Origin: a virus
Reading direction: 5' to 3' (one strand)
IMG/VR virus record: IMGVR_UViG_3300021364_000001
Coordinates: 32,001-96,000 of that record
Length of the DNA stretch: 64,000 nt
In this document: piece by piece, positions 1 through 64,000 of the stretch
How positions within the stretch are numbered: the stretch's first letter is position 1
Layout of the letters: each line of letters starts with the position of its first letter
The notes under the pieces: model-generated
Databases searched by the model: none
Seen by the model: the letters and a program-made list of their open reading frames with translations, nothing else
What the model was told of the DNA's origin: nothing
Program-made: the position numbers and the translations under genes

Positions 1-261
1 ATTATATACAGAGATCGAGTTAGGAATACCAAGGTTAGTTGCATTCGCTTGCCACGAAATAGTGGATCCATTGGTATACAAGTATCTACCAGAGTTACCA
101 CTCTGATTAGGAATAATATAACCAGAAGAACCAGTAAGTGTACCATTGATTACGATGTTAGTAACCGTAAGAGTACCATTAGCAGTGATCTGTCCGTTTG
201 AGAAGGACATACCACCCTGATTATTCAGGTCCTTAACTTGTGCAACATTAAGTCTGGTCAT
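1..261 (-). CDS. Tail fibre-like virion protein, N-terminal part (runs off window start)
   Basis: Hand-translated from ATG at 261: MTRLNVAQVKDLNNQGG...PNQSGNSGRYLYTNGSTISW..., open to base 1. The QSGNSGRYLYTNGSTISW stretch resembles a common phage fibre repeat. Late promoter TAAATA at 282-287. Confidence 0.7.
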   Translation of the reverse strand, partial: MTRLNVAQVKDLNNQGGMSFSNGQITANGTLTVTNIVINGTLTGSSGYIIPNQSGNSGRYLYTNGSTISWQANATNLGIPNSISVYN

Positions 262-284
262 TGTTAGAGGATCTTTCTTTGTAT

Positions 285-857
285 TTATTCAGCGACAGGT
301 CTTGTCTCACCATCTTCTAGATATTTCTGATGAGACTCCCACTCGTCGTCAGTGGGATAATAACCAGGAAGGTAGATCATCTTATTTATGTCACTACGTT
401 CCATTCTTTCCATGGTCTCAGCAGTATCAGTATTTGCTGCCATGATAACAATTTCAACTGTTTTCTCAGCAGTAGTACCACCTTCTGTAAACCAGAATGT
501 AGCAGTATATCTATTGTTTTCACCAAGATCTTCTCTACCATCTCCTTTATAGAAACCAGAGATAGTATACTCTTCAAAGATCTTTTGATCTGATTTGATC
601 GGACCTTGCAATTCAACAGAGCAAACAGGTTGCTTAGTTGCTTTACATGTGATGTTCACCCCATATGATAAATCATCATACTCAGTGAATGTTGCACCGT
701 TGCTGCCATTCTTAACAGCACCAAATGCACAGATTAAATCAGGGAAATGAAATACTGTTCGTGAGATAAAAATTGTACCTTTATCGCAATCAAAGATACA
801 ATTAAATCTGTTAAATCTATCTGTATGAGTGATAGTGTCTCTATCAGGAATGTTCAT
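285..857 (-). CDS. Hypothetical protein, probably tail-fibre associated
   Basis: 190-aa ORF coupled by ATGA overlap to the upstream Gly-rich gene; fibre gene context. Confidence 0.6.
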   Translation of the reverse strand: MNIPDRDTITHTDRFNRFNCIFDCDKGTIFISRTVFHFPDLICAFGAVKNGSNGATFTEYDDLSYGVNITCKATKQPVCSVELQGPIKSDQKIFEEYTISGFYKGDGREDLGENNRYTATFWFTEGGTTAEKTVEIVIMAANTDTAETMERMERSDINKMIYLPGYYPTDDEWESHQKYLEDGETRPVAE

Positions 858-1798
858 GATTGTCTCTCATAACCAATTACAATTCGACCAGTGCCACCAT
901 TTCTGTTTCCAGCATTATTTCTAAATGGGTGACTACTTTCTGCCACTGTACCATAGTTTCCTGCTTGTGTCCTACTGCTAGCAGCAACACCACTAACGTG
1001 GTTTGAACCGCCCCCGCCACCACCAGCGCCATGACAATCACAACCAGGGTCACCACCAAGGTTTCCACCTCGGTATCCCCCGCCACCACCACCGCCGCCA
1101 GAGCGGTCGCCACCAGGGCGTCCATTATTACCCACACCACCATTCGCCTGAGCACAGCAAGCGCCACCACCAGCACCACAGGATCCACCCTGTCCGTTCT
1201 GGTTTCCAGCGCCTCCCTGTCCAGCACCGCCACAACCTTCGCGACCACCGCCGCCTCCGCCGCCACCAGCGACTAACCAGATGTTGCCATAAGCGCGTGA
1301 TCCATTGTAGACCACACTACCAGCACCACCACCACCGCCGCCAGCAGAGCAACCACGACAGGCAGCATAGCGTCCCTGTCCACCATTGCACCACGATGAT
1401 CCATTACTACCTCTACCACCAGCACCCCAGCAACCGTGGCAACCAGAACCGTTACCACCACCGCCACCGACGTTAGTATAGAGAGTTGTGCCAGATGTTA
1501 CTGCCTCAAATTCACCATAGGCAAAACCACCTGAACCACCGCCAGCACCACTTTGACCGCCGTTACCACCAGCACCACCCCATGCCCAGATGTATAGGGT
1601 TCCCTGACCATCACCAGTAACATCTTGCACACTAAATGTACTAGATCCTGCGGATTGCCAAGTATGAATTGTTAGAGGAATACCAGTGTCAGGATGATTA
1701 GCAGTAGTTACACTTCCACCACTAGCAGTGACAAATGCTTTGCTAGATCCTGCACCACCAGAACCGAGGGCATTAACTTTGTTTGCTCCAATAGGCAT
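854..1798 (-). CDS. Glycine-rich (polyglycine-II type), Cys-rich tail fibre/adhesin-like protein
   Basis: Repeated GGxGG tracts; the pattern AWGGAGGNG...GGSGGFAYG...TLYTNVGGGGG is typical of Gly-rich domains of phage fibre tips. Confidence 0.7.
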   Translation of the reverse strand: MPIGANKVNALGSGGAGSSKAFVTASGGSVTTANHPDTGIPLTIHTWQSAGSSTFSVQDVTGDGQGTLYIWAWGGAGGNGGQSGAGGGSGGFAYGEFEAVTSGTTLYTNVGGGGGNGSGCHGCWGAGGRGSNGSSWCNGGQGRYAACRGCSAGGGGGGAGSVVYNGSRAYGNIWLVAGGGGGGGGREGCGGAGQGGAGNQNGQGGSCGAGGGACCAQANGGVGNNGRPGGDRSGGGGGGGGYRGGNLGGDPGCDCHGAGGGGGGSNHVSGVAASSRTQAGNYGTVAESSHPFRNNAGNRNGGTGRIVIGYERQS

Positions 1799-1800
1799 GA

Positions 1801-2667
1801 TTAAGCAGAGTAATTAGTAATTGTTACGAAGCAGTACCAGGTAGAACCATTGAGGTAGAACATCATCTGATAACCATCCCAACCACTACCAGGTGTCAAG
1901 TCATTGACGTTATAAAGAACTTGGGCAGTTGAACCATTAACTCTCACAGATGTAATAGCACCATTACCATTAACCTGCTCAATCATCACAGATGCAGCAT
2001 ACATAACGCCACCTTCCTCAGGGACGTTCTGAAAATTAACTGTGATGTTACCGTTATAGTTTGTTGGGTTATTAGTCGAGAATACTGATGCCAGTGAGTG
2101 ATCAAGGTTTACTACACTTGACTTAGCAAAAGAAACATGTCTTTCTTTTGTTTGTCCAAATTCAAATGTAGCACCTGGGATCATTCTCAGGTGATTGTTG
2201 ACAGCAATGTTATCGAAATATCTATACGCTGACAGATCTTCGTCAGCACCAATCAGTGTCCATGTTGCACCATTCTCAATGGTAACTGTATAACCATTAG
2301 AGATGGTAATCGGAGCAGCAGAGAAACCGTTGCTAAACTCTACACCACCATTAGCACTAGGACCAACGATAATGTTCTCGCTAATCGTAGTTCCATTAGT
2401 TCTGATAATAGAATCATCACCAACGGAAGGACCACCACCACCAACATCATCCCAACCAGGTGTACCAGGTCCCGCTACATCAGGAAGATAACCTTGGAAA
2501 ATTCCTTCGGTAGTATTGAATACGATAGTTCCAAGGGGAACTGTACCCAATGCATTGATTTGCGTCTGGTTGAGAGTAGGCAGATTGACTTGCTCTGTAA
2601 CTTGCAGAGCGGTAATAACTGCTCTGGTTACAGCATCAATCTGATTGCCTATAATTTTGGTGGTCAT
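1801..2667 (-). CDS. Virion structural protein (tail fibre-associated)
   Basis: 288-aa T/N/G-rich beta-type ORF within the structural operon. Confidence 0.6.
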   Translation of the reverse strand: MTTKIIGNQIDAVTRAVITALQVTEQVNLPTLNQTQINALGTVPLGTIVFNTTEGIFQGYLPDVAGPGTPGWDDVGGGGPSVGDDSIIRTNGTTISENIIVGPSANGGVEFSNGFSAAPITISNGYTVTIENGATWTLIGADEDLSAYRYFDNIAVNNHLRMIPGATFEFGQTKERHVSFAKSSVVNLDHSLASVFSTNNPTNYNGNITVNFQNVPEEGGVMYAASVMIEQVNGNGAITSVRVNGSTAQVLYNVNDLTPGSGWDGYQMMFYLNGSTWYCFVTITNYSA

Positions 2668-2686
2668 TTATTTTATTCGGAAGGTT

Positions 2687-5600
2687 TTAGATAACGAGTT
2701 CACGAATATGGATTGTGTCACCAGTTGCAGGGGGTGTAGCGATAGAGAAGTCAACAGCATTACCTGTTACTGTATAATCTACACCAGGGGTCTGTGCAAC
2801 ACCATTAAGGAATACCAAGACAGAATATGCAGTGTGTCCAGGTGAGATACCAAACGTTTGTGAGGAACCATCACCGCTATACGTCACACCATTATTACCA
2901 TTAGCAATACCAGTTGCTAATGAGTATTTATCAGCGCATCCATACTTACCAGTAACATCGATGTCACCATCAAAGTATGTGTTACCACTGATCTTCAAGC
3001 GGTTAGATGCATCAGGTGCCATACCAATACCATAGTTGGTAGTGCCACTGAATCTGTTAGATGTGATCGGAGTGGTATCACTCAGACCAAACTTATACCA
3101 GGTGCCAGAATCATAGATCCAACCAAGAGATTGACCAGGTGTCCAGTCAATGTTATAGCAAATGTCTCCACTGTTGAATGCAAGACCAGCGTCAAGATCA
3201 GGCAGACCAGAACCTAACTCTTCGGCAAGGAATGTCTGCCTCAGAACAGTACCATCATCGTTCGAGTAGGTAAAGTTCAGAGACTGAATCTGATCCTGTG
3301 AAGTAATCTTCTTCTGGAAGGTTACAGGACCTGAGAACACAGACTCCAACTGGTTAGATGCACCACCGATAACAGTAAGTTTATCAGTCAGCACCAACTC
3401 AGAGAAGGTTTCAATCGTTGTACCTTCTTCACCCAACACATTCAACTGTGCAATATCTTCGTTAGTGATCTGACCCGTAACAGGGTTAATCACCTGGTTA
3501 CCAACGAACAGTTCACCGTCAGAGTTCACACCAGAGTAGTATGCAACACCTGCTGCTTCTTTGAGTGACTGAGACAATCTAACCTGCTCAGGTGAGAGAA
3601 CCTCAACCTGAGTAGATGGGAATGCTGTTGAGTAGTTACCAGGACCGAAACCAAGATACTCAAACGTGTGACCAGATGCACGCAGAATAGAATAACGACG
3701 GAGTTCAATACTCAGAGGAGCGATAGAACCATCAGTGTTGAGTTTCAGAGGAATCTTTCTATCTTCCTCATCACCCAGACGTGCAGTCACAACAATGTTA
3801 GACAGAGTATTTGTTGTGGTGGTATAACCAAGGTTGTTATTTCCTTCAAGCAGGAAGAACTGTGCAGTCTCCTTAGTAATAGACAACTGAGTGTCTTCAT
3901 TAGGAGTAGGACTTGCACCATCAGTAGTTCTAACCAGACCCAGAATCTCATTGTCTGCGACAGAAACAGCAGCAGCAGGGTCATCAACAGGGTTATCTCT
4001 GTCGAATGCAGGATAGATGTCTACTGTCTGTTGAGAGAACTCAAAGTCATCAAAGTTAGAGGTGATGGGAGATACTGACGCAGACAGAACTGTAAGGTAG
4101 TAGATACCATCAGTTTCACCAATCACGAACTCTTGGAATGTTTCTACATCATAGATGTAGTAAGTCTTAGAGTATGCAGGTGAGTTAGTTTCAGATGATC
4201 TAGGTTGCAGTACGAAACCAGTAATCGGAGGACGAGGAATCGGGAATGCATCCTTATCCAGGACATAACGGAAACGATAAGTTCTGTCAGTCAGATCACG
4301 AGCATCAGGTACACGACGTATAAAAGTAGTAGGAGTAAATCCAAGGTTCTGATACAGCGAGTTTGCTTGCAGTGTGGTGTAGATAGTATTGTTAGCGTTA
4401 TCTACTTGCAGATACCACTGACCACGGTTTGTATCATACTTGATTGGGTTCTCATCATCACCTGCTCTTGTGCCAGTTACATCAGGACCAGAGGGTGAAA
4501 TATCAGCATAGTGTGTAGTGGGTTCAGACGCGCCAGCAGCAACAAGTGCTACATATACTCTGTCAGGAGTATTAACATCATCACGTCTTGCACCAATAGT
4601 ATAACCCTGAATCTTGCTAGGCGGTCTACCTAATTCAGAGGTGTAACCATATAAGTACAAACGCGAGTTATCTGCTTCTGCTCGGGTGGCGTTGATGTCG
4701 ATAGTAACCCAGTTAATCGAGATCTCATCAACGTCATCCAGCGACTTGGGTGGGATAACGTGAGTAATTTGTCCTGCCTTGTCCTTTGTGAAGGCAGTTG
4801 CCTTAAATCCTTTTGATCGCAGGGATGTATTTCCGAAATTACTATTACTGTTGGTAATAGAAAGGTCACCACCACTGTCAGCGAAGAAATGATCGCCAAA
4901 TCCCACAGCGAACACAGACACAACCTGAATGAATGAATCATTGGATGCCTTAATGTGCGCGTGACGCCATCCTTTACGGTACTCAGCAAGACCATTAATG
5001 TGTGCGCCAGATCCTGCTGCTTGTGGTTCATAGTTTCCAGAGGAAGGGTTATAAACTACAAATGCACGGTCATCCTTTTGAAGGGAGATGCCAGTGAACT
5101 GTGCAACCACCATCGATTTGAAACCAGTTGCACGCGAACCATCAGCGTGCATACCATTGATACCCCAAACAGAACGTAGGGACATGTTAAACACATATGG
5201 TGACGCAGAGTCAACCGTGTCAATCTCAACTTTAACAAGGATGTTTGAACCGATAGCATTACCTGAGGGTTCTGCTGACATCTGATAAGTAAACTGGTTA
5301 CCCTGTGCAGATGTTACCAGGAACGATCCATTATAGAGTAGTTTATCCTGCTCAGTAGGACCATTAACGCCAGAAATGTTAACAGCGACACCCACGGAGA
5401 ATCCATGATTCTTCGGGTTACCGATCTCGTCAACAGTAAACGCCGTAGCAGTTTGTCCATTTCTGATAATCTGCGATACAGCAAATTCGTCCGAGATCGG
5501 ACCCACAATTCTGTTTTCTTCGATTCTTGCTTGCAACTGGTCCTGTGCAACCACACCAGAGGAGTCAGGAATTGTAGCGTATGCTTTCGAGATCTTCTGG

Positions 5601-6262
5601 TAGTACAGGTTCAGATCATCTACGTTAGCAAACTCAAAGCAAGTGAGTTTGTGGTGAGAGAAGTTAGGAGCAATAGTTGCAATATCATCACCACGATAGT
5701 AGACACCATTGGTATCACCATCGAAGAAGGATGCCTGCCAGAAGTAACAACCACCAGTTAAGTTAAAGATCGCAGAAGCAGTAGGTTCATTAGTAGCAGT
5801 AATACCGAGACTACCCTGTACTGTGGGATACGGGACATATTTTGGAATGAACTTGGTTCGACGTAAGTCCGAACCAACAACAGAGCAACCACGAGGGACA
5901 ATAACACCACCGCGAGTTGAATTAAACCTATAAAGAACATTGCTACTACTCGTTAGGTCAAAGTTAGTATTAGCGTCAAACGGTTGAATATCATTATAAT
6001 CTGCTACCCCAGGTCTGTTATCCAGAACGTAGTCAGAAGGATACAGATAGATCGAGAATGCGTCGAATTCGTCATTACTCAGACCAACACGATAGGAGAA
6101 TCGTGCCACTTCAAGAAACGCACGTTGTAATGTCTTAAACGGACGCAATGCCGAGTTACCTCGGTTATCATATGCGTCCGATGCATCGAAGTCGTCAGGG
6201 TTGACGTAGATAATACGTCCAGTCCTAGACGTGATGATATTTTTAAGACGAGTTAGTGCCAT
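2687..6262 (-). CDS. Large virion structural protein (cyanomyovirus type)
   Basis: 1191 aa, N-term MALTRLKNIITSRTGRIIYVNP...; late promoter TAAATA at 6304-6309 upstream. Confidence 0.7.
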   Translation of the reverse strand: MALTRLKNIITSRTGRIIYVNPDDFDASDAYDNRGNSALRPFKTLQRAFLEVARFSYRVGLSNDEFDAFSIYLYPSDYVLDNRPGVADYNDIQPFDANTNFDLTSSSNVLYRFNSTRGGVIVPRGCSVVGSDLRRTKFIPKYVPYPTVQGSLGITATNEPTASAIFNLTGGCYFWQASFFDGDTNGVYYRGDDIATIAPNFSHHKLTCFEFANVDDLNLYYQKISKAYATIPDSSGVVAQDQLQARIEENRIVGPISDEFAVSQIIRNGQTATAFTVDEIGNPKNHGFSVGVAVNISGVNGPTEQDKLLYNGSFLVTSAQGNQFTYQMSAEPSGNAIGSNILVKVEIDTVDSASPYVFNMSLRSVWGINGMHADGSRATGFKSMVVAQFTGISLQKDDRAFVVYNPSSGNYEPQAAGSGAHINGLAEYRKGWRHAHIKASNDSFIQVVSVFAVGFGDHFFADSGGDLSITNSNSNFGNTSLRSKGFKATAFTKDKAGQITHVIPPKSLDDVDEISINWVTIDINATRAEADNSRLYLYGYTSELGRPPSKIQGYTIGARRDDVNTPDRVYVALVAAGASEPTTHYADISPSGPDVTGTRAGDDENPIKYDTNRGQWYLQVDNANNTIYTTLQANSLYQNLGFTPTTFIRRVPDARDLTDRTYRFRYVLDKDAFPIPRPPITGFVLQPRSSETNSPAYSKTYYIYDVETFQEFVIGETDGIYYLTVLSASVSPITSNFDDFEFSQQTVDIYPAFDRDNPVDDPAAAVSVADNEILGLVRTTDGASPTPNEDTQLSITKETAQFFLLEGNNNLGYTTTTNTLSNIVVTARLGDEEDRKIPLKLNTDGSIAPLSIELRRYSILRASGHTFEYLGFGPGNYSTAFPSTQVEVLSPEQVRLSQSLKEAAGVAYYSGVNSDGELFVGNQVINPVTGQITNEDIAQLNVLGEEGTTIETFSELVLTDKLTVIGGASNQLESVFSGPVTFQKKITSQDQIQSLNFTYSNDDGTVLRQTFLAEELGSGLPDLDAGLAFNSGDICYNIDWTPGQSLGWIYDSGTWYKFGLSDTTPITSNRFSGTTNYGIGMAPDASNRLKISGNTYFDGDIDVTGKYGCADKYSLATGIANGNNGVTYSGDGSSQTFGISPGHTAYSVLVFLNGVAQTPGVDYTVTGNAVDFSIATPPATGDTIHIRELVI

Positions 6263-6309
6263 TTATCGGTATTCCGTACTAGGGTCGCGGTTAGTCTCAG
6301 GACTATTTA

Positions 6310-8526
6310 TTAAGGTGTACCAGTGCCACCACCATCGTCTGCATCCTTAGCGTTCAGCAGGAAGGTGTAATCCTCAGATACAGTCTCGAAACCATCAACA
6401 ACGTAGGAAAGATCCCCAGCAGAAGAATAAACCAACAGGTTTTGACCAGGACCAACAACAATGCCAGTCACTTTGTCGTACTGATTAGCAGCAACCTGAA
6501 CATCGTATGCAATATAGTCTTCTGCATTAGCATAAGTCACTGCGGTTGCACCTACCTGATCCCCAGTACCAATACCATTGGTATCGAATGTCAGGTTTGC
6601 AGCACCACCGCCACCAAGCACAGCGTCAGTCAGTGTAAGAGTTTCAGCATCTGCATAATCCTTACCACCGTTGACCAAAGTAACAGTAGCAGCACCAGAA
6701 CCATCAACACTAACATCTACTACAAGACCTGTTCCGCTACCACCAGTAGGAGACAGACCAGCATAATCCCCAGTAGCACGAGAAGCATCAGCAGCACTAA
6801 CGTTGTTTAGAGCAAGAACTTTACCAGTGACAACCTGAGTCATGGTACGGTTACCATTAATCAGTGTCGGTGTATCGTAGAACTGATCATTAACTTCAAA
6901 TGGTTCAGAATCACCATCAAGGGAGATCTTCAATACATTACGATCAGCATCAAAGTCATGTACGAAACCCCAAGGACCAGGAGTTACACCACCTGTTTGA
7001 ATAGTATACGTTGTACCACCAATAGTAAATTGGTCAGCAGCAGCAAATGTTTCACCACGAAGTTGATAGATGTAGATCTCTTCGTAAGGAGGATTCAGTT
7101 CCGTTCCCAGTGCATGACCAAATCCAGCATTAGCATCAGCAGTGTTAGCAACAGCAGGTTCTGCATATGCATATAGGTTCAATGCAGTTGCTTCACTAAT
7201 TACAATTTCAAGGTAACCATCAGTTCCAGCAGTACCACCCTTAGTAACACCAGTGGTATATTCAACACCAGTCAAACTTTGTGTACCATCATCTTCTTCC
7301 GAAAGTCGGAAAGGATGACCAGTATTAGAAACATCAGACTGATCATAGCGATAGGTTCTTTCGTTATCGAAACGAACAATGGCAGCACCAATAATAGGGA
7401 ACTCATAAGGACCTGCAATATCACCTTGGGAGATGATAAAGCGTTCGTTGTTCTCAATGTTATTAGTACCCTGAGAGAAGTTCAGGTCAATAGTTGCAGA
7501 AGAGTCGCCGCCCTGAACGCTCTCTGCTTCACTCCACCAGTTCAGATAATAATCACCAGAGTCAGTGAGTTGAGTAATACTAGTACCATCAGTGTGGTCA
7601 ACAGCAGATGTACCATACTGACCACGAGTAACAGTCAGATCATTACCTGCGACAGTTTCAATATAAAGAATTTCATTGGAGATCCTAATATAAGAACCTT
7701 CCAGGAAACCAGTTGCATCAGTTACTGTAAGGGTAACATCAGCAGCAGCATAAGTAGCACCTTCATTAATCGTCGTAGTCGTTGCAGAATCAATGAACGA
7801 CTTGGCAAAAGTACCAGCACTGAGAGCACTTGCGGTTGTGCCGTATACACCACGAGTAACAGTCAATGTATTGCTGTTGGTATCAATACCAGAAGGATCA
7901 ATTTGAATGATCTCAGTACCTGTTTCTGTGGGATCAGACGATATAAACAGAAGTGTATTATCAGCAAGACCAGTATTACGAGAAACTTGTACTGTGGTTG
8001 CGGCAGCGCCAACATCAGGAGTTGTCATATACAGGGTGCCTGTGCCACCATCATAGGCACGAAGAGTACCAGTCAGACTAGATGTTGCACCAGTAATGGT
8101 TTCACCTATCTCAAAAATACCAATCAGGTTATCAACCAGAGTATCAATAGGATATACTCTATCAACTTGAACGTATCTGTTTACTGTTGCAGTATCCTTA
8201 TACACATCCAGCAGTTTAGCAATACCACCGTTGATAGATGCTAGGTCAGTACCAGGAACGGCAGCACTAAACGTAATGCCAGGGTTAATTTTCAGTTTAT
8301 ATCCACTGATCGGGTTGCCCTTCTGAAACTTATACTGAGAAGGTTCGTTACCATCCAGTGTAAGAATCTGATCGTAATTTCTCAGGGCAGTGCGATAAGT
8401 TGCTGCTGAACCACTCTGGTTAGCAACAGTCATCACTGTCGATGCAGTGCTTTCAATATCAACTCGATAGAGTTCTGTATTAGTAGTGGCAGCGGGTTTT
8501 GACGCTGCGAGTCTTCCTGCTGTCAT
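6310..8526 (-). CDS. Virion structural protein with duplicated beta-rich modules
   Basis: 738 aa, T/G/D-rich; internal repeat LTVTRGVYGTTA / LTVTRGQYGTSA. Confidence 0.65.
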   Translation of the reverse strand: MTAGRLAASKPAATTNTELYRVDIESTASTVMTVANQSGSAATYRTALRNYDQILTLDGNEPSQYKFQKGNPISGYKLKINPGITFSAAVPGTDLASINGGIAKLLDVYKDTATVNRYVQVDRVYPIDTLVDNLIGIFEIGETITGATSSLTGTLRAYDGGTGTLYMTTPDVGAAATTVQVSRNTGLADNTLLFISSDPTETGTEIIQIDPSGIDTNSNTLTVTRGVYGTTASALSAGTFAKSFIDSATTTTINEGATYAAADVTLTVTDATGFLEGSYIRISNEILYIETVAGNDLTVTRGQYGTSAVDHTDGTSITQLTDSGDYYLNWWSEAESVQGGDSSATIDLNFSQGTNNIENNERFIISQGDIAGPYEFPIIGAAIVRFDNERTYRYDQSDVSNTGHPFRLSEEDDGTQSLTGVEYTTGVTKGGTAGTDGYLEIVISEATALNLYAYAEPAVANTADANAGFGHALGTELNPPYEEIYIYQLRGETFAAADQFTIGGTTYTIQTGGVTPGPWGFVHDFDADRNVLKISLDGDSEPFEVNDQFYDTPTLINGNRTMTQVVTGKVLALNNVSAADASRATGDYAGLSPTGGSGTGLVVDVSVDGSGAATVTLVNGGKDYADAETLTLTDAVLGGGGAANLTFDTNGIGTGDQVGATAVTYANAEDYIAYDVQVAANQYDKVTGIVVGPGQNLLVYSSAGDLSYVVDGFETVSEDYTFLLNAKDADDGGGTGTP

Positions 8527-8533
8527 TTGTTAA

Positions 8534-9868
8534 TTACCATCCTGCCTGAAAATAAGATTGGAGTCTGAGTTGCCCACCAAGAACGGGAGCAGAGAGAGCA
8601 CCACCGAAACTAACACCCACTGCTTCAATGTTATTTGTAGAAAGCAGAGTAGCATTACCTGCGGGGAACCTAATAGTTACATCGTCCTCAATGTTCGATG
8701 CGTCAATAGTAATGATACCGTTGAGATTATCAGGATTGTTAATCCTCATATACTCCATCGTCTTGTTCGCAAGAGTTTGTGTTGCTCTTTCTGCGACGAT
8801 GACGTTTTGACTAGTACCATTATTTAGAGGGGCAACCACAGAACCCTCAGGGAATGTCCAAGAGTAGTTCGTGTTGTCGTTTAGGTTGCCAAGGTTGAAT
8901 GTAATCTTCTTGGATGACTCCGCAGTGTCCTCGAAGATAGCACCTTTATATACCTTGTTAGTAAGAGTTTGTGTTGATGCCTCACCAACAACTGTGACGT
9001 TCAAGTCGGGGAACGTAACAGTTCTATTACTAGTGAGAACACTGGAATTGAAGATTACATAATGAGTGGGATCATTCTCATCAGTAGAAGGAGTGTTTGA
9101 GAACGTGGGATTAACCATGTTCTTGTTATACACATCCTGCTGTGTCACATCATCCAACAGTGTGGACTGCGAAACAGCAACACCAAAGTCAGGTAGACGA
9201 TAAATGTGCTGACCAGGTGCATCCCAGGCATCAGTCTCAAACTTAGCAATCTTAGCAGTATCAGTAGAACCTGTGATGCTAAGATCAGTGTCTTTGATGA
9301 TGATAGTCTTGTTCGTAATCGACTGATAGGTATCAGTAGCGACGAACGTTGTGACTGTATTTCCACCGACAGAAGGGAAGTCGAATCGCTTCGTACCACC
9401 TGCGGTAGAAACAGTGTCTACGTTGAATACAACTCTCTTAGAGGCATTTTGATCACCAACAAAGTAGGTTGCAGAGTCAGTAAACTGTGCTTGTCCAGTA
9501 ACACTGAAATATCCAGATCCTTGCGGTTGAATAAACAGGTTAGCATTGGCAGCAGCACTGTCCTGAATTGCCATTCTGATGGTAGAAGAACCATCAGAGT
9601 TAGAGATTCTGGACTGATACAATGACGCACTACCAAATGTAATGCCGATTTCGTTGACCGCCGATTGGAATAAACCAGTATCTCGGTCCAAGTCAAACGC
9701 CATGCCTGGCGCAGACGCAGATCCCGCAGCGATAGATCTAAAAAGTTGATTAACCTTAGACTTCCTGTTGGGAATCAGCGGGTCCGAGATAACAATCGGG
9801 AGAATTGCTTCTCCCGTTACCAGTTCATCAGCAATCGTATCAAGTTGTGATATTCTTTTAGTACCCAC
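8534..9868 (-). CDS. Tail fibre-like structural protein
   Basis: 444 aa; GSASAPGMAFDLDRDTGLF fibre-type motif and repeated 'QTLTNK' units; TATAAATA at 9899-9906 upstream. Confidence 0.65.
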   Translation of the reverse strand: MGTKRISQLDTIADELVTGEAILPIVISDPLIPNRKSKVNQLFRSIAAGSASAPGMAFDLDRDTGLFQSAVNEIGITFGSASLYQSRISNSDGSSTIRMAIQDSAAANANLFIQPQGSGYFSVTGQAQFTDSATYFVGDQNASKRVVFNVDTVSTAGGTKRFDFPSVGGNTVTTFVATDTYQSITNKTIIIKDTDLSITGSTDTAKIAKFETDAWDAPGQHIYRLPDFGVAVSQSTLLDDVTQQDVYNKNMVNPTFSNTPSTDENDPTHYVIFNSSVLTSNRTVTFPDLNVTVVGEASTQTLTNKVYKGAIFEDTAESSKKITFNLGNLNDNTNYSWTFPEGSVVAPLNNGTSQNVIVAERATQTLANKTMEYMRINNPDNLNGIITIDASNIEDDVTIRFPAGNATLLSTNNIEAVGVSFGGALSAPVLGGQLRLQSYFQAGW

Positions 9869-9901
9869 TGAGACTCACTTGGCGCTGTTCTTCCCTGTTA
9901 T

Positions 9902-10195
9902 TTATAAGGTAACATCTCTGTGTCCTTTCGCTAATGACAGGGCATCTGCATAGCGATCAGCATGTCGCTGATGGTACTCTCGCGCTTCGTCAAGTTCCGC
10001 CAAGAATTCTTCATAGAACTGACGTGGACTGACATCCTCATCATTGAAGTAATCATTGATGCAGTCAGCAAGACGGTCCCTACGCTGTTTAGCATAGATC
10101 TTGTTGTTGAATTCAACAGGATCAGGACTAACGATCTTAGGAATACCTTCTTGGGCATCTTTGAGGATCTCTTGATAGAACTGGTCGTCGCTCAT
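9902..10195 (-). CDS. Hypothetical protein
   Basis: 97-aa ORF, coupled to upstream ORF by ATGA overlap. Confidence 0.6.
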   Translation of the reverse strand: MSDDQFYQEILKDAQEGIPKIVSPDPVEFNNKIYAKQRRDRLADCINDYFNDEDVSPRQFYEEFLAELDEAREYHQRHADRYADALSLAKGHRDVTL

Positions 10196-10404
10196 TGCGC
10201 TTCCTTCACACGGACCTCAATAGTATAGGCAGGTTGGGCAGATTTGTCAACCTTGCCCCAGTGCCTGATCACCCCTGCCACAATGAAACAGTTAGTGACA
10301 AAATAAGTGAGAAGTACAGCAGTGCGTATACAAGCAATGATGTCTGCCTCTCGTTCATCTCTACCTTCCTTCTGTCCGAGTGCCTTTGCCCAGAGTCTCC
10401 ACAT
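10192..10404 (-). CDS. Small hypothetical membrane protein
   Basis: MWRLWAKALGQKEG...; one hydrophobic segment. ATG at 10404 preferred over TTG at 10419. Confidence 0.6.
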   Translation of the reverse strand: MWRLWAKALGQKEGRDEREADIIACIRTAVLLTYFVTNCFIVAGVIRHWGKVDKSAQPAYTIEVRVKEAQ

Positions 10405-10419
10405 ATTTCTTTCTTCCAA

Positions 10420-10491
10420 CTCCCCCTCCTGGGATCGAACCAGGGACCAAACGATTAACAGTCGTTCGCTCTACCGCTGAGCTAAGGAGGA
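10420..10491 (-). tRNA. tRNA-Asn(GTT)
   Basis: TCCTCCT/AGGGGGA acceptor, D arm AGCTCAGCGGTAGAGC, anticodon arm ACGAC-T-GTT-AA-TCGT, GGTTCGATCC T-loop; no encoded CCA. Confidence 0.95.
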
Positions 10492-10496
10492 ACGAG

Positions 10497-10570
10497 AGCC
10501 TGATAACGGACTTGAACCGTTGACCTACGGTTTACAAAACCGTTGCTCTATCCAGCTGAGCTAATCAGGC
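10497..10570 (-). tRNA. tRNA-Thr(TGT)
   Basis: GCCTGAT/ATCAGGC acceptor, anticodon arm ACGGT-TT-TGT-AA-ACCGT, GGTTCAAGTCC T-loop; no encoded CCA. Confidence 0.95.
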
Positions 10571-10830
10571 ACGTCTTGATAGTTCTCAATAAGATGAGAC
10601 ATCTCAAAGAGAACTGGATGCATTTCCTCAGCAATCAGATAGTCAGACCATCTATATAGGTCTTCCATCTTTATGTGAGGATTGGTGTTTGCTTGTGCAA
10701 TAACGTCTCCATCATGGGGATCAAACCCTTCATCCTCAAAGGTGAAGGGCAGTCCATTGATCATAAAGACATTAACTATACATTCACATGAATCAAGATA
10801 ACAAAAAGCGTTAGTTACTTTGTACTTCAT
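10561..10830 (-). CDS. Hypothetical protein
   Basis: 89-aa ORF; its last codons overlap the tRNA-Thr 5' end. Confidence 0.6.
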   Translation of the reverse strand: MKYKVTNAFCYLDSCECIVNVFMINGLPFTFEDEGFDPHDGDVIAQANTNPHIKMEDLYRWSDYLIAEEMHPVLFEMSHLIENYQDVPD

Positions 10831-11035
10831 GTGCTTCCTCTTCCATCAACTTGGCGATACGATGCTCAATACTTGCTAATGCTTGTTTGACTGTATCTGC
10901 CTTGTTACTATGTAGTGTGGAACCGTCTTCGTATGCAAGAAGTGTATAGTGCCATTGGCAATCGATGTCACTATACCACATCTTTATGTCAAGATTCAAG
11001 TTCCTTCTGCATGGTGCTAAGTTCCTCGTTGACAT
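10811..11035 (-). CDS. Hypothetical protein, weak HicB N-terminal-like pattern
   Basis: MSTRNLAP...MWYSDIDCQWHYTL...ADTVKQALASIEHRI; start uncertain (11035 or 10981). Confidence 0.5.
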   Translation of the reverse strand: MSTRNLAPCRRNLNLDIKMWYSDIDCQWHYTLLAYEDGSTLHSNKADTVKQALASIEHRIAKLMEEEAHEVQSN

Positions 11036-11270
11036 ACTGTCGTACTCCTGCTGGATCGGGTTGCCACCCCTCTGGCATAGGGAGGGGTGGGTTATTAGCA
11101 GTCTCAATTACAGAGAGTGCCTTTTCATAATCAGGAACGGGAACCATTAGAACTGATGGTTTCCCCTCCTGAGTGATCTTAATTGTATGACCCCTCTCAC
11201 ATAGCGTCAAGCAGAAATCGAAATTCTCCTCAATTTCTTCCAATTTGACTTCGATGATCTGTGCGTTCAT
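10989..11270 (-). CDS. Phd/YefM-like (antitoxin-fold) protein
   Basis: IEVKLEEIEENFDFCLTLCERGHTIKITQEGKPSVLMVPVPDYE follows the Phd/YefM beta-alpha-beta-beta-alpha pattern. Confidence 0.55.
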   Translation of the reverse strand: MNAQIIEVKLEEIEENFDFCLTLCERGHTIKITQEGKPSVLMVPVPDYEKALSVIETANNPPLPMPEGWQPDPAGVRQYVNEELSTMQKELES

Positions 11271-11271
11271 A

Positions 11272-11466
11272 TCAGTTGAAAATATAGGTACGGTCCTCAG
11301 AGTCTAGTTTTTCTTGGAGGAAGGAACTGATGGTAGCAAAACCCTCAGCACCGTCTTCATTCCACTCGAACTGAACAGACTCTTGATAACCACAGTCATC
11401 TTCAATAACGATCTTACGCTCGTTGAAGTGAATGTAGGCGTGGTTGACGAAGTTAGGAGACATCAT
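11272..11466 (-). CDS. Hypothetical protein
   Basis: MMSPNFVNHAYIHFNERKIVIEDD... (64 aa); start overlaps the gp5 stop (TAATG). Confidence 0.65.
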   Translation of the reverse strand: MMSPNFVNHAYIHFNERKIVIEDDCGYQESVQFEWNEDGAEGFATISSFLQEKLDSEDRTYIFN

Positions 11467-14093
11467 TAGTTGAGCATGACAGGGAGACCATAGATTTGGG
11501 TGGGACCAAGGGCACACCCAAAGGCAGCAAGACCAGTACCGCATCCCATAGAGAGCAGACCGCTTGTCACCTGATTAACAATAGCACCGCTACCCGAGGT
11601 TACGATCTCACCTATGCCACCTGTTGGAGTGGCCACCAGTGTCATGTGTGCGCCAGCGTTGGATCCAGTCACAATGTCTGCCATACCGCAGGCAGTGGAG
11701 GTTCCGAGTGCCATACGAACATGCATGGAGGGAGAGGACGACACGGGTACGTCCATCGTAATGTCAACGATGGAACCATTAACCAGACTATATGAACCAG
11801 TGAACACTGGCATGGTCTGGAAAATTGCGATTACATCCATCCTACCACATGCCAGGAAAGATGTGATCCAGGATGCTTCGTTGACGATCTCACCAGTTGC
11901 TTTGTTGGTGATAGCAGTAGCAGAGGTGTGGACATCAGGGGCGTCGAGAGTAATACCCGAAACACCATTCATCTTCACTTGGTTACCTTGAATGGTAACG
12001 TCACCTTTGTAAGCAATAGCGTGGTCACCTGCCTTGGTTTGGAAGGACTTTGCTTCTTTCTCCCCTGCTTGGAGATTAACGTTCTTAGATGCACTGTTGA
12101 AAGACTTGAATGCACCTTGAACTGCTTTCAATGCAGACTCACCACCTTGTTGGAAGTCAGACTCTGCTTGCTTAGTCCACTGGTTGTCATCTTGGTTCAG
12201 AGCATTATCGCCCTTACCGCTTGCACCAGCGCCAGCACCATTACCTGTGTTCTCGTTGAAGGATCCGTTCACTTCCAGGTGGAAGTCACCCATCACTTTG
12301 AGATAGTAGTCACCTTCAATCGTATGAACCAGGTTGTTCTTGACGTTCTGAATCAAGTCGCGACCAAAGATCGCAGTCTCATTACTAGGAACGTTCTTGT
12401 GGACGTTACCCTTCTTATCTTCAAAGGTAGTAACACCACCAGGACCAGAACGGATGCGCTTCTCCTTCCCAGGTGTAGCGTCATCAATATCTCTGGCACC
12501 ATTCAAGAACAGTTTAGTTTCCATGGCATAGGTGTTGATGCCTTGGAAGAATGAATCAAAGTAATTACCCCCTGTCCCTTCTTCACCAAAGTCGGAACAG
12601 TCGTCACTAGTGTTACCACCAGGACCAGCGAGGGCATCACCAGGATTAGAACATTCGGTGGTCCCCAATAGTGGTAACCACCCTGTCGCTTTCGGTTTTC
12701 GTGCGCTCCTTCCACAATCAATGAACGATGCAATGAGACTCACGATCATTGCAATGATGTTCAGAACGTTAGAGAAGTTAGCAAGAACACTGAAATCAAT
12801 TTGCATCAACTTCTGCAAAGAAGTAGTGATCGAAGAAAGTTGATCGATCGTATTGATTGCAGAGATGATGGTGTTGAAGACCTTAGAGATCTGTTTGAGA
12901 ACCTTACAGATCGCTTTCTGAATACCACCGATTGCCTTGGTGACATAATCAGTGATCATCTTAAAGACTTGGTTGATCGCATTGGTAACCAAGTCCATTA
13001 TCTGGTCAACAAAACTTCCTAAGAAGTCCATTATATTTCCTATGGCATCGAGGAAACCAGGAACAGGTTGACAGAAAATGTCCTGAATGATCTGTTTGAT
13101 GATACTGATGATGGTAGTAACCACCGCCAGAGGAATGATACTAGCAAGTACGTTGACGAAAGCATCGATTGCTTGTCTCAACTGCTGAGCAAGAAGTTCC
13201 TTCAATGGTGCAACCATTGCAGTAACACCATTGGTAACATAGTTAGCGATATTACCAATTTGTTTGAGGATCTGGTTACCAGACTGAGCATGACCACTGA
13301 TAGTAGACACCAAACTACCACCAGAACCCACACCCAAAGAACCGATTTGAGTGCCCAATTCAGTGAGCATTCTCTTCAAGTCCTTGGTGAATCCACCAGA
13401 AGCACCACCAGTTTGTAGAGGACCACTAGTGCCATCAGCAATGCCACCTTCCATAGAAGGGACACCGATCGGGTTTGTATACACGTTGAACGGGTTCTCA
13501 ACTTCCGCTCTACTGATAGCACCACGGGTTTGCTCTTCACCACCCTCAGGACCACCAGGTGTTGCACCCTGACTCTTTACGAATGGAGCACCACCTTCAA
13601 CGTTCTGACCTGTGACTGCTTGACGCTGTGGAGATTGGAAAGCATACTCATCTTTCTCTGCCTCAGTAGAGTCAGCGATGGTCGTTCTGGACACATCAAT
13701 GTCACTACCTTCACTACCTTCTGATCCACCACCTTGTCCAGACTTCTTCTTGAATCCACGGAAGGCACCCATGACACATGGGAGTTGACCTTCATCACCA
13801 TCCATGAAGAAACCCATGACGAATGCACCCACTTGCAATTCACAAGTAGAACCAGCATTCTTGATCTGAGGTTTATCAGTAGGCAGCAAAACAGTTGCCC
13901 AAGGAAGTGCATCCGTAGGGAGATCTTCCAAATAAGAAGAAGAACCATCCTCTCCTACTTTCCCTTTCTGGTGCCAACCTACGATACGTACTTTGACACG
14001 ACCCAAGGAAGCAGGATCTTCTACGCTTTCAACTTCACCGACCCACCAGTTGAATCCATCTCTTCCAGCAAAATCAGTCTTCGTTCCTAACAT
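11466..14093 (-). CDS. gp5: Baseplate hub/tail spike protein gp5-like (OB-fold N-terminus; no recognisable lysozyme domain)
   Basis: FAGRDGFNWWVGEVESVEDPASLGRVKVRIVGWH...LPWATVLLP is the gp5 N-terminal OB motif; beta-helix-like repeats in the C-terminal half. Confidence 0.85.
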   Translation of the reverse strand: MLGTKTDFAGRDGFNWWVGEVESVEDPASLGRVKVRIVGWHQKGKVGEDGSSSYLEDLPTDALPWATVLLPTDKPQIKNAGSTCELQVGAFVMGFFMDGDEGQLPCVMGAFRGFKKKSGQGGGSEGSEGSDIDVSRTTIADSTEAEKDEYAFQSPQRQAVTGQNVEGGAPFVKSQGATPGGPEGGEEQTRGAISRAEVENPFNVYTNPIGVPSMEGGIADGTSGPLQTGGASGGFTKDLKRMLTELGTQIGSLGVGSGGSLVSTISGHAQSGNQILKQIGNIANYVTNGVTAMVAPLKELLAQQLRQAIDAFVNVLASIIPLAVVTTIISIIKQIIQDIFCQPVPGFLDAIGNIMDFLGSFVDQIMDLVTNAINQVFKMITDYVTKAIGGIQKAICKVLKQISKVFNTIISAINTIDQLSSITTSLQKLMQIDFSVLANFSNVLNIIAMIVSLIASFIDCGRSARKPKATGWLPLLGTTECSNPGDALAGPGGNTSDDCSDFGEEGTGGNYFDSFFQGINTYAMETKLFLNGARDIDDATPGKEKRIRSGPGGVTTFEDKKGNVHKNVPSNETAIFGRDLIQNVKNNLVHTIEGDYYLKVMGDFHLEVNGSFNENTGNGAGAGASGKGDNALNQDDNQWTKQAESDFQQGGESALKAVQGAFKSFNSASKNVNLQAGEKEAKSFQTKAGDHAIAYKGDVTIQGNQVKMNGVSGITLDAPDVHTSATAITNKATGEIVNEASWITSFLACGRMDVIAIFQTMPVFTGSYSLVNGSIVDITMDVPVSSSPSMHVRMALGTSTACGMADIVTGSNAGAHMTLVATPTGGIGEIVTSGSGAIVNQVTSGLLSMGCGTGLAAFGCALGPTQIYGLPVMLN

Positions 14094-14583
14094 TATCAGT
14101 AAGTGTATAGTCTAAGGTCCTGGCATTATTTAGACGCACAAACTCAAACATTCCTTCTTCGGGTAGTTTGCCCCATGCGAATTTGCCTGTTTCGGCATCA
14201 TACCCAGTATCCAAAGACTTATATATTTGTCCATTGAACTGGACTTCGCTTACTACTTTGGTGTTCCTGAGAATACAATCACCATCTAACTCACCGAACC
14301 ACCATCCATCAAAGTAACCGAATTTCCAAGAACAACTTGGTTCGTTGGTGAGTAAGTTGGTTGATTGAGTGAAGACAGTTACATCATTCTCGTATGTGAG
14401 ATCCACTTGAAAGTGGCGATAGGGGTTGTCTTCACCTTGGTAATTATACCAGGACTTCATTTCTAGTGTCAAGGGTGCAACTTTCGTATACAGAATGTTG
14501 ATCGTTGGCCACTTAGTTGGGTTTGATTGTGCTTGTTTCTTATTGAGGTAATGCCCCAATATCATCCTCTCAAATAAGGTCAT
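14074..14583 (-). CDS. cpeT: CpcT/CpeT-type phycobiliprotein lyase
   Basis: GHYLNKKQAQSNP..W, NPYR, DTGYD..GKFAWG motifs of T-type lyases. Confidence 0.85.
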   Translation of the reverse strand: MTLFERMILGHYLNKKQAQSNPTKWPTINILYTKVAPLTLEMKSWYNYQGEDNPYRHFQVDLTYENDVTVFTQSTNLLTNEPSCSWKFGYFDGWWFGELDGDCILRNTKVVSEVQFNGQIYKSLDTGYDAETGKFAWGKLPEEGMFEFVRLNNARTLDYTLTDNVRNED

Positions 14584-15148
14584 ACCATCCAGTCACAATA
14601 GTCTTCTCTTCATTGGGTGCTGGCAGACCTTTGTGCATATGTGTCCAGTCTGCTGGCCATATTAAGGTCAATCCTTTGACAGGTTTCACCTTACATTGCT
14701 GTGTCTCAAAGTATGTCTCTCCACCTTCTTCTACATCATTTAGATAAGTCATCCATGCCATGATTCTATTGGCACATTGTGGATGACCACTTCCTCTCTC
14801 ACAGTGTAATTTCTTAAACCCTCCGTTGGGAGGATACCATTGAATGTTGAAATCTTCTAGAAGATCCCACTTCATGGTTTTAAGTTGAGGATAAAAGTTG
14901 CAATATAACTTAGTAACTTCTGCTAGTTGATCAATAAAGTCAACAATCCTCCTGTCCTTGATATACCGAGGTATTGTCAAGTCTATGGAATCCTTAATAT
15001 CCTTGTCGATCCCGTTGCCATGGTGTCCTGGTTCCTTATCTAAGTAATCGCATGTATTGAAAAAGTCAATCACCCCATCACAGACTTCTGGACTTATCTT
15101 CCCACCACCGATAAAACTATACGGTGCATCTATATCTAAGTAATCCAT
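14570..15148 (-). CDS. 2OG-Fe(II) oxygenase
   Basis: LHCE...MTYLNDVEEGGET...WPADWTHMHKG pattern. Confidence 0.85.
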   Translation of the reverse strand: MDYLDIDAPYSFIGGGKISPEVCDGVIDFFNTCDYLDKEPGHHGNGIDKDIKDSIDLTIPRYIKDRRIVDFIDQLAEVTKLYCNFYPQLKTMKWDLLEDFNIQWYPPNGGFKKLHCERGSGHPQCANRIMAWMTYLNDVEEGGETYFETQQCKVKPVKGLTLIWPADWTHMHKGLPAPNEEKTIVTGWYDLI

Positions 15149-15214
15149 AAAGCCTCAAAGAACCCTGTCTCTCAACCCTGACAGTGTTGATTATAATGAT
15201 TTATTCAGTGGTTG

Positions 15215-15427
15215 TCAACAATCGTAGATTCTGCACTCGTCAGACTCAGGGTTCTGATCGCAGTACATCTCGAACGCAGTCGGATCGTGTCCGTCACCTG
15301 GGTGTCCTTGCTTCCATTGAGCGAGATCACTCAGTTCTGCCTCCAAGTGGCGGCGACGTTGTGCGGAAATGTTTGGATTATTCAGTTCGTCAACATCCGA
15401 TTGGATGTGCTTATCAATGTTTTCCAT
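15215..15427 (-). CDS. cp12: CP12 Calvin-cycle inhibitor (C-terminal Cys pair only)
   Basis: FEMYCDQNPESDECRIYD C-terminal CP12 motif; late promoter at 15454-15459. Confidence 0.92.
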   Translation of the reverse strand: MENIDKHIQSDVDELNNPNISAQRRRHLEAELSDLAQWKQGHPGDGHDPTAFEMYCDQNPESDECRIYDC

Positions 15428-15456
15428 TTAATACTAGTGTGATAGTATGATACTAT

Positions 15457-16875
15457 TTATTTGCCTTTGTTCTGGGGACTCACAGGAAGACTATCGCGGC
15501 ACAAGTAGAGTTCAGTCGTCATACCATTTTGATTGTAGACGTGCTTGACACCTTTGATAAGATATTTACCTGAGAACTGTCTGTCCTTACCCAGTTTGTT
15601 CTTGTTCTTCTGGATCGATTCTGGAATGACTACCTTGATCACGCCACCTGCATACACTGCTGTGTTACCTGGTACAGTAATCGTGAGCGTGTGGGTATTC
15701 AGCAGGAACCATCTCTGGTTAGCGTATGATGCTGCCACCAAAATACTGGCGCTCTCTTCTTCTGCACCACCGTCAGGTGAATTGGGTGCTTGCTGTGTCA
15801 ACTTGGGCAGAATCTTCAACTTAGTTCTAGTAGGGAACTCAGTCTCAAACTCCTCAGTAACCTTATCATCATATGGGAATCCCTTCTCCAAGGTAGATGC
15901 CTTATCGAAGATACTTCTCAGTCTGTTGACAACAGGACCAGTAACTGTACCTTCTGGTTTGCTATCACCTGTCGTTGCACTCGCTACTGGTAGTGAACTG
16001 GATGTAGGTGCTGCCATGACAACACCAAAGGTTGCTGTCTGATACACACCCTGTCTCAGTTTTTCCAGTTGGTTTGCTCTGTCTGGGTACTTGATATTTT
16101 CGATCTTGAACATGTTCAGAACAGGATCATCATCGTTGACGTTCTTCTGTCCATACTTGTACTCAGCGATGACACCCCCTTCACAGAGTAGATCGATAGA
16201 CTTGAAGTGGTATCCATTCTTGTTTTGGTAGAACACAAAACCAGACTGTCTCTTACCGATGTTACCTTTCTGCTTCTTACCCCCACCTTTTCCTTTGGTT
16301 CCTTTACCAGGAGAAGTTCTACTTACCTTATCTGTAAGATATGATATACAGTCAACAGGTCTCCAATTAGGAGAGATCACATTCATCTTAGTGTAAGGTT
16401 CAATCTCAATATCCTTCTTAGATACTCCGAGATGATCCTTCAACATTCTCTCTACAACATCATTCTTACCATTCTTTGCACCAAACAGACCGAAGGCACG
16501 GTTTGCTTCGTTCTTATACATCTCAGGAGCACCAAAGTGCAAGATATACATCTTGGCACGTTCACTCTTGATGACACTACCAATCTTATACATCTGCAAC
16601 GTTGCTTTGATCTTACCATCCTTGGCAGACTTTTTGCTGTCACCTTGACTAGCAAAGGTTTCAAACTCGATGTCTAACTTCTCAGTTCCATATAGTCTGG
16701 CGTCCAAGTCAGTAGAATCCAAGATCGCCATATCTAATCTGACGAATGGGGAATCAATAGACTCAAACCATGAGAACTCAGAGATGACACCTTTGATGTC
16801 CAGTTTCTCATCTTTGTCTCCACCTTTGAGGTGAAGATCTGCCTTGATTAGTTTATATGCTTTGGAATCTGCCAT
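15457..16875 (-). CDS. Baseplate hub protein, gp27-like
   Basis: EFSWFESIDSPFVRLDMAILDS N-terminus and ITVPGN...GKYLIKGVKH C-terminus resemble gp27/GpD hub proteins; position next to tape-measure-like genes. Confidence 0.65.
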   Translation of the reverse strand: MADSKAYKLIKADLHLKGGDKDEKLDIKGVISEFSWFESIDSPFVRLDMAILDSTDLDARLYGTEKLDIEFETFASQGDSKKSAKDGKIKATLQMYKIGSVIKSERAKMYILHFGAPEMYKNEANRAFGLFGAKNGKNDVVERMLKDHLGVSKKDIEIEPYTKMNVISPNWRPVDCISYLTDKVSRTSPGKGTKGKGGGKKQKGNIGKRQSGFVFYQNKNGYHFKSIDLLCEGGVIAEYKYGQKNVNDDDPVLNMFKIENIKYPDRANQLEKLRQGVYQTATFGVVMAAPTSSSLPVASATTGDSKPEGTVTGPVVNRLRSIFDKASTLEKGFPYDDKVTEEFETEFPTRTKLKILPKLTQQAPNSPDGGAEEESASILVAASYANQRWFLLNTHTLTITVPGNTAVYAGGVIKVVIPESIQKNKNKLGKDRQFSGKYLIKGVKHVYNQNGMTTELYLCRDSLPVSPQNKGK

Positions 16876-19800
16876 TACGCGATACTAACTGGTTCTGCAA
16901 AGATCTCGGCGGTGAGACCGAATCTGGGTCTAGCATATGCATTCGCTGGAATCTCATATGGTCCAGAAGCAGGCATGTCTACTTCTGCTGCCACCTGCTG
17001 TGGTGGAGATGAGTTACCACCAGCAGCAGGGAGTTGTGTACTAGTTAGGCTTACATTCTCACCCGCCTCTGCCTTTGCTTCATCTTCTGCTTTCTGCTTT
17101 GCAGCAAGTTGGTCACCACTCCTGGGTCTGAGGTCAGACTCATCGATACCTGCTGCCAGACCACCAGACGGTGTTCCACTACCCATCTCCTGAGCATCCT
17201 GAACATACTTTTTAAGGATGTCCATCTTGCCCATGAGTGCTTCCATAGGATTCTTTTTCTTCTCACCATGTGCTGTTTCCTCACCAGTTACAGGATCAAC
17301 TGAGACACCACCAGTGTTTGCAGATACTTGGGTATCGGTAGCAGTTCCCTGAGCAGTAGGACCATCACCCTCATAGTCACCCCATCCCATGCCGTCAAAG
17401 ATTCTCAACTTACCATCTTTGTTGACAATATCACCAGTCGCATACTTCTTATTAGGATCAAACTTAGGATAACCACCACCACTTAATGCTTTCAGCATCT
17501 CATCAACACCAATGTGAGCAGCATTGCTACCCACACCTGCATAATATGACTCACCTTTCTTGACCGCTCTGCTGTGACCCTGCATATCCTTAGGTACAGG
17601 AACTGCTGCCCAGACCTTAGCGAGTCTGATCATTGCTTCCTGAGGATTGTCTTTCATCATTCCAGGTGTCACACCTGCCTGTCCTTTCTCGATCAGGTGA
17701 ACAGCAATCTTCGTCTGGTTCTCAGCATTATACTTATCAGTCATCGGATCAAGTCCGACTGCCTTCGCTCTTGCAACCAAGAATCTGGGGAGGTTCTGCC
17801 ACTTACCTACGGCACCTGTTGCCTTCGCAGCAACCTGTGCGATTGTCATGTCTGTTGCACCAGGAAGTGTCGTACCAGGTGCCATGGCATCCCACTTACC
17901 GCGTGACTCTTCTCTTGCAATGAGATCCAAGACAGGAGCATATACACCACCAGATGCATATTTCTTGCCAGACTTACACCAGGGGCAGAATGGACCAGAG
18001 ATGCCTAGGTTGAGGTTACCACCTGTTGCCATTTCTTTGGCATCAGCAGCATAGTCTCCAATAAGTCCAGCATTACCAGTAAAGAATGCTGCCATTTTCT
18101 CGGCAGAAAGATATGAACTAGTAGAGTCAAAAGTATTAGTAGTGCTACCCTCACTACTACCTGACTGGTTGTTAGTATTGGTGGCATTGTTCTTGGTGCT
18201 ACCTTTACTTGCTGCTGCTTTGGCGGGGTTGGGAGATCCTGCATCAGGAGGAACAGGAATCTCTGGCATACCAAGCATCTTTCTTACTTGGTTACGAATG
18301 ATGTGACCACCAGAACCTTTCTCACCATCCTTGGTTAGGTGCCACAAGTCCCAACGTGCGCCATCACCACCCCATGCAGTAGGACCATAGTTGTCATTGC
18401 CAGGCAGTTGTCCATCTTTACCAGATGCTGCCTCAGCATGGGTCATAATGTTCTTGACATTAATATCACTTTCTTTCCAACCACGCTTCTTAGCAATGTC
18501 AGCGATCTCTCCTGACAAAGATGAAATCTGTTTACCAGAAGGCCATACATAATTACCGCCAGATCCTGCCATGGCAGCAACTGCCATACCAATACCTTGA
18601 CCGTTTCTTAGATAAGTGTGTGCAACACCAGATCTCTGGTCATATGGGTGAGCACGATAGATGCTACCATCACCCTGAACAATAGAGTGATACTTACCTG
18701 ACTGTTTGAAGTTACCGCCACCAGCAGTCCAGTGGAGGAAGATCTTACCACCCTGTGCTAGTTTTCTAAGAGATTCCATCCCTGCCAGACGATTCTCTTC
18801 CTGAGAACCATCGCGACGTGGATTCTTGGTGTTAGATAGTTTACCACCCATAGCAAAAGAGGGAAGACTATATCCACCTGCCTTTGCCTGCTGCATTCTC
18901 AGACTGGTCAGACCGTTTCTTCCACCAGAAGTTGCAGGTGTGTTGAACGGAATTACGAATGCATCACCACCAGCGGAGCGTCTGCCTACCCACTCAGTAC
19001 CATGACCAATAAAGGATGTAGATGCACCACCATCTAGTGATACAGGATAACCAGACATAGGTCCAGTAATCCATCCACCACCTGCTGCTTTCTTCTTAAC
19101 CTTACCACCGTCTGCCTTCTCGTCCAGACCCTCATCGGAGAACATGTCACCGCTCATAGGAGCGCCGACCATGCCACCATTCTCTAAGGTTTCATCTAGT
19201 TCTGTCTTGCCTTCCTCTACACCAGGTGCCTTTGCTTTACTACCCAGAGCGATACCAAGTGCTCCGATACCAGCAATGCCCATCAGTGCCCATCCCATGC
19301 CAGATCCTACAAGGAAACTGACAACACCTTTCATCACATTGAAGACTGCCATCCCCATCTTGCTCATAAATCCAAAGACAGCATTCGCTAATCCTTTGGA
19401 TCCAAGACTACCCATCAACTTGAACAGAAGTCCAAGTCCTAGTTTGGCAACAGCAGCAGGTGCAAAGATAAGACCCAGTGCTGTTATGAATTTGAGTATA
19501 CCAAAGACACCTTCAAAACTAAATGGGTTCTCCATGAATGATACGATACCATCCAGACCCATGTTGATCAGGAATCCATAGGTATCCTTCAACCAAGTAC
19601 CAATCGCCTTGATTGCTTCAAGCATCTTCTTAATCTTCTTGATGTTCTCTGGATTAGAGAACCAGTCAAGAATTTCATACAGAACCAAAGTTCTAAACAG
19701 ATTCGAGAATAGAGATGCTAATCCCTTGAAGAATCCAAAGGCACCAGCAGCAACCTTCTTCGACTTCTCACCAAATGTCGATTTCTTATCTCTTTTCCCT

Positions 19801-20150
19801 TCTTGTAAGTTTTCTGCTTTCTTATCTTGCTCTAATCCTTCTGCTCTCTTCTTTGCCCTCTTCTGATCTTTTAGTCTCTTCTTCTCATCCTCAATATGAT
19901 CCTCACGGAGATTCAGGATTGCTTCCTGATTTTTCATGTAGGTGCCCATGAATCCCTTCATGGATGTAGTCATCTCTTCCATGACCACACCAATCGAGTT
20001 GGTGGTAGCACCCAGACTATTGATCGCCTTGATATTCTTTACAGCACCATCTGTGGGTTGCGTAACCGCCTTCCCACCAATCATGACAGTGATTCCTTTA
20101 CCACCTGTGGATGGGGGAGTTACATATTTGTAAAATCTTATCTTTGCCAT
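16875..20150 (-). CDS. Tape-measure/gp29-like protein with Amidase_2 and lysozyme-like domains
   Basis: Helical/hydrophobic N-half; IFLHWTAG...YH...AHTYLRN...IMTHAEA amidase motif; LDLIAREES...GAVGKWQ lysozyme-like motif. Confidence 0.75.
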   Translation of the reverse strand: MAKIRFYKYVTPPSTGGKGITVMIGGKAVTQPTDGAVKNIKAINSLGATTNSIGVVMEEMTTSMKGFMGTYMKNQEAILNLREDHIEDEKKRLKDQKRAKKRAEGLEQDKKAENLQEGKRDKKSTFGEKSKKVAAGAFGFFKGLASLFSNLFRTLVLYEILDWFSNPENIKKIKKMLEAIKAIGTWLKDTYGFLINMGLDGIVSFMENPFSFEGVFGILKFITALGLIFAPAAVAKLGLGLLFKLMGSLGSKGLANAVFGFMSKMGMAVFNVMKGVVSFLVGSGMGWALMGIAGIGALGIALGSKAKAPGVEEGKTELDETLENGGMVGAPMSGDMFSDEGLDEKADGGKVKKKAAGGGWITGPMSGYPVSLDGGASTSFIGHGTEWVGRRSAGGDAFVIPFNTPATSGGRNGLTSLRMQQAKAGGYSLPSFAMGGKLSNTKNPRRDGSQEENRLAGMESLRKLAQGGKIFLHWTAGGGNFKQSGKYHSIVQGDGSIYRAHPYDQRSGVAHTYLRNGQGIGMAVAAMAGSGGNYVWPSGKQISSLSGEIADIAKKRGWKESDINVKNIMTHAEAASGKDGQLPGNDNYGPTAWGGDGARWDLWHLTKDGEKGSGGHIIRNQVRKMLGMPEIPVPPDAGSPNPAKAAASKGSTKNNATNTNNQSGSSEGSTTNTFDSTSSYLSAEKMAAFFTGNAGLIGDYAADAKEMATGGNLNLGISGPFCPWCKSGKKYASGGVYAPVLDLIAREESRGKWDAMAPGTTLPGATDMTIAQVAAKATGAVGKWQNLPRFLVARAKAVGLDPMTDKYNAENQTKIAVHLIEKGQAGVTPGMMKDNPQEAMIRLAKVWAAVPVPKDMQGHSRAVKKGESYYAGVGSNAAHIGVDEMLKALSGGGYPKFDPNKKYATGDIVNKDGKLRIFDGMGWGDYEGDGPTAQGTATDTQVSANTGGVSVDPVTGEETAHGEKKKNPMEALMGKMDILKKYVQDAQEMGSGTPSGGLAAGIDESDLRPRSGDQLAAKQKAEDEAKAEAGENVSLTSTQLPAAGGNSSPPQQVAAEVDMPASGPYEIPANAYARPRFGLTAEIFAEPVSIA

Positions 20151-23100
20151 TAACCGTTAAGGAGAGGAGATGCAGATGGACCACCAGCGGATTGTTTCCT
20201 ACCGCCACCCACGACTTGTGTCTGAATGACAGGTTGAACCGCGACCATTAATTGATTAGTCTTAGGTTCCTTCTCACGACGTGTCTTATCGACAGATAAT
20301 GTACTCAGTTTGTCTATCTTAGTATTTAGTGCCTCTGTCTCATCCGTTTTGACTGGTTTGAGATCAGACGCGGGTGTGGATGGTTGTGGGGCAGGAGGAG
20401 CAACAGACGGAGGTGCTTGTGGCGGAGTGGGATCAAACACACCCTCACTAGGTGTTCCACCACCCATTGCATCAGCATCCTTAGCATAATTACCTAAGAT
20501 GCCCAGTTTCTGAGCGAAGAACTCTGCCATCTTCTGTGCTGACAGATACTCAGTCTTGGCATCTACTGTGGGTTCGGCAGTCTGATTAGCAGTATCTGTA
20601 CCGCCAGTATTAGAACTACTAGAATCAGTCCCAGTCTGGGTCGTAGAACCTGTTGTGGGTGCAGTGTAGTTACCAGATCCATCAGTGCTACCACCACCAG
20701 TCAGATTCTCCCAGTGCCATGCTTCATGACCATCAGGATTGTCTGTCTCATATCCAGGAATCTGCTTGAACCCGAAAGTTCCAGCATTCATTCTCAACCA
20801 CTTATATGCACCATCAGTAAACCAGAGGTCAACTGCCTTACCTAAACCGTGGTTAGATGTACCAGGGGCAGCAGCAGTACCAGGTCCAAGACGATTGTAG
20901 AGTTCTGCTTGCTTCTCATATGAACGATAAGATGAGTTGATTCTGAATGCAGAACCCATCTTAAATCCATCATCCGATGCCTTTGCCATCATCGCCTTGA
21001 ACTTAGGCGCGACATCTTTGGCGAGTTTATGTCCACCACCAATCGATGCTAGTTGATCCTCAGGCAATCTACCATTGACAGAACCACCAGAAGCAAACTT
21101 ACCCCAATCTCTTACAGGATCTTTTGCCGACTTCTTGGTGCTCATCACCATGGGATCGACCATCTTCTTCGCCATCTTATTGTGTGCTCTTACAGCACCA
21201 CCCACTGCCATCTCAGGGAGAGTCATGGGTTCACCAGGGTCACCAGACTCTGCTGCTGACATCAATGCATCTTCACCAGGGAATCCACCGTCAGGATCGC
21301 GGATCAGTTTTCTCTGTGCAAAGTCACCACCGATCATCTTAGCGATCGGGTCATCAGTCTCTGCTAACCAGGGTATCTTATAAAGGAGTTTCAGCAACTG
21401 TTCTGCTGCCCACTCACCAGCAAAACCACCTGCCATACCAGTGATAAAACCAGGTACACCACCAAACGGAGCACCGATAGCGAAACCAGCAGAGTAACCT
21501 AACAGACCACCAGTTGCTTTGAGTAGGGCGTTGATAGGTGATTCACCAAACATACCATAGTCCATGAGTGCCATGACTAGGGCAACGATCTTATCGATAC
21601 CACCAATCTTGGCATTCGCTTTTGCTGCTTTCAAGAACTCACGCATGTTCTTGAATCCAGGATTCTGGAATCCTGCTTTCAGAGCACCACCGATGGAATC
21701 CTTGATCTTGTCCATCTTGATCCCACCAAGAGGACCCTTCGGTGGGGAGTTGGCAAGATCCTTGACCTGCTTACCAATAGGATTCTTTTCTAAGAGAGGA
21801 CCAACGAAGTCCTTGACCTTCGCCATCGCCTTGTCGCGAAGCGCAGCAGGATTCTTTGCTAGTTCTGCAACATCACCAATCGCTTTTCCTGCTTTGGCAC
21901 CAAAGTCCCAGATACCTTGACCCAGACTCTTGACACCACCAATCAGTCTCTCACCACCCTCAGCAAACCATTTGTTTAGATTTTGGAATGCACCAACAGT
22001 AAATGAACCAACTGCCTTTGCACCAGTGACAGTAGCATCGACTGCTCGACCTGCAAGTCTCCTACCTCTACCAAATAAGTCACCCAGAGCGCCCATGACG
22101 CCCTTGCTGGTTGCTACTTCTTCTGCTGCTTCGGATGCTACCTTTGTACTACTTCGCTCTGCAATCTCAACGCCAGTCTTCTTCGCTACATCATCAGCGT
22201 TCTGAGCAACTGCTTTCTTTGTAGCATCATCTGCACCAGCAGGTAACAGATCCAGTGGATTAGGACACAGAGCACCAGCGACTCCACCTAGACCACGACG
22301 ACCACCACGACCGAATCTTCTTCTAGCAGCTCTATCACCAAATCTTCTTCTATATCTCTCTCGTGCAGTGAGTCTTCTACCAGAACGATCTCTCGATCCA
22401 CCTCCACCGCCGCCACCACGACTTTTCGGTGACGTTCCCTTTCGGAATGCTTCACCGATCTTACGCATTGCCTTGAAGTCGCCAATCAACTTCCAAGGCA
22501 TTAGGATACGAGATCCTACGAAGATACTTGCTAATCCTGCAACAATTTGCAGAACACCAAATACCTTATCGAGACCATTCTCGACAGCACTCTTGTTAGG
22601 ATCGTTACCAAATACTTTCGAGATCCCGTCAAGGACCTGGGTCATCCCCCACTTGGTAAACCATCGAGCAAGATCCCATATACCCTTGAAGAACTTCAAG
22701 AGTGTCTTGATCTTCTTTAAGTTTTCTGGTTTGGATAACCAGTCTAGTACACCCAGAGCAAGGAATGGAGCAACCAACTTGATCAATCCACCCATGAGCA
22801 TCTTCATGGGACTGAACAGGTTCTTCAACCATCCAAACTTAGATTTCTTCTCCTTCTTTGCTTCCTCCTCACCTATCTTCTCTTCTTTCTTCTCACTCAG
22901 TCCTTCTTGCTTTTCTTCTGCAAGTTTATCCTGCTGCAATCCTTTCTTTTTGCCCAGCATGTCTTCCTGGGCTTCAATTATCTCTACCTTATGCTTATGC
23001 TCTTTCTCTGTAACTTCTTTCTCTCTTTCTTGGAAAGCAGTGACAGAATCAGTATATGTCGTTACTACTTCTTTGAATTCTTTTGTCAGCAGACCGATGT

Positions 23101-23218
23101 CAGTCAGAACCACACCAAGACGATTGAAGGCAAACATCTGGGACTTGAATTGTTTGCCTAAATCGTCTGACCCAAACTTGGGTTTAATGGTTACAAATTT
23201 TCTGATCGTTGCTGCCAT
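20150..23218 (-). CDS. Tape-measure/gp29-like paralogue with M15B (VanY-like) peptidase domain
   Basis: Start MAATIRKF at 23218 (TAATG overlap with gp51); SSYRSYEKQ...PGTSNHGLGKAVDL...HEAWHW M15 motif. Confidence 0.8.
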   Translation of the reverse strand: MAATIRKFVTIKPKFGSDDLGKQFKSQMFAFNRLGVVLTDIGLLTKEFKEVVTTYTDSVTAFQEREKEVTEKEHKHKVEIIEAQEDMLGKKKGLQQDKLAEEKQEGLSEKKEEKIGEEEAKKEKKSKFGWLKNLFSPMKMLMGGLIKLVAPFLALGVLDWLSKPENLKKIKTLLKFFKGIWDLARWFTKWGMTQVLDGISKVFGNDPNKSAVENGLDKVFGVLQIVAGLASIFVGSRILMPWKLIGDFKAMRKIGEAFRKGTSPKSRGGGGGGGSRDRSGRRLTARERYRRRFGDRAARRRFGRGGRRGLGGVAGALCPNPLDLLPAGADDATKKAVAQNADDVAKKTGVEIAERSSTKVASEAAEEVATSKGVMGALGDLFGRGRRLAGRAVDATVTGAKAVGSFTVGAFQNLNKWFAEGGERLIGGVKSLGQGIWDFGAKAGKAIGDVAELAKNPAALRDKAMAKVKDFVGPLLEKNPIGKQVKDLANSPPKGPLGGIKMDKIKDSIGGALKAGFQNPGFKNMREFLKAAKANAKIGGIDKIVALVMALMDYGMFGESPINALLKATGGLLGYSAGFAIGAPFGGVPGFITGMAGGFAGEWAAEQLLKLLYKIPWLAETDDPIAKMIGGDFAQRKLIRDPDGGFPGEDALMSAAESGDPGEPMTLPEMAVGGAVRAHNKMAKKMVDPMVMSTKKSAKDPVRDWGKFASGGSVNGRLPEDQLASIGGGHKLAKDVAPKFKAMMAKASDDGFKMGSAFRINSSYRSYEKQAELYNRLGPGTAAAPGTSNHGLGKAVDLWFTDGAYKWLRMNAGTFGFKQIPGYETDNPDGHEAWHWENLTGGGSTDGSGNYTAPTTGSTTQTGTDSSSSNTGGTDTANQTAEPTVDAKTEYLSAQKMAEFFAQKLGILGNYAKDADAMGGGTPSEGVFDPTPPQAPPSVAPPAPQPSTPASDLKPVKTDETEALNTKIDKLSTLSVDKTRREKEPKTNQLMVAVQPVIQTQVVGGGRKQSAGGPSASPLLNG

Positions 23219-23406
23219 TATAGGAATGATCCACCTTGTTTTTGCTTGGCACGTTCGCGCTCTTCTTCTTGTAGATATGCTAAAAGCAGATTCACGTAAA
23301 CATCCCTCTCCCAAGGGATCATATCTTCTAACTCAGTAAGTGAGTATTTGTGGTGTTGCATTAATGCGAAGTTAGTCTTGAACAAGTTCATGAGACTATC
23401 ATGCAT
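23218..23406 (-). CDS. gp51: gp51-like baseplate hub assembly protein (possibly the frameshifted extension of gp26)
   Basis: KTNFALMQHHKYSLTELEDMIPWERDVY motif. Confidence 0.8.
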   Translation of the reverse strand: MHDSLMNLFKTNFALMQHHKYSLTELEDMIPWERDVYVNLLLAYLQEEERERAKQKQGGSFL

Positions 23407-23411
23407 TAACG

Positions 23412-24113
23412 CTATGCGAAAAAAGCGGCGAGTCCTTCCAGAATGATAGTGTTATCTACCTTGGTTTTAGGATTCGTTACCACGAACTCATGCCTGAGTT
23501 TAGGCATTGTGTCGAAGAACTTTTGAATAGATTGGAACTGTTCACTGTTCATCTCACCGAGGAATTCCTTTGCTTCTTTCTTAGTGAAAGACTCATAGGT
23601 TTCATCTCCATCGTATACCTTCTCAATGCAGTCAGCAGCAAGTTCAAAGACATCTTCGATGTCAGGATCTTCCTTCATGTTAGTATCGATGAATGCATCG
23701 AGTGAAGGATACCTCATCTGCACCTTGACAGTATCAGTGAGTTTGACAATCTTCTTGTGATCCTTAGGAACATTGACTTCAATCTCATCGAGATTCAGTT
23801 GAACATCAACCTGAGTCTCTCCATCATCTTGACATGTGACTTTGAATTCACTAACCTCACCAACCGCCTTGGATCTAATCTTCAAGAAAAGATACTCGAT
23901 CTCAAACGTGGCAAGTTTCTCAACGTTAGGAACGTTGGTACATGCTTTAAGGATTTGCTTCACTGCTCGAATCATCTCCTTCTCGTTCTGGGACTCCATC
24001 GCGAGATAGAGGAGTTTTTCTTCTTTTACGAGGAAAGGTCGGTATGTGACCTTAGTACCACTGACAGGGAGTTTACACTCATAATCAGGCACTACAAGTT
24101 TAGGTAAAGGCAT
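23412..24113 (-). CDS. gp26: Baseplate hub subunit / tail assembly chaperone gp26
   Basis: MPLPKL..P.YECKLP.SG..VTYRPFLVKEEKLL signature. Confidence 0.9.
   Translation of the reverse strand: MPLPKLVVPDYECKLPVSGTKVTYRPFLVKEEKLLYLAMESQNEKEMIRAVKQILKACTNVPNVEKLATFEIEYLFLKIRSKAVGEVSEFKVTCQDDGETQVDVQLNLDEIEVNVPKDHKKIVKLTDTVKVQMRYPSLDAFIDTNMKEDPDIEDVFELAADCIEKVYDGDETYESFTKKEAKEFLGEMNSEQFQSIQKFFDTMPKLRHEFVVTNPKTKVDNTIILEGLAAFFA
23418..23424 (-). other. Putative -1 ribosomal frameshift site T-TTT-TTC (gp26 to gp51)
   Basis: In-frame X XXY YYZ heptamer one codon before the gp26 stop; the -1 frame is open into gp51. Confidence 0.65.
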
Positions 24114-24147
24114 AATCAGAAAATGACGATGTAATTATTTAGACGAG

Positions 24148-24894
24148 TTATCCGATGCTGAATCTCTGCACATCGGGGTTACCAGAACCTTCTACTTTGG
24201 TTCTAATCTCACTGAACGTGAATGTTTGTGCTCTGCCACCCTTCGTTTTCAGGGTCTTAGGAGATACTTGGTCGAATCTGTAACGCTCGAAGTAGAACTG
24301 AATATCCATTTGTAGAAGTCCAGTCTGTTCGTTATCAAACGTTTGAGTGCTGATGTTTGTAGGGAATGCACCAAACAGTTTCCACACACCAGTTGCTTGC
24401 ATGGGGTGCATACCTTTCTTGTTCTTGCCAGTTCTCTCGTCTCTTTGCGTCAACTTAAAGTTGGCACCATGCTCCCACTTGACGATCTGCAAATCAACAG
24501 TATAGTCGTCATAGAATGCTACGCTGTTGTCAGAATCAGAAGCAGCAGAGTGTAACCATGCTTCAAAGAAATCTCTATGCATCTGGTCCTTTGTAACCAA
24601 AAACGAGATAGTAATCTCTGAGTTGGTTTGTCCAGTAGCAAATCGACGCATCATACCAAAGTTATTAATCTCACTTGTAGTGAGTGCTCTACTTGGTGTA
24701 GTTACAGAAGCAGCATAGTAGTTGATAGTCTCATAGACTCTTTTAATACGAGCACCATTCACTGCACCATTCCCACCTTGACCAAATATGGGAGGTGCAG
24801 GAATCATGATCTGAAACAGATTGGTAGTTGCTGGTGCCAGGGCATTAGTAGCAACCAGATCTCTGAATGTATTAAATCTATTGGGACTTCCCAC
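24148..24894 (-). CDS. gp54: Tail tube initiator gp54-like
   Basis: Tube-fold motifs (TNLFQIMIP, EITISFLV, FFEAW, YDDY, FPTNIS, DIQFYFER). Confidence 0.65.
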   Translation of the reverse strand: MGSPNRFNTFRDLVATNALAPATTNLFQIMIPAPPIFGQGGNGAVNGARIKRVYETINYYAASVTTPSRALTTSEINNFGMMRRFATGQTNSEITISFLVTKDQMHRDFFEAWLHSAASDSDNSVAFYDDYTVDLQIVKWEHGANFKLTQRDERTGKNKKGMHPMQATGVWKLFGAFPTNISTQTFDNEQTGLLQMDIQFYFERYRFDQVSPKTLKTKGGRAQTFTFSEIRTKVEGSGNPDVQRFSIG

Positions 24895-25364
24895 TATTGT
24901 CTACTCCAAATGATGGAACTAGGAACGTCAAGATATCGACCCACAACATTCATAGTGAATTGCTCCAAGGGGAGCGGATACTTCATATCTTTGAGGTCAG
25001 CAGATGAGACCGTCTTGATATTACTTGCATTTGACATAAAGTATTTATGGTGGCAGCGACGAGGATATGATACGGATCCCCCGCCCCAAGATTTAGCAAC
25101 AGATACTCTGGTGCTAGGTCTAAGATAATGTATGTTTCCACCAGAGAACTGCTGGTTTGCCATGTCAATATCTGTAATCAGTACCATCGGGTACTTATCA
25201 TAGAATGGCAGATCTTTGGTTGCCGCAGAGTATGCAAAGAATATAACGTCACCTACCTTAAATCCCTTAGAATCAGGCAATCCATAAAATACCTGAGACC
25301 GATACCAGTCCTTAGACTTCTTACCCCCTCCTGCTAATTCTTTAACGTCGTTGAAGATGCTCAT
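24894..25364 (-). CDS. gp2: DNA end protector gp2-like
   Basis: FFAYSAATKDLPFYDKYPMVL...GGNIHYL motif. Confidence 0.75.
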   Translation of the reverse strand: MSIFNDVKELAGGGKKSKDWYRSQVFYGLPDSKGFKVGDVIFFAYSAATKDLPFYDKYPMVLITDIDMANQQFSGGNIHYLRPSTRVSVAKSWGGGSVSYPRRCHHKYFMSNASNIKTVSSADLKDMKYPLPLEQFTMNVVGRYLDVPSSIIWSRQ

Positions 25365-25795
25365 ACCTTTAACTCGTGTTCTGTGAGTATCATGAATTCC
25401 ATCTTACGATCAGCACAATATTCTTTTGCTGCCTTCCACTTCGCATCATTGACAGCATACGTCTTAACTTCGCTCAGATACCTCTTAGTAACTCGTTTCT
25501 GTTTCTTGGGGGGAAGGGTCTGCTTCGACGGTTTAACCTCGATAATGAACCTCTGAGTCCTTCCAGTCCTGGTGCGTGCTCTGACGTAGAAGTCTGGAAA
25601 ATAGCGATGAACCCTATTATCGACAGGACTAACATAGGGGATGACAATCTCTTCACTGCCCCACTCCAATACATTCTCGTTCTTATCACACCATACCATA
25701 AATTTTCTTTCCCACAAACTCCTATAAATAATATTTGTGGGATCCCCCTTATACTTATGAGTGTTTGATGGTCTAAATTTTCCTGAATAACTCAT
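25361..25795 (-). CDS. gp4: Head completion nuclease gp4
   Basis: YSGKFRPSN..KYKGDPTNIIYRSLWE...WGSEE...HRYFPDF...IEVKP. Confidence 0.92.
   Translation of the reverse strand: MSYSGKFRPSNTHKYKGDPTNIIYRSLWERKFMVWCDKNENVLEWGSEEIVIPYVSPVDNRVHRYFPDFYVRARTRTGRTQRFIIEVKPSKQTLPPKKQKRVTKRYLSEVKTYAVNDAKWKAAKEYCADRKMEFMILTEHELKV
25723..25730 (+). promoter_or_regulatory. T4-type late promoter TATAAATA for gp48-gp53 (lies inside gp4)
   Basis: Exact TATAAATA about 64 nt upstream of the gp48 ATG. Confidence 0.7.
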
Positions 25796-26813
25796 GGCGA
25801 AACAAGGTAAAAAGTCTAAGAACCAGAATAAATCTCAGTCCAAAGGGGCAAAGAGTGGTGGTAGACTTATTTATCCGTTGCAGATGCCTCGTGGACCGCG
25901 AGGCAATAATGACGGATCGATTTCGCGTGACCGTACGTTTGGTACGGAGCAGATGGATTATCTCAAACTGATGATCTATGATTCTGAGAAGACTAATCAA
26001 TATACTTATTCAGGAAAAGGCAAGAACCCTGGTTCTACTGGTAATAAGGACGCTATCCTTAAAACCATCTACCTGTACCTTCCACATGAACTGAACGAGA
26101 CTTATAGCACCTCATACGATAAGGTTGCACTGGGTCCTTTCGGTGACATTGCTGTGGAAGCAATGAGATCAGGTAATATCGACAACATCGCCCAGAACAT
26201 CCAGCAAGGTGCTAAGAACGCCAAACCTGAGGTTGCTTTCAACGCAGTCTCTGGTATCTTCAATGGTGCTGCTAGTCTGTTTGGTGTTAGTGGTAACATG
26301 AACAAGAACCAACTCGCTGCTTTGGCGAAAGGAAAGGTGTTCAACCCATATGAAGAGACTGTCTTCAAAGGTGTGAACTATCGTTCTCACAACTTCAACT
26401 TCCAGATGGCACCACGCAATGCTGAGGAAGCACAAGCGATTGAGAACATCATCACGGCACTGAGAGACGCCATGCTACCCAACATCAGTGGTGATGCTCG
26501 CTGGTTGACCGTTCCTAGGTTCTTCCGTTGCGAACTGGTGAGATATACACCTGGCAAAGCGGCAACCAGAGCAAACTTGAATGATAAACTCTCTGCTCCT
26601 GAGAGAATGTCTGTTCTTTTGACATTCCCAGTGAACATGGTTCTCACTAACATGCAAGTCAACCTGACACCATCAGGTCAGCACACTTCACTTCGTACTG
26701 CGAATATGGATGGTGTTGATTATGGTCCTGCCAGTTATAACCTGCAACTCAGTTTTGACGAGACTGCATTCATCACTCGTAATATGTACAACGGCGGCAA
26801 GAAATCGAAATGA
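25794..26813 (+). CDS. gp48: Baseplate tail tube cap gp48
   Basis: IYLYLP, FNPYEE..FKG..YRSH.F.FQMAPRN.EEA motifs. Confidence 0.88.
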   Translation: MAKQGKKSKNQNKSQSKGAKSGGRLIYPLQMPRGPRGNNDGSISRDRTFGTEQMDYLKLMIYDSEKTNQYTYSGKGKNPGSTGNKDAILKTIYLYLPHELNETYSTSYDKVALGPFGDIAVEAMRSGNIDNIAQNIQQGAKNAKPEVAFNAVSGIFNGAASLFGVSGNMNKNQLAALAKGKVFNPYEETVFKGVNYRSHNFNFQMAPRNAEEAQAIENIITALRDAMLPNISGDARWLTVPRFFRCELVRYTPGKAATRANLNDKLSAPERMSVLLTFPVNMVLTNMQVNLTPSGQHTSLRTANMDGVDYGPASYNLQLSFDETAFITRNMYNGGKKSK

Positions 26814-27769
26814 CGCATTACTTCGGATACCTACCTAACGTCAGAGTACGTGTTTCTTCGTTTAGACAGAATAACGTTGAACCGTTCGTTGCTGCAAAGA
26901 ATATCTTCCGTAGAGTGAAGATCAGAGAACAGATCCAAGACGATATTCTTGGTTTTGAGCAGTATACCGTTGGAAATAACGAAAGACCCGATCAGGTCGC
27001 TACTGAGTTGTATGATGACCCTGAATTAGATTGGGTAATCCTTCTCTGCAACAATATCATCAATATCTACAATGATTGGCCGATGAGTGAGCAGGAACTC
27101 TATGACTATGTGGCGTCCAGATACAACAATGTGAATGGAGTTCACCACCATGAGACATACGAGGTCAAAGACGACCTAGGTAATGTCTTAATGGAAGCAG
27201 GAAAGGTCGTAAACTCTACTTTTCAATATATTACTAGTGACAATATCACTGTGGTTCCTAGTGTATATCCTGTTTCTAACTATGACCACGAAAGAGCATT
27301 AAACGACGAAAAGTCGAATATCTGGGTTTTGCGTCAAGAATACATTGATGACTTTGTTGACGAATTTGAAGAACTTCTCCAATATGCTCCAAATGAAGAA
27401 TTGGGCGATGGAGAAGATATTAAGATGACAGTTGATGCTGTGGAAGAGATCTTCATTGATAAGAAACTCATTTACAGCACAGAATACGGTCTGGCACCTT
27501 CTCTGGCATTTGCTGGACAGCAAGAATTGACCAATAGAACGGTTACGACCACAACACTCGATTCTGGCGCTACGATAACTCAGACAGAGAATACCACCAG
27601 TGCAAACACGGGTTCTGGACTGATTAACTCGTCTGGGGTGCTGGCAGGTACTACGGACGCTTCTAGCACCGCTCAGACAAGTTCTAGCAGTAGTTCATCG
27701 AGCAGCAGCAGCGGATCCAGCGGATCCAGTGGTTCCAGTGGCAGTTCGGGCAGTAGTGGCGGTTACTAA
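26810..27769 (+). CDS. gp53: Baseplate wedge subunit gp53 with Ser/Gly-rich tail
   Basis: YFGYLPN, KNIFRRVK, ERPDQVA..LYDDPELDWVILL.NNI...DWP motifs. Confidence 0.9.
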   Translation: MTHYFGYLPNVRVRVSSFRQNNVEPFVAAKNIFRRVKIREQIQDDILGFEQYTVGNNERPDQVATELYDDPELDWVILLCNNIINIYNDWPMSEQELYDYVASRYNNVNGVHHHETYEVKDDLGNVLMEAGKVVNSTFQYITSDNITVVPSVYPVSNYDHERALNDEKSNIWVLRQEYIDDFVDEFEELLQYAPNEELGDGEDIKMTVDAVEEIFIDKKLIYSTEYGLAPSLAFAGQQELTNRTVTTTTLDSGATITQTENTTSANTGSGLINSSGVLAGTTDASSTAQTSSSSSSSSSSSGSSGSSGSSGSSGSSGGY

Positions 27770-28011
27770 AAGAGACCGTTTTCTTTACCGTATTGGAGCA
27801 ATTCTTTTAGATGACCCACATGTTGCGCTCCAAGTGCAATTTGTGGGTAATCTGCATCTTTACCAAATTCTTGCTCAAACGCTCTTTGGGAAAAATGCTG
27901 ATTTAGGCGATATTCGAGATATTCGCCTCCAAGCGATTTGAGCAGTGCCGCTGCTCTTTCGCACTCTTGACTGCCATTAGAGTAAATTACTGCTGTCTTT
28001 GCAATGACCAT
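27766..28011 (-). CDS. Glutaredoxin-like protein (single Cys)
   Basis: IYSNGSQECER...FGKDADYPQI..G..HVG resembles the glutaredoxin fold. Confidence 0.6.
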   Translation of the reverse strand: MVIAKTAVIYSNGSQECERAAALLKSLGGEYLEYRLNQHFSQRAFEQEFGKDADYPQIALGAQHVGHLKELLQYGKENGLF

Positions 28012-28325
28012 TAGTCGCGTTGTCTCCAATCGTCGGGTTTGTCTTGTTTGAACCAATCTACAATTTCGTCGGCACCTGAGAACCCCGTTTTGTAATTAGA
28101 TGGGTCGGGGTCGCCTAATCCCATCTTATTCATAAAATCATCCATACTGCCCTCCTGAATATCCTGGGCAGCCTGTCGTCTTGCCTTGTTTAACCAATCT
28201 CGGGCAGTTGTATATGACTTGGCAAGTTTCTCTGCCCAGATCATATCGTCAAGTTTGACTTCTTCCTTGTTTGCGATCTTCTTGCAGATAAACTCTAATC
28301 TGAGTCTGTACTGGGTTGAGAGCAT
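28011..28325 (-). CDS. Conserved hypothetical cyanophage protein
   Basis: 104-aa ORF, translationally coupled. Confidence 0.65.
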   Translation of the reverse strand: MLSTQYRLRLEFICKKIANKEEVKLDDMIWAEKLAKSYTTARDWLNKARRQAAQDIQEGSMDDFMNKMGLGDPDPSNYKTGFSGADEIVDWFKQDKPDDWRQRD

Positions 28326-28522
28326 ACTTCGTTGTCCGCCAGATAGTGTTCAAGTTGGTTGATGCGTTGGAATCGCTGATATGCTGCCTCAGACCGAATA
28401 TGGAGAATATACTGAATATCGTCCATAACGAGAGTAGGGTCCACACCGTCTTCCAGGTACTTATCGATAGCCTCCGTCAAATACCGTAAACGGTGCCACT
28501 CTTGTGAGTAGGGTTTATACAT
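28295..28522 (-). CDS. Hypothetical protein
   Basis: 75-aa ORF directly behind a consensus sigma70 promoter. Confidence 0.65.
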   Translation of the reverse strand: MYKPYSQEWHRLRYLTEAIDKYLEDGVDPTLVMDDIQYILHIRSEAAYQRFQRINQLEHYLADNEVCSQPSTDSD

Positions 28523-28546
28523 GATGTGGGATTATGCTACCAAAGA

Positions 28547-28575
28547 ACTATACACAGAACTCGTGGTTCTGTCAA
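28547..28575 (-). promoter_or_regulatory. Sigma70-type promoter TTGACA-N17-TATAGT with palindromic spacer
   Basis: TTGACA 28575-28570, TATAGT 28552-28547; late TAAATA at 28577-28582 immediately upstream. Confidence 0.8.
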
Positions 28576-28599
28576 GTATTTATGAAAAACCCTGGGGGC

Positions 28600-28633
28600 A
28601 AAAAAATACCCCGAATTTTTTTCGGGGTATTTT
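28600..28633 (-). terminator. Intrinsic terminator after the gp32 operon
   Basis: AAAATACCCCGAA / TTCGGGGTATTTT 13-bp inverted repeat with a T run on the minus strand. Confidence 0.8.
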
Positions 28634-28657
28634 GTAAATCAAAAGTCGATTTTGGTT

Positions 28658-28936
28658 TTACCAAGTCAATCGACGACATGGAACTCGCTTGTCTCTTACT
28701 ACCTCCTTGTAGTGTCCATAGATGTAGACATCACCTCTCCAACGACCAGGAACCCACCTGGTTCGACGCACCTCTTTGATACAAGTCCTAGGTCGGATGT
28801 ACTGAGGTCGATCGTTGTAGTGAACAACCTCGATGCGATGGTCATGGTCAAACGGTTCCCAGAATTCATCCCAAGTAATTGCCTGAGCAGGGGAACCGAG
28901 TGCCAGGAGCAGGGGGAGAGCAAGAAACTTCTTCAT
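28658..28936 (-). CDS. Small secreted/periplasmic hypothetical protein
   Basis: Signal peptide MKKFLALPLLLALGSPAQA; WVPGRW and YGHY beta-hairpin flanked by two Cys. Confidence 0.65.
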   Translation of the reverse strand: MKKFLALPLLLALGSPAQAITWDEFWEPFDHDHRIEVVHYNDRPQYIRPRTCIKEVRRTRWVPGRWRGDVYIYGHYKEVVRDKRVPCRRLTW

Positions 28937-29853
28937 CAGTCGTTAGCGAGTTTGGCAAAGTATTCAAGGTCAGGATCGCTGTCCTCACTCAATGATTCTA
29001 CACTCTTACCAAACCCAGCACGGAAGGATGAGGTCGGTTCGCTAGGTGTCACATCGGGAGCGTTGAAGTCGTTCACGATGGGATCCTGCTCTTCCTCTTC
29101 GACTCGTGCAGCACGGGAGGTCTTGCCAAGGACAAGGTTCAGACGTGCTTCCAGTTCTTCGTAGGACTTGAAGTTCTTGGGGTCAGTGAAGTCAGCAAGA
29201 GAGTATTGCTGATTGTAGATTTCTTCGAGTTTATCATCATCAAAGTCACCCAGTGTGCTAGCAGCAGCGAACTCAGAACGATCGTAGTTCCAGTAACCAT
29301 CTTGCTTGACGATCTTCAACTTGAAGTCAGCACCTTCCCAGAAGCAGAAGGGATTGATGGGTTTCTCGTCCTCGAACTGAGGTTTCATTGCCTCAACGAT
29401 CTTGTCGTGAATCTTCTTACCATACTTGTAGAGGAAGACACGACCCTCGTTCTCAGGGTGAAGGGGATCCTTGACAACATAGATGTTAGAGTAGTAAGAC
29501 AGTTTACGCTTCTGCTTACGAGCAATCTCCTTGTCAGAATCAAGACCACTGTTCCAGAGGACTCGGTTCAGGTCACCAAGAGGATCCTTCTGACCGAGAG
29601 TAGTCAGGGAGTTCTCGATGTACCAACCACCAGGACCTTGGAAGGCGTGAGACCAGACCTGTGCCCAGGGCAGATCCTCACCAGTGGGAGCAGGAAGGAA
29701 GCGGATGACAGCATAACCGTTGCCTGCTTTGTCCACCTCTGGTTTCCAGAGGCGTTCGTCGGGACCATTGCCCGAACCTTTGCTCATCTTGTCCAGTTCC
29801 TTAGTCAGAGCGGCGATAGAACCGCTGGACTTTTTGAGCGATGCGAAAGACAT
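28936..29853 (-). CDS. gp32: Single-stranded DNA-binding protein gp32
   Basis: DERLWKPEVDKAGNGYAVIRFLP, WYIENSLTT, KRKLSYYSNIYVVKDP, acidic tail. Confidence 0.97.
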   Translation of the reverse strand: MSFASLKKSSGSIAALTKELDKMSKGSGNGPDERLWKPEVDKAGNGYAVIRFLPAPTGEDLPWAQVWSHAFQGPGGWYIENSLTTLGQKDPLGDLNRVLWNSGLDSDKEIARKQKRKLSYYSNIYVVKDPLHPENEGRVFLYKYGKKIHDKIVEAMKPQFEDEKPINPFCFWEGADFKLKIVKQDGYWNYDRSEFAAASTLGDFDDDKLEEIYNQQYSLADFTDPKNFKSYEELEARLNLVLGKTSRAARVEEEEQDPIVNDFNAPDVTPSEPTSSFRAGFGKSVESLSEDSDPDLEYFAKLAND

Positions 29854-29887
29854 TGTATTCTCCGTGTGTGTTTTGTATTTGGTCTGT

Positions 29888-29911
29888 GTACCCCGAAGGG
29901 TACTGTATTTA
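29888..29911 (-). promoter_or_regulatory. Late promoter TAAATA plus cUUCGg leader hairpin of gp32
   Basis: TAAATA at 29906-29911 followed by GTACCC-TTCG-GGGTAC at 29888-29903. Confidence 0.65.
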
Positions 29912-29945
29912 GGCGAGGAGAAGGAGCACTCCTGACCACCCCAAT

Positions 29946-29980
29946 AATATACGGCATGAAAAAGGGGGTGTCAACCCCCT
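29946..29980 (-). promoter_or_regulatory. Sigma70 promoter TTGACA-N17-TATATT whose -35 box is the loop of a terminator hairpin
   Basis: AGGGGG-TTGACA-CCCCCT-TTTT at 29980-29959; TATATT at 29951-29946. Confidence 0.75.
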
Positions 29981-30336
29981 CCTTGTAGTTCTTTTTTCCA
30001 ACCGATCAACTTGTCTTCCATGACCTGTAAGATCGCTAGCAGGTTGCCCTGCCCTCCTGTGTAGAGGGATGACACCATGTCAATCCGATCCTTCATGCTC
30101 TTGACTTCGGACTCGTCGTCCCCTTCTTCTTCCACATAGTTTGCCATCATCTCCAAGCGAGAGTAGAAAACTTTCTGCTTAGCAATAAGTTCTAGTGTCT
30201 TGTTGATGTGTTCGATCTTTTGACCAGGATCAAAGTTCTCAAAGTCCTGAGACATTTTGAGTAGGTCAGTGTATGTTGATTGCAATTCGTTCAGTTCTTC
30301 TTGAACGATTTCTGACTTAAAGAATTCGTCAGTCAT
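29971..30336 (-). CDS. DUF1825-like cyanobacterial protein
   Basis: MTDEFFKSEIVQEEL.ELQ..Y...LIAKQKVFYSRL; ATGA-coupled start at 30336. Confidence 0.7.
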   Translation of the reverse strand: MTDEFFKSEIVQEELNELQSTYTDLLKMSQDFENFDPGQKIEHINKTLELIAKQKVFYSRLEMMANYVEEEGDDESEVKSMKDRIDMVSSLYTGGQGNLLAILQVMEDKLIGWKKELQGGG

Positions 30337-30653
30337 AGTTTTCCTCCTACCACGCCACTGTTTACGACGCGGGTGTAATCGTCTAGTGATCCATCCTGAA
30401 TACATTTCAGATGCCAACGAGAGATTTGAAGCACTGCTTCTTCTGTTGGTCCAGTGATGAAGTGTTGACCCAGTGGTTCTTTCAGGATGGATGTGTAAAG
30501 ACCAAAGCGTGTCTTCTTAATGTAGAAAGCATCATCAATCCACTCAACGTCCAGAGGGATCTCCTTCTCTACTGTACCACCAAAGGATTGGGAGAGTTTA
30601 GAGCGGAAGGATTCCACGACTGGTTCGTTTGATGCAGTTGAGTTGTTGGGCAT
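30333..30653 (-). CDS. Conserved hypothetical protein
   Basis: 106-aa ORF ending VNSGVVGGKL. Confidence 0.65.
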   Translation of the reverse strand: MPNNSTASNEPVVESFRSKLSQSFGGTVEKEIPLDVEWIDDAFYIKKTRFGLYTSILKEPLGQHFITGPTEEAVLQISRWHLKCIQDGSLDDYTRVVNSGVVGGKL

Positions 30654-30843
30654 TGGCTTTGATCTTGTCTTTGAGTGGTTTGCTGATAAGTTTACCTACC
30701 ATTTCAAACTCGATCTCATACTCTTCACAGACTGATGCAACTGCTTCGATGTAGTTGATGAGACCGTTGTTGTTCTGTACGGTGTGTTCAACCAGTGCGC
30801 TGAACTTGTTCTGAGTCATGAAGTTTTCTTCTAGTTCTTTCAC
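30598..30843 (-). CDS. gp33: Late transcription coactivator gp33
   Basis: KFS..VE...NYIEAV..VCEEYEIE.E.V.KLISKPLKDKIK motif; GTG start overlapping the exonuclease stop assumed. Confidence 0.85.
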   Translation of the reverse strand: MKELEENFMTQNKFSALVEHTVQNNNGLINYIEAVASVCEEYEIEFEMVGKLISKPLKDKIKANAQQLNCIKRTSRGILPL

Positions 30844-31520
30844 TTGATACTCTCCTGAAAGAATCGATAGTCTTTGATCCATTGGCAGAGCGTATCAATG
30901 TATGGTATCTTATCATACTTTTCAACGACCTGCGTCTGTCCGTCTTCCGCAACAGAAAGTGTCACAAGTTTCTTGACCTCAACACCAGTGCGTTCCCAAT
31001 ACATGTAAGCATACGCTGCTTCCTGTACGAAATACTTCTCCAACCAGGACTCCTGTTTGAGTTCCTTAGTTGTCTTGAAGTCAATGATTGCTAGATCGCC
31101 ATCAAACTCAGCAATACAGTCAACACGACCAGCAATGCATAGATCATCAGAATAAAGAGGGGCTTCAAGAACGTGAACATTATCAATACGATCAAGCACC
31201 TCACGAGCAGCCCTGAAAAGGATCGCGGGTAGACCCGTGCTCTCTTTAACTGCTTCCAGATTCCCTTTGATGTAGTTCTCGACGATGCCATGATACTTGG
31301 TGCCTCTCCATGATGATGTGCGACGGATCTTCTCTGCCTCAGTCCAACCTACCTTCTTCTCCCACTTCCTGATACCCTCGATGGATTGATGACCAACGAC
31401 AGTAGTCACAGAGGGATACCAGTTTCCGTTTGGTGCTTTGTAGAAGCGACCTTTCTCACCTGTCCTGCTTTCAAGTTCTTTTAACTCAGAAGCAGGACCC
31501 ACATGATTAAATGTCTTCAT
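30840..31520 (-). CDS. PD-(D/E)XK exonuclease
   Basis: YPSVTTV, RGTKYH, AGRVDCIAEFDG.LAIIDFKT, QEAAYA. Confidence 0.85.
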   Translation of the reverse strand: MKTFNHVGPASELKELESRTGEKGRFYKAPNGNWYPSVTTVVGHQSIEGIRKWEKKVGWTEAEKIRRTSSWRGTKYHGIVENYIKGNLEAVKESTGLPAILFRAAREVLDRIDNVHVLEAPLYSDDLCIAGRVDCIAEFDGDLAIIDFKTTKELKQESWLEKYFVQEAAYAYMYWERTGVEVKKLVTLSVAEDGQTQVVEKYDKIPYIDTLCQWIKDYRFFQESIK

Positions 31521-32278
31521 CAATTAAAACCGAGATTATTTTTGGAGATAAGGTACTCACGAACGATACCAGAACGTACGATGTCTTCAATCCCAAACTC
31601 CACACACTCAAACGAGGGCATGGTTTGAAGGATCTTCATGAAGTCTAGCACACCAGTGCGCTCGTTGCTCTTGATGAGGTCAGACTGGGTGTAGTCACCA
31701 GAGAAAATAATCTTGGCGTCTTCACCGACACGGGTGATGATAGAGTCTAGTTCATGGAAGTTCAGGTTAGAGAACTCATCCACAATTATAATGCACTTGT
31801 CAAGGGTGACACCACGAATGAATGACGTGGACCAGAATGAGACAGTCTCTTGTGCTCTGAGATTATCGTAGAGCATCTCGAAACTATTATCATCAGGCAT
31901 GGTGAACATGTACTTCACCATATTCTTGTATGGAATCTGGTACAGGTTACTCTTATCCTCGTGATCACCAGGCAAGAACCCGATCTCCCTGGTAGGCACC
32001 AGCGAACGAACCATATAAATCTTTTCGTACGGAGACTCAGGATCTAACACCTGCTGCATAGCGAGGTAGAGACTAATGAAAGTCTTACCTGTACCAGCGG
32101 CACCATGTAGCACCAGATTCTTCCCCTCAGCATATGCATTGAACACCTTCTCCTGATTATCAGTCAGGGGTTCGATAGTTTTAAGGTGATCAAGGTTGAT
32201 CGGTTTCTTCCGTCTCATTTGCTTGGCAGTCATACCATTCATGTTCGGAGTCTTCTGACGCTTTCTTGCTGCTGGCAT
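31520..32278 (-). CDS. phoH: PhoH-family ATPase
   Basis: GAAGTGKT Walker A, IGFLPG, RGVTLD..IIIVDE, GDYTQSDL, DIVRSG. Confidence 0.95.
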   Translation of the reverse strand: MPAARKRQKTPNMNGMTAKQMRRKKPINLDHLKTIEPLTDNQEKVFNAYAEGKNLVLHGAAGTGKTFISLYLAMQQVLDPESPYEKIYMVRSLVPTREIGFLPGDHEDKSNLYQIPYKNMVKYMFTMPDDNSFEMLYDNLRAQETVSFWSTSFIRGVTLDKCIIIVDEFSNLNFHELDSIITRVGEDAKIIFSGDYTQSDLIKSNERTGVLDFMKILQTMPSFECVEFGIEDIVRSGIVREYLISKNNLGFN

Positions 32279-32279
32279 A

Positions 32280-32510
32280 TCAAGTGTATCGTGAAAGGTT
32301 AGCACCAGGGTGAGCCTGTTGGATCTTGGACATCACATCCTTGAATCCATCCGACTGCTTTGGTTTACCATAGGTAGTACCGTTGGTTTGATTACCAAGA
32401 TACCGTTCTAGTTCTGGATGCTCTGCCTTGTATTTATCAAGGTCATGTATGGACATCCTGACTTCGGTGATCTCGTTAGTTTCTTTGTTTCTAAACTCGT
32501 AGGTAGGCAT
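32280..32510 (-). CDS. FmdB-like small protein lacking Zn-ribbon cysteines
   Basis: MPTYEF N-terminus. Confidence 0.6.
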   Translation of the reverse strand: MPTYEFRNKETNEITEVRMSIHDLDKYKAEHPELERYLGNQTNGTTYGKPKQSDGFKDVMSKIQQAHPGANLSRYT

Positions 32511-32512
32511 TG

Positions 32513-32707
32513 TTACTTCCTATTCTGTGGTTGTGCAATGGCACAGATGTACTTTGCCGATGGCATGTCTGCCTCGAAAAGTTTCTTTGCCTCATTCTGA
32601 GATGCTGCCATGACTTTCTTGAAGTGATGACGATTTCCTGTGCTGTTCAGGGTGTAGGTAATCTGATAGGGATACTGTTTCATGGTGTGCTCAATGTGAT
32701 GGGTCAT
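32513..32707 (-). CDS. Hypothetical protein
   Basis: 64-aa ORF (start may be 32683). Confidence 0.55.
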   Translation of the reverse strand: MTHHIEHTMKQYPYQITYTLNSTGNRHHFKKVMAASQNEAKKLFEADMPSAKYICAIAQPQNRK

Positions 32708-32855
32708 TAGATTTCACAAACTCTTCACGAATCTTTTGTTTGATCCAACCAGACCGCGACTGGTAGGTCTCTTTCCTACCTTGGTCCAGAAGTTCTAGAA
32801 GTTCTAGTTCATCTTGTCCGAAAGAAATGCAGACAGTTTTGTTTGTTCTAGTCAT
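32691..32855 (-). CDS. Ribbon-helix-helix (CopG/Arc-like) DNA-binding protein
   Basis: TVCISF strand, then helix DELELLELLD and SRSGWIKQKIRE helix; ATGA-coupled to thyX. Confidence 0.6.
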   Translation of the reverse strand: MTRTNKTVCISFGQDELELLELLDQGRKETYQSRSGWIKQKIREEFVKSNDPSH

Positions 32856-33553
32856 GGTATAAGAAGTGCAGATTGGTAACAAGGATCATCATTCTCAGGG
32901 CAGTCACAGTCAGAAGCACACCAACCCAATGCCTCAGCAACAGTCGGGAACTGACATACAAAGTGACGCTTACAGAGTTCAGCGATCTCCATGTGTTCTT
33001 TCTGTGTACCATTAGCAGTACGCAGATTGATATAATGGATCCATGATCTGAGATTTCCCGTCATGTAGAGTTTTGTTCCTACGGCGAGGGGAAGCACGAA
33101 GCGAGCACACTCCTTTGCAATATCATCTTCAAGCATCTGTTGATAGAGTTCCATACCACGCTTGAAGTAATCTTGCATGAGGATCTCATACTTCTGAACC
33201 AGAAAAGGATCCAGGTCATCGATACTATTCTGCCTGTTCTTGGTGTCTTGACGACGCAGTTGAGGCAGTTGGATGTCACCCAGTGCAGACGAGTCTGCAT
33301 ACCGTTGGGAAAACTCTTGGAAGCAGAACGAACGGTGCCTCAGAATTTGAGCCGCCAGTCCCCTGGTAGTCTCAATCTGCAACGTCATACTTGCCTGCTC
33401 AAACACAGACCAATGTCCATGCTTGATGCAATACTTCAACAGACCAGCAACCTTAGGGTTGTCCTGGTTTGCTGGGTTGCTTACGCGAGCAATGTAACCA
33501 ATGGTTTTCTCTGCATCAGGAGTGACAGAGACAAGACATACTTTTGCTTTCAT
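32852..33553 (-). CDS. thyX: FAD-dependent thymidylate synthase
   Basis: HGHWSVFE, RHRSFCFQEFSQRY, ARFVLP, LRTANGTQKEH. Confidence 0.96.
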   Translation of the reverse strand: MKAKVCLVSVTPDAEKTIGYIARVSNPANQDNPKVAGLLKYCIKHGHWSVFEQASMTLQIETTRGLAAQILRHRSFCFQEFSQRYADSSALGDIQLPQLRRQDTKNRQNSIDDLDPFLVQKYEILMQDYFKRGMELYQQMLEDDIAKECARFVLPLAVGTKLYMTGNLRSWIHYINLRTANGTQKEHMEIAELCKRHFVCQFPTVAEALGWCASDCDCPENDDPCYQSALLIP

Positions 33554-33792
33554 TTTATAAGAAGACGCGAGACGATGTACAGTCCTAAGGATTGAAGATA
33601 TCCTATCATAGGTAGTCCAAAGATGGCAGGCATCGAAACATTCCACGCTGCCCAGATAACAAACGGAGCAACAATCATTCCACCAAGGAAACCAAGGGTA
33701 GTAAGTGCCACCATCTTACTATCTTGATCAGTCCAAGGTTGTTCTTCTTCATCAGGTTTCTTGATGTTGAAGGTATACATGGAGTTTTTCAT
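33550..33792 (-). CDS. Hypothetical membrane protein
   Basis: Two hydrophobic segments. Confidence 0.6.
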   Translation of the reverse strand: MKNSMYTFNIKKPDEEEQPWTDQDSKMVALTTLGFLGGMIVAPFVIWAAWNVSMPAIFGLPMIGYLQSLGLYIVSRLLIK

Positions 33793-34061
33793 TTCTTTTT
33801 CTTGTCCTTTTGCTGTGCCCCATACAGTTTAGGATTAACTCTTCCTTCTGTCTGGGTCATGTTTACAAAGTCATGGCGGTAATGATCCCAATAATGATCA
33901 AAGATGTCTACTCTCTTAGGAGCAACAGCAATGTCAAACTTGGTCATACCATCCAAGGTATATTCAATCAAGTAGGCAGTGTAAGGCAAGGACCTGTCTT
34001 GACTCAATGATGGGTCACAGTCCTCGAAGAGTATCTTAATCTTCAAGAGCGATTGCCCCAC
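33789..34061 (-). CDS. Conserved hypothetical protein
   Basis: CDP...DRSLPYTAYLIEY...IFDHYWD.Y...EGRVNPKL. Confidence 0.65.
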   Translation of the reverse strand: MGQSLLKIKILFEDCDPSLSQDRSLPYTAYLIEYTLDGMTKFDIAVAPKRVDIFDHYWDHYRHDFVNMTQTEGRVNPKLYGAQQKDKKKK

Positions 34062-34474
34062 TGAATGCTAGGAAATGCCTCAGTGACACATGCTTTGGTG
34101 ACTTTATACTTCTTACCAAGAGTCTTATCCTTGGCAGCAATGACAACCTCTGCCTCATCAGGATGCAGTCCTTCGAGCAGTTGAATGAACATCTGCTCAC
34201 GCTTCATGCCACTGATGTTAGATCCACCCTTGAAGAAGTGGTGGAGGATACGTGCTTCATGTTCCAGTCGTGTGTGCTCAGTGCCAGCAGGTGCTTCGTT
34301 CTTGTTGTATGGAGGAGCACCCTCGGGCAGCATGGACACGATGGATTCATCGTAGTTGATGATCAGAATAGATTTAAGTGCTTGACTTACGTTGTCTTGC
34401 AGGATCTTAATCTTTTCTGCCTTAGTCTTTGCGCTGTGTGCCTTTTGCAGGACTTCGGAGATTAACAGTTTCAT
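34043..34474 (-). CDS. Conserved T4-like hypothetical protein
   Basis: MKLLISEVL...LPEG.PPY...KREQMFIQLLEGLHPDEA; usual neighbour of rnh. Confidence 0.7.
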   Translation of the reverse strand: MKLLISEVLQKAHSAKTKAEKIKILQDNVSQALKSILIINYDESIVSMLPEGAPPYNKNEAPAGTEHTRLEHEARILHHFFKGGSNISGMKREQMFIQLLEGLHPDEAEVVIAAKDKTLGKKYKVTKACVTEAFPSIQWGNRS

Positions 34475-34475
34475 T

Positions 34476-35351
34476 TCAAAAGTCAGTGATGTGATCTAGC
34501 ATTTCGGTCAACTCATGTCTACCGAAGTAGACATACATCTGTCCTCGACCAGGAGGTTCAGTAGTTTCAAATGTATTTATGATGTTGGCATTGACCTCAT
34601 CAGGAATGCATTCAAAGTCAATGAGTTTACGATTGCGTTCGTAGTTCTGTGCAGTTACATCATCGCAGAACTGTTCGGGAGACATGTCCAACCACCGTTC
34701 AACTTTTACTTTGGACAGTGGACGTTGACGTTTGCCAGCAACGAAGGTGTCATCATCAGACAGATAGTTGGGGATACCATCTCCTCTGTCACCTTTGATG
34801 ATGTGCTCCAAGAGATACTTCTTGGGGTCTTCGCACATGACAAACTTCTTCTGGATAGGATTGTACTGTGAGACAAACTTATACCGTTGGAGTTGTTGAA
34901 AGTCTTTGTCTCCACTCATGATGAGGACTTTCTGTGGTGGTTGCATGTTGTTCTGCAACCTGATGTTACGGTATGCTTGGTCTTTTACAAGGGATGCAAT
35001 GACATCATCTGCCTCAGCACCATCGACTTCGATAACCTTGTAAGGAAGATTCTCTTTGATCTCGTCACGAATACGATTCAAGACTTCAAAGATCTCATTC
35101 CAATCCAGAGAAGACTTCTCTCGATCTTTCTTGCGTGTGCCTTTATAGTAGGGAAACTCTTTGCGTCGCCAGTAATGCTTGCTGTCATAACAAAGGACCA
35201 GTTCACCATACTCCTTACCAAACTTAGAGCGATAGAATCGCAATGAGTTCAGTACCATATGGCGGACTAGTCCTTCGCTGATAGTCTGACTGGTTGACAA
35301 AGAAACCATCAGGTTGCTGATGCTAACCTGATTCATATCAACAAGGATCAT
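34476..35351 (-). CDS. rnh: T4-type RNase H (5'-3' exonuclease)
   Basis: ILVDMNQ, YWRR..FPYYKG.RKK, GAEADDVIA, SGDKDF.QL, GDRGDGIPN. Confidence 0.95.
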   Translation of the reverse strand: MILVDMNQVSISNLMVSLSTSQTISEGLVRHMVLNSLRFYRSKFGKEYGELVLCYDSKHYWRRKEFPYYKGTRKKDREKSSLDWNEIFEVLNRIRDEIKENLPYKVIEVDGAEADDVIASLVKDQAYRNIRLQNNMQPPQKVLIMSGDKDFQQLQRYKFVSQYNPIQKKFVMCEDPKKYLLEHIIKGDRGDGIPNYLSDDDTFVAGKRQRPLSKVKVERWLDMSPEQFCDDVTAQNYERNRKLIDFECIPDEVNANIINTFETTEPPGRGQMYVYFGRHELTEMLDHITDF

Positions 35352-35357
35352 TAGACC

Positions 35358-35597
35358 TCAATCGTCTTCGTCAAACATCATATCATCTTCGTCGTCGATG
35401 TGCAAGTAGATCAGAGGCTGATCAGTCAGTTCTCCGTTCTCGTCGTACATCTCAGGGTGCATAGCAATCTTGGCATACTCTGCACGGTCAACCCACACAT
35501 CAAAGATATGCTTTAAGTTCCAGGATGCCAAGAATCCCAGAACAAAACTTCCGATAGTGAGGAAGAAAGCAATGTAAAGAAATGAAGCATCTGCCAT
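35358..35597 (-). CDS. Hypothetical membrane protein
   Basis: N-terminal TM helix; HPEMYDENG motif; acidic tail. Confidence 0.65.
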   Translation of the reverse strand: MADASFLYIAFFLTIGSFVLGFLASWNLKHIFDVWVDRAEYAKIAMHPEMYDENGELTDQPLIYLHIDDEDDMMFDEDD

Positions 35598-35616
35598 GGC
35601 GTTCCTCCTATGTGGT

Positions 35617-35784
35617 CTAAGTATTTATGGGAGAATCCAGATAATTCTCTGAATATGCTACGTCCCACAACTCAGTGAGGATAGTTTCATACTCTTTGTA
35701 TGCTGTACCATCCACAATGCTGTTCACTTGCTTAGCACGAACAGCATCGTAGATAAGTTTCCACTGATGATGATTCAGATTCAT
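35617..35784 (-). CDS. Small hypothetical protein (55 aa; not in ORF track)
   Basis: MNLNHHQWKLIYDAVRAKQ...; ATGA-coupled to the upstream gene and fills the gap. Confidence 0.65.
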   Translation of the reverse strand: MNLNHHQWKLIYDAVRAKQVNSIVDGTAYKEYETILTELWDVAYSENYLDSPINT

Positions 35785-36143
35785 TTCTTTTTCACTTTGG
35801 TTCCAGGTTTGCGTCCTGGTTTACGCTCTGCATGATAATCCCAAGCATCCTTCAAGATACCATAGAGATAGTCCTTGATCTTTCTTGCTTTGGGTTTGGG
35901 TAGGTAACCATACGCTTCACGTAGGGTCTTATCACCACCCTTGATATACTCTTCCAGTTCTAAGACAAGGAAGTTTAGGTTAGCAGCACACTGACTTTCA
36001 ATAAACTCATTGGTCTGTCGTCGTGTCCACTTGTTTGTTTTTAAGTATGGGTACAATCTGAACAGGAACTTCTGCTCAGTCATGGCAAGATCTATGGACT
36101 TGTCCACGAGTTCATATAGTTCCTGTTCATTATGCTGAGTCAT
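35781..36143 (-). CDS. Conserved hypothetical protein
   Basis: ...GGDKTLREAYGYLPKPKARKIKDYL...; TGATG-coupled to glutaredoxin. Confidence 0.65.
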   Translation of the reverse strand: MTQHNEQELYELVDKSIDLAMTEQKFLFRLYPYLKTNKWTRRQTNEFIESQCAANLNFLVLELEEYIKGGDKTLREAYGYLPKPKARKIKDYLYGILKDAWDYHAERKPGRKPGTKVKKK

Positions 36144-36394
36144 CAGAGGCACTTGTTCTCACGAAGATAGGCAATCGACTCGGTGCATCCACCGATCTTG
36201 TTCCCATTGATCAGAACCTGAGGGAAGGTAGCACGTTGACCAAACTCCTGTCGGAACTGGTCACGAGTGAAGTTCTGATCGAGAACGAGTTCACTATACT
36301 GCCAACCTCGCATCCTGTAAACCTCTTTGATCTTTGTGCAGTAGGGACACCCAGGACGAGTGTAGATAACTGTACCACCAGGATTCTTAGCCAT
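36143..36394 (-). CDS. nrdC: Glutaredoxin
   Basis: CPYC active site, TFPQV, IGG. Confidence 0.92.
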   Translation of the reverse strand: MAKNPGGTVIYTRPGCPYCTKIKEVYRMRGWQYSELVLDQNFTRDQFRQEFGQRATFPQVLINGNKIGGCTESIAYLRENKCL

Positions 36395-36414
36395 AATAAT
36401 TTCAGGTAGAGATT

Positions 36415-36436
36415 AAAAAAGGGGACCGAAGTCCCC
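36415..36436 (-). terminator. Intrinsic terminator (cUUCGg loop)
   Basis: GGGGAC-TTCG-GTCCCC-TTTTTT. Confidence 0.88.
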
Positions 36437-36464
36437 TTTATATATTATATCAACGCGATTGGGA

Positions 36465-36836
36465 TCAGAAGGAATACTTCACACCCAGTTTACCGCCGTA
36501 GCCACGGTCGATGTCGCTGTCGCCAGAACCAACGAAGGAGACTTCACCATAGACGCCCAGGGACTCGGTAGCAGCGATGCCAATACCAGCCTTACCAGAA
36601 GGAACGGTGTCATCAGCAGCACCATCGGGAGCCAGGTAGGTAGCACCACCTTGGACGTACCAGGAAGCAGACTCACCCAGGGCACCCTCGTAGCCTACGT
36701 GGAAATCTGTCGCGGCACCGTTGTAGTCCGTGCCAGTCCAACCAGCATTGGTTTCCACGTTGACGTAGGGACCTGCAAGGGCAGCAGCAGGAGCGAAAGC
36801 AAGAGCAGCAGCGGCTGCGAAAGCAGTTTTGATCAT
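36465..36836 (-). CDS. Small outer-membrane beta-barrel protein
   Basis: Signal peptide, alternating amphipathic strands, C-terminal GVKYSF signal. Confidence 0.75.
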   Translation of the reverse strand: MIKTAFAAAAALAFAPAAALAGPYVNVETNAGWTGTDYNGAATDFHVGYEGALGESASWYVQGGATYLAPDGAADDTVPSGKAGIGIAATESLGVYGEVSFVGSGDSDIDRGYGGKLGVKYSF

Positions 36837-36930
36837 TGTTGTTTACCTTAGTTACTTGCGGAATGGTTACCCGCAGATGGATAGGGACTCGACTTGTCCC
36901 GTTTGTTACAGACCGTTAAGTCTTAACGGT
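36837..36930 (-). promoter_or_regulatory. Structured 5' leader of the OMP gene (palindrome plus two hairpins)
   Basis: ACCGTTAAG-A-CTTAACGGT; GGGAC-AAGTCGA-GTCCC; TGCGG-GTAACCATT-CCGCA. Confidence 0.45.
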
Positions 36931-36980
36931 ATATGTATAATACCACAGACTTCAAAATCGTTTGCCTTGTGACAGTTGAG

Positions 36981-37526
36981 TTAGGAAAACGTAACAACCA
37001 ACACAATTCGACGACCAGATGTCGGTGGAATCATACAATGCATACCATCAAAGACAACGATGTCGTCCTCTTTGGGGTGATGCATGTCTCGAACCAGATC
37101 GGTTCGTTCAGTAAGTATAGTAGGTCCCCCTGCGTCTGTCAAGTACACGATCAGATTCTTGTGGGGGAACTGGTGGTCCACATGAGGTGGGGTCATCTTG
37201 TCAGACCCAGGGTGGACTAGGTTGGCATTGACTCGGTACAGACAGTTCACAGGGATCTGATTGTACTCAAAGATCTCCTCAATAGCAGGATAGATCTTCT
37301 GGAAATGATTGGATGCAGGTGTGGGGAACAGAGTGCCAGAGATATTCTCCCACTTAGGACGTGCTAGCAGGACGTGACTGTAAAATCCATCCTGATTGAA
37401 GTCACTGAGTTCTGAGTTCTTTACTGTGAAGTCTGTCCAAAACCAAGGGAAGTCATTACCAATGATGAATCGTTTCATCTCTCGATACTGTAAGGTATCG
37501 GGAGCCTTATATAAAGTAAAGGTCAT
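36981..37526 (-). CDS. 2OG-Fe(II) oxygenase-like protein
   Basis: PPHVD...IVYL..AGGPT...VFDGMH...RRIVL. Confidence 0.7.
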   Translation of the reverse strand: MTFTLYKAPDTLQYREMKRFIIGNDFPWFWTDFTVKNSELSDFNQDGFYSHVLLARPKWENISGTLFPTPASNHFQKIYPAIEEIFEYNQIPVNCLYRVNANLVHPGSDKMTPPHVDHQFPHKNLIVYLTDAGGPTILTERTDLVRDMHHPKEDDIVVFDGMHCMIPPTSGRRIVLVVTFS

Positions 37527-37882
37527 TCTTTCCTCAGAGCATTACGAATTTGTTCAACTTGTTCTGGTGTTGGTTCTTGGTCCACCACAATAGGTTCCTC
37601 GGGCATGTCAGGTACGACCTGTTTAAGTTCTTCCATTGCCAGAGGAACGTTCTCCAACAGTTCTGGATCCTGTTCGAGACGATCCATCTCACCCAACCAA
37701 CCATAGTGATACTTCTTCCACGCTTTGAGCATCTTCTTACGACCCTTAGGATCGTCAGGATACTTGCGTAGAATCTTTTGTAGACCTGTCAGTTTCTTGA
37801 CACCATCTACAATCATACGATCTGTGTTCTTAGATCTACCACCGTTACCAGGACGGTCAGACCAACCAAAACCTTCTGACAT
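37523..37882 (-). CDS. Hypothetical protein
   Basis: 119-aa ORF coupled to both neighbours. Confidence 0.6.
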   Translation of the reverse strand: MSEGFGWSDRPGNGGRSKNTDRMIVDGVKKLTGLQKILRKYPDDPKGRKKMLKAWKKYHYGWLGEMDRLEQDPELLENVPLAMEELKQVVPDMPEEPIVVDQEPTPEQVEQIRNALRKE

Positions 37883-40800
37883 TAGTAAACTTCCTCAATT
37901 TCGATTCTAAATTTAACACGGTCCTTCTTCTTCTGGCAAAGATACCAGATGTTAGAACTCCTGTTGTGCGATTCTTGATAGAACACTGCCTTAGGTGAGT
38001 AAGAGTTGTTGTATCTATCATCAGGATCTTCACCCACAGTTTGTACTCTAATCTTCTTAGGTAATTTATCTGGGTGACCAGGTAAAACATTAGCACCTAC
38101 GTCCCTAGGGTTGTAAGGTGTTACAGAACCTGCCATCGCTGGAAAAGCATCTGCCTCGGCTTCTCGGGGTGGCCATACTAAGTCGAACGTCTGTCCAACA
38201 CCATATGCATACCCTTCATTGAGAACATCCATGATCTCAACACCACATGCCCAGTAGATAGAGTTAGAGTATCTCTGAGTACCCGCAGGCAAGTGAGATG
38301 GCATCACTGTATATGGCCAGAATGCCACACGTATCTTACCACTGCCGCCAGAATCTGTCGAGTTCTGGTTAGCACCATACTCACCCAGTCGATAGTCATG
38401 CATGAATGACATCTTACTGTACTGCCCATTGCCACCCACTGTATTGCCTTTTGGATATCCACTGCCACCTTGGTTGATACCATTAGCATAGTATTGATCA
38501 ATGACACCCATGACGTTGTTGAAATTGGTAGAACTACCTGCCTTGAACTGGGTGAACCATGCCATGAAACCATGGGTGTTAGACATGTGTACATATGTCC
38601 TGAGGTTATCATTATCCAGAACTGGTTTACAGATGAGACCTCTACCATATTCAAACAGTGCATTGTAATAGATACCACGACCACCTCTGACGTTTGGATT
38701 GCCATTGAATTTTCCTTCACCATCGATGTTAGAACTCAGGACATGTCCACGTCGGTTATCATTTCTCTCATAGAAGTTACCGTTGTAACCCTGATTGTCT
38801 GCCCACTCTTGACCATCGTAGTAGATGTCATTCCACTCTACTGACTGACCATTGGTGAGGTTAGCATTAGTATCTAACTGACCCTGATCCCAGACATAAA
38901 CCTTCGGAGTCCATTGTCTTCTAGGTTTATCCCAGAGACGAATAGAAAGTCTCTTGATTCTACCACCAGCAGAGATGCTACCACCAGTGTAGTCACCAAT
39001 CCTAGGACTATTAGAGGTTACCTCAGTCCTACCCATTGCCTCACCTGTGATAGGTGTGGTGCCAATGTCATACTGCCATGGTTTCTCGAAGACTTTATCG
39101 TCTCGGTCATAGATGATCCAGGAGACAGTAGAGATGCCTGCACTAGGACCACGTTTGATATCATCAATCTCAAACTCTAACTTATCGCCCTTGACAACAG
39201 AGAAGTCACCAAAGTTATGACCGATTGCTGGCCATGCTCCGATAGGTCCTTCGTAATTAATGATAGTAGATCCGTTCTTCTTCAACTTGAATCTGAATCT
39301 AATCTCTTCACTCTCAACAGATCGAATGAGGAGACCGAATGCTTTCAGACTGAGGTTAGCAGAGCGTCTACAACGGACAGTTTGTCTCCTGTAAAACTCG
39401 TGAGCATACTCACCACGACATTTACCAGAGTTTGACTGGTACTTCTCAGTGTTCTTATTAGGTGGTGTCTTGGGTCCACACTTAGAACGCATGACCATAC
39501 CCTGCTCAAACGCTTTGTTGAATAGTGGTTCAGAGCATTGATCTCTGACAAGGATGTCAATCAGTTCTGGTTCAGGTGCTGGTCGATCATACACATAGCA
39601 TTCAATACCTTCATACTTCCAAGTGGAACCAGGGTGTGCGACACGGTAGTACAGTTTGAAATCATCATAGTCTTCATCACTATCAGAACCATGAAGATCT
39701 TCCCACCACTGCTCACCAGGACCATGGAACTTCACCTTGTTTCTCTGGTCAGGATTCATCTTCTGGTTAGAGAAGAAGACCCAGTTACCCTCAACAGAGG
39801 CAGGGTGTTGATATGCATTACCATTCTTAGAGAAGGAGATGCTAGATCCATTGCTACCAACACCACCATTACCATCAGGAATCAGGAAGAACAAGATGTC
39901 CTTACCTGCATACTGCTTCAAGGTACTCACAGGGATGGTGTACTGAGTGTACTCAATGTCCCTCGTGGTGTTTGCTTCGATAACTCTCGCCCAGTGGACT
40001 TGACCACCATCTCTATCAGCAATACAGACACCCCAACTATTCTCGTACCCAGCAGATCCTTCCTTCACACTATATTGAATAGTAAAAGGAACATCAGCGT
40101 CACTAGGAATAGTAAATGACTGTCTTTTGTTATCAAACTTAGGCGGCGTCATGCTGCCTTGCATCTTCACAATGGAATACTTGTGATCAGTTGCAGTGCT
40201 GGGTCCAGGTTTGGTGCTACCGATAAACAGAGAAGCATTACAGTCACTACCAGAACCATCAAAGAGACAGAGTTTCTTACCGTTGTCTTGTACGCTAAGA
40301 CCTTGGAGTCCAGTGTAATTAACATTGATAGTCTGACCAGCAGTGACATTCAGAGAGACACCTTTGCTTCCCTTCTCCCCCTTTCGAGTGACAGTTTGTC
40401 CTTGTCCGAAGTCAATGGTCTTGAAGGACACACCCGAGTTACCAGGATCATCATCCCACTGCACGTTGACTTTCAGTTGACCACTACCATTACCACCAAC
40501 AACAATGTTTCCACTGCTGTTGAAGGTCGCACTGATCTCTGCCTTGCCACCGTTGTAGTAACGATGCAGTTCCTGAATCCTTTCACCTTCCAGGAGGTTT
40601 CCAGACGCGAGATCCTTGTTCGGGAACACATACCCCAGAACTATATCAAGCACCTGACCTGCTGCATCCATGGTGGCACGTTCACCAGGACCCTTGGAGT
40701 CAGGAGCACCAGGATTGATGGTCAGGAACGTGTCCTGTGTGGTCTCAGAGTAGGAACGGAACAGGGGCACGGTCCCTTTCACCCTTTCTTTCAGGATATA

Positions 40801-42477
40801 GAAAGCAGGTTCACCTTGGTTGGTGACAGTGTATCCACCCTTATCAGGTTGAGGTGTAAGACCATACCTGTGGTCACTGGTGCTACCACCAGCCTCGATG
40901 ACCTCAACCTTAAAGGTCAGGTCTCTCTTACCAGCGTTGAATGTATGTTCAACCTCTGTACCGATTGCAGGGAGATTGCCTGAGAAACTCTGCACCCACC
41001 ACCTACTATCAAACTCACCACCGTCAGCAACGGATTGAATCTTGACCTGCACTGTGGCACCACCAATGCTTACGTTCTGAGTGAACGTCGTAGCACTGTT
41101 GAAATACTTGTTACCTGCTTCACAGAATACCTTACCACCAGTGTAGTTACCTGCCACATCAGTGGTCTGGATACGCAGGTTGTGCTTCACGAATGAACCA
41201 GTACCATTGCCCAGAGCGTCAGCAACAGGTGTAACCATTACGTTGGGGACACCTGATGTCTTGTACTCGTAAATAGGAATACGTTCTGGGAAGCAGTTAG
41301 CAACACAGATCTTCTTAGTGACTGAGTTCTGACCACGGAAGTAGAAAGTATCACAGTCTGCTGGTGGAGATCTGTATGTACCTGTTGCATATGGTTTGAA
41401 CAAACAGTCTAGATAATTCTTGACGCAGGTCTCCCATTCCTCATCAGGGTTCTTAGGAACACCACCATCATCACAGATAAGTATCTGTCCTTTATTAGGA
41501 CCCTTAATATATTTCCATTGGTTCTTAACCTTAGGATAATTGTGCCTCTTAACAGTGCCTGCTAGTTTTCCAAGTTCCACTTCATTACAGTCGTTTCCCT
41601 CACCAATACCAGGACCAGGATAGGGAGGTTGAGGTGGAACAATAGGACCAGGATTCAGTTCACAGATAGGAAGGTATGGGAACAATTCACACAACCATTC
41701 CCACGGTGGTGGGTCAGGGAAGATAGGAATAGGATTCCTCGGATCAACATCATCAGGTTGTGGTTGAGGAGACGGGACAATCTCAGGATAGCATCGCTGA
41801 ACAATCTCCCTGATGACTTCACCAGGAGGAGTGTATGCAGGATCATCCTGTGGTCCCTTCCTAGGTCTAGGATAGTTAGGACCATCATCTGGTTCCAAGA
41901 AAGGACCAATGGGACCATAGCACTGACCAACCAGATCTCTAATGACATCAGAACCATTAGGGGGAATAGGTTCTAGGTCAATCTCTTTCTTAGGTCTTGG
42001 AAGGTAAGGACCAGGGTCAGGTTTCAGAGTGACAGGTTGACCATCGTAGCAGTTGTCTACGATAGAACGTACCAGGTCACCAGGTTGTGCCGCAGGAGGG
42101 GTGATGAGAGTGCCCTGCCTGGGTCTAGGAGTGCTTACAGCAGGGGTGCCTGCTTCCTGGGGAACGATCGCACGAGGCGGTTCACCAGGGATGTAGCAGT
42201 TACCTACTGTGATTTGAATTGGGTTGACGGGAGCAGGTGGTTCAGGTTCTACACCTCTCCTCGGTCTGGGATAAATGATGTTCCCTCCCACCTGGGGGAG
42301 GGGAGACTCGGGACCATAACATGATCCCACAGTGATACGAACTTGCTCACCAGGTTGTGGCGGTACAATCGCCTGTGGTACTCCTGTCCTTGGTTTGACA
42401 TACTGAGTAGCAGCAGACGTTGTACGCTCTGGTAGAGACGGCGGAGGACCGCTATAACAAGGATTGCCAGCAACCAT
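37882..42477 (-). CDS. Large modular virion-associated protein: Pro-rich CY repeats, DUF5648-like and DUF4114-like modules
   Basis: About six CY...PRP repeats; PLFRSYS...DTFLT and ELHRYYN motifs; WWEDLHGSDSDEDYDDF Ca-binding-like motif; late promoter at 42499-42504. Confidence 0.6.
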   Translation of the reverse strand: MVAGNPCYSGPPPSLPERTTSAATQYVKPRTGVPQAIVPPQPGEQVRITVGSCYGPESPLPQVGGNIIYPRPRRGVEPEPPAPVNPIQITVGNCYIPGEPPRAIVPQEAGTPAVSTPRPRQGTLITPPAAQPGDLVRSIVDNCYDGQPVTLKPDPGPYLPRPKKEIDLEPIPPNGSDVIRDLVGQCYGPIGPFLEPDDGPNYPRPRKGPQDDPAYTPPGEVIREIVQRCYPEIVPSPQPQPDDVDPRNPIPIFPDPPPWEWLCELFPYLPICELNPGPIVPPQPPYPGPGIGEGNDCNEVELGKLAGTVKRHNYPKVKNQWKYIKGPNKGQILICDDGGVPKNPDEEWETCVKNYLDCLFKPYATGTYRSPPADCDTFYFRGQNSVTKKICVANCFPERIPIYEYKTSGVPNVMVTPVADALGNGTGSFVKHNLRIQTTDVAGNYTGGKVFCEAGNKYFNSATTFTQNVSIGGATVQVKIQSVADGGEFDSRWWVQSFSGNLPAIGTEVEHTFNAGKRDLTFKVEVIEAGGSTSDHRYGLTPQPDKGGYTVTNQGEPAFYILKERVKGTVPLFRSYSETTQDTFLTINPGAPDSKGPGERATMDAAGQVLDIVLGYVFPNKDLASGNLLEGERIQELHRYYNGGKAEISATFNSSGNIVVGGNGSGQLKVNVQWDDDPGNSGVSFKTIDFGQGQTVTRKGEKGSKGVSLNVTAGQTINVNYTGLQGLSVQDNGKKLCLFDGSGSDCNASLFIGSTKPGPSTATDHKYSIVKMQGSMTPPKFDNKRQSFTIPSDADVPFTIQYSVKEGSAGYENSWGVCIADRDGGQVHWARVIEANTTRDIEYTQYTIPVSTLKQYAGKDILFFLIPDGNGGVGSNGSSISFSKNGNAYQHPASVEGNWVFFSNQKMNPDQRNKVKFHGPGEQWWEDLHGSDSDEDYDDFKLYYRVAHPGSTWKYEGIECYVYDRPAPEPELIDILVRDQCSEPLFNKAFEQGMVMRSKCGPKTPPNKNTEKYQSNSGKCRGEYAHEFYRRQTVRCRRSANLSLKAFGLLIRSVESEEIRFRFKLKKNGSTIINYEGPIGAWPAIGHNFGDFSVVKGDKLEFEIDDIKRGPSAGISTVSWIIYDRDDKVFEKPWQYDIGTTPITGEAMGRTEVTSNSPRIGDYTGGSISAGGRIKRLSIRLWDKPRRQWTPKVYVWDQGQLDTNANLTNGQSVEWNDIYYDGQEWADNQGYNGNFYERNDNRRGHVLSSNIDGEGKFNGNPNVRGGRGIYYNALFEYGRGLICKPVLDNDNLRTYVHMSNTHGFMAWFTQFKAGSSTNFNNVMGVIDQYYANGINQGGSGYPKGNTVGGNGQYSKMSFMHDYRLGEYGANQNSTDSGGSGKIRVAFWPYTVMPSHLPAGTQRYSNSIYWACGVEIMDVLNEGYAYGVGQTFDLVWPPREAEADAFPAMAGSVTPYNPRDVGANVLPGHPDKLPKKIRVQTVGEDPDDRYNNSYSPKAVFYQESHNRSSNIWYLCQKKKDRVKFRIEIEEVY

Positions 42478-42485
42478 GTATCACT

Positions 42486-43139
42486 TTACTTTACGATGTA
42501 TTTATTCTCTTCCAACCACTCCCTTGTCAGAGGTGTGGGTTCATAGATCTCCCACATTGCACCAGTTGCACATGCTTCTAGTGCCTTTTGTGTCATACCC
42601 TCAGTCTTACCTGCCCAGGTTGCTTCCTTCTCCCATGGTTGTGCATATGCAGGGTAGGTACGCCTGACCATCTCTTGCCAGATCTCAGGAACATCTTCCT
42701 CAGGTAGGATGATAGCGATCATATTATTTTTGATGCTACCTGCCATACAATCTTGTGCAGCGTGCCATCCTTCATGACGTACAACACTCATCAAAATGTG
42801 AGGACGATGTACATATCTCTTGTTGAGATAGAAATGATTACTCACAGTATGGTACACACCACGATGTCCCACTGGGAAGTAACGCTCATCAGCAAGGTGA
42901 ACATCAACACCAATCTGCTTGAAAGCAATCATGATCTGATCAAACTCATCCTTGACTGCATCCCAGTTTGAATCGGGGAATGCATTCATAAGATCTATGG
43001 ACGAGTTGATCTTCTCAACATCCTTGGTACATTCTTTCAGGAGCATACAACCCATGGCATCCATGGTGAAGTATCCCTTAGTAGGTTCTGCCATTGCTGG
43101 TGCTCCCAGCAGTAAAGCAGGTAAAATATATTTGAGCAT
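42486..43139 (-). CDS. Secreted HExxH (zincin-like) protein
   Basis: Signal peptide MLKYILPALLLGAPAMA; VVRHEGWHAAQDC; PWEKEA. Confidence 0.6.
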   Translation of the reverse strand: MLKYILPALLLGAPAMAEPTKGYFTMDAMGCMLLKECTKDVEKINSSIDLMNAFPDSNWDAVKDEFDQIMIAFKQIGVDVHLADERYFPVGHRGVYHTVSNHFYLNKRYVHRPHILMSVVRHEGWHAAQDCMAGSIKNNMIAIILPEEDVPEIWQEMVRRTYPAYAQPWEKEATWAGKTEGMTQKALEACATGAMWEIYEPTPLTREWLEENKYIVK

Positions 43140-43164
43140 AAAAAAGAGGGTCCTAAGACCCTCT
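43140..43164 (-). terminator. Intrinsic terminator after psbD
   Basis: AGAGGGTC-TTAG-GACCCTCT-TTTTT. Confidence 0.75.
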
Positions 43165-43224
43165 GATGATAGCACACACCGTTGGATTTTGCCAACAGTG
43201 TTTAGCGGCGACGATATAAACTAT

Positions 43225-44280
43225 TTATAGAGCGTTTCCACGAGGAAGAACTTCTTCTGGGAAAATAAAGTTCTCATGTGGTTGGTCTACACTGGCCATC
43301 CAGTTACGGAGTCCTTCATTGAGGAGGATGTTTTTCGTGTAGAAGGTTTCAAATTCTGGATCCTCTGCTGCACGAATCTCCTGACTCACAAAATCATATG
43401 CACGAAGGTTGAGTGCGAGTCCGATGATCCCGATAGAGGCAGTCCAAAGACCCATAACAGGAACAAACAGCATGAAAAAATGCAACCAACGCTTATTGCT
43501 AAACGCAATACCGAAAATTTGCGACCAAAAACGATTAGCCGTAACCATTGAATAAGTTTCTTCTTCTTGTGTGCTGTCGAATGCCTTGAATGTGTTTGCT
43601 TGTTCACCATCTTGGTACAGAGTGTTCTCTACTGTAACACCATGGATTGCAGAGAGCAATGCTCCACCCAGGATACCTGCTACTCCCATCATGTGGAAGG
43701 GATTCAGGGTCCAATTATGAAATCCTTGGAGGAAGAGTAGGAAGCGGAAGATTGCTGCGACACCGAAGGATGGAGCAAAGAACCAACTGCTTTGCCCCAG
43801 AGGATAGATGAGGAAAACAGACACAAAGACAGCAATGGGACCAGAGAAAGCAATCGCATTGTAAGGACGGATACCAACGAGACGTGAGATTTCAAACTGA
43901 CGAAGCATGAAACCTATGAGAGCAAAGGCTCCGTGGAGCGCCACAAAATTCCAGAGTCCTCCAAGTTGGAACCACCTGACAAGGCTCCCCTGAGACTCAG
44001 GACCCCAAAGTAGAAGAAGAGAATGACCCATAGCATCAGCAGGCGTTGACACAGCCGCTGTAAGGAAATTAGCACCTTCAAGGTACGAACTTGCAAGTCC
44101 GTGGGTGTACCAACTTGTAACAAATGTCGTGCCCGTAAGCCAGCCACCGATTGCAAGATAAGCAGTGGGAAAAAGAAGAAGTCCAGACCAGCCCACAAAT
44201 ACAAAGCGATCCCGTTTAAGCCAGTCATCAAGGACATCGAACCACCCCCTTGTTGGTTGTTGTAGTGTTGAAGCGACCAT
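43225..44280 (-). CDS. psbD: Photosystem II D2 protein
   Basis: [16 protein letters not shown] ... [10 protein letters not shown]. Confidence 0.99.
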
Positions 44281-44383
44281 CTTTTCTATCCTTTAAGTAG
44301 TACAGTTGTGGCCAAGTGTCGCGAATAATCTCAGCGAGTTTTGGCGGTGTCTCCGAAGTTATCATAACTTTACATTGTAGGAG

Positions 44384-44410
44384 AAAAAGAAAGGGACCCG
44401 AAGGTCCCTT
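44384..44410 (-). terminator. Intrinsic terminator after psbA (cUUCGg loop)
   Basis: AAGGGACC-TTCG-GGTCCCTT then TCTTTTT. Confidence 0.8.
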
Positions 44411-44452
44411 AGTTGTTTTCTTAATAAACGTCAGTTATTAAGATTCCGAGTA

Positions 44453-45535
44453 TCAACCGATCGCAGGAGCGGTGAGTGCCACAGGAGTGGACTCAGCAGC
44501 AGCGAGGTCGAGAGGGAAGTTGTGAGCATTACGCTCGTGCATGACTTCCATACCCAGACCAGCACGGTTGAGCACATCTGCCCAAGTGTTCAGGACATGA
44601 CCCTGATTGTCTTGGATGGACTGGTTGAAGTTGAAACCGTTCAGGTTGAACGCCATCGTGGACACACCCAGAGCGGTGAACCAGATACCAACAACAGGCC
44701 ATGCTGCGAGGAAGAAGTGCAGCGAGCGAGAGTTGTTGAAGGATGCGTACTGGAAGATCAGACGCCCGAAGTAACCATGAGCAGCGACGATGTTATAGGT
44801 CTCTTCTTCTTGACCAAACTTGTAACCATAGTTCTGTGATTCAGTTTCAGTCGTTTCACGAACGAGCGAAGAAGTAACGAGACTTCCGTGCATAGCAGAG
44901 AAAAGAGATCCACCGAATACCCCAGCAACACCGAGCATGTGGAACGGATGCATAAGGATATTGTGCTCAGCTTGGAAGACCAGCATGTAGTTAAACGTAC
45001 CAGAGATACCAAGAGGCATACCATCAGAAAAACTACCTTGACCAAAGGGGTAGACGAGGAAGACGGCGCTTGCGGCAGCGACGGGAGCGGAGTAAGCAAC
45101 ACAGATCCAAGGGCGCATACCCAGACGATAGGACAATTCCCACTCACGACCCATGTAGCAGAAGACGCCAATGAGGAAGTGGAAGACTACGAGTTGGTAA
45201 GGACCACCGTTATACAACCATTCATCGAGAGAGGCTGCTTCCCAGATGGGATAGAAGTGGAGACCGATAGCATTGGAACTAGGGACAACAGCACCAGAGA
45301 TGATGTTGTTACCGTACATGAGTGAACCAGCAACTGGTTCGCGAATACCGTCAATATCGACGGGGGGTGCTGCGACGAAAGCAGTAATGAAACATACTGT
45401 TGCTGCCAGCAGCGTCGGAATCATCAGGACACCGAACCAACCGACATACAGACGGTTATTGGTGCTTGTGACCCATTCGCAAAATGATTCCCAGGTGGAT
45501 ACGCCACCGCGATTTGAAAGAGTTGAACTTGCCAT
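44453..45535 (-). CDS. psbA: Photosystem II D1 protein (uninterrupted)
   Basis: [15 protein letters not shown] ... [15 protein letters not shown]. Confidence 0.99.
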
Positions 45536-45549
45536 TGTTAGTGTACTAA

Positions 45550-45656
45550 AAGTAAGACCATCAGGGAAATGGTGGAGTTACTATTTCCTCTGCACCCTTA
45601 GCAGAGGACATGAGAGACTGTTATTTAACGACGCTGTTTAGTCTCGGTAAGGCGTC
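45550..45656 (-). ncRNA. PhotoRC-II-like cis-regulatory RNA in the psbA leader
   Basis: GACGC/GCGTC stem whose loop GAGAC pairs with downstream GTCTC (pseudoknot); CCTCTGC/GCAGAGG hairpin; AGTAA..ACCAT-TTCCCTG-ATGGT..TTACT stem. Matches the recalled motif. Confidence 0.7.
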
Positions 45657-45688
45657 GAGATCACGTTACGTTTCGTAACCTGATCATG

Positions 45689-45696
45689 TATTTATA
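45689..45696 (-). promoter_or_regulatory. Late promoter TATAAATA upstream of the psbA leader
   Basis: Exact match. Confidence 0.65.
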
Positions 45697-45708
45697 TTAC
45701 GGCAAACC

Positions 45709-46002
45709 TCACTCGGTGTCAACCCCTTCTTCGTCGGGATAGACCAGATCATCTTCTGGTCTAGTCTGTCCTGTCTCATGGCAGTAGGACAGGTATGCCT
45801 CATGGACATCCGTGAAGGCACGAGGGTCAGCATGACTGCCTTCATACTTTTTAAGCATACCCTCGCAGGCACCACTCGAAGTGAAGTCATGACAGAATGC
45901 ATAGACAGTCCTGTCCACTTGAACTCCCTTCAAAATAAGAGCAGCCAAACAAAAGCGCCTGTCATCCAGGCGCTCAGGGTTGTATCTCCAATCTTCATTC
46001 AT
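45709..46002 (-). CDS. Hypothetical protein
   Basis: MNEDWRYNPERL...; ATGA-coupled start at 46002. Confidence 0.6.
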   Translation of the reverse strand: MNEDWRYNPERLDDRRFCLAALILKGVQVDRTVYAFCHDFTSSGACEGMLKKYEGSHADPRAFTDVHEAYLSYCHETGQTRPEDDLVYPDEEGVDTE

Positions 46003-46163
46003 AGTGATACACAACGTAGTTCTCGTTTCATTGTAGCATGGGTTTCGCACATTGCATGGCAGAGATGCATATAGAAATCTGCCTTGTGTTTGGTGAGGTT
46101 GGTGTAGTGGACCAGTCGGATCCACTTTCCATCGAGGTTAAATTCTAGTGCGTACCTTTCCAT
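45999..46163 (-). CDS. Small hypothetical protein (54 aa; not in ORF track)
   Basis: MERYALEFNLDGKWIRLVHY...RCVSL; late TAAATA at 46187-46192. Confidence 0.6.
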   Translation of the reverse strand: MERYALEFNLDGKWIRLVHYTNLTKHKADFYMHLCHAMCETHATMKRELRCVSL

Positions 46164-46193
46164 TATCCATGCGTCGTTCGCACAGATATTTAG

Positions 46194-46268
46194 TTACTCA
46201 TCACCTGATTGTGTCATCATTGCTGCCACAAAGAAGGCAACGAAACATATCAAGGCAGTGGGAATCAC
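46194..46268 (-). CDS. Putative 24-aa membrane peptide
   Basis: GTG start overlapping the hli stop (GTGA): MIPTALICFVAFFVAAMMTQSGDE. Confidence 0.4.
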   Translation of the reverse strand: MIPTALICFVAFFVAAMMTQSGDE

Positions 46269-46372
46269 CAGATTCCAGGGATGAGTTGTCCAGTAACAGC
46301 ATAGGATCCCATTGCTGCTACGACTCCAAGCATTGCTGCCCAACCATTAATGCGTTCTGCGTTTTCGTTCAT
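46265..46372 (-). CDS. hli: High-light-inducible protein (35 aa; not in ORF track)
   Basis: MNENAERINGWAAMLGVVAAMGSYAVTGQLIPGIW. Confidence 0.95.
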   Translation of the reverse strand: MNENAERINGWAAMLGVVAAMGSYAVTGQLIPGIW

Positions 46373-46866
46373 TGGTTTTCCTCCAACCATTTTAGTACGT
46401 TTTCAGGGGTGCTGATTTCATAAGGATCGGCAGGGCAGTTACCCACTCGGCCAGGTTCCTCAAACATCTGCTCAATTACTCCATCGTTTACAACCATAGC
46501 ATAACGCCAGGAACGGAAACCGAATCCAAGGTTTGCTTTGTTGACTGACATACCCATGGCATAGGTGAACTCACCACTACCATCAGGAATGTACTTTACA
46601 TTCTTGATCTCTTGATCTCGGAACCATGCATCCATTACAAAAGCATCGTTCACAGAGAGGCAGAAGACATCATCCACATACTTAACAAACTCAGGGTAGA
46701 GTTCTTCGTATCCAGGAAGTTGCTTACTGCTACATGTCGGAGTAAAAGCACCAGGAAGTGAGAAGACTACGACACGCTTGCCAGCAAACAATTTGTCGTA
46801 GGGTACATCAATCCAAGAACCGCTATTGCGATACTTGAAAGTTACATCAGGTACTAGTTGTGTCAT
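46369..46866 (-). CDS. Type II (Prx5-like) peroxiredoxin
   Basis: FSLPGAFTPTCS, SVNDAFVM.AW, RSWRYAM. Confidence 0.92.
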   Translation of the reverse strand: MTQLVPDVTFKYRNSGSWIDVPYDKLFAGKRVVVFSLPGAFTPTCSSKQLPGYEELYPEFVKYVDDVFCLSVNDAFVMDAWFRDQEIKNVKYIPDGSGEFTYAMGMSVNKANLGFGFRSWRYAMVVNDGVIEQMFEEPGRVGNCPADPYEISTPENVLKWLEENQ

Positions 46867-47092
46867 TGATCTTAGATGGTTCAAAAGGTGTACGACTTAC
46901 GTTTTTAATAACGATGAAGGCATCCTTGTTGTACTTACGTGTACCTTTAACGGGTGCCCACTTAGTGCCAGCACCTGGGATCTCATAGACCGAGGTGCCG
47001 CCAATATCAATTCGGATGTCATCGTTGCGAACATCCCAACCGAGTTCGGTTAGGGTTTCAGCGAGACCTTCCTGCGTAAGGGGTTTACTCAT
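46847..47092 (-). CDS. Conserved hypothetical protein
   Basis: 81-aa ORF between hli and prx. Confidence 0.65.
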   Translation of the reverse strand: MSKPLTQEGLAETLTELGWDVRNDDIRIDIGGTSVYEIPGAGTKWAPVKGTRKYNKDAFIVIKNVSRTPFEPSKINDTTST

Positions 47093-47310
47093 TAGATTCC
47101 GAATGCTCCGAAGAAGAATAGACTACCAGTGGTGGCATAAGACACCACGGCAGCAACGAAACCAAGCATAGCAGTGCGACCGTTCAGTTTCTCAGCACGT
47201 TCGGCATGAGACTCTAAACCGTAGCGAGCACGGTCTTCGTCGGTCATGTACATAGCAGGTTCGACTGCAAACATGTTGTTTTGACCGTGCTCGTTAGTTG
47301 TGACTGTCAT
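47092..47310 (-). CDS. hli: High-light-inducible protein
   Basis: NMFAVEPAMY...ERAEKLNGRTAMLGFVAA. Confidence 0.93.
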   Translation of the reverse strand: MTVTTNEHGQNNMFAVEPAMYMTDEDRARYGLESHAERAEKLNGRTAMLGFVAAVVSYATTGSLFFFGAFGI

Positions 47311-47337
47311 GATTGTTAAGAAATGCAACACTTACTA

Positions 47338-47366
47338 ACTATATAGTAAATGTTAAGGTTTGTCAA
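47338..47366 (-). promoter_or_regulatory. Sigma70 promoter TTGACA-N17-TATAGT for the hli-prx-hli operon
   Basis: TTGACA 47366-47361; TATAGT 47343-47338. Confidence 0.8.
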
Positions 47367-47674
47367 CTGAATGTGATGACATCCTGACCGAATTGAGCAA
47401 TGACATCCTGTCCAGCGGCACCAGGCAGAGGAACTTCTCCTGCTGCAACGACGCCAAAGTCCAGTCCCTCAGAGGGGGAGTTCAGGTACTCATAGGAAGG
47501 AGGTTCTTCCTTAGGTGCAGGAAGTGCCTCATAGATTGCCAACCACCCCAGGTATGCTCGCCACACCTCAGTCAAGGTGCCACGGTTGAAGTCAGGGTCA
47601 TCGAGTGCTGCTTTGAGAGCAGACCGCATAGAAAATACAGCGGTCTCGAATTCTACTTTTACATTACGAGTCAT
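47363..47674 (-). CDS. Hypothetical protein
   Basis: 103-aa ORF, coupled. Confidence 0.6.
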   Translation of the reverse strand: MTRNVKVEFETAVFSMRSALKAALDDPDFNRGTLTEVWRAYLGWLAIYEALPAPKEEPPSYEYLNSPSEGLDFGVVAAGEVPLPGAAGQDVIAQFGQDVITFS

Positions 47675-47925
47675 CGGTCAGTATCGTGTGAAGAAACTTC
47701 GTCTTTAATATAGCATGGGACACCAGCAGGATCAAGCCATTTGGTGTACTCAAAATCATCCATGGCAGTGTCCAACTGCATGGCGTTGTCGCAGAGGTAC
47801 ATGTCCTTGTACTTTCCAGTGTATTCGTCTGCTTTCTGGATGCGATAGTCAGGTGTACCGTTGTCAAGGACGCCTGCTTCCACGTAACGATAGGGGAAGC
47901 GGGTCAGGAGGACGATGGGTTTCAT
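47671..47925 (-). CDS. Conserved hypothetical protein
   Basis: MKPIVLLTRFPYRYVEAG.L.NG.PDYRIQK... Confidence 0.65.
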   Translation of the reverse strand: MKPIVLLTRFPYRYVEAGVLDNGTPDYRIQKADEYTGKYKDMYLCDNAMQLDTAMDDFEYTKWLDPAGVPCYIKDEVSSHDTDR

Positions 47926-47961
47926 GTATCGGTGGGATAACCTAGGCATAGGATAGCACGG

Positions 47962-48582
47962 TTAAAGGAAATGATACCACCCTGTTGCGATTAGTTTATC
48001 TGATGTGTCTGATTTGCGACCCCTATGATGATAGGTCCAGTCTGCTGGCCAGATTACTGTCAGTCCTTTCTCGGCAGGGATGTAAAGGTCCTGGTGGAAC
48101 CACTCGGTGCCGCCGTCAGGAACGTCATTAAGGTATGTCATCCATACCATATGTCTATATGTATTAGATCGACTACTTGACTGGCGTTCACAATGCCACA
48201 TGTGATACCCACCACCAGGTTTGTAGTATTGAAGATTGAAGAATTCTTCCATCTTCCAAATGTTTGTCTTAGCACAAAGAGGGAAGTGATCCACATAATT
48301 ATTCATTACACGGTTCACTTCCCCAGTGAAATCACGGACCCTAGTATCAGTAATTCCAATGAAGACAGGATTGTCCATGGAATCTTTGATGCTAGGGTCT
48401 ACCATCCCACCACCATTGTCGTCAATGGTTTCCCCAGGCCATTTCTCAAAGATCGTTTGAGTGTTATAGAAGTCAGCAATGCCGTCAACAATACCCTCAT
48501 CGATCTTTTCTGTGTAGATAAAATCAGTTCGGGGATATGCTACTCGACCATCATAGAATATAGGCTCTGGGTTTAGTTTCAT
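47962..48582 (-). CDS. 2OG-Fe(II) oxygenase
   Basis: NLQYYKPGGGYHMWHCE...WMTYLNDV.DGGT...WPADWTYHHRG. Confidence 0.88.
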   Translation of the reverse strand: MKLNPEPIFYDGRVAYPRTDFIYTEKIDEGIVDGIADFYNTQTIFEKWPGETIDDNGGGMVDPSIKDSMDNPVFIGITDTRVRDFTGEVNRVMNNYVDHFPLCAKTNIWKMEEFFNLQYYKPGGGYHMWHCERQSSSRSNTYRHMVWMTYLNDVPDGGTEWFHQDLYIPAEKGLTVIWPADWTYHHRGRKSDTSDKLIATGWYHFL

Positions 48583-48791
48583 TATGCAAGAACGTTGTCT
48601 GCGACTAGGTGATCAATAAGGTAGGCATAATCTTCTTCGATGTCCACTCCCCAGAACCTAACACCTTTATCTTCATAAAAGCGGCAGACTCGGGAGAAGA
48701 GGGATGGATACTGTGTCTCCAACTGGATGTTTCCGTTGGCAGCGTCCCGAAGAATTTGCAGACTGTCTGCAAACTTAGATTGGATCGTCAT
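48582..48791 (-). CDS. Hypothetical protein
   Basis: 69-aa ORF with AGGAGG RBS. Confidence 0.65.
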   Translation of the reverse strand: MTIQSKFADSLQILRDAANGNIQLETQYPSLFSRVCRFYEDKGVRFWGVDIEEDYAYLIDHLVADNVLA

Positions 48792-48834
48792 GATCGCCTC
48801 CTCTTATTCTACTGTTGGTCGGGCAGGTGCCCGA

Positions 48835-48906
48835 TGGGGGATACTGGGATCGAACCAGTGACTTATTGCTTGTAAGGCAACCACTCTACCGCTGAGTTAA
48901 TCCCCC
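48835..48906 (-). tRNA. tRNA-Val(TAC)
   Basis: GGGGGAT/ATCCCCC acceptor, anticodon loop CT-TAC-AA, GGTTCGATCC; no CCA. Confidence 0.95.
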
Positions 48907-48909
48907 ACA

Positions 48910-48983
48910 CGATCCAGGTAGGACTCGAACCTACGACCGACTGCTTAGAAGGCAGTTGCTCTATTCCACTGAGCTACTGGACC
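48910..48983 (-). tRNA. tRNA-Arg(TCT)
   Basis: GGTCCAG/CTGGATC acceptor, anticodon loop CT-TCT-AA, GGTTCGAGTCC; no CCA. Confidence 0.95.
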
Positions 48984-48990
48984 AGGGGAC

Positions 48991-49509
48991 TCAACGCCAG
49001 GCGGGACCTTGTACCCATCCAACGAGAGAATATCTTGTGCCGTCCTCTACTGGGGCGACTCTATGGTAATCATCTGAGTGAAAGAAAATCATCTGACCTG
49101 TTTTCATTTCGATTGGTTGATTGATAAGGTGGAAGTAACCACCTTGGAAGTCCTCGTTTAGCAGGAGAGTGAAAGAAATCTTACGAACCTTTTCACCTTT
49201 TCTCTTGTTGCGGGACCACTCACTTTCATCTTGGTGCCAGTCATAACTGTTTCCTTTCTCGTACTTGGTGAGTTGCAGTGGTTCTACGAAGTCAATATCG
49301 AAGAACCACTTTGCTGCCTCATTTACTCTTGATGCGTATGACAAAATAAGATCATAGAGAGTCTGATCTTCTACGAAAGATACTTCGCAGTCTCGGACGT
49401 TCTCGATCTCGGTGTGCTCAAAGTTCTGATAGCGTTGGAGGATAGATTTGATCTCTTCAAACTCATCGTCATTAAGATCAACGGTTACATAACGATCACG
49501 ATAGTTCAT
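48991..49509 (-). CDS. 2OG-Fe(II) oxygenase (PKHD-type)
   Basis: LQLTKY..G.SYDWHQD...RKISFTLLL...FQGG...HRVAPVEDGTRYSLVGW. Confidence 0.88.
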   Translation of the reverse strand: MNYRDRYVTVDLNDDEFEEIKSILQRYQNFEHTEIENVRDCEVSFVEDQTLYDLILSYASRVNEAAKWFFDIDFVEPLQLTKYEKGNSYDWHQDESEWSRNKRKGEKVRKISFTLLLNEDFQGGYFHLINQPIEMKTGQMIFFHSDDYHRVAPVEDGTRYSLVGWVQGPAWR

Positions 49510-49630
49510 AGATGGATTTAATCTTCTCATTAACAGCGTGTGCCTGTACTTCGGCACCGTCCTCCAAGTGTTCATGGAGTTCATCGATCAAAACTTCTAG
49601 CAGAGAGAAGTCTTCCAGATAGTCTTCCAT
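49496..49630 (-). CDS. Small acidic hypothetical protein (44 aa; not in ORF track)
   Basis: MEDYLEDFSLLEVLIDELHEHLEDG...; directly after a sigma70 promoter. Confidence 0.55.
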   Translation of the reverse strand: MEDYLEDFSLLEVLIDELHEHLEDGAEVQAHAVNEKIKSIYELS

Positions 49631-49658
49631 GGGTCGCTCAATGTTTCAGAACTCATAT

Positions 49659-49687
49659 AATATATATCAGGGAAAGTGCGGTGTCAA
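49659..49687 (-). promoter_or_regulatory. Sigma70 promoter TTGACA-N17-TATATT
   Basis: TTGACA 49687-49682; TATATT 49664-49659. Confidence 0.75.
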
Positions 49688-50284
49688 GGGGGGTTGTTGC
49701 ACCTGCACCCGTGGCACAACCTTGTGTGGGATCATCTCCTTGCCCATGACGTTGAAGGAAATGATGGTCCTAGGAACGTCAGTGAAGTTGGGTTCTTGCA
49801 GGTGTGCCAGGTAGGAAGGGAAGAATACAATGTCACCTTCCTGCACATCAGGGATGAAGTCAATGACTTCTCCATTGATGAAGTTTGTAAAAGGAGCAAT
49901 GAAAGTTGTTCCTTTATGTACCGAAGGATCGAACTGCACATACAGGACAGCAGTGACACCCACTGGTCCATGGTTATGAACACCATGAAACTTACCATTA
50001 GATGTAGTCTGATGCCACATTGCGACGACCTTTTGCATATCCAGTCCAGTCTCTTGTGCCATCTGATCTAGGATCGGAGCACAAGCATCCATCACATCCC
50101 AATAGTATTTGGGCATTGCTTTGTTAGCAACGAGGTCATGATAATCAGTGTCCATCTCATGGAGAGACACCCGACCATTGCTAATGATTGCCTGAGGACT
50201 ATTCTCGTCGCACTGAGAGAGGATTCTCTCGCGCCATACGTCCCAGTTGGGTACGCTAAATTTCTCGATTGGGATTGTGAACAT
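49667..50284 (-). CDS. 2OG-Fe(II) oxygenase-like protein
   Basis: HGVHNH...TAVLYV...EGDIVFFPSYLAH...RTIISFN. Confidence 0.8.
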   Translation of the reverse strand: MFTIPIEKFSVPNWDVWRERILSQCDENSPQAIISNGRVSLHEMDTDYHDLVANKAMPKYYWDVMDACAPILDQMAQETGLDMQKVVAMWHQTTSNGKFHGVHNHGPVGVTAVLYVQFDPSVHKGTTFIAPFTNFINGEVIDFIPDVQEGDIVFFPSYLAHLQEPNFTDVPRTIISFNVMGKEMIPHKVVPRVQVQQPPLTPHFP

Positions 50285-50603
50285 GTTTGATAAACCATTC
50301 AGCATCAACAACTGCAAGAGGTTTCTTTCCATTCTTCTTCATGAAGAGAATGGGAGTGTGTTCTCCTGCATTAGCACACGCTTGATCGTATGCATCGTAG
50401 ACATTTAATTTCTCTACGTTCTTACACTCTATACTGAATGGGAACTTCTGTCTAGCATCTCTTGCCATGATCAGATCTTCACCACCAGCACCCATGGATC
50501 GTGATTCAATATCCTCACGATGAATACCTCTGTGCTCGATGAGCATATCTCTAACCCATTGTTGGAACCTACGTCCCTTCGCTTTCGCGCTTTGAGGTCT
50601 CAT
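50256..50603 (-). CDS. PD-(D/E)XK endonuclease / Holliday junction resolvase-like
   Basis: SAKAKGRRFQQ, GEDL, FSIECKN motifs. Confidence 0.75.
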   Translation of the reverse strand: MRPQSAKAKGRRFQQWVRDMLIEHRGIHREDIESRSMGAGGEDLIMARDARQKFPFSIECKNVEKLNVYDAYDQACANAGEHTPILFMKKNGKKPLAVVDAEWFIKHVHNPNREI

Positions 50604-50790
50604 ACTCTTTATTCTTTTTGAAGTATACTTTGTACCAACGATCACACGCTGCACGTATATACTTATAATCCTCGTGCTCGGTCCCTACCAGAGCAGCGAG
50701 ATAGACACAGGTCCCCTCCATCTCTGAGATGAGTGTCAGGATAGGTATAGGGGACTCTGGGTCTATGTTCCACTGTGGTTTAATCGGCAT
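50569..50790 (-). CDS. Hypothetical protein
   Basis: MPIKPQWNIDPESPIP... Confidence 0.55.
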   Translation of the reverse strand: MPIKPQWNIDPESPIPILTLISEMEGTCVYLAALVGTEHEDYKYIRAACDRWYKVYFKKNKEYETSKRESEGT

Positions 50791-50944
50791 ACCCGTCGTC
50801 GTCATCCTCCAACTGGTAACCAAGTCTAGTACGTGGTTCGTATGGAGTTGTATATGACTCAGGATCCTCCTTGATGGCGTCTTCAAGAGACTGTGCCAGG
50901 AGTTTCAGGTTATGTGCGATCAGTTTTACCTTATCATAATTCAT
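50780..50944 (-). CDS. Small hypothetical protein
   Basis: MNYDKVKLIAHNLKLL...; acidic tail. Confidence 0.6.
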   Translation of the reverse strand: MNYDKVKLIAHNLKLLAQSLEDAIKEDPESYTTPYEPRTRLGYQLEDDDDGYAD

Positions 50945-51596
50945 ATGCTTTCTCCACTTGTGCCCAGTCCTTCTCAAACTGTGCGAGACCTTCTCTGGTG
51001 AGAACATGATCGTACATCTTCCAGAATACTTTCGGAGGAAGAGTCACTACGTCAGACCCATAGAGGAAGCAACGTGATACATGATGTACGTCACGAAGAG
51101 ATGCTGAAAGAATCTCTGTCTTCACACCGTGTGCCTTGTATGTACCAGAGATAGCACGAACAAGTTCAACACCCGAGAAAGAGTTGTCATTACATCTACC
51201 CACGAAAGGAGAGACGAATGAAGCACCTGCCTTGGCGGCAAGGATTGCCTGTGCCACAGAGAACACAAGCGTTACGTTGGTGGGGATATCATCTTCTGAT
51301 AAGTTCTTACATGCTTTCAATCCTTGAACGTTGCATGGAACTTTGATCGTAATGTTGGGAGCAATTTGAATATACTCGTCTGCCATTTCTAGCATCTCTT
51401 CCCAGGTGTCCCCAGATACTTCTGCCGAAACAGATGCATCCCATGAGAACAGGTCTGTGATTTCTGCAAGAACATCGGCAGGATTCCTGCCTGATCTAAG
51501 CATGAGTGTAGGGTTGGTGGTTACACCATCAATGAGACCAGTATCTACTGCTTCACGGATTTCATCAACATTACTACTGTCGAGAAAGATCTTCAT
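50934..51596 (-). CDS. talC: Transaldolase (TalC family)
   Basis: MKIFLDS, GVTTNPTL, TIKVP, NVTLVFS, SPFVGR. Confidence 0.97.
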   Translation of the reverse strand: MKIFLDSSNVDEIREAVDTGLIDGVTTNPTLMLRSGRNPADVLAEITDLFSWDASVSAEVSGDTWEEMLEMADEYIQIAPNITIKVPCNVQGLKACKNLSEDDIPTNVTLVFSVAQAILAAKAGASFVSPFVGRCNDNSFSGVELVRAISGTYKAHGVKTEILSASLRDVHHVSRCFLYGSDVVTLPPKVFWKMYDHVLTREGLAQFEKDWAQVEKAYEL

Positions 51597-51633
51597 TGGT
51601 TCGGACCATAGAGGTTACTTTATATAGTAACAT

Positions 51634-51657
51634 AAAAAAAGAGACCCGAAGGTCTCT
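51634..51657 (-). terminator. Intrinsic terminator ending the riboswitch/DUF4278 unit (cUUCGg loop)
   Basis: AGAGACC-TTCG-GGTCTCT-TTTTTT. Confidence 0.88.
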
Positions 51658-51661
51658 CTTA

Positions 51662-51769
51662 TTATTTCTTTGTAGTGCAGTGCCCTGCCATACAAAGTTG
51701 AGCGTCGCGAAGTTTTTTCTTCTTGACTTCTTGCTGTTTGATAACAGTCAGCCAATTAGTTGTCTTCAT
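51662..51769 (-). CDS. 35-aa basic peptide (not in ORF track)
   Basis: MKTTNWLTVIKQQEVKKKKLRDAQLCMAGHCTTKK; ATGA-coupled to the DUF4278-like gene and ends just before the terminator. Confidence 0.6.
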   Translation of the reverse strand: MKTTNWLTVIKQQEVKKKKLRDAQLCMAGHCTTKK

Positions 51770-51906
51770 TTTGTGACCTCCACTTGCTTAGTGTATACCA
51801 TACCACGATAGTTCATGGTTACGGTCTTGGTCTCGTGCTTTTCTTCCTTCTTCTTAGAAGTAGGAACGCCGCGATAAGCAGTGTGGGTGCTGTAAAGATT
51901 CAGCAT
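51766..51906 (-). CDS. DUF4278-like small protein (46 aa; not in ORF track)
   Basis: MLNLYSTHTAYRGVPTSKKKEEKHETKTVTMNYRGMVYTKQVEVTK has two YRG motifs; AGGAG RBS. Confidence 0.8.
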   Translation of the reverse strand: MLNLYSTHTAYRGVPTSKKKEEKHETKTVTMNYRGMVYTKQVEVTK

Positions 51907-51968
51907 GGTTTTAACTCCTGAAATACTAGGGTGTGCTTAACCTTCTCTCCGAAGAGGATCCGTTTACC

Positions 51969-52156
51969 CGTTCCTTCAATCGTTTGCGTCCCAATAGAAC
52001 TCACATTCTGGTACAGATTCCTTTACGGTCTCTATTAGTTCTACCACGACTTCTCGTGGTAGTTCAACCTTGTTTAGTTTGATCCTGAACAGTATTTCGT
52101 CAGCATCAGTACACGCCATGGTCGAATATAGAAGTAGTTCTAACATGGGATGAACG
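51969..52156 (-). ncRNA. Glutamine-riboswitch-like aptamer 2 with an ORF inside P2
   Basis: 5' CGTTCATCCCA (52156-52146) ... TGGGACGCAAACGATTGAAGGAACG (ends 51969). Confidence 0.65.
51976..52146 (-). CDS. 56-aa ORF nested within aptamer 2 (not in ORF track)
   Basis: MLELLLYSTMACTDADEILFRIKLNKVELPREVVVELIETVKESVPECEFYWDAND; GGAG SD 10 nt upstream. Confidence 0.7.
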   Translation of the reverse strand: MLELLLYSTMACTDADEILFRIKLNKVELPREVVVELIETVKESVPECEFYWDAND

Positions 52157-52159
52157 CTC

Positions 52160-52217
52160 CGTTCCGCGATTTACTTGCGTCCTATTCGCTATTCGCAAAC
52201 AACGAATGGGATGAACG
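52160..52217 (-). ncRNA. Glutamine-riboswitch-like aptamer 1 (glnA/Downstream-peptide family)
   Basis: CGTTCATCCC-[10-bp P2 hairpin]-AGGACGCAAGTAAATCGCGGAACG; P1 CGTTC/GAACG. Confidence 0.8.
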
Positions 52218-52232
52218 TGATGTCATACTAAC

Positions 52233-52240
52233 ATGACAAT
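52233..52240 (-). promoter_or_regulatory. Late promoter TATAAATA upstream of the riboswitch array
   Basis: Exact match 16 nt before aptamer 1. Confidence 0.7.
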
Positions 52241-52260
52241 ACTATTTATACAAGTCAAAT

Positions 52261-52274
52261 GTATCACATGTTAC
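52261..52274. promoter_or_regulatory. NtcA box GTA-N8-TAC
   Basis: GTATCACATGTTAC in the intergenic region, 44 nt upstream of aptamer 1. Confidence 0.65.
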
Positions 52275-52286
52275 CGTTTTCTCATC

Positions 52287-52763
52287 CTAGTCCCTGGTCT
52301 CCTCAGGTCTGCCTTCAAGTTCTTCAAAAACTTCAAGTGGTCCCTTGTACCACTGATCGGGTCCAGGCCAATTATACTTGACACTGATTGCGTCGAGTCC
52401 CTCCACCTCGGACGGTTCCGTTGTGTATGTTTCTTCCATGGTTTCTTGCTCATCCCACGCTTCATGCAGTTCTTCTATCTGTCTGTCAACACCAGACATC
52501 GTTTGCTTTACCTTGCCGTCCCAGTACCACTTCTCAACATAGGAGAACAAGTATTTTAAGATTGTATTCAGGGGTGGTTTCTGCTTAGAGATCCACCCCT
52601 TTATCTTTTGGAGTTGTGTCCGCTCCCCACCCCAGTGGTGCTCGAACTTATAGTGCCATGTTGTATCACCTGGGAGTGGTTCAGTACCATACTCCCATGT
52701 ATCGTAATCATCCTCGTTACGAGGATCAGAGTGAGAATCCTGCAAAGGTGCTTGCTCCGACAT
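52287..52763 (-). CDS. Conserved hypothetical protein
   Basis: 158-aa Trp-rich ORF after nrdB. Confidence 0.6.
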   Translation of the reverse strand: MSEQAPLQDSHSDPRNEDDYDTWEYGTEPLPGDTTWHYKFEHHWGGERTQLQKIKGWISKQKPPLNTILKYLFSYVEKWYWDGKVKQTMSGVDRQIEELHEAWDEQETMEETYTTEPSEVEGLDAISVKYNWPGPDQWYKGPLEVFEELEGRPEETRD

Positions 52764-53895
52764 CCTGTTTAATCCCCCCGACTACATAAGACTCAATCTC
52801 AGTTTCCTGAGGAGCGTTCTGCTGCCCTTTGCTATTTAGCCAGTGCTCTGTCCAAGGTAACGGATTGTTTTTAGCGGGGATATCGTAGAGGGGAGCGAGA
52901 CCAATCGATCTCATGCGACGGTTAGCGATCCACTCCACGTACTGAGACAGCAGTCGTTCGTTGAGACCGATCATGCTACCCTCAGTGAACAGGTAGTTCG
53001 CCCACTCCTTCTCTTCTTCTACTGCGACAGCAAACATCTGTCGAACAGTCTCTTTCTCTTCTGCTGCAATCTTCTCCATCTCAGGATCGTCACCGTCTGC
53101 CCACTTCTTCAAGATCTTCTGAGTCAATACCAGATGCTGTGACTCATCACGGGCGATAAGGGAAATGATCTTTGCCGAACCCTCCATGAGTTTGAGCTCA
53201 CCAAAAGCAAAAGAGCAAGCAAAAGAAACATAGAAGCGTATTCCTTCCAGGATATTGACATTGGCAACAGCAAGATAGAGTTTGCGTTTCAAATCACGAA
53301 GAGTCCACTGAGAAGATGGAGAGTCCTTCCAATCAGACTGCCACATATTACCTTGTGCCCAGTCACCAACAGCATCCAGGAACTCATCGTATGCTTTGGT
53401 CACAGACTGAGCACGTTTGATAATCTTATCATTGTCAAGAGTAGTATCCAGGACCTCAGCAGGATCAGGGTAGACATTCTTGATGATGTGAGTGTAGGAA
53501 CGAGAATGGATCTGTTCCATGAACTGCCACACACCCATGGCACCTTCCAACTCAGGAAGAGAACAGTAGGGAGAGAACGCCATGCCAGGTCCACGACCCT
53601 GCACAGAGTCCAGAAGGATTTGATACTTCAAGTTGGAAGTATAGATGTGTTTCTGTTGTGCATTCAACGTCTTGTAGTCTGCTCTATCCTTTTGGAGAGA
53701 GACTTCCTCGGGACGCCAGAAATATCCGAGTTGTGTTTGAGTCAGTTTATCAAAGTCAGGATACTTAAACTCAGCATACTGTTGCATTCCAAGAGGTGCT
53801 CCGAAGAACATTGGTTGCTTTTTTGTGTCAACCTTCTTGCTGTTGAATACCGTTACTCCCATCTGTGCTCCCATTTGTTCCGTAGTTTGACTCAT
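52726..53895 (-). CDS. nrdB: Ribonucleotide reductase class Ia beta subunit
   Basis: FWRPEEV, EQIHSRSY, EGIRFYVSF, RDESQH, APQETEIESY; true start may be 53865. Confidence 0.97.
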   Translation of the reverse strand: MSQTTEQMGAQMGVTVFNSKKVDTKKQPMFFGAPLGMQQYAEFKYPDFDKLTQTQLGYFWRPEEVSLQKDRADYKTLNAQQKHIYTSNLKYQILLDSVQGRGPGMAFSPYCSLPELEGAMGVWQFMEQIHSRSYTHIIKNVYPDPAEVLDTTLDNDKIIKRAQSVTKAYDEFLDAVGDWAQGNMWQSDWKDSPSSQWTLRDLKRKLYLAVANVNILEGIRFYVSFACSFAFGELKLMEGSAKIISLIARDESQHLVLTQKILKKWADGDDPEMEKIAAEEKETVRQMFAVAVEEEKEWANYLFTEGSMIGLNERLLSQYVEWIANRRMRSIGLAPLYDIPAKNNPLPWTEHWLNSKGQQNAPQETEIESYVVGGIKQDVGASTFAGFSL

Positions 53896-54010
53896 AGTAT
53901 AGAAATGAATTAATCCTTGGGGAACACCCCAAAGATTTACAACACTCCAAGTAGGAATCGAATTCCTCTTGGAGTGCTTTGCTTAGTGTGATTGTAACTT
54001 GTCTAGACAT
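53828..54010 (-). CDS. Small hypothetical protein between nrdA and nrdB
   Basis: MSRQVTITLSKALQEEFDSYLECC... Confidence 0.5.
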   Translation of the reverse strand: MSRQVTITLSKALQEEFDSYLECCKSLGCSPRINSFLYYESNYGTNGSTDGSNGIQQQEG

Positions 54011-56294
54011 TACATGCGTCGCAGTCTGCTTCGCTTCCTGAATCAATATCAGCAAGCAACGCTTGGAGTTGCTCCTCTACATTGTCTTCATCCTTCTTGT
54101 TGTCGTATGTGTTCTGATAATAAGAAGTCTTCCAACCATACTTGTATGTAGTCAGGAAGTCCTGTGCCATAACCGAGACTGGGATCTCATTGTTGGGGAA
54201 CTGAGTCGGGTTGTAAGACCAGTTACCAGAGATCGCTTGGTCAAAGAACTTTTGCATAACAGCAACGATCTTAATGTATCCTTCGTTAGAAGGCATGTCC
54301 CAGAGTAAGGTGTAGTTGTTCTTCAATGTGTTGTATTGCGGAACAATCTGTTTAAGAGGTCCCTTCTTGGACTTCTTAATGGACAGGAAGTCACGGGGTG
54401 GTTCGATTCCGTTGGTTGCATTTGACACAACGGAACTGCTCTCCGATGGCATCTGTGCAGACAGAGTGCTGTGTCGCAGTCCGTGCTTCTGGATAGATAC
54501 CCGTAGAGAATCCCAATCATACTGATACTCAGGTGCTACGATTTCATCTACCTCCTTCTTATATGTATCGATGGGGAGGATTCCATCATGATACTTAGTA
54601 CGTGCGAAACCATCACATGGTCCCTTCTCGATAGCAATCTGGTTGGATGCTTTCAGAAGATTGTACTGGAATGATTCTGTCAGTTTGTGTACTTCCTGCC
54701 AGGCACTGGGATCTTCATACTTAAAACCTTTCTTGGCAAGGTAGTGTGCCAAACCGATGAAACCGATGCCTAGGGAGCGACGAGAGAGGGTGCTACGACG
54801 TGCTGCGTTGACGGGGTAGTCTTGGTAGTCGATGAGTTCTTCCAGACCACGAACAGCAAGGTCAGCAAGGTCTTCCATCTCATCCAGACTCTTCAACTTA
54901 CCAACGTTGATAGCAGACAGGATGCACAGAGCAATCTCACCTGCCTCTTCATCGATGTGATTGATAGGATCGGTAGGAAGAGTGATCTCCTGACACAGGT
55001 TGGACATGTTCACCTTATCCTTGAAGGACGAGTGTGAGTTACAGTGGTCGATGTTCATCAGGTAGATACGACCAGTCTCAGATCTCTCTTTCAGAAGGTC
55101 GAGGATAAGTGCTTGGGCATTGACGGTTGTTCTAGGGATTCGATCGTCTGATTCGTAATTAATGTACATCCAATCAAAGCGATCAGTCCCGAAAGCGTCG
55201 TAAAGGCCAGGGACATCATGAGGACTGAAAAGTGAAATCTCTCCGTTTGAGATGAAACGCTCATAGAATAGTTTTGAAATCTGGATTGAGTAGTCGAGTT
55301 TTCTAACACGGTTGTCCTCCGTTCCTTTATTGTTTTTAAGGACGATGATGTCCTCTATTTCTTGGTGCCAGATTGGGAAGTGGACAGTCGCGCTTCCACC
55401 TCGTATGCCATTTTGAGTGCAGCATCTGACAGTGCTCTCAAACTTTTTGAGGAATGGTACAACACCTGTGTGTTGAACCTCGCCGCCCCTGATCTTACTG
55501 TTGATGCCACGGATTCGACCTGCGTTGATGCCGATTCCTGCGCGTTGAGCAACATAATAACCGATAGCCATGTCAGAACTAAAAATGCTATCGAGGGTGT
55601 CATCAACATCAACAAGCACACAGCTCGCAAATTGTCGAAGTGGAGTTCTAACCCCCGCCATGATAGGTGTGGGAATGTTGATCTTGTGTCTGCTGATTGC
55701 GTCGTAGTATCGTCGGACATATTCGATCCTGGTGTCGTGGGGATACTGTGCGAACAGAGTGGCAGCGATCAACATGTACATGAACTGTGGGGTCTCATAG
55801 ACTTGCCCACTGCTTCTGTCCTGTACCAGATATTTATCTGTGACCTGTCTCAGTCCAGCATATGTAAACAGAAAGTCACGATCGTGATCGATGTAACCAT
55901 CCAGTTCTTCCCACTCTTCCTTAGAGTAATAGTTCAGGAGATCATCATCGTACACACCCCACTCAACACCACGGATCACCTGATCATATACAGACGGATG
56001 GTTGTCAGGGTGGTCCCAGTACACAGACTTCCTCAGCGAGAAGAGGAGCAGACGTGCAGCAACGAACTGATAGTTAGGAGCATCAAGAGTAATCAGATCA
56101 TTAGCAGAACGAATCAAGATCTCTTGAATATCAGATGTAGCAATACCATCAAAGAATTGCAGGTTAGCATTCATCTCAACCTGACTTTCAGACACACCAG
56201 CAAGGTCCTTGCAAGCGTGCTCTACCATTACATGAATCTTATCGAGAGTAAGTTCTTCAACTGTGCCGTCTCTCTTTACAACCGTGGTGCTCAT
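54003..56294 (-). CDS. nrdA: Ribonucleotide reductase class Ia alpha subunit (ATP cone; no intein or intron seen)
   Basis: VVKRDG cone, FASCVL, SNLCQEI, MPSESSS, C-terminal CDAC. Confidence 0.98.
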   Translation of the reverse strand: MSTTVVKRDGTVEELTLDKIHVMVEHACKDLAGVSESQVEMNANLQFFDGIATSDIQEILIRSANDLITLDAPNYQFVAARLLLFSLRKSVYWDHPDNHPSVYDQVIRGVEWGVYDDDLLNYYSKEEWEELDGYIDHDRDFLFTYAGLRQVTDKYLVQDRSSGQVYETPQFMYMLIAATLFAQYPHDTRIEYVRRYYDAISRHKINIPTPIMAGVRTPLRQFASCVLVDVDDTLDSIFSSDMAIGYYVAQRAGIGINAGRIRGINSKIRGGEVQHTGVVPFLKKFESTVRCCTQNGIRGGSATVHFPIWHQEIEDIIVLKNNKGTEDNRVRKLDYSIQISKLFYERFISNGEISLFSPHDVPGLYDAFGTDRFDWMYINYESDDRIPRTTVNAQALILDLLKERSETGRIYLMNIDHCNSHSSFKDKVNMSNLCQEITLPTDPINHIDEEAGEIALCILSAINVGKLKSLDEMEDLADLAVRGLEELIDYQDYPVNAARRSTLSRRSLGIGFIGLAHYLAKKGFKYEDPSAWQEVHKLTESFQYNLLKASNQIAIEKGPCDGFARTKYHDGILPIDTYKKEVDEIVAPEYQYDWDSLRVSIQKHGLRHSTLSAQMPSESSSVVSNATNGIEPPRDFLSIKKSKKGPLKQIVPQYNTLKNNYTLLWDMPSNEGYIKIVAVMQKFFDQAISGNWSYNPTQFPNNEIPVSVMAQDFLTTYKYGWKTSYYQNTYDNKKDEDNVEEQLQALLADIDSGSEADCDACNV

Positions 56295-57280
56295 ACTTGT
56301 TTCCAGTCTGTGAATTTTAGTTTGGCTTCTAAACCAGAGTAGGTGTTGTGTTTAATTATATCAGAAGGATTTAATCCTGCCAACACCATGTCATTGATGT
56401 CCTTTTGTTTTACTTCCCTTGGCCAGATAACCACCTTCTCCTTGCTTCCGATGGCAGCGTCAATCCGCTGCACGATCTGTCTATTACGCGGTTCGTTGTC
56501 GAAGACCCAGACCCTATCCTTATAAGGAAGAGTGCGGTGGTCAACATCGCTACCACACATAGCAACAGCATTGGTAATGAAAGCACTGTCGAAGGGTCCT
56601 TCTGTGACATAAACTGTTTCCTCAGGATTAATGTAGTCACATCCGAATAGTTTCAGATGATCGTCAAAGATGATAGTTACATATCGAAGATTCGACTTTG
56701 GTGCCAGAGAGCGACCCTGGCATCCAAACCAAGTACCATCCTCGCGAAGGAGAGGGATAATAATTCTAGGTCGATCGTTCTGTAAGTTCTCAAAGGTCTG
56801 CTTCTGGGTGTTGACCCACCTCTTGAATTTATCGACATAGAAAAACCTACCGAGTTGGTCCTCAGGTATCTGTCTGTCGATCAGGTATTGCTTGGCGGGA
56901 TGTCCATTATTTAGGTCATTGATACATGTAAGACCTGATACATCCTTCTTGGCAAAGTGTGGTTTACTGTCAGGGATCACTGGGTTAGCAGTAACTGTAC
57001 CTTTACCAGTCCTACCCTGACGATACTTCTCCATCTGGTACTCAGAGTACGTGTTGGGGTCAATATCTTTCAGGAAGTTAGGCAGCGTTCTACCCATGCC
57101 ACAGTTGTGACACTTGTAGACATAGCGACCCTTCATTTCAAAAAAGTATCCTCGTGCCTTGTTCTTATGCTTCTGTGAGTCGCCACAGTATGGACAACGG
57201 AAGTTGTAGAGTCCGTTCTTGACCTTCTTAAACTTTTCTAGTCTCCACGACAAGCGGGAGATGTACATCTCGTCCAGCAT
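56291..57280 (-). CDS. gp61: DNA primase gp61
   Basis: CPYCGD...CHNC zinc finger; TEGPFDS and FDNEPRN TOPRIM; KDIND. Confidence 0.95.
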   Translation of the reverse strand: MLDEMYISRLSWRLEKFKKVKNGLYNFRCPYCGDSQKHKNKARGYFFEMKGRYVYKCHNCGMGRTLPNFLKDIDPNTYSEYQMEKYRQGRTGKGTVTANPVIPDSKPHFAKKDVSGLTCINDLNNGHPAKQYLIDRQIPEDQLGRFFYVDKFKRWVNTQKQTFENLQNDRPRIIIPLLREDGTWFGCQGRSLAPKSNLRYVTIIFDDHLKLFGCDYINPEETVYVTEGPFDSAFITNAVAMCGSDVDHRTLPYKDRVWVFDNEPRNRQIVQRIDAAIGSKEKVVIWPREVKQKDINDMVLAGLNPSDIIKHNTYSGLEAKLKFTDWKQV

Positions 57281-57689
57281 GACCAAGCACTCCACTGCCT
57301 GTCATGGTAGCAGGGGATGCCATCTTTGTCCAGATGGGTACTGCCACCTGTGCGATCGTCACAACGGTCGCAAGCACAGCAGTGGCACCAATAACAAACT
57401 TAGTATTCCTTTCTACTTTCTTCTCTAACTCTCTGAACTTACCAGCCATGGACTCAAACATACGATCATCATACTTCTGATGATCCTCAATCATTCTTAT
57501 AATGGTCATGTTGGTACGTTCACCTTCGTCCAATCTGTTCTCATGTCTTTCAAGAACGATGGCAATCTTATTACTGTTGTCAGAGATAGTTGTAACGGCA
57601 CGCTCTAACTTATCCAGCATCTCTTTGGACAAGTCTTCGTAGATCTGGAACTTAGATTCCAGTACATCTAGTTTTCCTAACCCAAACAT
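57228..57689 (-). CDS. Coiled-coil protein with C-terminal TM helix (XhlA/holin-like architecture)
   Basis: Heptad-rich body; FVIGATAVLATVVTIAQVAVPIW. Confidence 0.55.
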   Translation of the reverse strand: MFGLGKLDVLESKFQIYEDLSKEMLDKLERAVTTISDNSNKIAIVLERHENRLDEGERTNMTIIRMIEDHQKYDDRMFESMAGKFRELEKKVERNTKFVIGATAVLATVVTIAQVAVPIWTKMASPATMTGSGVLGHAGRDVHLPLVVETRKV

Positions 57690-57690
57690 C

Positions 57691-58071
57691 TTACTGTGCC
57701 TGCAATGCCTGTTGTCTCTTATCCCAATAAAATTTTATGACTTGGTTAGGATACAATCTAGTAACCTTAAACTTCTTCGCCACCTCTGGGCGATACATCT
57801 TTCTCAGTTCAATCTTTACTTGTGCCTCAGACTTTCCGTAGAGAATGAAGTCTTGGGCATCGTCGTACTGTACTCGGAAGGGAAGATAGTTAGCGGGAGC
57901 ATGTTCTTGCAACTCCTCAGTCTTCAACATCTCACCAACAGACTTTTCAAAGCGACGCTTCTTTGGTTTCTTTCTAGTCAGACGTGTGATACCAGGCGGT
58001 TCATGAGACGGCGGGAGGGCAGTCTCAGCACCAGTACCAACTGAATTAGTAGGAGCGTCTTCGTTGATCAC
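57691..58071 (-). CDS. Hypothetical protein, possible internal head protein
   Basis: MINEDAPTNSVG N-terminus. Confidence 0.6.
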   Translation of the reverse strand: MINEDAPTNSVGTGAETALPPSHEPPGITRLTRKKPKKRRFEKSVGEMLKTEELQEHAPANYLPFRVQYDDAQDFILYGKSEAQVKIELRKMYRPEVAKKFKVTRLYPNQVIKFYWDKRQQALQAQ

Positions 58072-58433
58072 AATTTGTCCAAAGTATCTTGTATTAGTTT
58101 GTCAGTAGGAACCATGTCTAGGGTCCCACCGTCTGAATAACGGTTCAGATAGATCACAAAGGTCTTCAAAGATGACCAATACTCTCGTTCCAACTTGTAC
58201 ATCAGCAGAGGGAGAGTGCCCTCGCCAAATACATTGAAGAGAACAATCAAGTGATTCAATATAAGATTGGTTCTGAGAACCCCAGAACTGTGATAGCGTT
58301 TCAGTAATCGTTTGAGATACTTAAACTTCTTCATGTCTTCCATGAAGTCGTCCACTGTCACAGACTGGGGGTTCTCGTAATGCTTGATGGCAAACATCAA
58401 GTGGTTATGTTCGTTCAGTTCATCAAATCTCAT
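58068..58433 (-). CDS. Conserved T4-like hypothetical protein
   Basis: FAIKHYENP...EDMKKFKYLKRLL..Y...LILNHLIVLFNVFG. Confidence 0.7.
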   Translation of the reverse strand: MRFDELNEHNHLMFAIKHYENPQSVTVDDFMEDMKKFKYLKRLLKRYHSSGVLRTNLILNHLIVLFNVFGEGTLPLLMYKLEREYWSSLKTFVIYLNRYSDGGTLDMVPTDKLIQDTLDKL

Positions 58434-58451
58434 AATATAGTAACGTCAAGA

Positions 58452-59078
58452 TCAGGTGCCGAAGGTCAGAGTTGCAGCGCCGTCACTGATGACTTCTTCT
58501 GTACCACCCGCTGAGGTAATCTTGACGCGATACTTGTAGCCATCGAGAGAATCATCAGCGAGACCACTGTAAGCAAGAGTTGCGGTCGTGAAGTCTGCAT
58601 AAGTGATACCTGCATCAGTGTCAGCGGCGATGTCAACCCAACGGACAGTAGCAGATGCGGTTTGGCGCTGCCACTGATAGGAGAGAGCACCAGGGGTTCC
58701 AGTTGTGCTAGTGGTGAGGGTGAATGTACCAGCACCAGAAGCGGATGTAGAAGCAGCGGGTTGTGCGTCGATGACGACTGCCGATGCTACATCTGCTGCG
58801 ATGGTGTCGTCGCTCAGAGTCTCGTCTGCGTTTGCCTCAGGGTTACTGAGAACCATCAGGTGCTCTGCCTTATGGCGTGTGCGACCATTGTGATCAGTGT
58901 ACGTTCTGTACGCCCACCAACCAGGAGCAGTAATACCGCGAGACTTGTTCTCGTCCAGTCCTGCCTCGGTGGCGTCTACGAAAACGATCGTCTCGGTAGC
59001 GGATCCAGATCCGTTACCACGGGTTCTGCTAACTGCTGTTTGATTTGTAGTTGAGTCTACTCTCCCGTAAAGAGACAT
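58452..59078 (-). CDS. Ig-like domain virion surface protein
   Basis: LSYQWQ...ATLAYSG...DGYKYRVKIT Ig pattern; late promoter at 59110-59117. Confidence 0.7.
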   Translation of the reverse strand: MSLYGRVDSTTNQTAVSRTRGNGSGSATETIVFVDATEAGLDENKSRGITAPGWWAYRTYTDHNGRTRHKAEHLMVLSNPEANADETLSDDTIAADVASAVVIDAQPAASTSASGAGTFTLTTSTTGTPGALSYQWQRQTASATVRWVDIAADTDAGITYADFTTATLAYSGLADDSLDGYKYRVKITSAGGTEEVISDGAATLTFGT

Positions 59079-59117
59079 GTGTGCTTACTCCAATTCGGTT
59101 CCTATTACTTATTTATA

Positions 59118-59146
59118 AAAAAGAAGAGACCGAACTGGTCGGTCTC
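59118..59146 (-). terminator. Intrinsic terminator followed by a late promoter
   Basis: GAGACCGA-CCAGT-TCGGTCTC-TTCTTTTT. Confidence 0.75.
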
Positions 59147-59152
59147 AGTGCA

Positions 59153-59353
59153 TCAACCCTCTCGAACTTCGAGAGCCTGTTTGACTTTCTCAAACAATTC
59201 ATCATCAGCGGTTGTCTTAGTGAGTTTAACTGCCTTGCCTACGATCAGAAGGCAGAGGTCGATGAGTTTCTCACCGAGTTCTGCATCATCAGGAATCTTA
59301 GCGACAGCAGCATCTACAACTTTATATGCCAGAGGCAGAAGAAAAGATACCAT
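59153..59353 (-). CDS. Small helical hypothetical protein
   Basis: 66 aa, ...KTTADDELFEKVKQAL. Confidence 0.65.
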   Translation of the reverse strand: MVSFLLPLAYKVVDAAVAKIPDDAELGEKLIDLCLLIVGKAVKLTKTTADDELFEKVKQALEVREG

Positions 59354-59386
59354 GACCTTATAGAATAGACTATATTCTATATAGGC

Positions 59387-59785
59387 TTACTTGTACCCTT
59401 TTCTCTTGCGGTCGTGATCGATCGTCATCTGCATCATCTTTTGCTTCATACGCTCCTTTGACTTCTCCTTTGCTTTGGAGTCATCTGCCTTAGGGGCGGT
59501 GCCGCAAGATGCTTCGGCAACTGCTTCGGTCTCTTCCTTGCGAACGTCGTCGCCAGGCTCGTACCACTTGCCGTCGCCATCAGAGTCCTGCCAACGCTTT
59601 CCTGCCTTGGCAGCCTTGATATGCTTCTCTTTGGCTTTCTTCTTGGCGGATTCTCGGAGTGCCTCCACCTCAGAACGAATAGATTTTCTTAGAGATTCAG
59701 ACATGAGATCCTCTTTCTTTGGGTTAATGATGACGTTTCCTTTTTTCTTTGTGGTCGTCACCTCTTTGTTTTGATCAGGTTTCAT
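59387..59785 (-). CDS. Charged hypothetical protein, possible internal head protein
   Basis: K/E-rich; WQDSDGDGKWYEPG motif. Confidence 0.6.
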   Translation of the reverse strand: MKPDQNKEVTTTKKKGNVIINPKKEDLMSESLRKSIRSEVEALRESAKKKAKEKHIKAAKAGKRWQDSDGDGKWYEPGDDVRKEETEAVAEASCGTAPKADDSKAKEKSKERMKQKMMQMTIDHDRKRKGYK

Positions 59786-61296
59786 TCGTTGATTCCTAAT
59801 TCTGCTCGCCAGTTATATGTAGGTTCCTCGCTCATGCGACGTGCAACGTTGCGAGCACCACGGGATACTGCACGAGCAGCACCACCGACAACCTTCTTAA
59901 TACCTGACTTAATTCTATCGCGCAGTCGTACACGATTCTCGTTGCCACCACCAGAGGAGGAGGACGACGAGGAGTCACCAGGAGACTGAGACTTGGAGAC
60001 AGAGGAACCACCAGCAGGCTTGCTGTCGCCGCCAGATCCACTTGCACCACGCTCGTATCCCTTCTTGAAGTTGCTGACACCTGCCTTAGCAGCACGACCA
60101 GCAGCACCAGCAGCATACCCTGCTGCCTTAGCAGCACCAGCACCTGCCTTCTTCAAACCAGACTTGACGGCAGATCCAGCAGACTTCAATGCTGCCTTCA
60201 TCTTCTCGCCACGGCTGCTGCTAGAAGAAGAACCACTACCAAGGCGACTACGTGCCTCGGCACCAGCGTCCTTACCTGCGGTCTGACCTTCGCCAGATGC
60301 AGCAGAGGTCTTGTTCTTCAAACGAGCGGCATTGACCTTAGCAGGACTGGTGACCTCAGTCAACAGTTCCACATCATCGATCATGTCCAGTGCTTCGGTG
60401 AGATACTCACCATCCAGTTCCATCAGTGCCTCAACACAGATGTCATGGAGTTCTTCAAAGGAGAAAGAATCGAATGCTTCATCAGAGATAACATCTTCGA
60501 TGAATGCTTCAAACTCTTCCTTCTTCAAATTCGCTTTGCGGTATGCAAGATCTGCTTTGGTGCCTTTGTCCATCTTACCTTGGGACTTGGGCTTAGTCTT
60601 GCCACCTTCGTCAGGTTGGGAACCAGGGTTTGCTGCCTTAACTCTACGACCATGGGTGTACTCAGCACCACTCATCTTAGAGTCGCCAGAGATCATCTTT
60701 CCACCTTGGGAGCGATCATCCTTGTACTCAGCAGAAGACTGACCGTGCTTACCTTTGTAGCGTTCGTCAATCTGCTCCTCTTCCTTGACACAGTTAGGCA
60801 CTTCCTTGCCACCTTTCATCTTGGTGCCTTGTGCCTTGTAACCTGCCCAGCATGTCTTAGCGCCCACGTTCTTACGTGCTTGCTTCATACCCTCGTGGAG
60901 TTCGTCGATGTCAACGTGCTCACGTTGCATGTTGAGACCGATGTCCTCGGGTGCCTTGGCAGTCTTTTCCCCTTTCTTGCCTACAACCGAATAACGACCG
61001 TCTGCTTTCTTGCCAGTGATGACCATAGACTGACCACCCTGAGAAATCACACGACCGATGTTACGATCATCTTTGAACTTCTGCTTGTTCTTAGAGATCA
61101 GATCTTTCTCAATCGGGAACCCAGCATAACCTTCAACGACTTCCTCATGGGAGTCGATGATGTCTGCTACTGTCAGGACTGCCTCATGCATTCTGGCAGT
61201 AGGTGCCTTCTTGCATTCGTATACACAGTCGAGAATAGTTCTTTGCTCTGCCTCAGAAAACCCAAGCAGGGCGGCAGATACCTTGATATCGAGCAT
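59782..61296 (-). CDS. Low-complexity modular protein, probable internal head protein
   Basis: Alternating acidic and K/G/A/S-rich blocks; CWAGYK...VPNCVKEE module. Confidence 0.6.
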   Translation of the reverse strand: MLDIKVSAALLGFSEAEQRTILDCVYECKKAPTARMHEAVLTVADIIDSHEEVVEGYAGFPIEKDLISKNKQKFKDDRNIGRVISQGGQSMVITGKKADGRYSVVGKKGEKTAKAPEDIGLNMQREHVDIDELHEGMKQARKNVGAKTCWAGYKAQGTKMKGGKEVPNCVKEEEQIDERYKGKHGQSSAEYKDDRSQGGKMISGDSKMSGAEYTHGRRVKAANPGSQPDEGGKTKPKSQGKMDKGTKADLAYRKANLKKEEFEAFIEDVISDEAFDSFSFEELHDICVEALMELDGEYLTEALDMIDDVELLTEVTSPAKVNAARLKNKTSAASGEGQTAGKDAGAEARSRLGSGSSSSSSRGEKMKAALKSAGSAVKSGLKKAGAGAAKAAGYAAGAAGRAAKAGVSNFKKGYERGASGSGGDSKPAGGSSVSKSQSPGDSSSSSSSGGGNENRVRLRDRIKSGIKKVVGGAARAVSRGARNVARRMSEEPTYNWRAELGINE

Positions 61297-61318
61297 TGAT
61301 CTAGGGAAAAGTATAGTA

Positions 61319-62368
61319 TTATTTATTCTTGATAGACTTTTGGTTCTTAGTGAACTCACTGAACTTCTTAATTTCCTGTCCAGGAGTCATGTTTTGAACC
61401 GCCATTCTATATGTATCGGTGCCGACTTTCCAGTCATTACCACTGCCATCGTCAGCAGAATAATTGCTTTGGTTGTTTGGGTCGCGTACCTCGGTCACAT
61501 GCTGCAACCATGCACGGTGCTCACCGCCGAGACCATCTTCCATGATGATGTAATTAGGACCACGGTGTACGATCTTACCGAGCATACCGCTGTCATCATG
61601 CTCTACGATAGCACCCACCTTAAAGATGTGTTCAAGCATGTAGTAGTCGCGGAAAGATTCGAGATCTAGTTTAGGAGCATAGTCCCAGACAGACTCTGCA
61701 ACTGCCTTCTCCTTCTTCTTGGCAGGTTTCTTCTCTGCTTTCTTCGGCGGGACCATACCGTCCAGCACATGCTGCATCAACTCTTTGGACCTTTTGTATC
61801 CACCAGTTCCTGCATGAAAGGAGTCGTGGTCACCCCCTTGGGCATGGGCTCGCATCTTGGAAGCAGACAAGGTTTCGATAGGATCATCACTATCGTCATT
61901 TCGAGCACCAGCAGACTTAATGTTAATTGACTTGAAGTCATAGTGCTTACCATTATACTTCTGGGTCAACTTCTCAAACTCTTTCACACGGTCATCACCA
62001 ACTACCATGGTGACGTGCTCATGTCCCTCATCATGGAGGTCACGGAGAATGTCGAAGATGTTTCTATGCGCCTCGGAGTTCTGGATAGCATCCTTATGCT
62101 GCTTGAACATACCACGCATGTGTTCAATCTTCTGCTCGGGATGCAGAGGATTCTTCTTGTGGTCCTGAGATCTAGAAGGGTAGATACGATAGTTGCCAGA
62201 GTCACCAGCGTGTGCCTTCACAGCATCAAGTAACTTCCCATGTCCAGCATGAGGAGGATTGAATCTGCCGAAAGTGATGGCAACATGCTTGTCAATTACT
62301 TCATTCTTTTTTGAAGTTGCTTTCTTGGCAGCCTGTGCTGCTTCGATAATGAACTGACGAAATCTCAT
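61319..62368 (-). CDS. HxGH-family nucleotidyltransferase (cytidylyltransferase/NMNAT-like)
   Basis: FGRFNPPHAGH, VVGDDR, LSASKMR. Confidence 0.88.
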   Translation of the reverse strand: MRFRQFIIEAAQAAKKATSKKNEVIDKHVAITFGRFNPPHAGHGKLLDAVKAHAGDSGNYRIYPSRSQDHKKNPLHPEQKIEHMRGMFKQHKDAIQNSEAHRNIFDILRDLHDEGHEHVTMVVGDDRVKEFEKLTQKYNGKHYDFKSINIKSAGARNDDSDDPIETLSASKMRAHAQGGDHDSFHAGTGGYKRSKELMQHVLDGMVPPKKAEKKPAKKKEKAVAESVWDYAPKLDLESFRDYYMLEHIFKVGAIVEHDDSGMLGKIVHRGPNYIIMEDGLGGEHRAWLQHVTEVRDPNNQSNYSADDGSGNDWKVGTDTYRMAVQNMTPGQEIKKFSEFTKNQKSIKNK

Positions 62369-63561
62369 TTGCCCCAATCTTTTGCTACGGTGAAGTTTGC
62401 ACGAGAGAATTCAAGTCTATCAACAAGTTTGACAGCAGTGCCATCCTTGATTGCCACAAATCCTTCTGGACTAGTGACCTTGTATCCGTTCTCATCTTCT
62501 AGGAATGTGCCAACCCCCTCAATCTTTTTGAGACGGTTGATGATCTGTTCTTTCGCGGTGATAAGATTCTTGAATCCTGCCAGCGCACGATATATCTCAG
62601 ACTTATTATTATTTAGGTAATCAATCGCTTCCTGTTTCTTAATCTGCCACTTCTCTTTTGCCTTGGGTGTCTTCACACCTGCTTCTTTCATGGCATAACG
62701 AGACTCAACAAACAGTTTGAACTCAACTAGCATTTGCTGAGTAGAGGTGGGGATCTTTCCTTCCTTGATCTTCTGATTGAAGAAGATCTTAAACAGAGCA
62801 GCAGGTTCCATACCCGTCAGTCTGCCACCGATCTGGTTCAAGAAATTGCGAGACGCCCTGAGGTTCTGCTTAGCGACACGCATACTGTTATTGATCTTGC
62901 TCATCTCAGAAGGACTGAGGTTTGCGATGCCATTGGTGTTCTGGAACTCGGCAGAGAATACTGCCACATCAGAAACACCTTGAAGATTACGAACGTTAGC
63001 ACCAAAAGATGCCGCCATCTGAGCAAGTGTGGGTCCATTGTATGTTGTGTGGAAGACGATACCAACCTTAGACTTACCTACCTTAGCACCCATCTCAGTC
63101 GCTTTCTCAACACAGTAAGTAATCGTATTAGGTTTGAACTTATAGCACTGCTTACCACCCATGACAGTCAGAGGAGGAGTGTCTGTGTAGAGCAGGTCCC
63201 CTTGCAGCACACCAGTGATAGGAAGTTTAGACAGGTAGTCATAGGCAGCGATCAACTTAGGATGCACACCTGTACCACCGTACCACATGTCAATCTCTTC
63301 ATGTGAATAGCAGACCTTGGGTTCGGTCTTGGCGAACACAGATTTAGTACCGACAAAGAACATGTCAGTCTCAGGGTCGATACCACAGATGATAGCAGGA
63401 GCACCGTCCCACTTCACTGTCACCTTAGTATTGCCACCACCCTTACCAGTGGTCAGCATACCTTTGAGTCCTTCTAGGAATCCTAGTGCGTTCTCAGCAC
63501 CAGCATAACCGTTGTTGAAGATGTCATCTTCCAGGTGTTCGAGGTGAGTATTCTTGCTCAT
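62365..63561 (-). CDS. Uncharacterised protein with ligase-type nucleotidyltransferase motifs (DUF6267-like)
   Basis: VKWDGAP, FFVGTKS, VLQGDLLY, PEGFVA, AVKLVDR. Confidence 0.6.
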   Translation of the reverse strand: MSKNTHLEHLEDDIFNNGYAGAENALGFLEGLKGMLTTGKGGGNTKVTVKWDGAPAIICGIDPETDMFFVGTKSVFAKTEPKVCYSHEEIDMWYGGTGVHPKLIAAYDYLSKLPITGVLQGDLLYTDTPPLTVMGGKQCYKFKPNTITYCVEKATEMGAKVGKSKVGIVFHTTYNGPTLAQMAASFGANVRNLQGVSDVAVFSAEFQNTNGIANLSPSEMSKINNSMRVAKQNLRASRNFLNQIGGRLTGMEPAALFKIFFNQKIKEGKIPTSTQQMLVEFKLFVESRYAMKEAGVKTPKAKEKWQIKKQEAIDYLNNNKSEIYRALAGFKNLITAKEQIINRLKKIEGVGTFLEDENGYKVTSPEGFVAIKDGTAVKLVDRLEFSRANFTVAKDWGK

Positions 63562-64000
63562 GGTTGGACTCCGACTTTATCGCGGTAGGGGTTGCCGATG
63601 GATGACTTTTCTCTCAGGTAATACTCATCATTGGGTTTGAGGTTGTTCTTCAAGTGGTTCTCCATGTAGAAGACAGGCATTCCTCTGTTCGTTGCGAACT
63701 TGTAGTAGGTCACCTCCTGCATCACGAAGTTCTGGATCACGTTACGGTAGACCAAAGCACCCTCCTTACTGATCTTACGAAGTGCCATCTGGCAGATGAG
63801 AGATGCGATACCGACCTGTCCACTGCTGTGCTTGGGTGCGTTCCAGTAGTCCTTGGCATCAGTATAGTACATGTCTGCCAGTTCCAACCACCAGGACTGT
63901 GCCGCTTTGACATCTGTCTCTGATGGGTCACCACCTTTGATCATCTTATCAATGTTGGTCACCACGTTACGAGGCAGTTTACTTTTGAGAGTAGTATCTT
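63558..64000 (-). CDS. Hypothetical protein, C-terminal part (5' end outside window)
   Basis: Frame stays open upstream of 63965 to the window edge. Confidence 0.6.
   Translation of the reverse strand, partial: DTTLKSKLPRNVVTNIDKMIKGGDPSETDVKAAQSWWLELADMYYTDAKDYWNAPKHSSGQVGIASLICQMALRKISKEGALVYRNVIQNFVMQEVTYYKFATNRGMPVFYMENHLKNNLKPNDEYYLREKSSIGNPYRDKVGVQP

Follow-up and report, generated by a model that had tools for sequence, protein, structure and literature searches.

Judged from its own sequence and from that of its relatives, the RNA element described here is a new architecture of the type-1 glutamine riboswitch, with an interlocked double core and with genes inside its hairpins. It probably represents a composite type-1-like switch with which a short cyanophage transcript begins, and glutamine is quite likely the ligand of its outer core. 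The element lies in a 64-kb window, by which the whole stretch of DNA that was analysed is meant, and the underlying record is a complete 187-kb T4-like cyanomyovirus with terminal repeats. The module is located on the minus strand, flanked by nrdB (53895-52726) and talC (51596-50934), and PhotoRC-II RNA and psbA are found within a few kb. Across the module stretch the closest GenBank relative is Synechococcus phage S-WAM1 (82% identity), and the central 215 nt (52181-51967) have matches in 361 GenBank cyanophage records. For comparison, 80 IMG/VR loci were collected by a search anchored on the ORF56 protein and further IMG/VR loci by a motif search, giving 162 unique modules. Covariation was analysed in an alignment of 86 sequences.

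The preliminary description of this DNA had started from a repeat, and the observations on which it was built hold. On the minus strand the decamer CGTTCATCCC occurs twice in the window (52217-52208 and 52156-52147), where shuffled sequences let expect 0.12 occurrences, and the closure GGACGCAA-N9-GGAACG is likewise present twice (52182-52160 and 51991-51969; expected 0.00). An intact 56-codon ORF (52146-51976) starts directly 3' of UCCC and ends with W-D-A-N-D-TGA within the 3' core. The 3-nt linker GAG completes a GGAG, and GAACG-GAG-CGUUC is able to form a hairpin. Homologues bear out the conservation of both parts: the repeat arms are kept in all 162 related cyanophage modules, and the reading frame of ORF56 is open in each of the 156 modules that carry an ORF in this position, with length differences that are always whole codons. 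The elements of the module are likewise conserved in the 361 GenBank phage records.

Short and ORF-bearing loops occur among these modules in all four possible combinations. In 91, including that of the window phage, the first loop is short and the second contains an ORF, and 65 carry ORFs in both loops, for example gp196 and gp197 of Syn9. Both loops are short in five modules, and a single one has an ORF in the first loop together with a short second loop. The features of the window are listed in Table 1.

Table 1. Features of the riboswitch module and its transcription unit in the window (positions count from the first letter of the window).
Feature	Positions	Strand	Remarks
GTA-N8-TAC box	52261..52274	-	NtcA-type consensus, putative site; upstream of promoter
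Sigma-70-like promoter	52225..52253	-	-35 TTGTAT 52253-52248, 17 nt, -10 TAGTAT 52230-52225
Outer P1, 5' strand CGUUC	52213..52217	-	Pairs with 51973-51969
Outer-core P2 hairpin	52180..52211	-	UCC...GGA and extended stem; without ORF in the window phage
Junction ACGCAAGUA	52172..52180	-	Type-1 consensus is ACGGAAGUA
P3, 5' strand AAUCG	52167..52171	-	Pairs with CGAUU 51982-51978 across ORF56
Inner hairpin GAACG-GAG-CGUUC	52152..52164	-	GGAG 52160-52157 in the loop is the SD of ORF56
Closing helix of ORF56, 5' strand UCCC	52147..52150	-	Pairs with GGGA 51992-51989
ORF56	51976..52146	-	phrog_504; small protein of two helices, two Cys conserved; RNA 3' core made up by the stop and the five codons before it
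Inner junction CGCAAA	51983..51988	-	Varies among relatives
P3, 3' strand CGAUU	51978..51982	-	Last base of Asn-55, Asp-56 codon and first stop base
GAAG junction (51977-51974) and outer P1, 3' strand GAACG (51973-51969)	51969..51977	-	Matches Rfam type-1 consensus GAAGGAACG; invariant
H7, 5' strand UUGAAG	51974..51979	-	Overlaps ORF56 stop and GAAG junction; pairs with 51923-51918
Optional module AAACGGAUCC-hairpin-GAGAAGGUUAAGC	51935..51965	-	Subset of relatives
H7, 3' strand UUUCAG	51915..51923	-	Runs into ORF46 SD AGGAG; covariation with UUGAAG
ORF46	51766..51906	-	DUF4278-like, two YRG motifs; presumed regulated gene
ORF35	51662..51769	-	Overlaps ORF46 stop (ATGA)
Intrinsic-terminator-like hairpin	51634..51660	-	UUCG loop and T run; ends the unit

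As had been foreseen for the second aptamer, Rfam is blind to the element in the window and reports nothing at gathering level. The first unit reaches 19.2 bits with RF01704 (type 2, cut-off 33) and 16.5 bits with RF01739 (type 1, cut-off 35), whereas the second unit has no Rfam match at all. The type-1 score is this low because the model is unable to span the ORF. Natural ORF-less relatives were used in place of an in-silico deletion of the ORF. Relatives with two short loops score 43.6, 42.9, 40.3 and 38.4 bits with RF01739 and pass the cut-off in the nested reading only: in the alignment the first CGUUCA-P2-GGACGCAAGUA-AGU is continued by the last ACU-GAAGGAACG, with the 38-48 nt in between as an insert in P3. 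The proposed membership in the glutamine-riboswitch family is thereby supported for one composite aptamer. Single units alone score 24-31 bits, the first one lacking GAAG and the second one lacking AAGUA and P3; by their sequence, both units together are one complete type-1 consensus. In the core motifs the window differs from the best-scoring ORF-less relative only by one compensated P3 pair and one linker base.

The type-1 features were also followed one by one. In all 86 sequences a 5-bp P1 CGUUS/SAACG is formed between the first 5' and the last 3' arm. Directly after CGUUCA a P2 hairpin is present, variable in sequence and with covarying stems, and P3 is followed by GAAG, with covariation at two P3 pairs and an invariant GAAG. 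The junction reads ACGCAAGUA instead of ACGGAAGUA and thus has a C for the type-1 G, which agrees with the CGCA of the type 2 consensus; the 3' tail, GGAACGGG, is that of type 2 as well. Assignment to type 2 itself does not fit, as the window stays at 19.2 bits against the RF01704 cut-off and a covarying P3 is present. The second unit of one relative reaches 34 bits with RF01704 (cut-off 33), with non-standard pairs in the second stem of the model. The second unit together with H7 was considered as a type 2 switch and rejected; the Rfam alignment does not take H7 as a stem.

At the level that comparative analysis allows, the two "aptamers" are shown to be nested: the outermost arms (first 5', last 3') pair with each other, and the middle arms form the small hairpin with GGAG. 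In the 86-sequence alignment 99.8% of the cells of the nested structure are paired. The 5' strand of outer P1 is invariant (86/86) and in all cases paired with the last arm, and targeted scans of relatives returned no variants of either strand. Because it is invariant in the phages, outer P1 has no covariation of its own. The aptamers of the hosts allow a comparison: in the loci of the best 30 matches from 121 sampled Cyanobiaceae genomes they are single and have the P1 CGUUG/CAACG, whereas the phage doublet has CGUUC/GAACG, and the fifth P1 pair is therefore kept Watson-Crick across the family. In the same loci no doublet junction was found near a host riboswitch match; two matches to the doublet pattern are more than 400 nt away from the riboswitch match and apparently due to chance.

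The outer P2 stem covaries in the relatives, the junction ACGCAAGUA is invariant in all of them, including those fetched through the protein, and the GAAG junction does not vary either. The closing pair of the inner hairpin is G-C in 72 and C-G in 14 sequences and is always paired. P3, the helix between the first core and the second 3' core, reads AGUCG/CGACU in relatives and AAUCG/CGAUU in the window. Its second pair is G-C in 152, G.U in 6 and A-U in 4 of the 162 modules and never A.C; its fifth pair, G-C, is replaced by A-U in about 22 unique modules (AGUCA/UGACU) and by U-A in two, with one mismatch in the variant scan. These patterns resolve the RNA into two interlocked three-way junctions with one helix in common. 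Inside P3, a degenerate repeat of the 5' half forms the 5-bp hairpin with GGAG in its loop and the UCCC/GGGA helix round the gene. It speaks against this fold that outer P1 has to be closed across about 245 nt including the translated gene; in relatives the distance is up to about 480 nt. In difference to the invariant outer junction, the inner junction is found as CGCAAA, CGCACA, CGAAAA or CGGAAA, and we therefore doubt that the inner core binds a ligand. A pairing of the second CGUU with AACG of the inner junction, proposed by RNAalifold, was rejected, since 26 of 145 sequences have CACG at this site, which weakens the pairing, and show no compensating change.

The codon pattern of ORF56 is that of a real gene. 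Differences between the sequences amount to 5761, 2439 and 8657 at the three codon positions, pN/pS is 0.31 and pS is 0.45. The protein belongs to phrog_504 (E 6e-21) and has 154 homologues, all unnamed; AlphaFold2 predicts (pLDDT 80) a hairpin of two helices, both ends of which bear a Cys. That a whole translated gene lies within the hairpin matching P2 of the second repeat was claimed at the outset and is supported by the UCCC/GGGA helix, in which all four pairs show changes on both sides and 99.7% of the cells are paired. Variants of this helix are CCCC/GGGG and UCCU/AGGA as well as GAUU/AAUC in one relative. The linker GAG(N), which completes GGAG, is present in 145 of the 156 modules with an inner ORF and in none of the six without, in agreement with the suggested role of GGAG as SD of the nested gene.

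The last codons of ORF56 are, by their pattern of variation, constrained as RNA and not as protein. All of 145 sequences use GCA for the Ala of the core, whereas the other Ala codons of the ORF are mixed, and the codon behind it encodes Asn or His. In S-WAM1 the inner ORF stops earlier, inside the closing helix, and the RNA core is kept. At least six different small ORF families with two Cys are found in the same inner hairpin, most of them ending with -DAND because the core is read in frame. The outer P2 loop contains an ORF of 65-75 codons in 65 related modules, and its stop codon covaries with the 5' leader (UCC-UAGGA 24, UCUU-UAAGA 14, UCUC-UGAGA 11; one clear exception). In a profile comparison the ORF families of the outer and the inner loop matched with 5% probability, so that a common origin is unsupported. 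Both have a hydrophobic N-terminus and two Cys.

Downstream of the core a further helix, H7, connects the end of ORF56 with the ribosome-binding site of ORF46. Its third pair is G-C in 32, G.U in 28 and A-U in 26 of the 86 sequences, with no mismatches. Of 38 UAA stops, 37 are paired with CUUUAG and none with CUUCAG, and the start codon is located 9-11 nt 3' of H7 in 149 of 162 modules. The helix also appears in minimum-energy or consensus folds of the ORF-less forms. H7 takes bases that are needed by the outer core, and therefore H7 and the folded outer core are mutually exclusive. Taken together with its position, this pattern makes H7 the likely expression platform. In the relatives with the optional module, the stem of its hairpin covaries too (CAGC/GCUG, CUGC/GCAG, CUGG/CCAG, CACC/GGUG). 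Glutamine aptamers had been noted to precede DUF4278 genes, and ORF46 matches Pfam DUF4278 with an E value of 0.002 and 18.9 bits, below the cut-off of 25.3, next to matches with phrog_5049 and phrog_545. In some relatives the downstream protein has a clearer TYRGVKY, in others it belongs to a different family.

The position of H7 also invites an explanation without a ligand, where ribosomes finishing ORF56 would open H7 and turn on the downstream gene by translational coupling, and glutamine sensing would be vestigial. The stop codon of ORF56 indeed lies inside the 5' strand of H7, the type of stop covaries with the partner strand, and most inner ORF families share the stop together with the -DAND end. 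However, the full core and H7 are kept in ORF-less relatives, some ORFs stop earlier within the closing helix as in S-WAM1, and the type-1 consensus bases are invariant, which makes pure coupling unlikely.

In the preliminary description each 5' arm was closed with its own 3' arm, resulting in two side-by-side aptamers with their own P1s. Glutamine binding to aptamer 1 would then free the SD of ORF56, aptamer 2 would control the downstream gene and GAACG-GAG-CGUUC would represent nothing but the OFF state of aptamer 1. In favour of this arrangement, CGUUCAUCC...GGACGCAA...GGAACG is present in both repeats, the literature takes glutamine doublets as separate switches (PMC9481103), RNAalifold pairs the first two arms in five ORF-less doublets, and a middle hairpin that served as expression platform would covary too. 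This closure fails in the 14 of 86 relatives with a C-G pair in the inner hairpin: read side by side, one of their P1s would contain a C.C and the other a G.G mismatch, at a position where Watson-Crick pairing is maintained across the family, whereas their nested pairs are perfect. In addition, P3 between the units covaries at two positions, and the units alone come without the full type-1 core and at 24-31 bits, compared to 38-44 bits for the composite. Nearest-neighbour energies do not distinguish the two folds in the window (-90.5 kcal/mol nested, -90.3 kcal/mol side by side), with a third fold as unconstrained optimum; in the ORF-less forms the nested fold is favoured by 2-4 kcal/mol. We regard two independent aptamers as improbable. 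While the RNA is being transcribed, a transient pairing of the first two arms is quite plausible, and side-by-side pairing may well exist as a transient ligand-free state. As covariation and composite scoring favour the nested pairing, the "competing hairpin" is better taken as part of the folded structure than as OFF-state element of aptamer 1.

The arms could also be the boundary of a cassette, or the relic of one, used as recombination sites for the swapping of small ORFs, where insertion of an ORF would end sensing. The unrelated-looking ORF families in one hairpin (at least six), the occurrence of all four loop combinations and an inverted repeat round the promoter -10 box would suit such an origin. 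In that case one would hardly find that compensatory changes keep the closing helices paired after insertion, that core bases are invariant while the ORF has a pS of 0.45 at synonymous sites, that P3 covaries in ORF-bearing modules and that H7 is maintained, and we give this explanation little probability. A palindromic operator GAACG-N3-CGTTC for a dimeric protein, to which a symmetric change at both half-sites in one clade would fit, is extremely improbable, since it would account neither for P3 and H7 nor for the helices that enclose the ORFs nor for the agreement with the riboswitch consensus.

The nested element is part of a short unit in the order promoter, switch, ORF56, DUF4278-like ORF46, ORF35 and terminator. 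A strict consensus scan of the window returned no promoter; the sigma-70-like promoter of Table 1 overlaps with a late-promoter-like TATAAATA (52250-52243). Relatives have TTGACT-17-TATAAT at the same site, ending 7-8 nt before CGUUCA, and the RNA therefore probably begins with the first P1 strand. From this position we infer that transcription starts at the first arm. The promoter carries an inverted repeat round the -10 box, which we take to resemble the mobile promoter-stem-loop elements of T4-type phages. Of 156 related modules, 100 carry a GTAN8TAC box in the 130 nt of upstream sequence, and in most of these it stands 52-60 nt ahead of the first arm.

In cyanobacteria both types of glutamine switches are ON switches for the translation of DUF4278 genes (PMC6212724; PMC6698751), and for gifB an inhibitory pairing at the ribosome-binding site was proposed (PMC6212724). 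By analogy with gifB, binding of glutamine would stabilise the outer core, GAAG would leave H7, the SD would be freed and translation of ORF46 would be turned on. That glutamine pulls GAAG from H7 and thereby switches on ORF46 is, on balance, the expected behaviour of the element. For the enclosed gene the effect should be the opposite. The folded state would hold the SD of ORF56 in a triloop and pair the spacer and the base before the AUG; as SD, spacer and start are all tied up in this paired structure, glutamine should lower the initiation of ORF56. Such lowered initiation, with opposite outputs for the inner and the downstream gene, is possible but somewhat doubtful. Ribosomes on ORF56 would melt P3 and cover GAAG and P1, and therefore translation of ORF56 and sensing would be mutually exclusive; a ribosome terminating at the ORF56 stop would open H7 too. 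On a still more tentative view, one sensor would serve opposite outputs: the ligand-bound fold would shut the starts of the enclosed genes and open the downstream ribosome-binding site, and ribosomes on the enclosed genes would veto sensing. If true, this would be a gate that works in both directions, between the level of a metabolite and the traffic of ribosomes, in hundreds of cyanophages, and one which times a nitrogen-related operon in infection.

Genes within structured RNA and translation within regulatory leaders are both familiar: homing-endonuclease genes sit in the loops of group I introns, and the trp leader is a leader-peptide attenuator. The phage element is like them in that a loop tolerates a whole gene and in that translation of the inner frame would compete with alternative RNA pairings. 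Unlike them, its RNA corresponds to a metabolite-sensing aptamer and its inner products are conserved proteins of 53-75 residues. With type 1 (glnA RNA motif, RF01739; the Synechocystis gifB/IF17 leader, PMC6212724) it shares the three-way-junction core CGUUCA-P2-ACG.AAGUA-P3-GAAGGAACG, the position before a DUF4278-like gene and the 3' end of the aptamer in a presumably inhibitory pairing adjacent to the ribosome-binding site. In difference to type 1, P3 of the phages is extended by a complete further junction, which repeats the 5' half in degenerate form, and one or two hairpin loops contain complete translated genes. The CGCA junction, the GGAACGGG tail, the marine picocyanobacterial setting and the DUF4278 genes recall type 2 (RF01704, Downstream-peptide; PMC6698751), which however has a pseudoknot and no P3, whereas the phage element has a covarying P3 and the GAAG junction.

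A review of 2022 counted 157 glutamine doublets and treated them as separate pseudo-cooperative switches, with no mention of nesting or of an ORF inside an aptamer (PMC9481103). The phage element resembles these tandem doublets in having two repeats of the aptamer consensus a few bases apart, but its repeats are interlocked with P3 in common and not independent. Glutamine riboswitches in T4-like cyanophages are known in general terms (PMC9964418), and a survey of 2017 listed only two glutamine aptamers in cyanophage genomes (PMC5473149). The preliminary description knew of no account of the arrangement, and a full-text literature search returned no published description of a gene inside a riboswitch aptamer or of nested glutamine aptamers.

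Riboswitch aptamers usually count as compact domains without coding function; the fold of the phage element encloses complete conserved protein genes, and this enclosure is backed by a 5' leader and a stop codon which, about 200 nt apart, have changed in a compensatory manner. It would be a new coupling of metabolite sensing with translation. The view of riboswitches as rare in phages is revised, given two aptamers in the earlier survey (PMC5473149) versus matches in 361 GenBank cyanophage records, and the results suggest that glutamine "doublets" may be interlocked instead of independent. For the phage, the putative NtcA-type box, the glutamine sensor and the IF17-like protein together suggest a nitrogen-responsive unit, which may act on the glutamine synthetase of the host in infection.

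In related phage modules (L089, L110, L167, L181, L098, and L138), the hairpin that carries the 56-codon gene ORF56 in the window encodes small proteins of at least six different families. A hydrophobic N-terminus and two cysteines are found in each of these families, and most of them end in -DAND, translated from the RNA core. L138 has a deviating arm, and its ORF reads through, giving 92 codons. The two ends of ORF56 are complementary in the window: UAGAACU in its first codons can pair with AGUUCUA in its last ones (52100-52146 with 51993-52010, minus strand). In every structure predicted for the window, this pairing extends the closing helix and makes a rod of the ORF. Pairing of this type is not obviously retained in the 53-codon relatives.

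In the relatives L157 and L199, inserted extra sequence (>60 nt shown) separates the first 3' arm from the second 5' arm and splits the inner hairpin (GAACG-GAG-CGUUC in the window). In some type-1 glutamine aptamers of host genomes (L301, L306, and L311; Cyanobiaceae), P3, the helix that spans ORF56 in the phage module, forms a hairpin of about 50 nt, and P3 is therefore insert-tolerant in hosts too. An optional module between outer P1 and the alternative helix H7 is present only in a subset of the relatives, and its hairpin, of the GNRA/UUCG type, covaries. The flanks of this module (ACGGA...GAAGG) resemble another aptamer's 3' half.

Features of the putative riboswitch unit and of neighboring RNAs in the window
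Feature	Position	Strand	Remark
GTA-N8-TAC box, NtcA-type consensus	52261-52274	-	a short distance 5' of the -35 box
Late-promoter-like TATAAATA	52243-52250	-	overlaps the -35 region
Short inverted repeat enclosing the -10 box	52222-52237	-	reads GTCATGTTAGTATGAC
Optional module AAACGGAUCC-hairpin-GAGAAGGUUAA	51935-51965	-	between outer P1 and H7
35-codon Lys-rich ORF	51662-51769	-	overlaps the stop (ATGA) of ORF46, the downstream DUF4278-like gene
UUCG-loop terminator-like hairpin	51634-51660	-	3' of the Lys-rich ORF
PhotoRC-II RNA	45573-45668	-	upstream of psbA
tRNA genes, two pairs	48835-48983 and 10420-10570	-	

Upstream of the module, the inverted repeat at the -10 box reads GGTCTATAATAGACC in many relatives, e.g., L003 and L074, and it resembles the promoter-stem-loop elements of T4-type phages, which have been linked with gene shuffling. 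A GTA-N8-TAC box is found no more than 130 nt upstream in 100 of the 156 related modules, mostly 52-60 nt 5' of the first arm, the outer P1 strand CGUUC. The position of this candidate NtcA-type box near the -35 box in the window and its recurrence in these modules suggest that the module promoter may be under the nitrogen control of the host.
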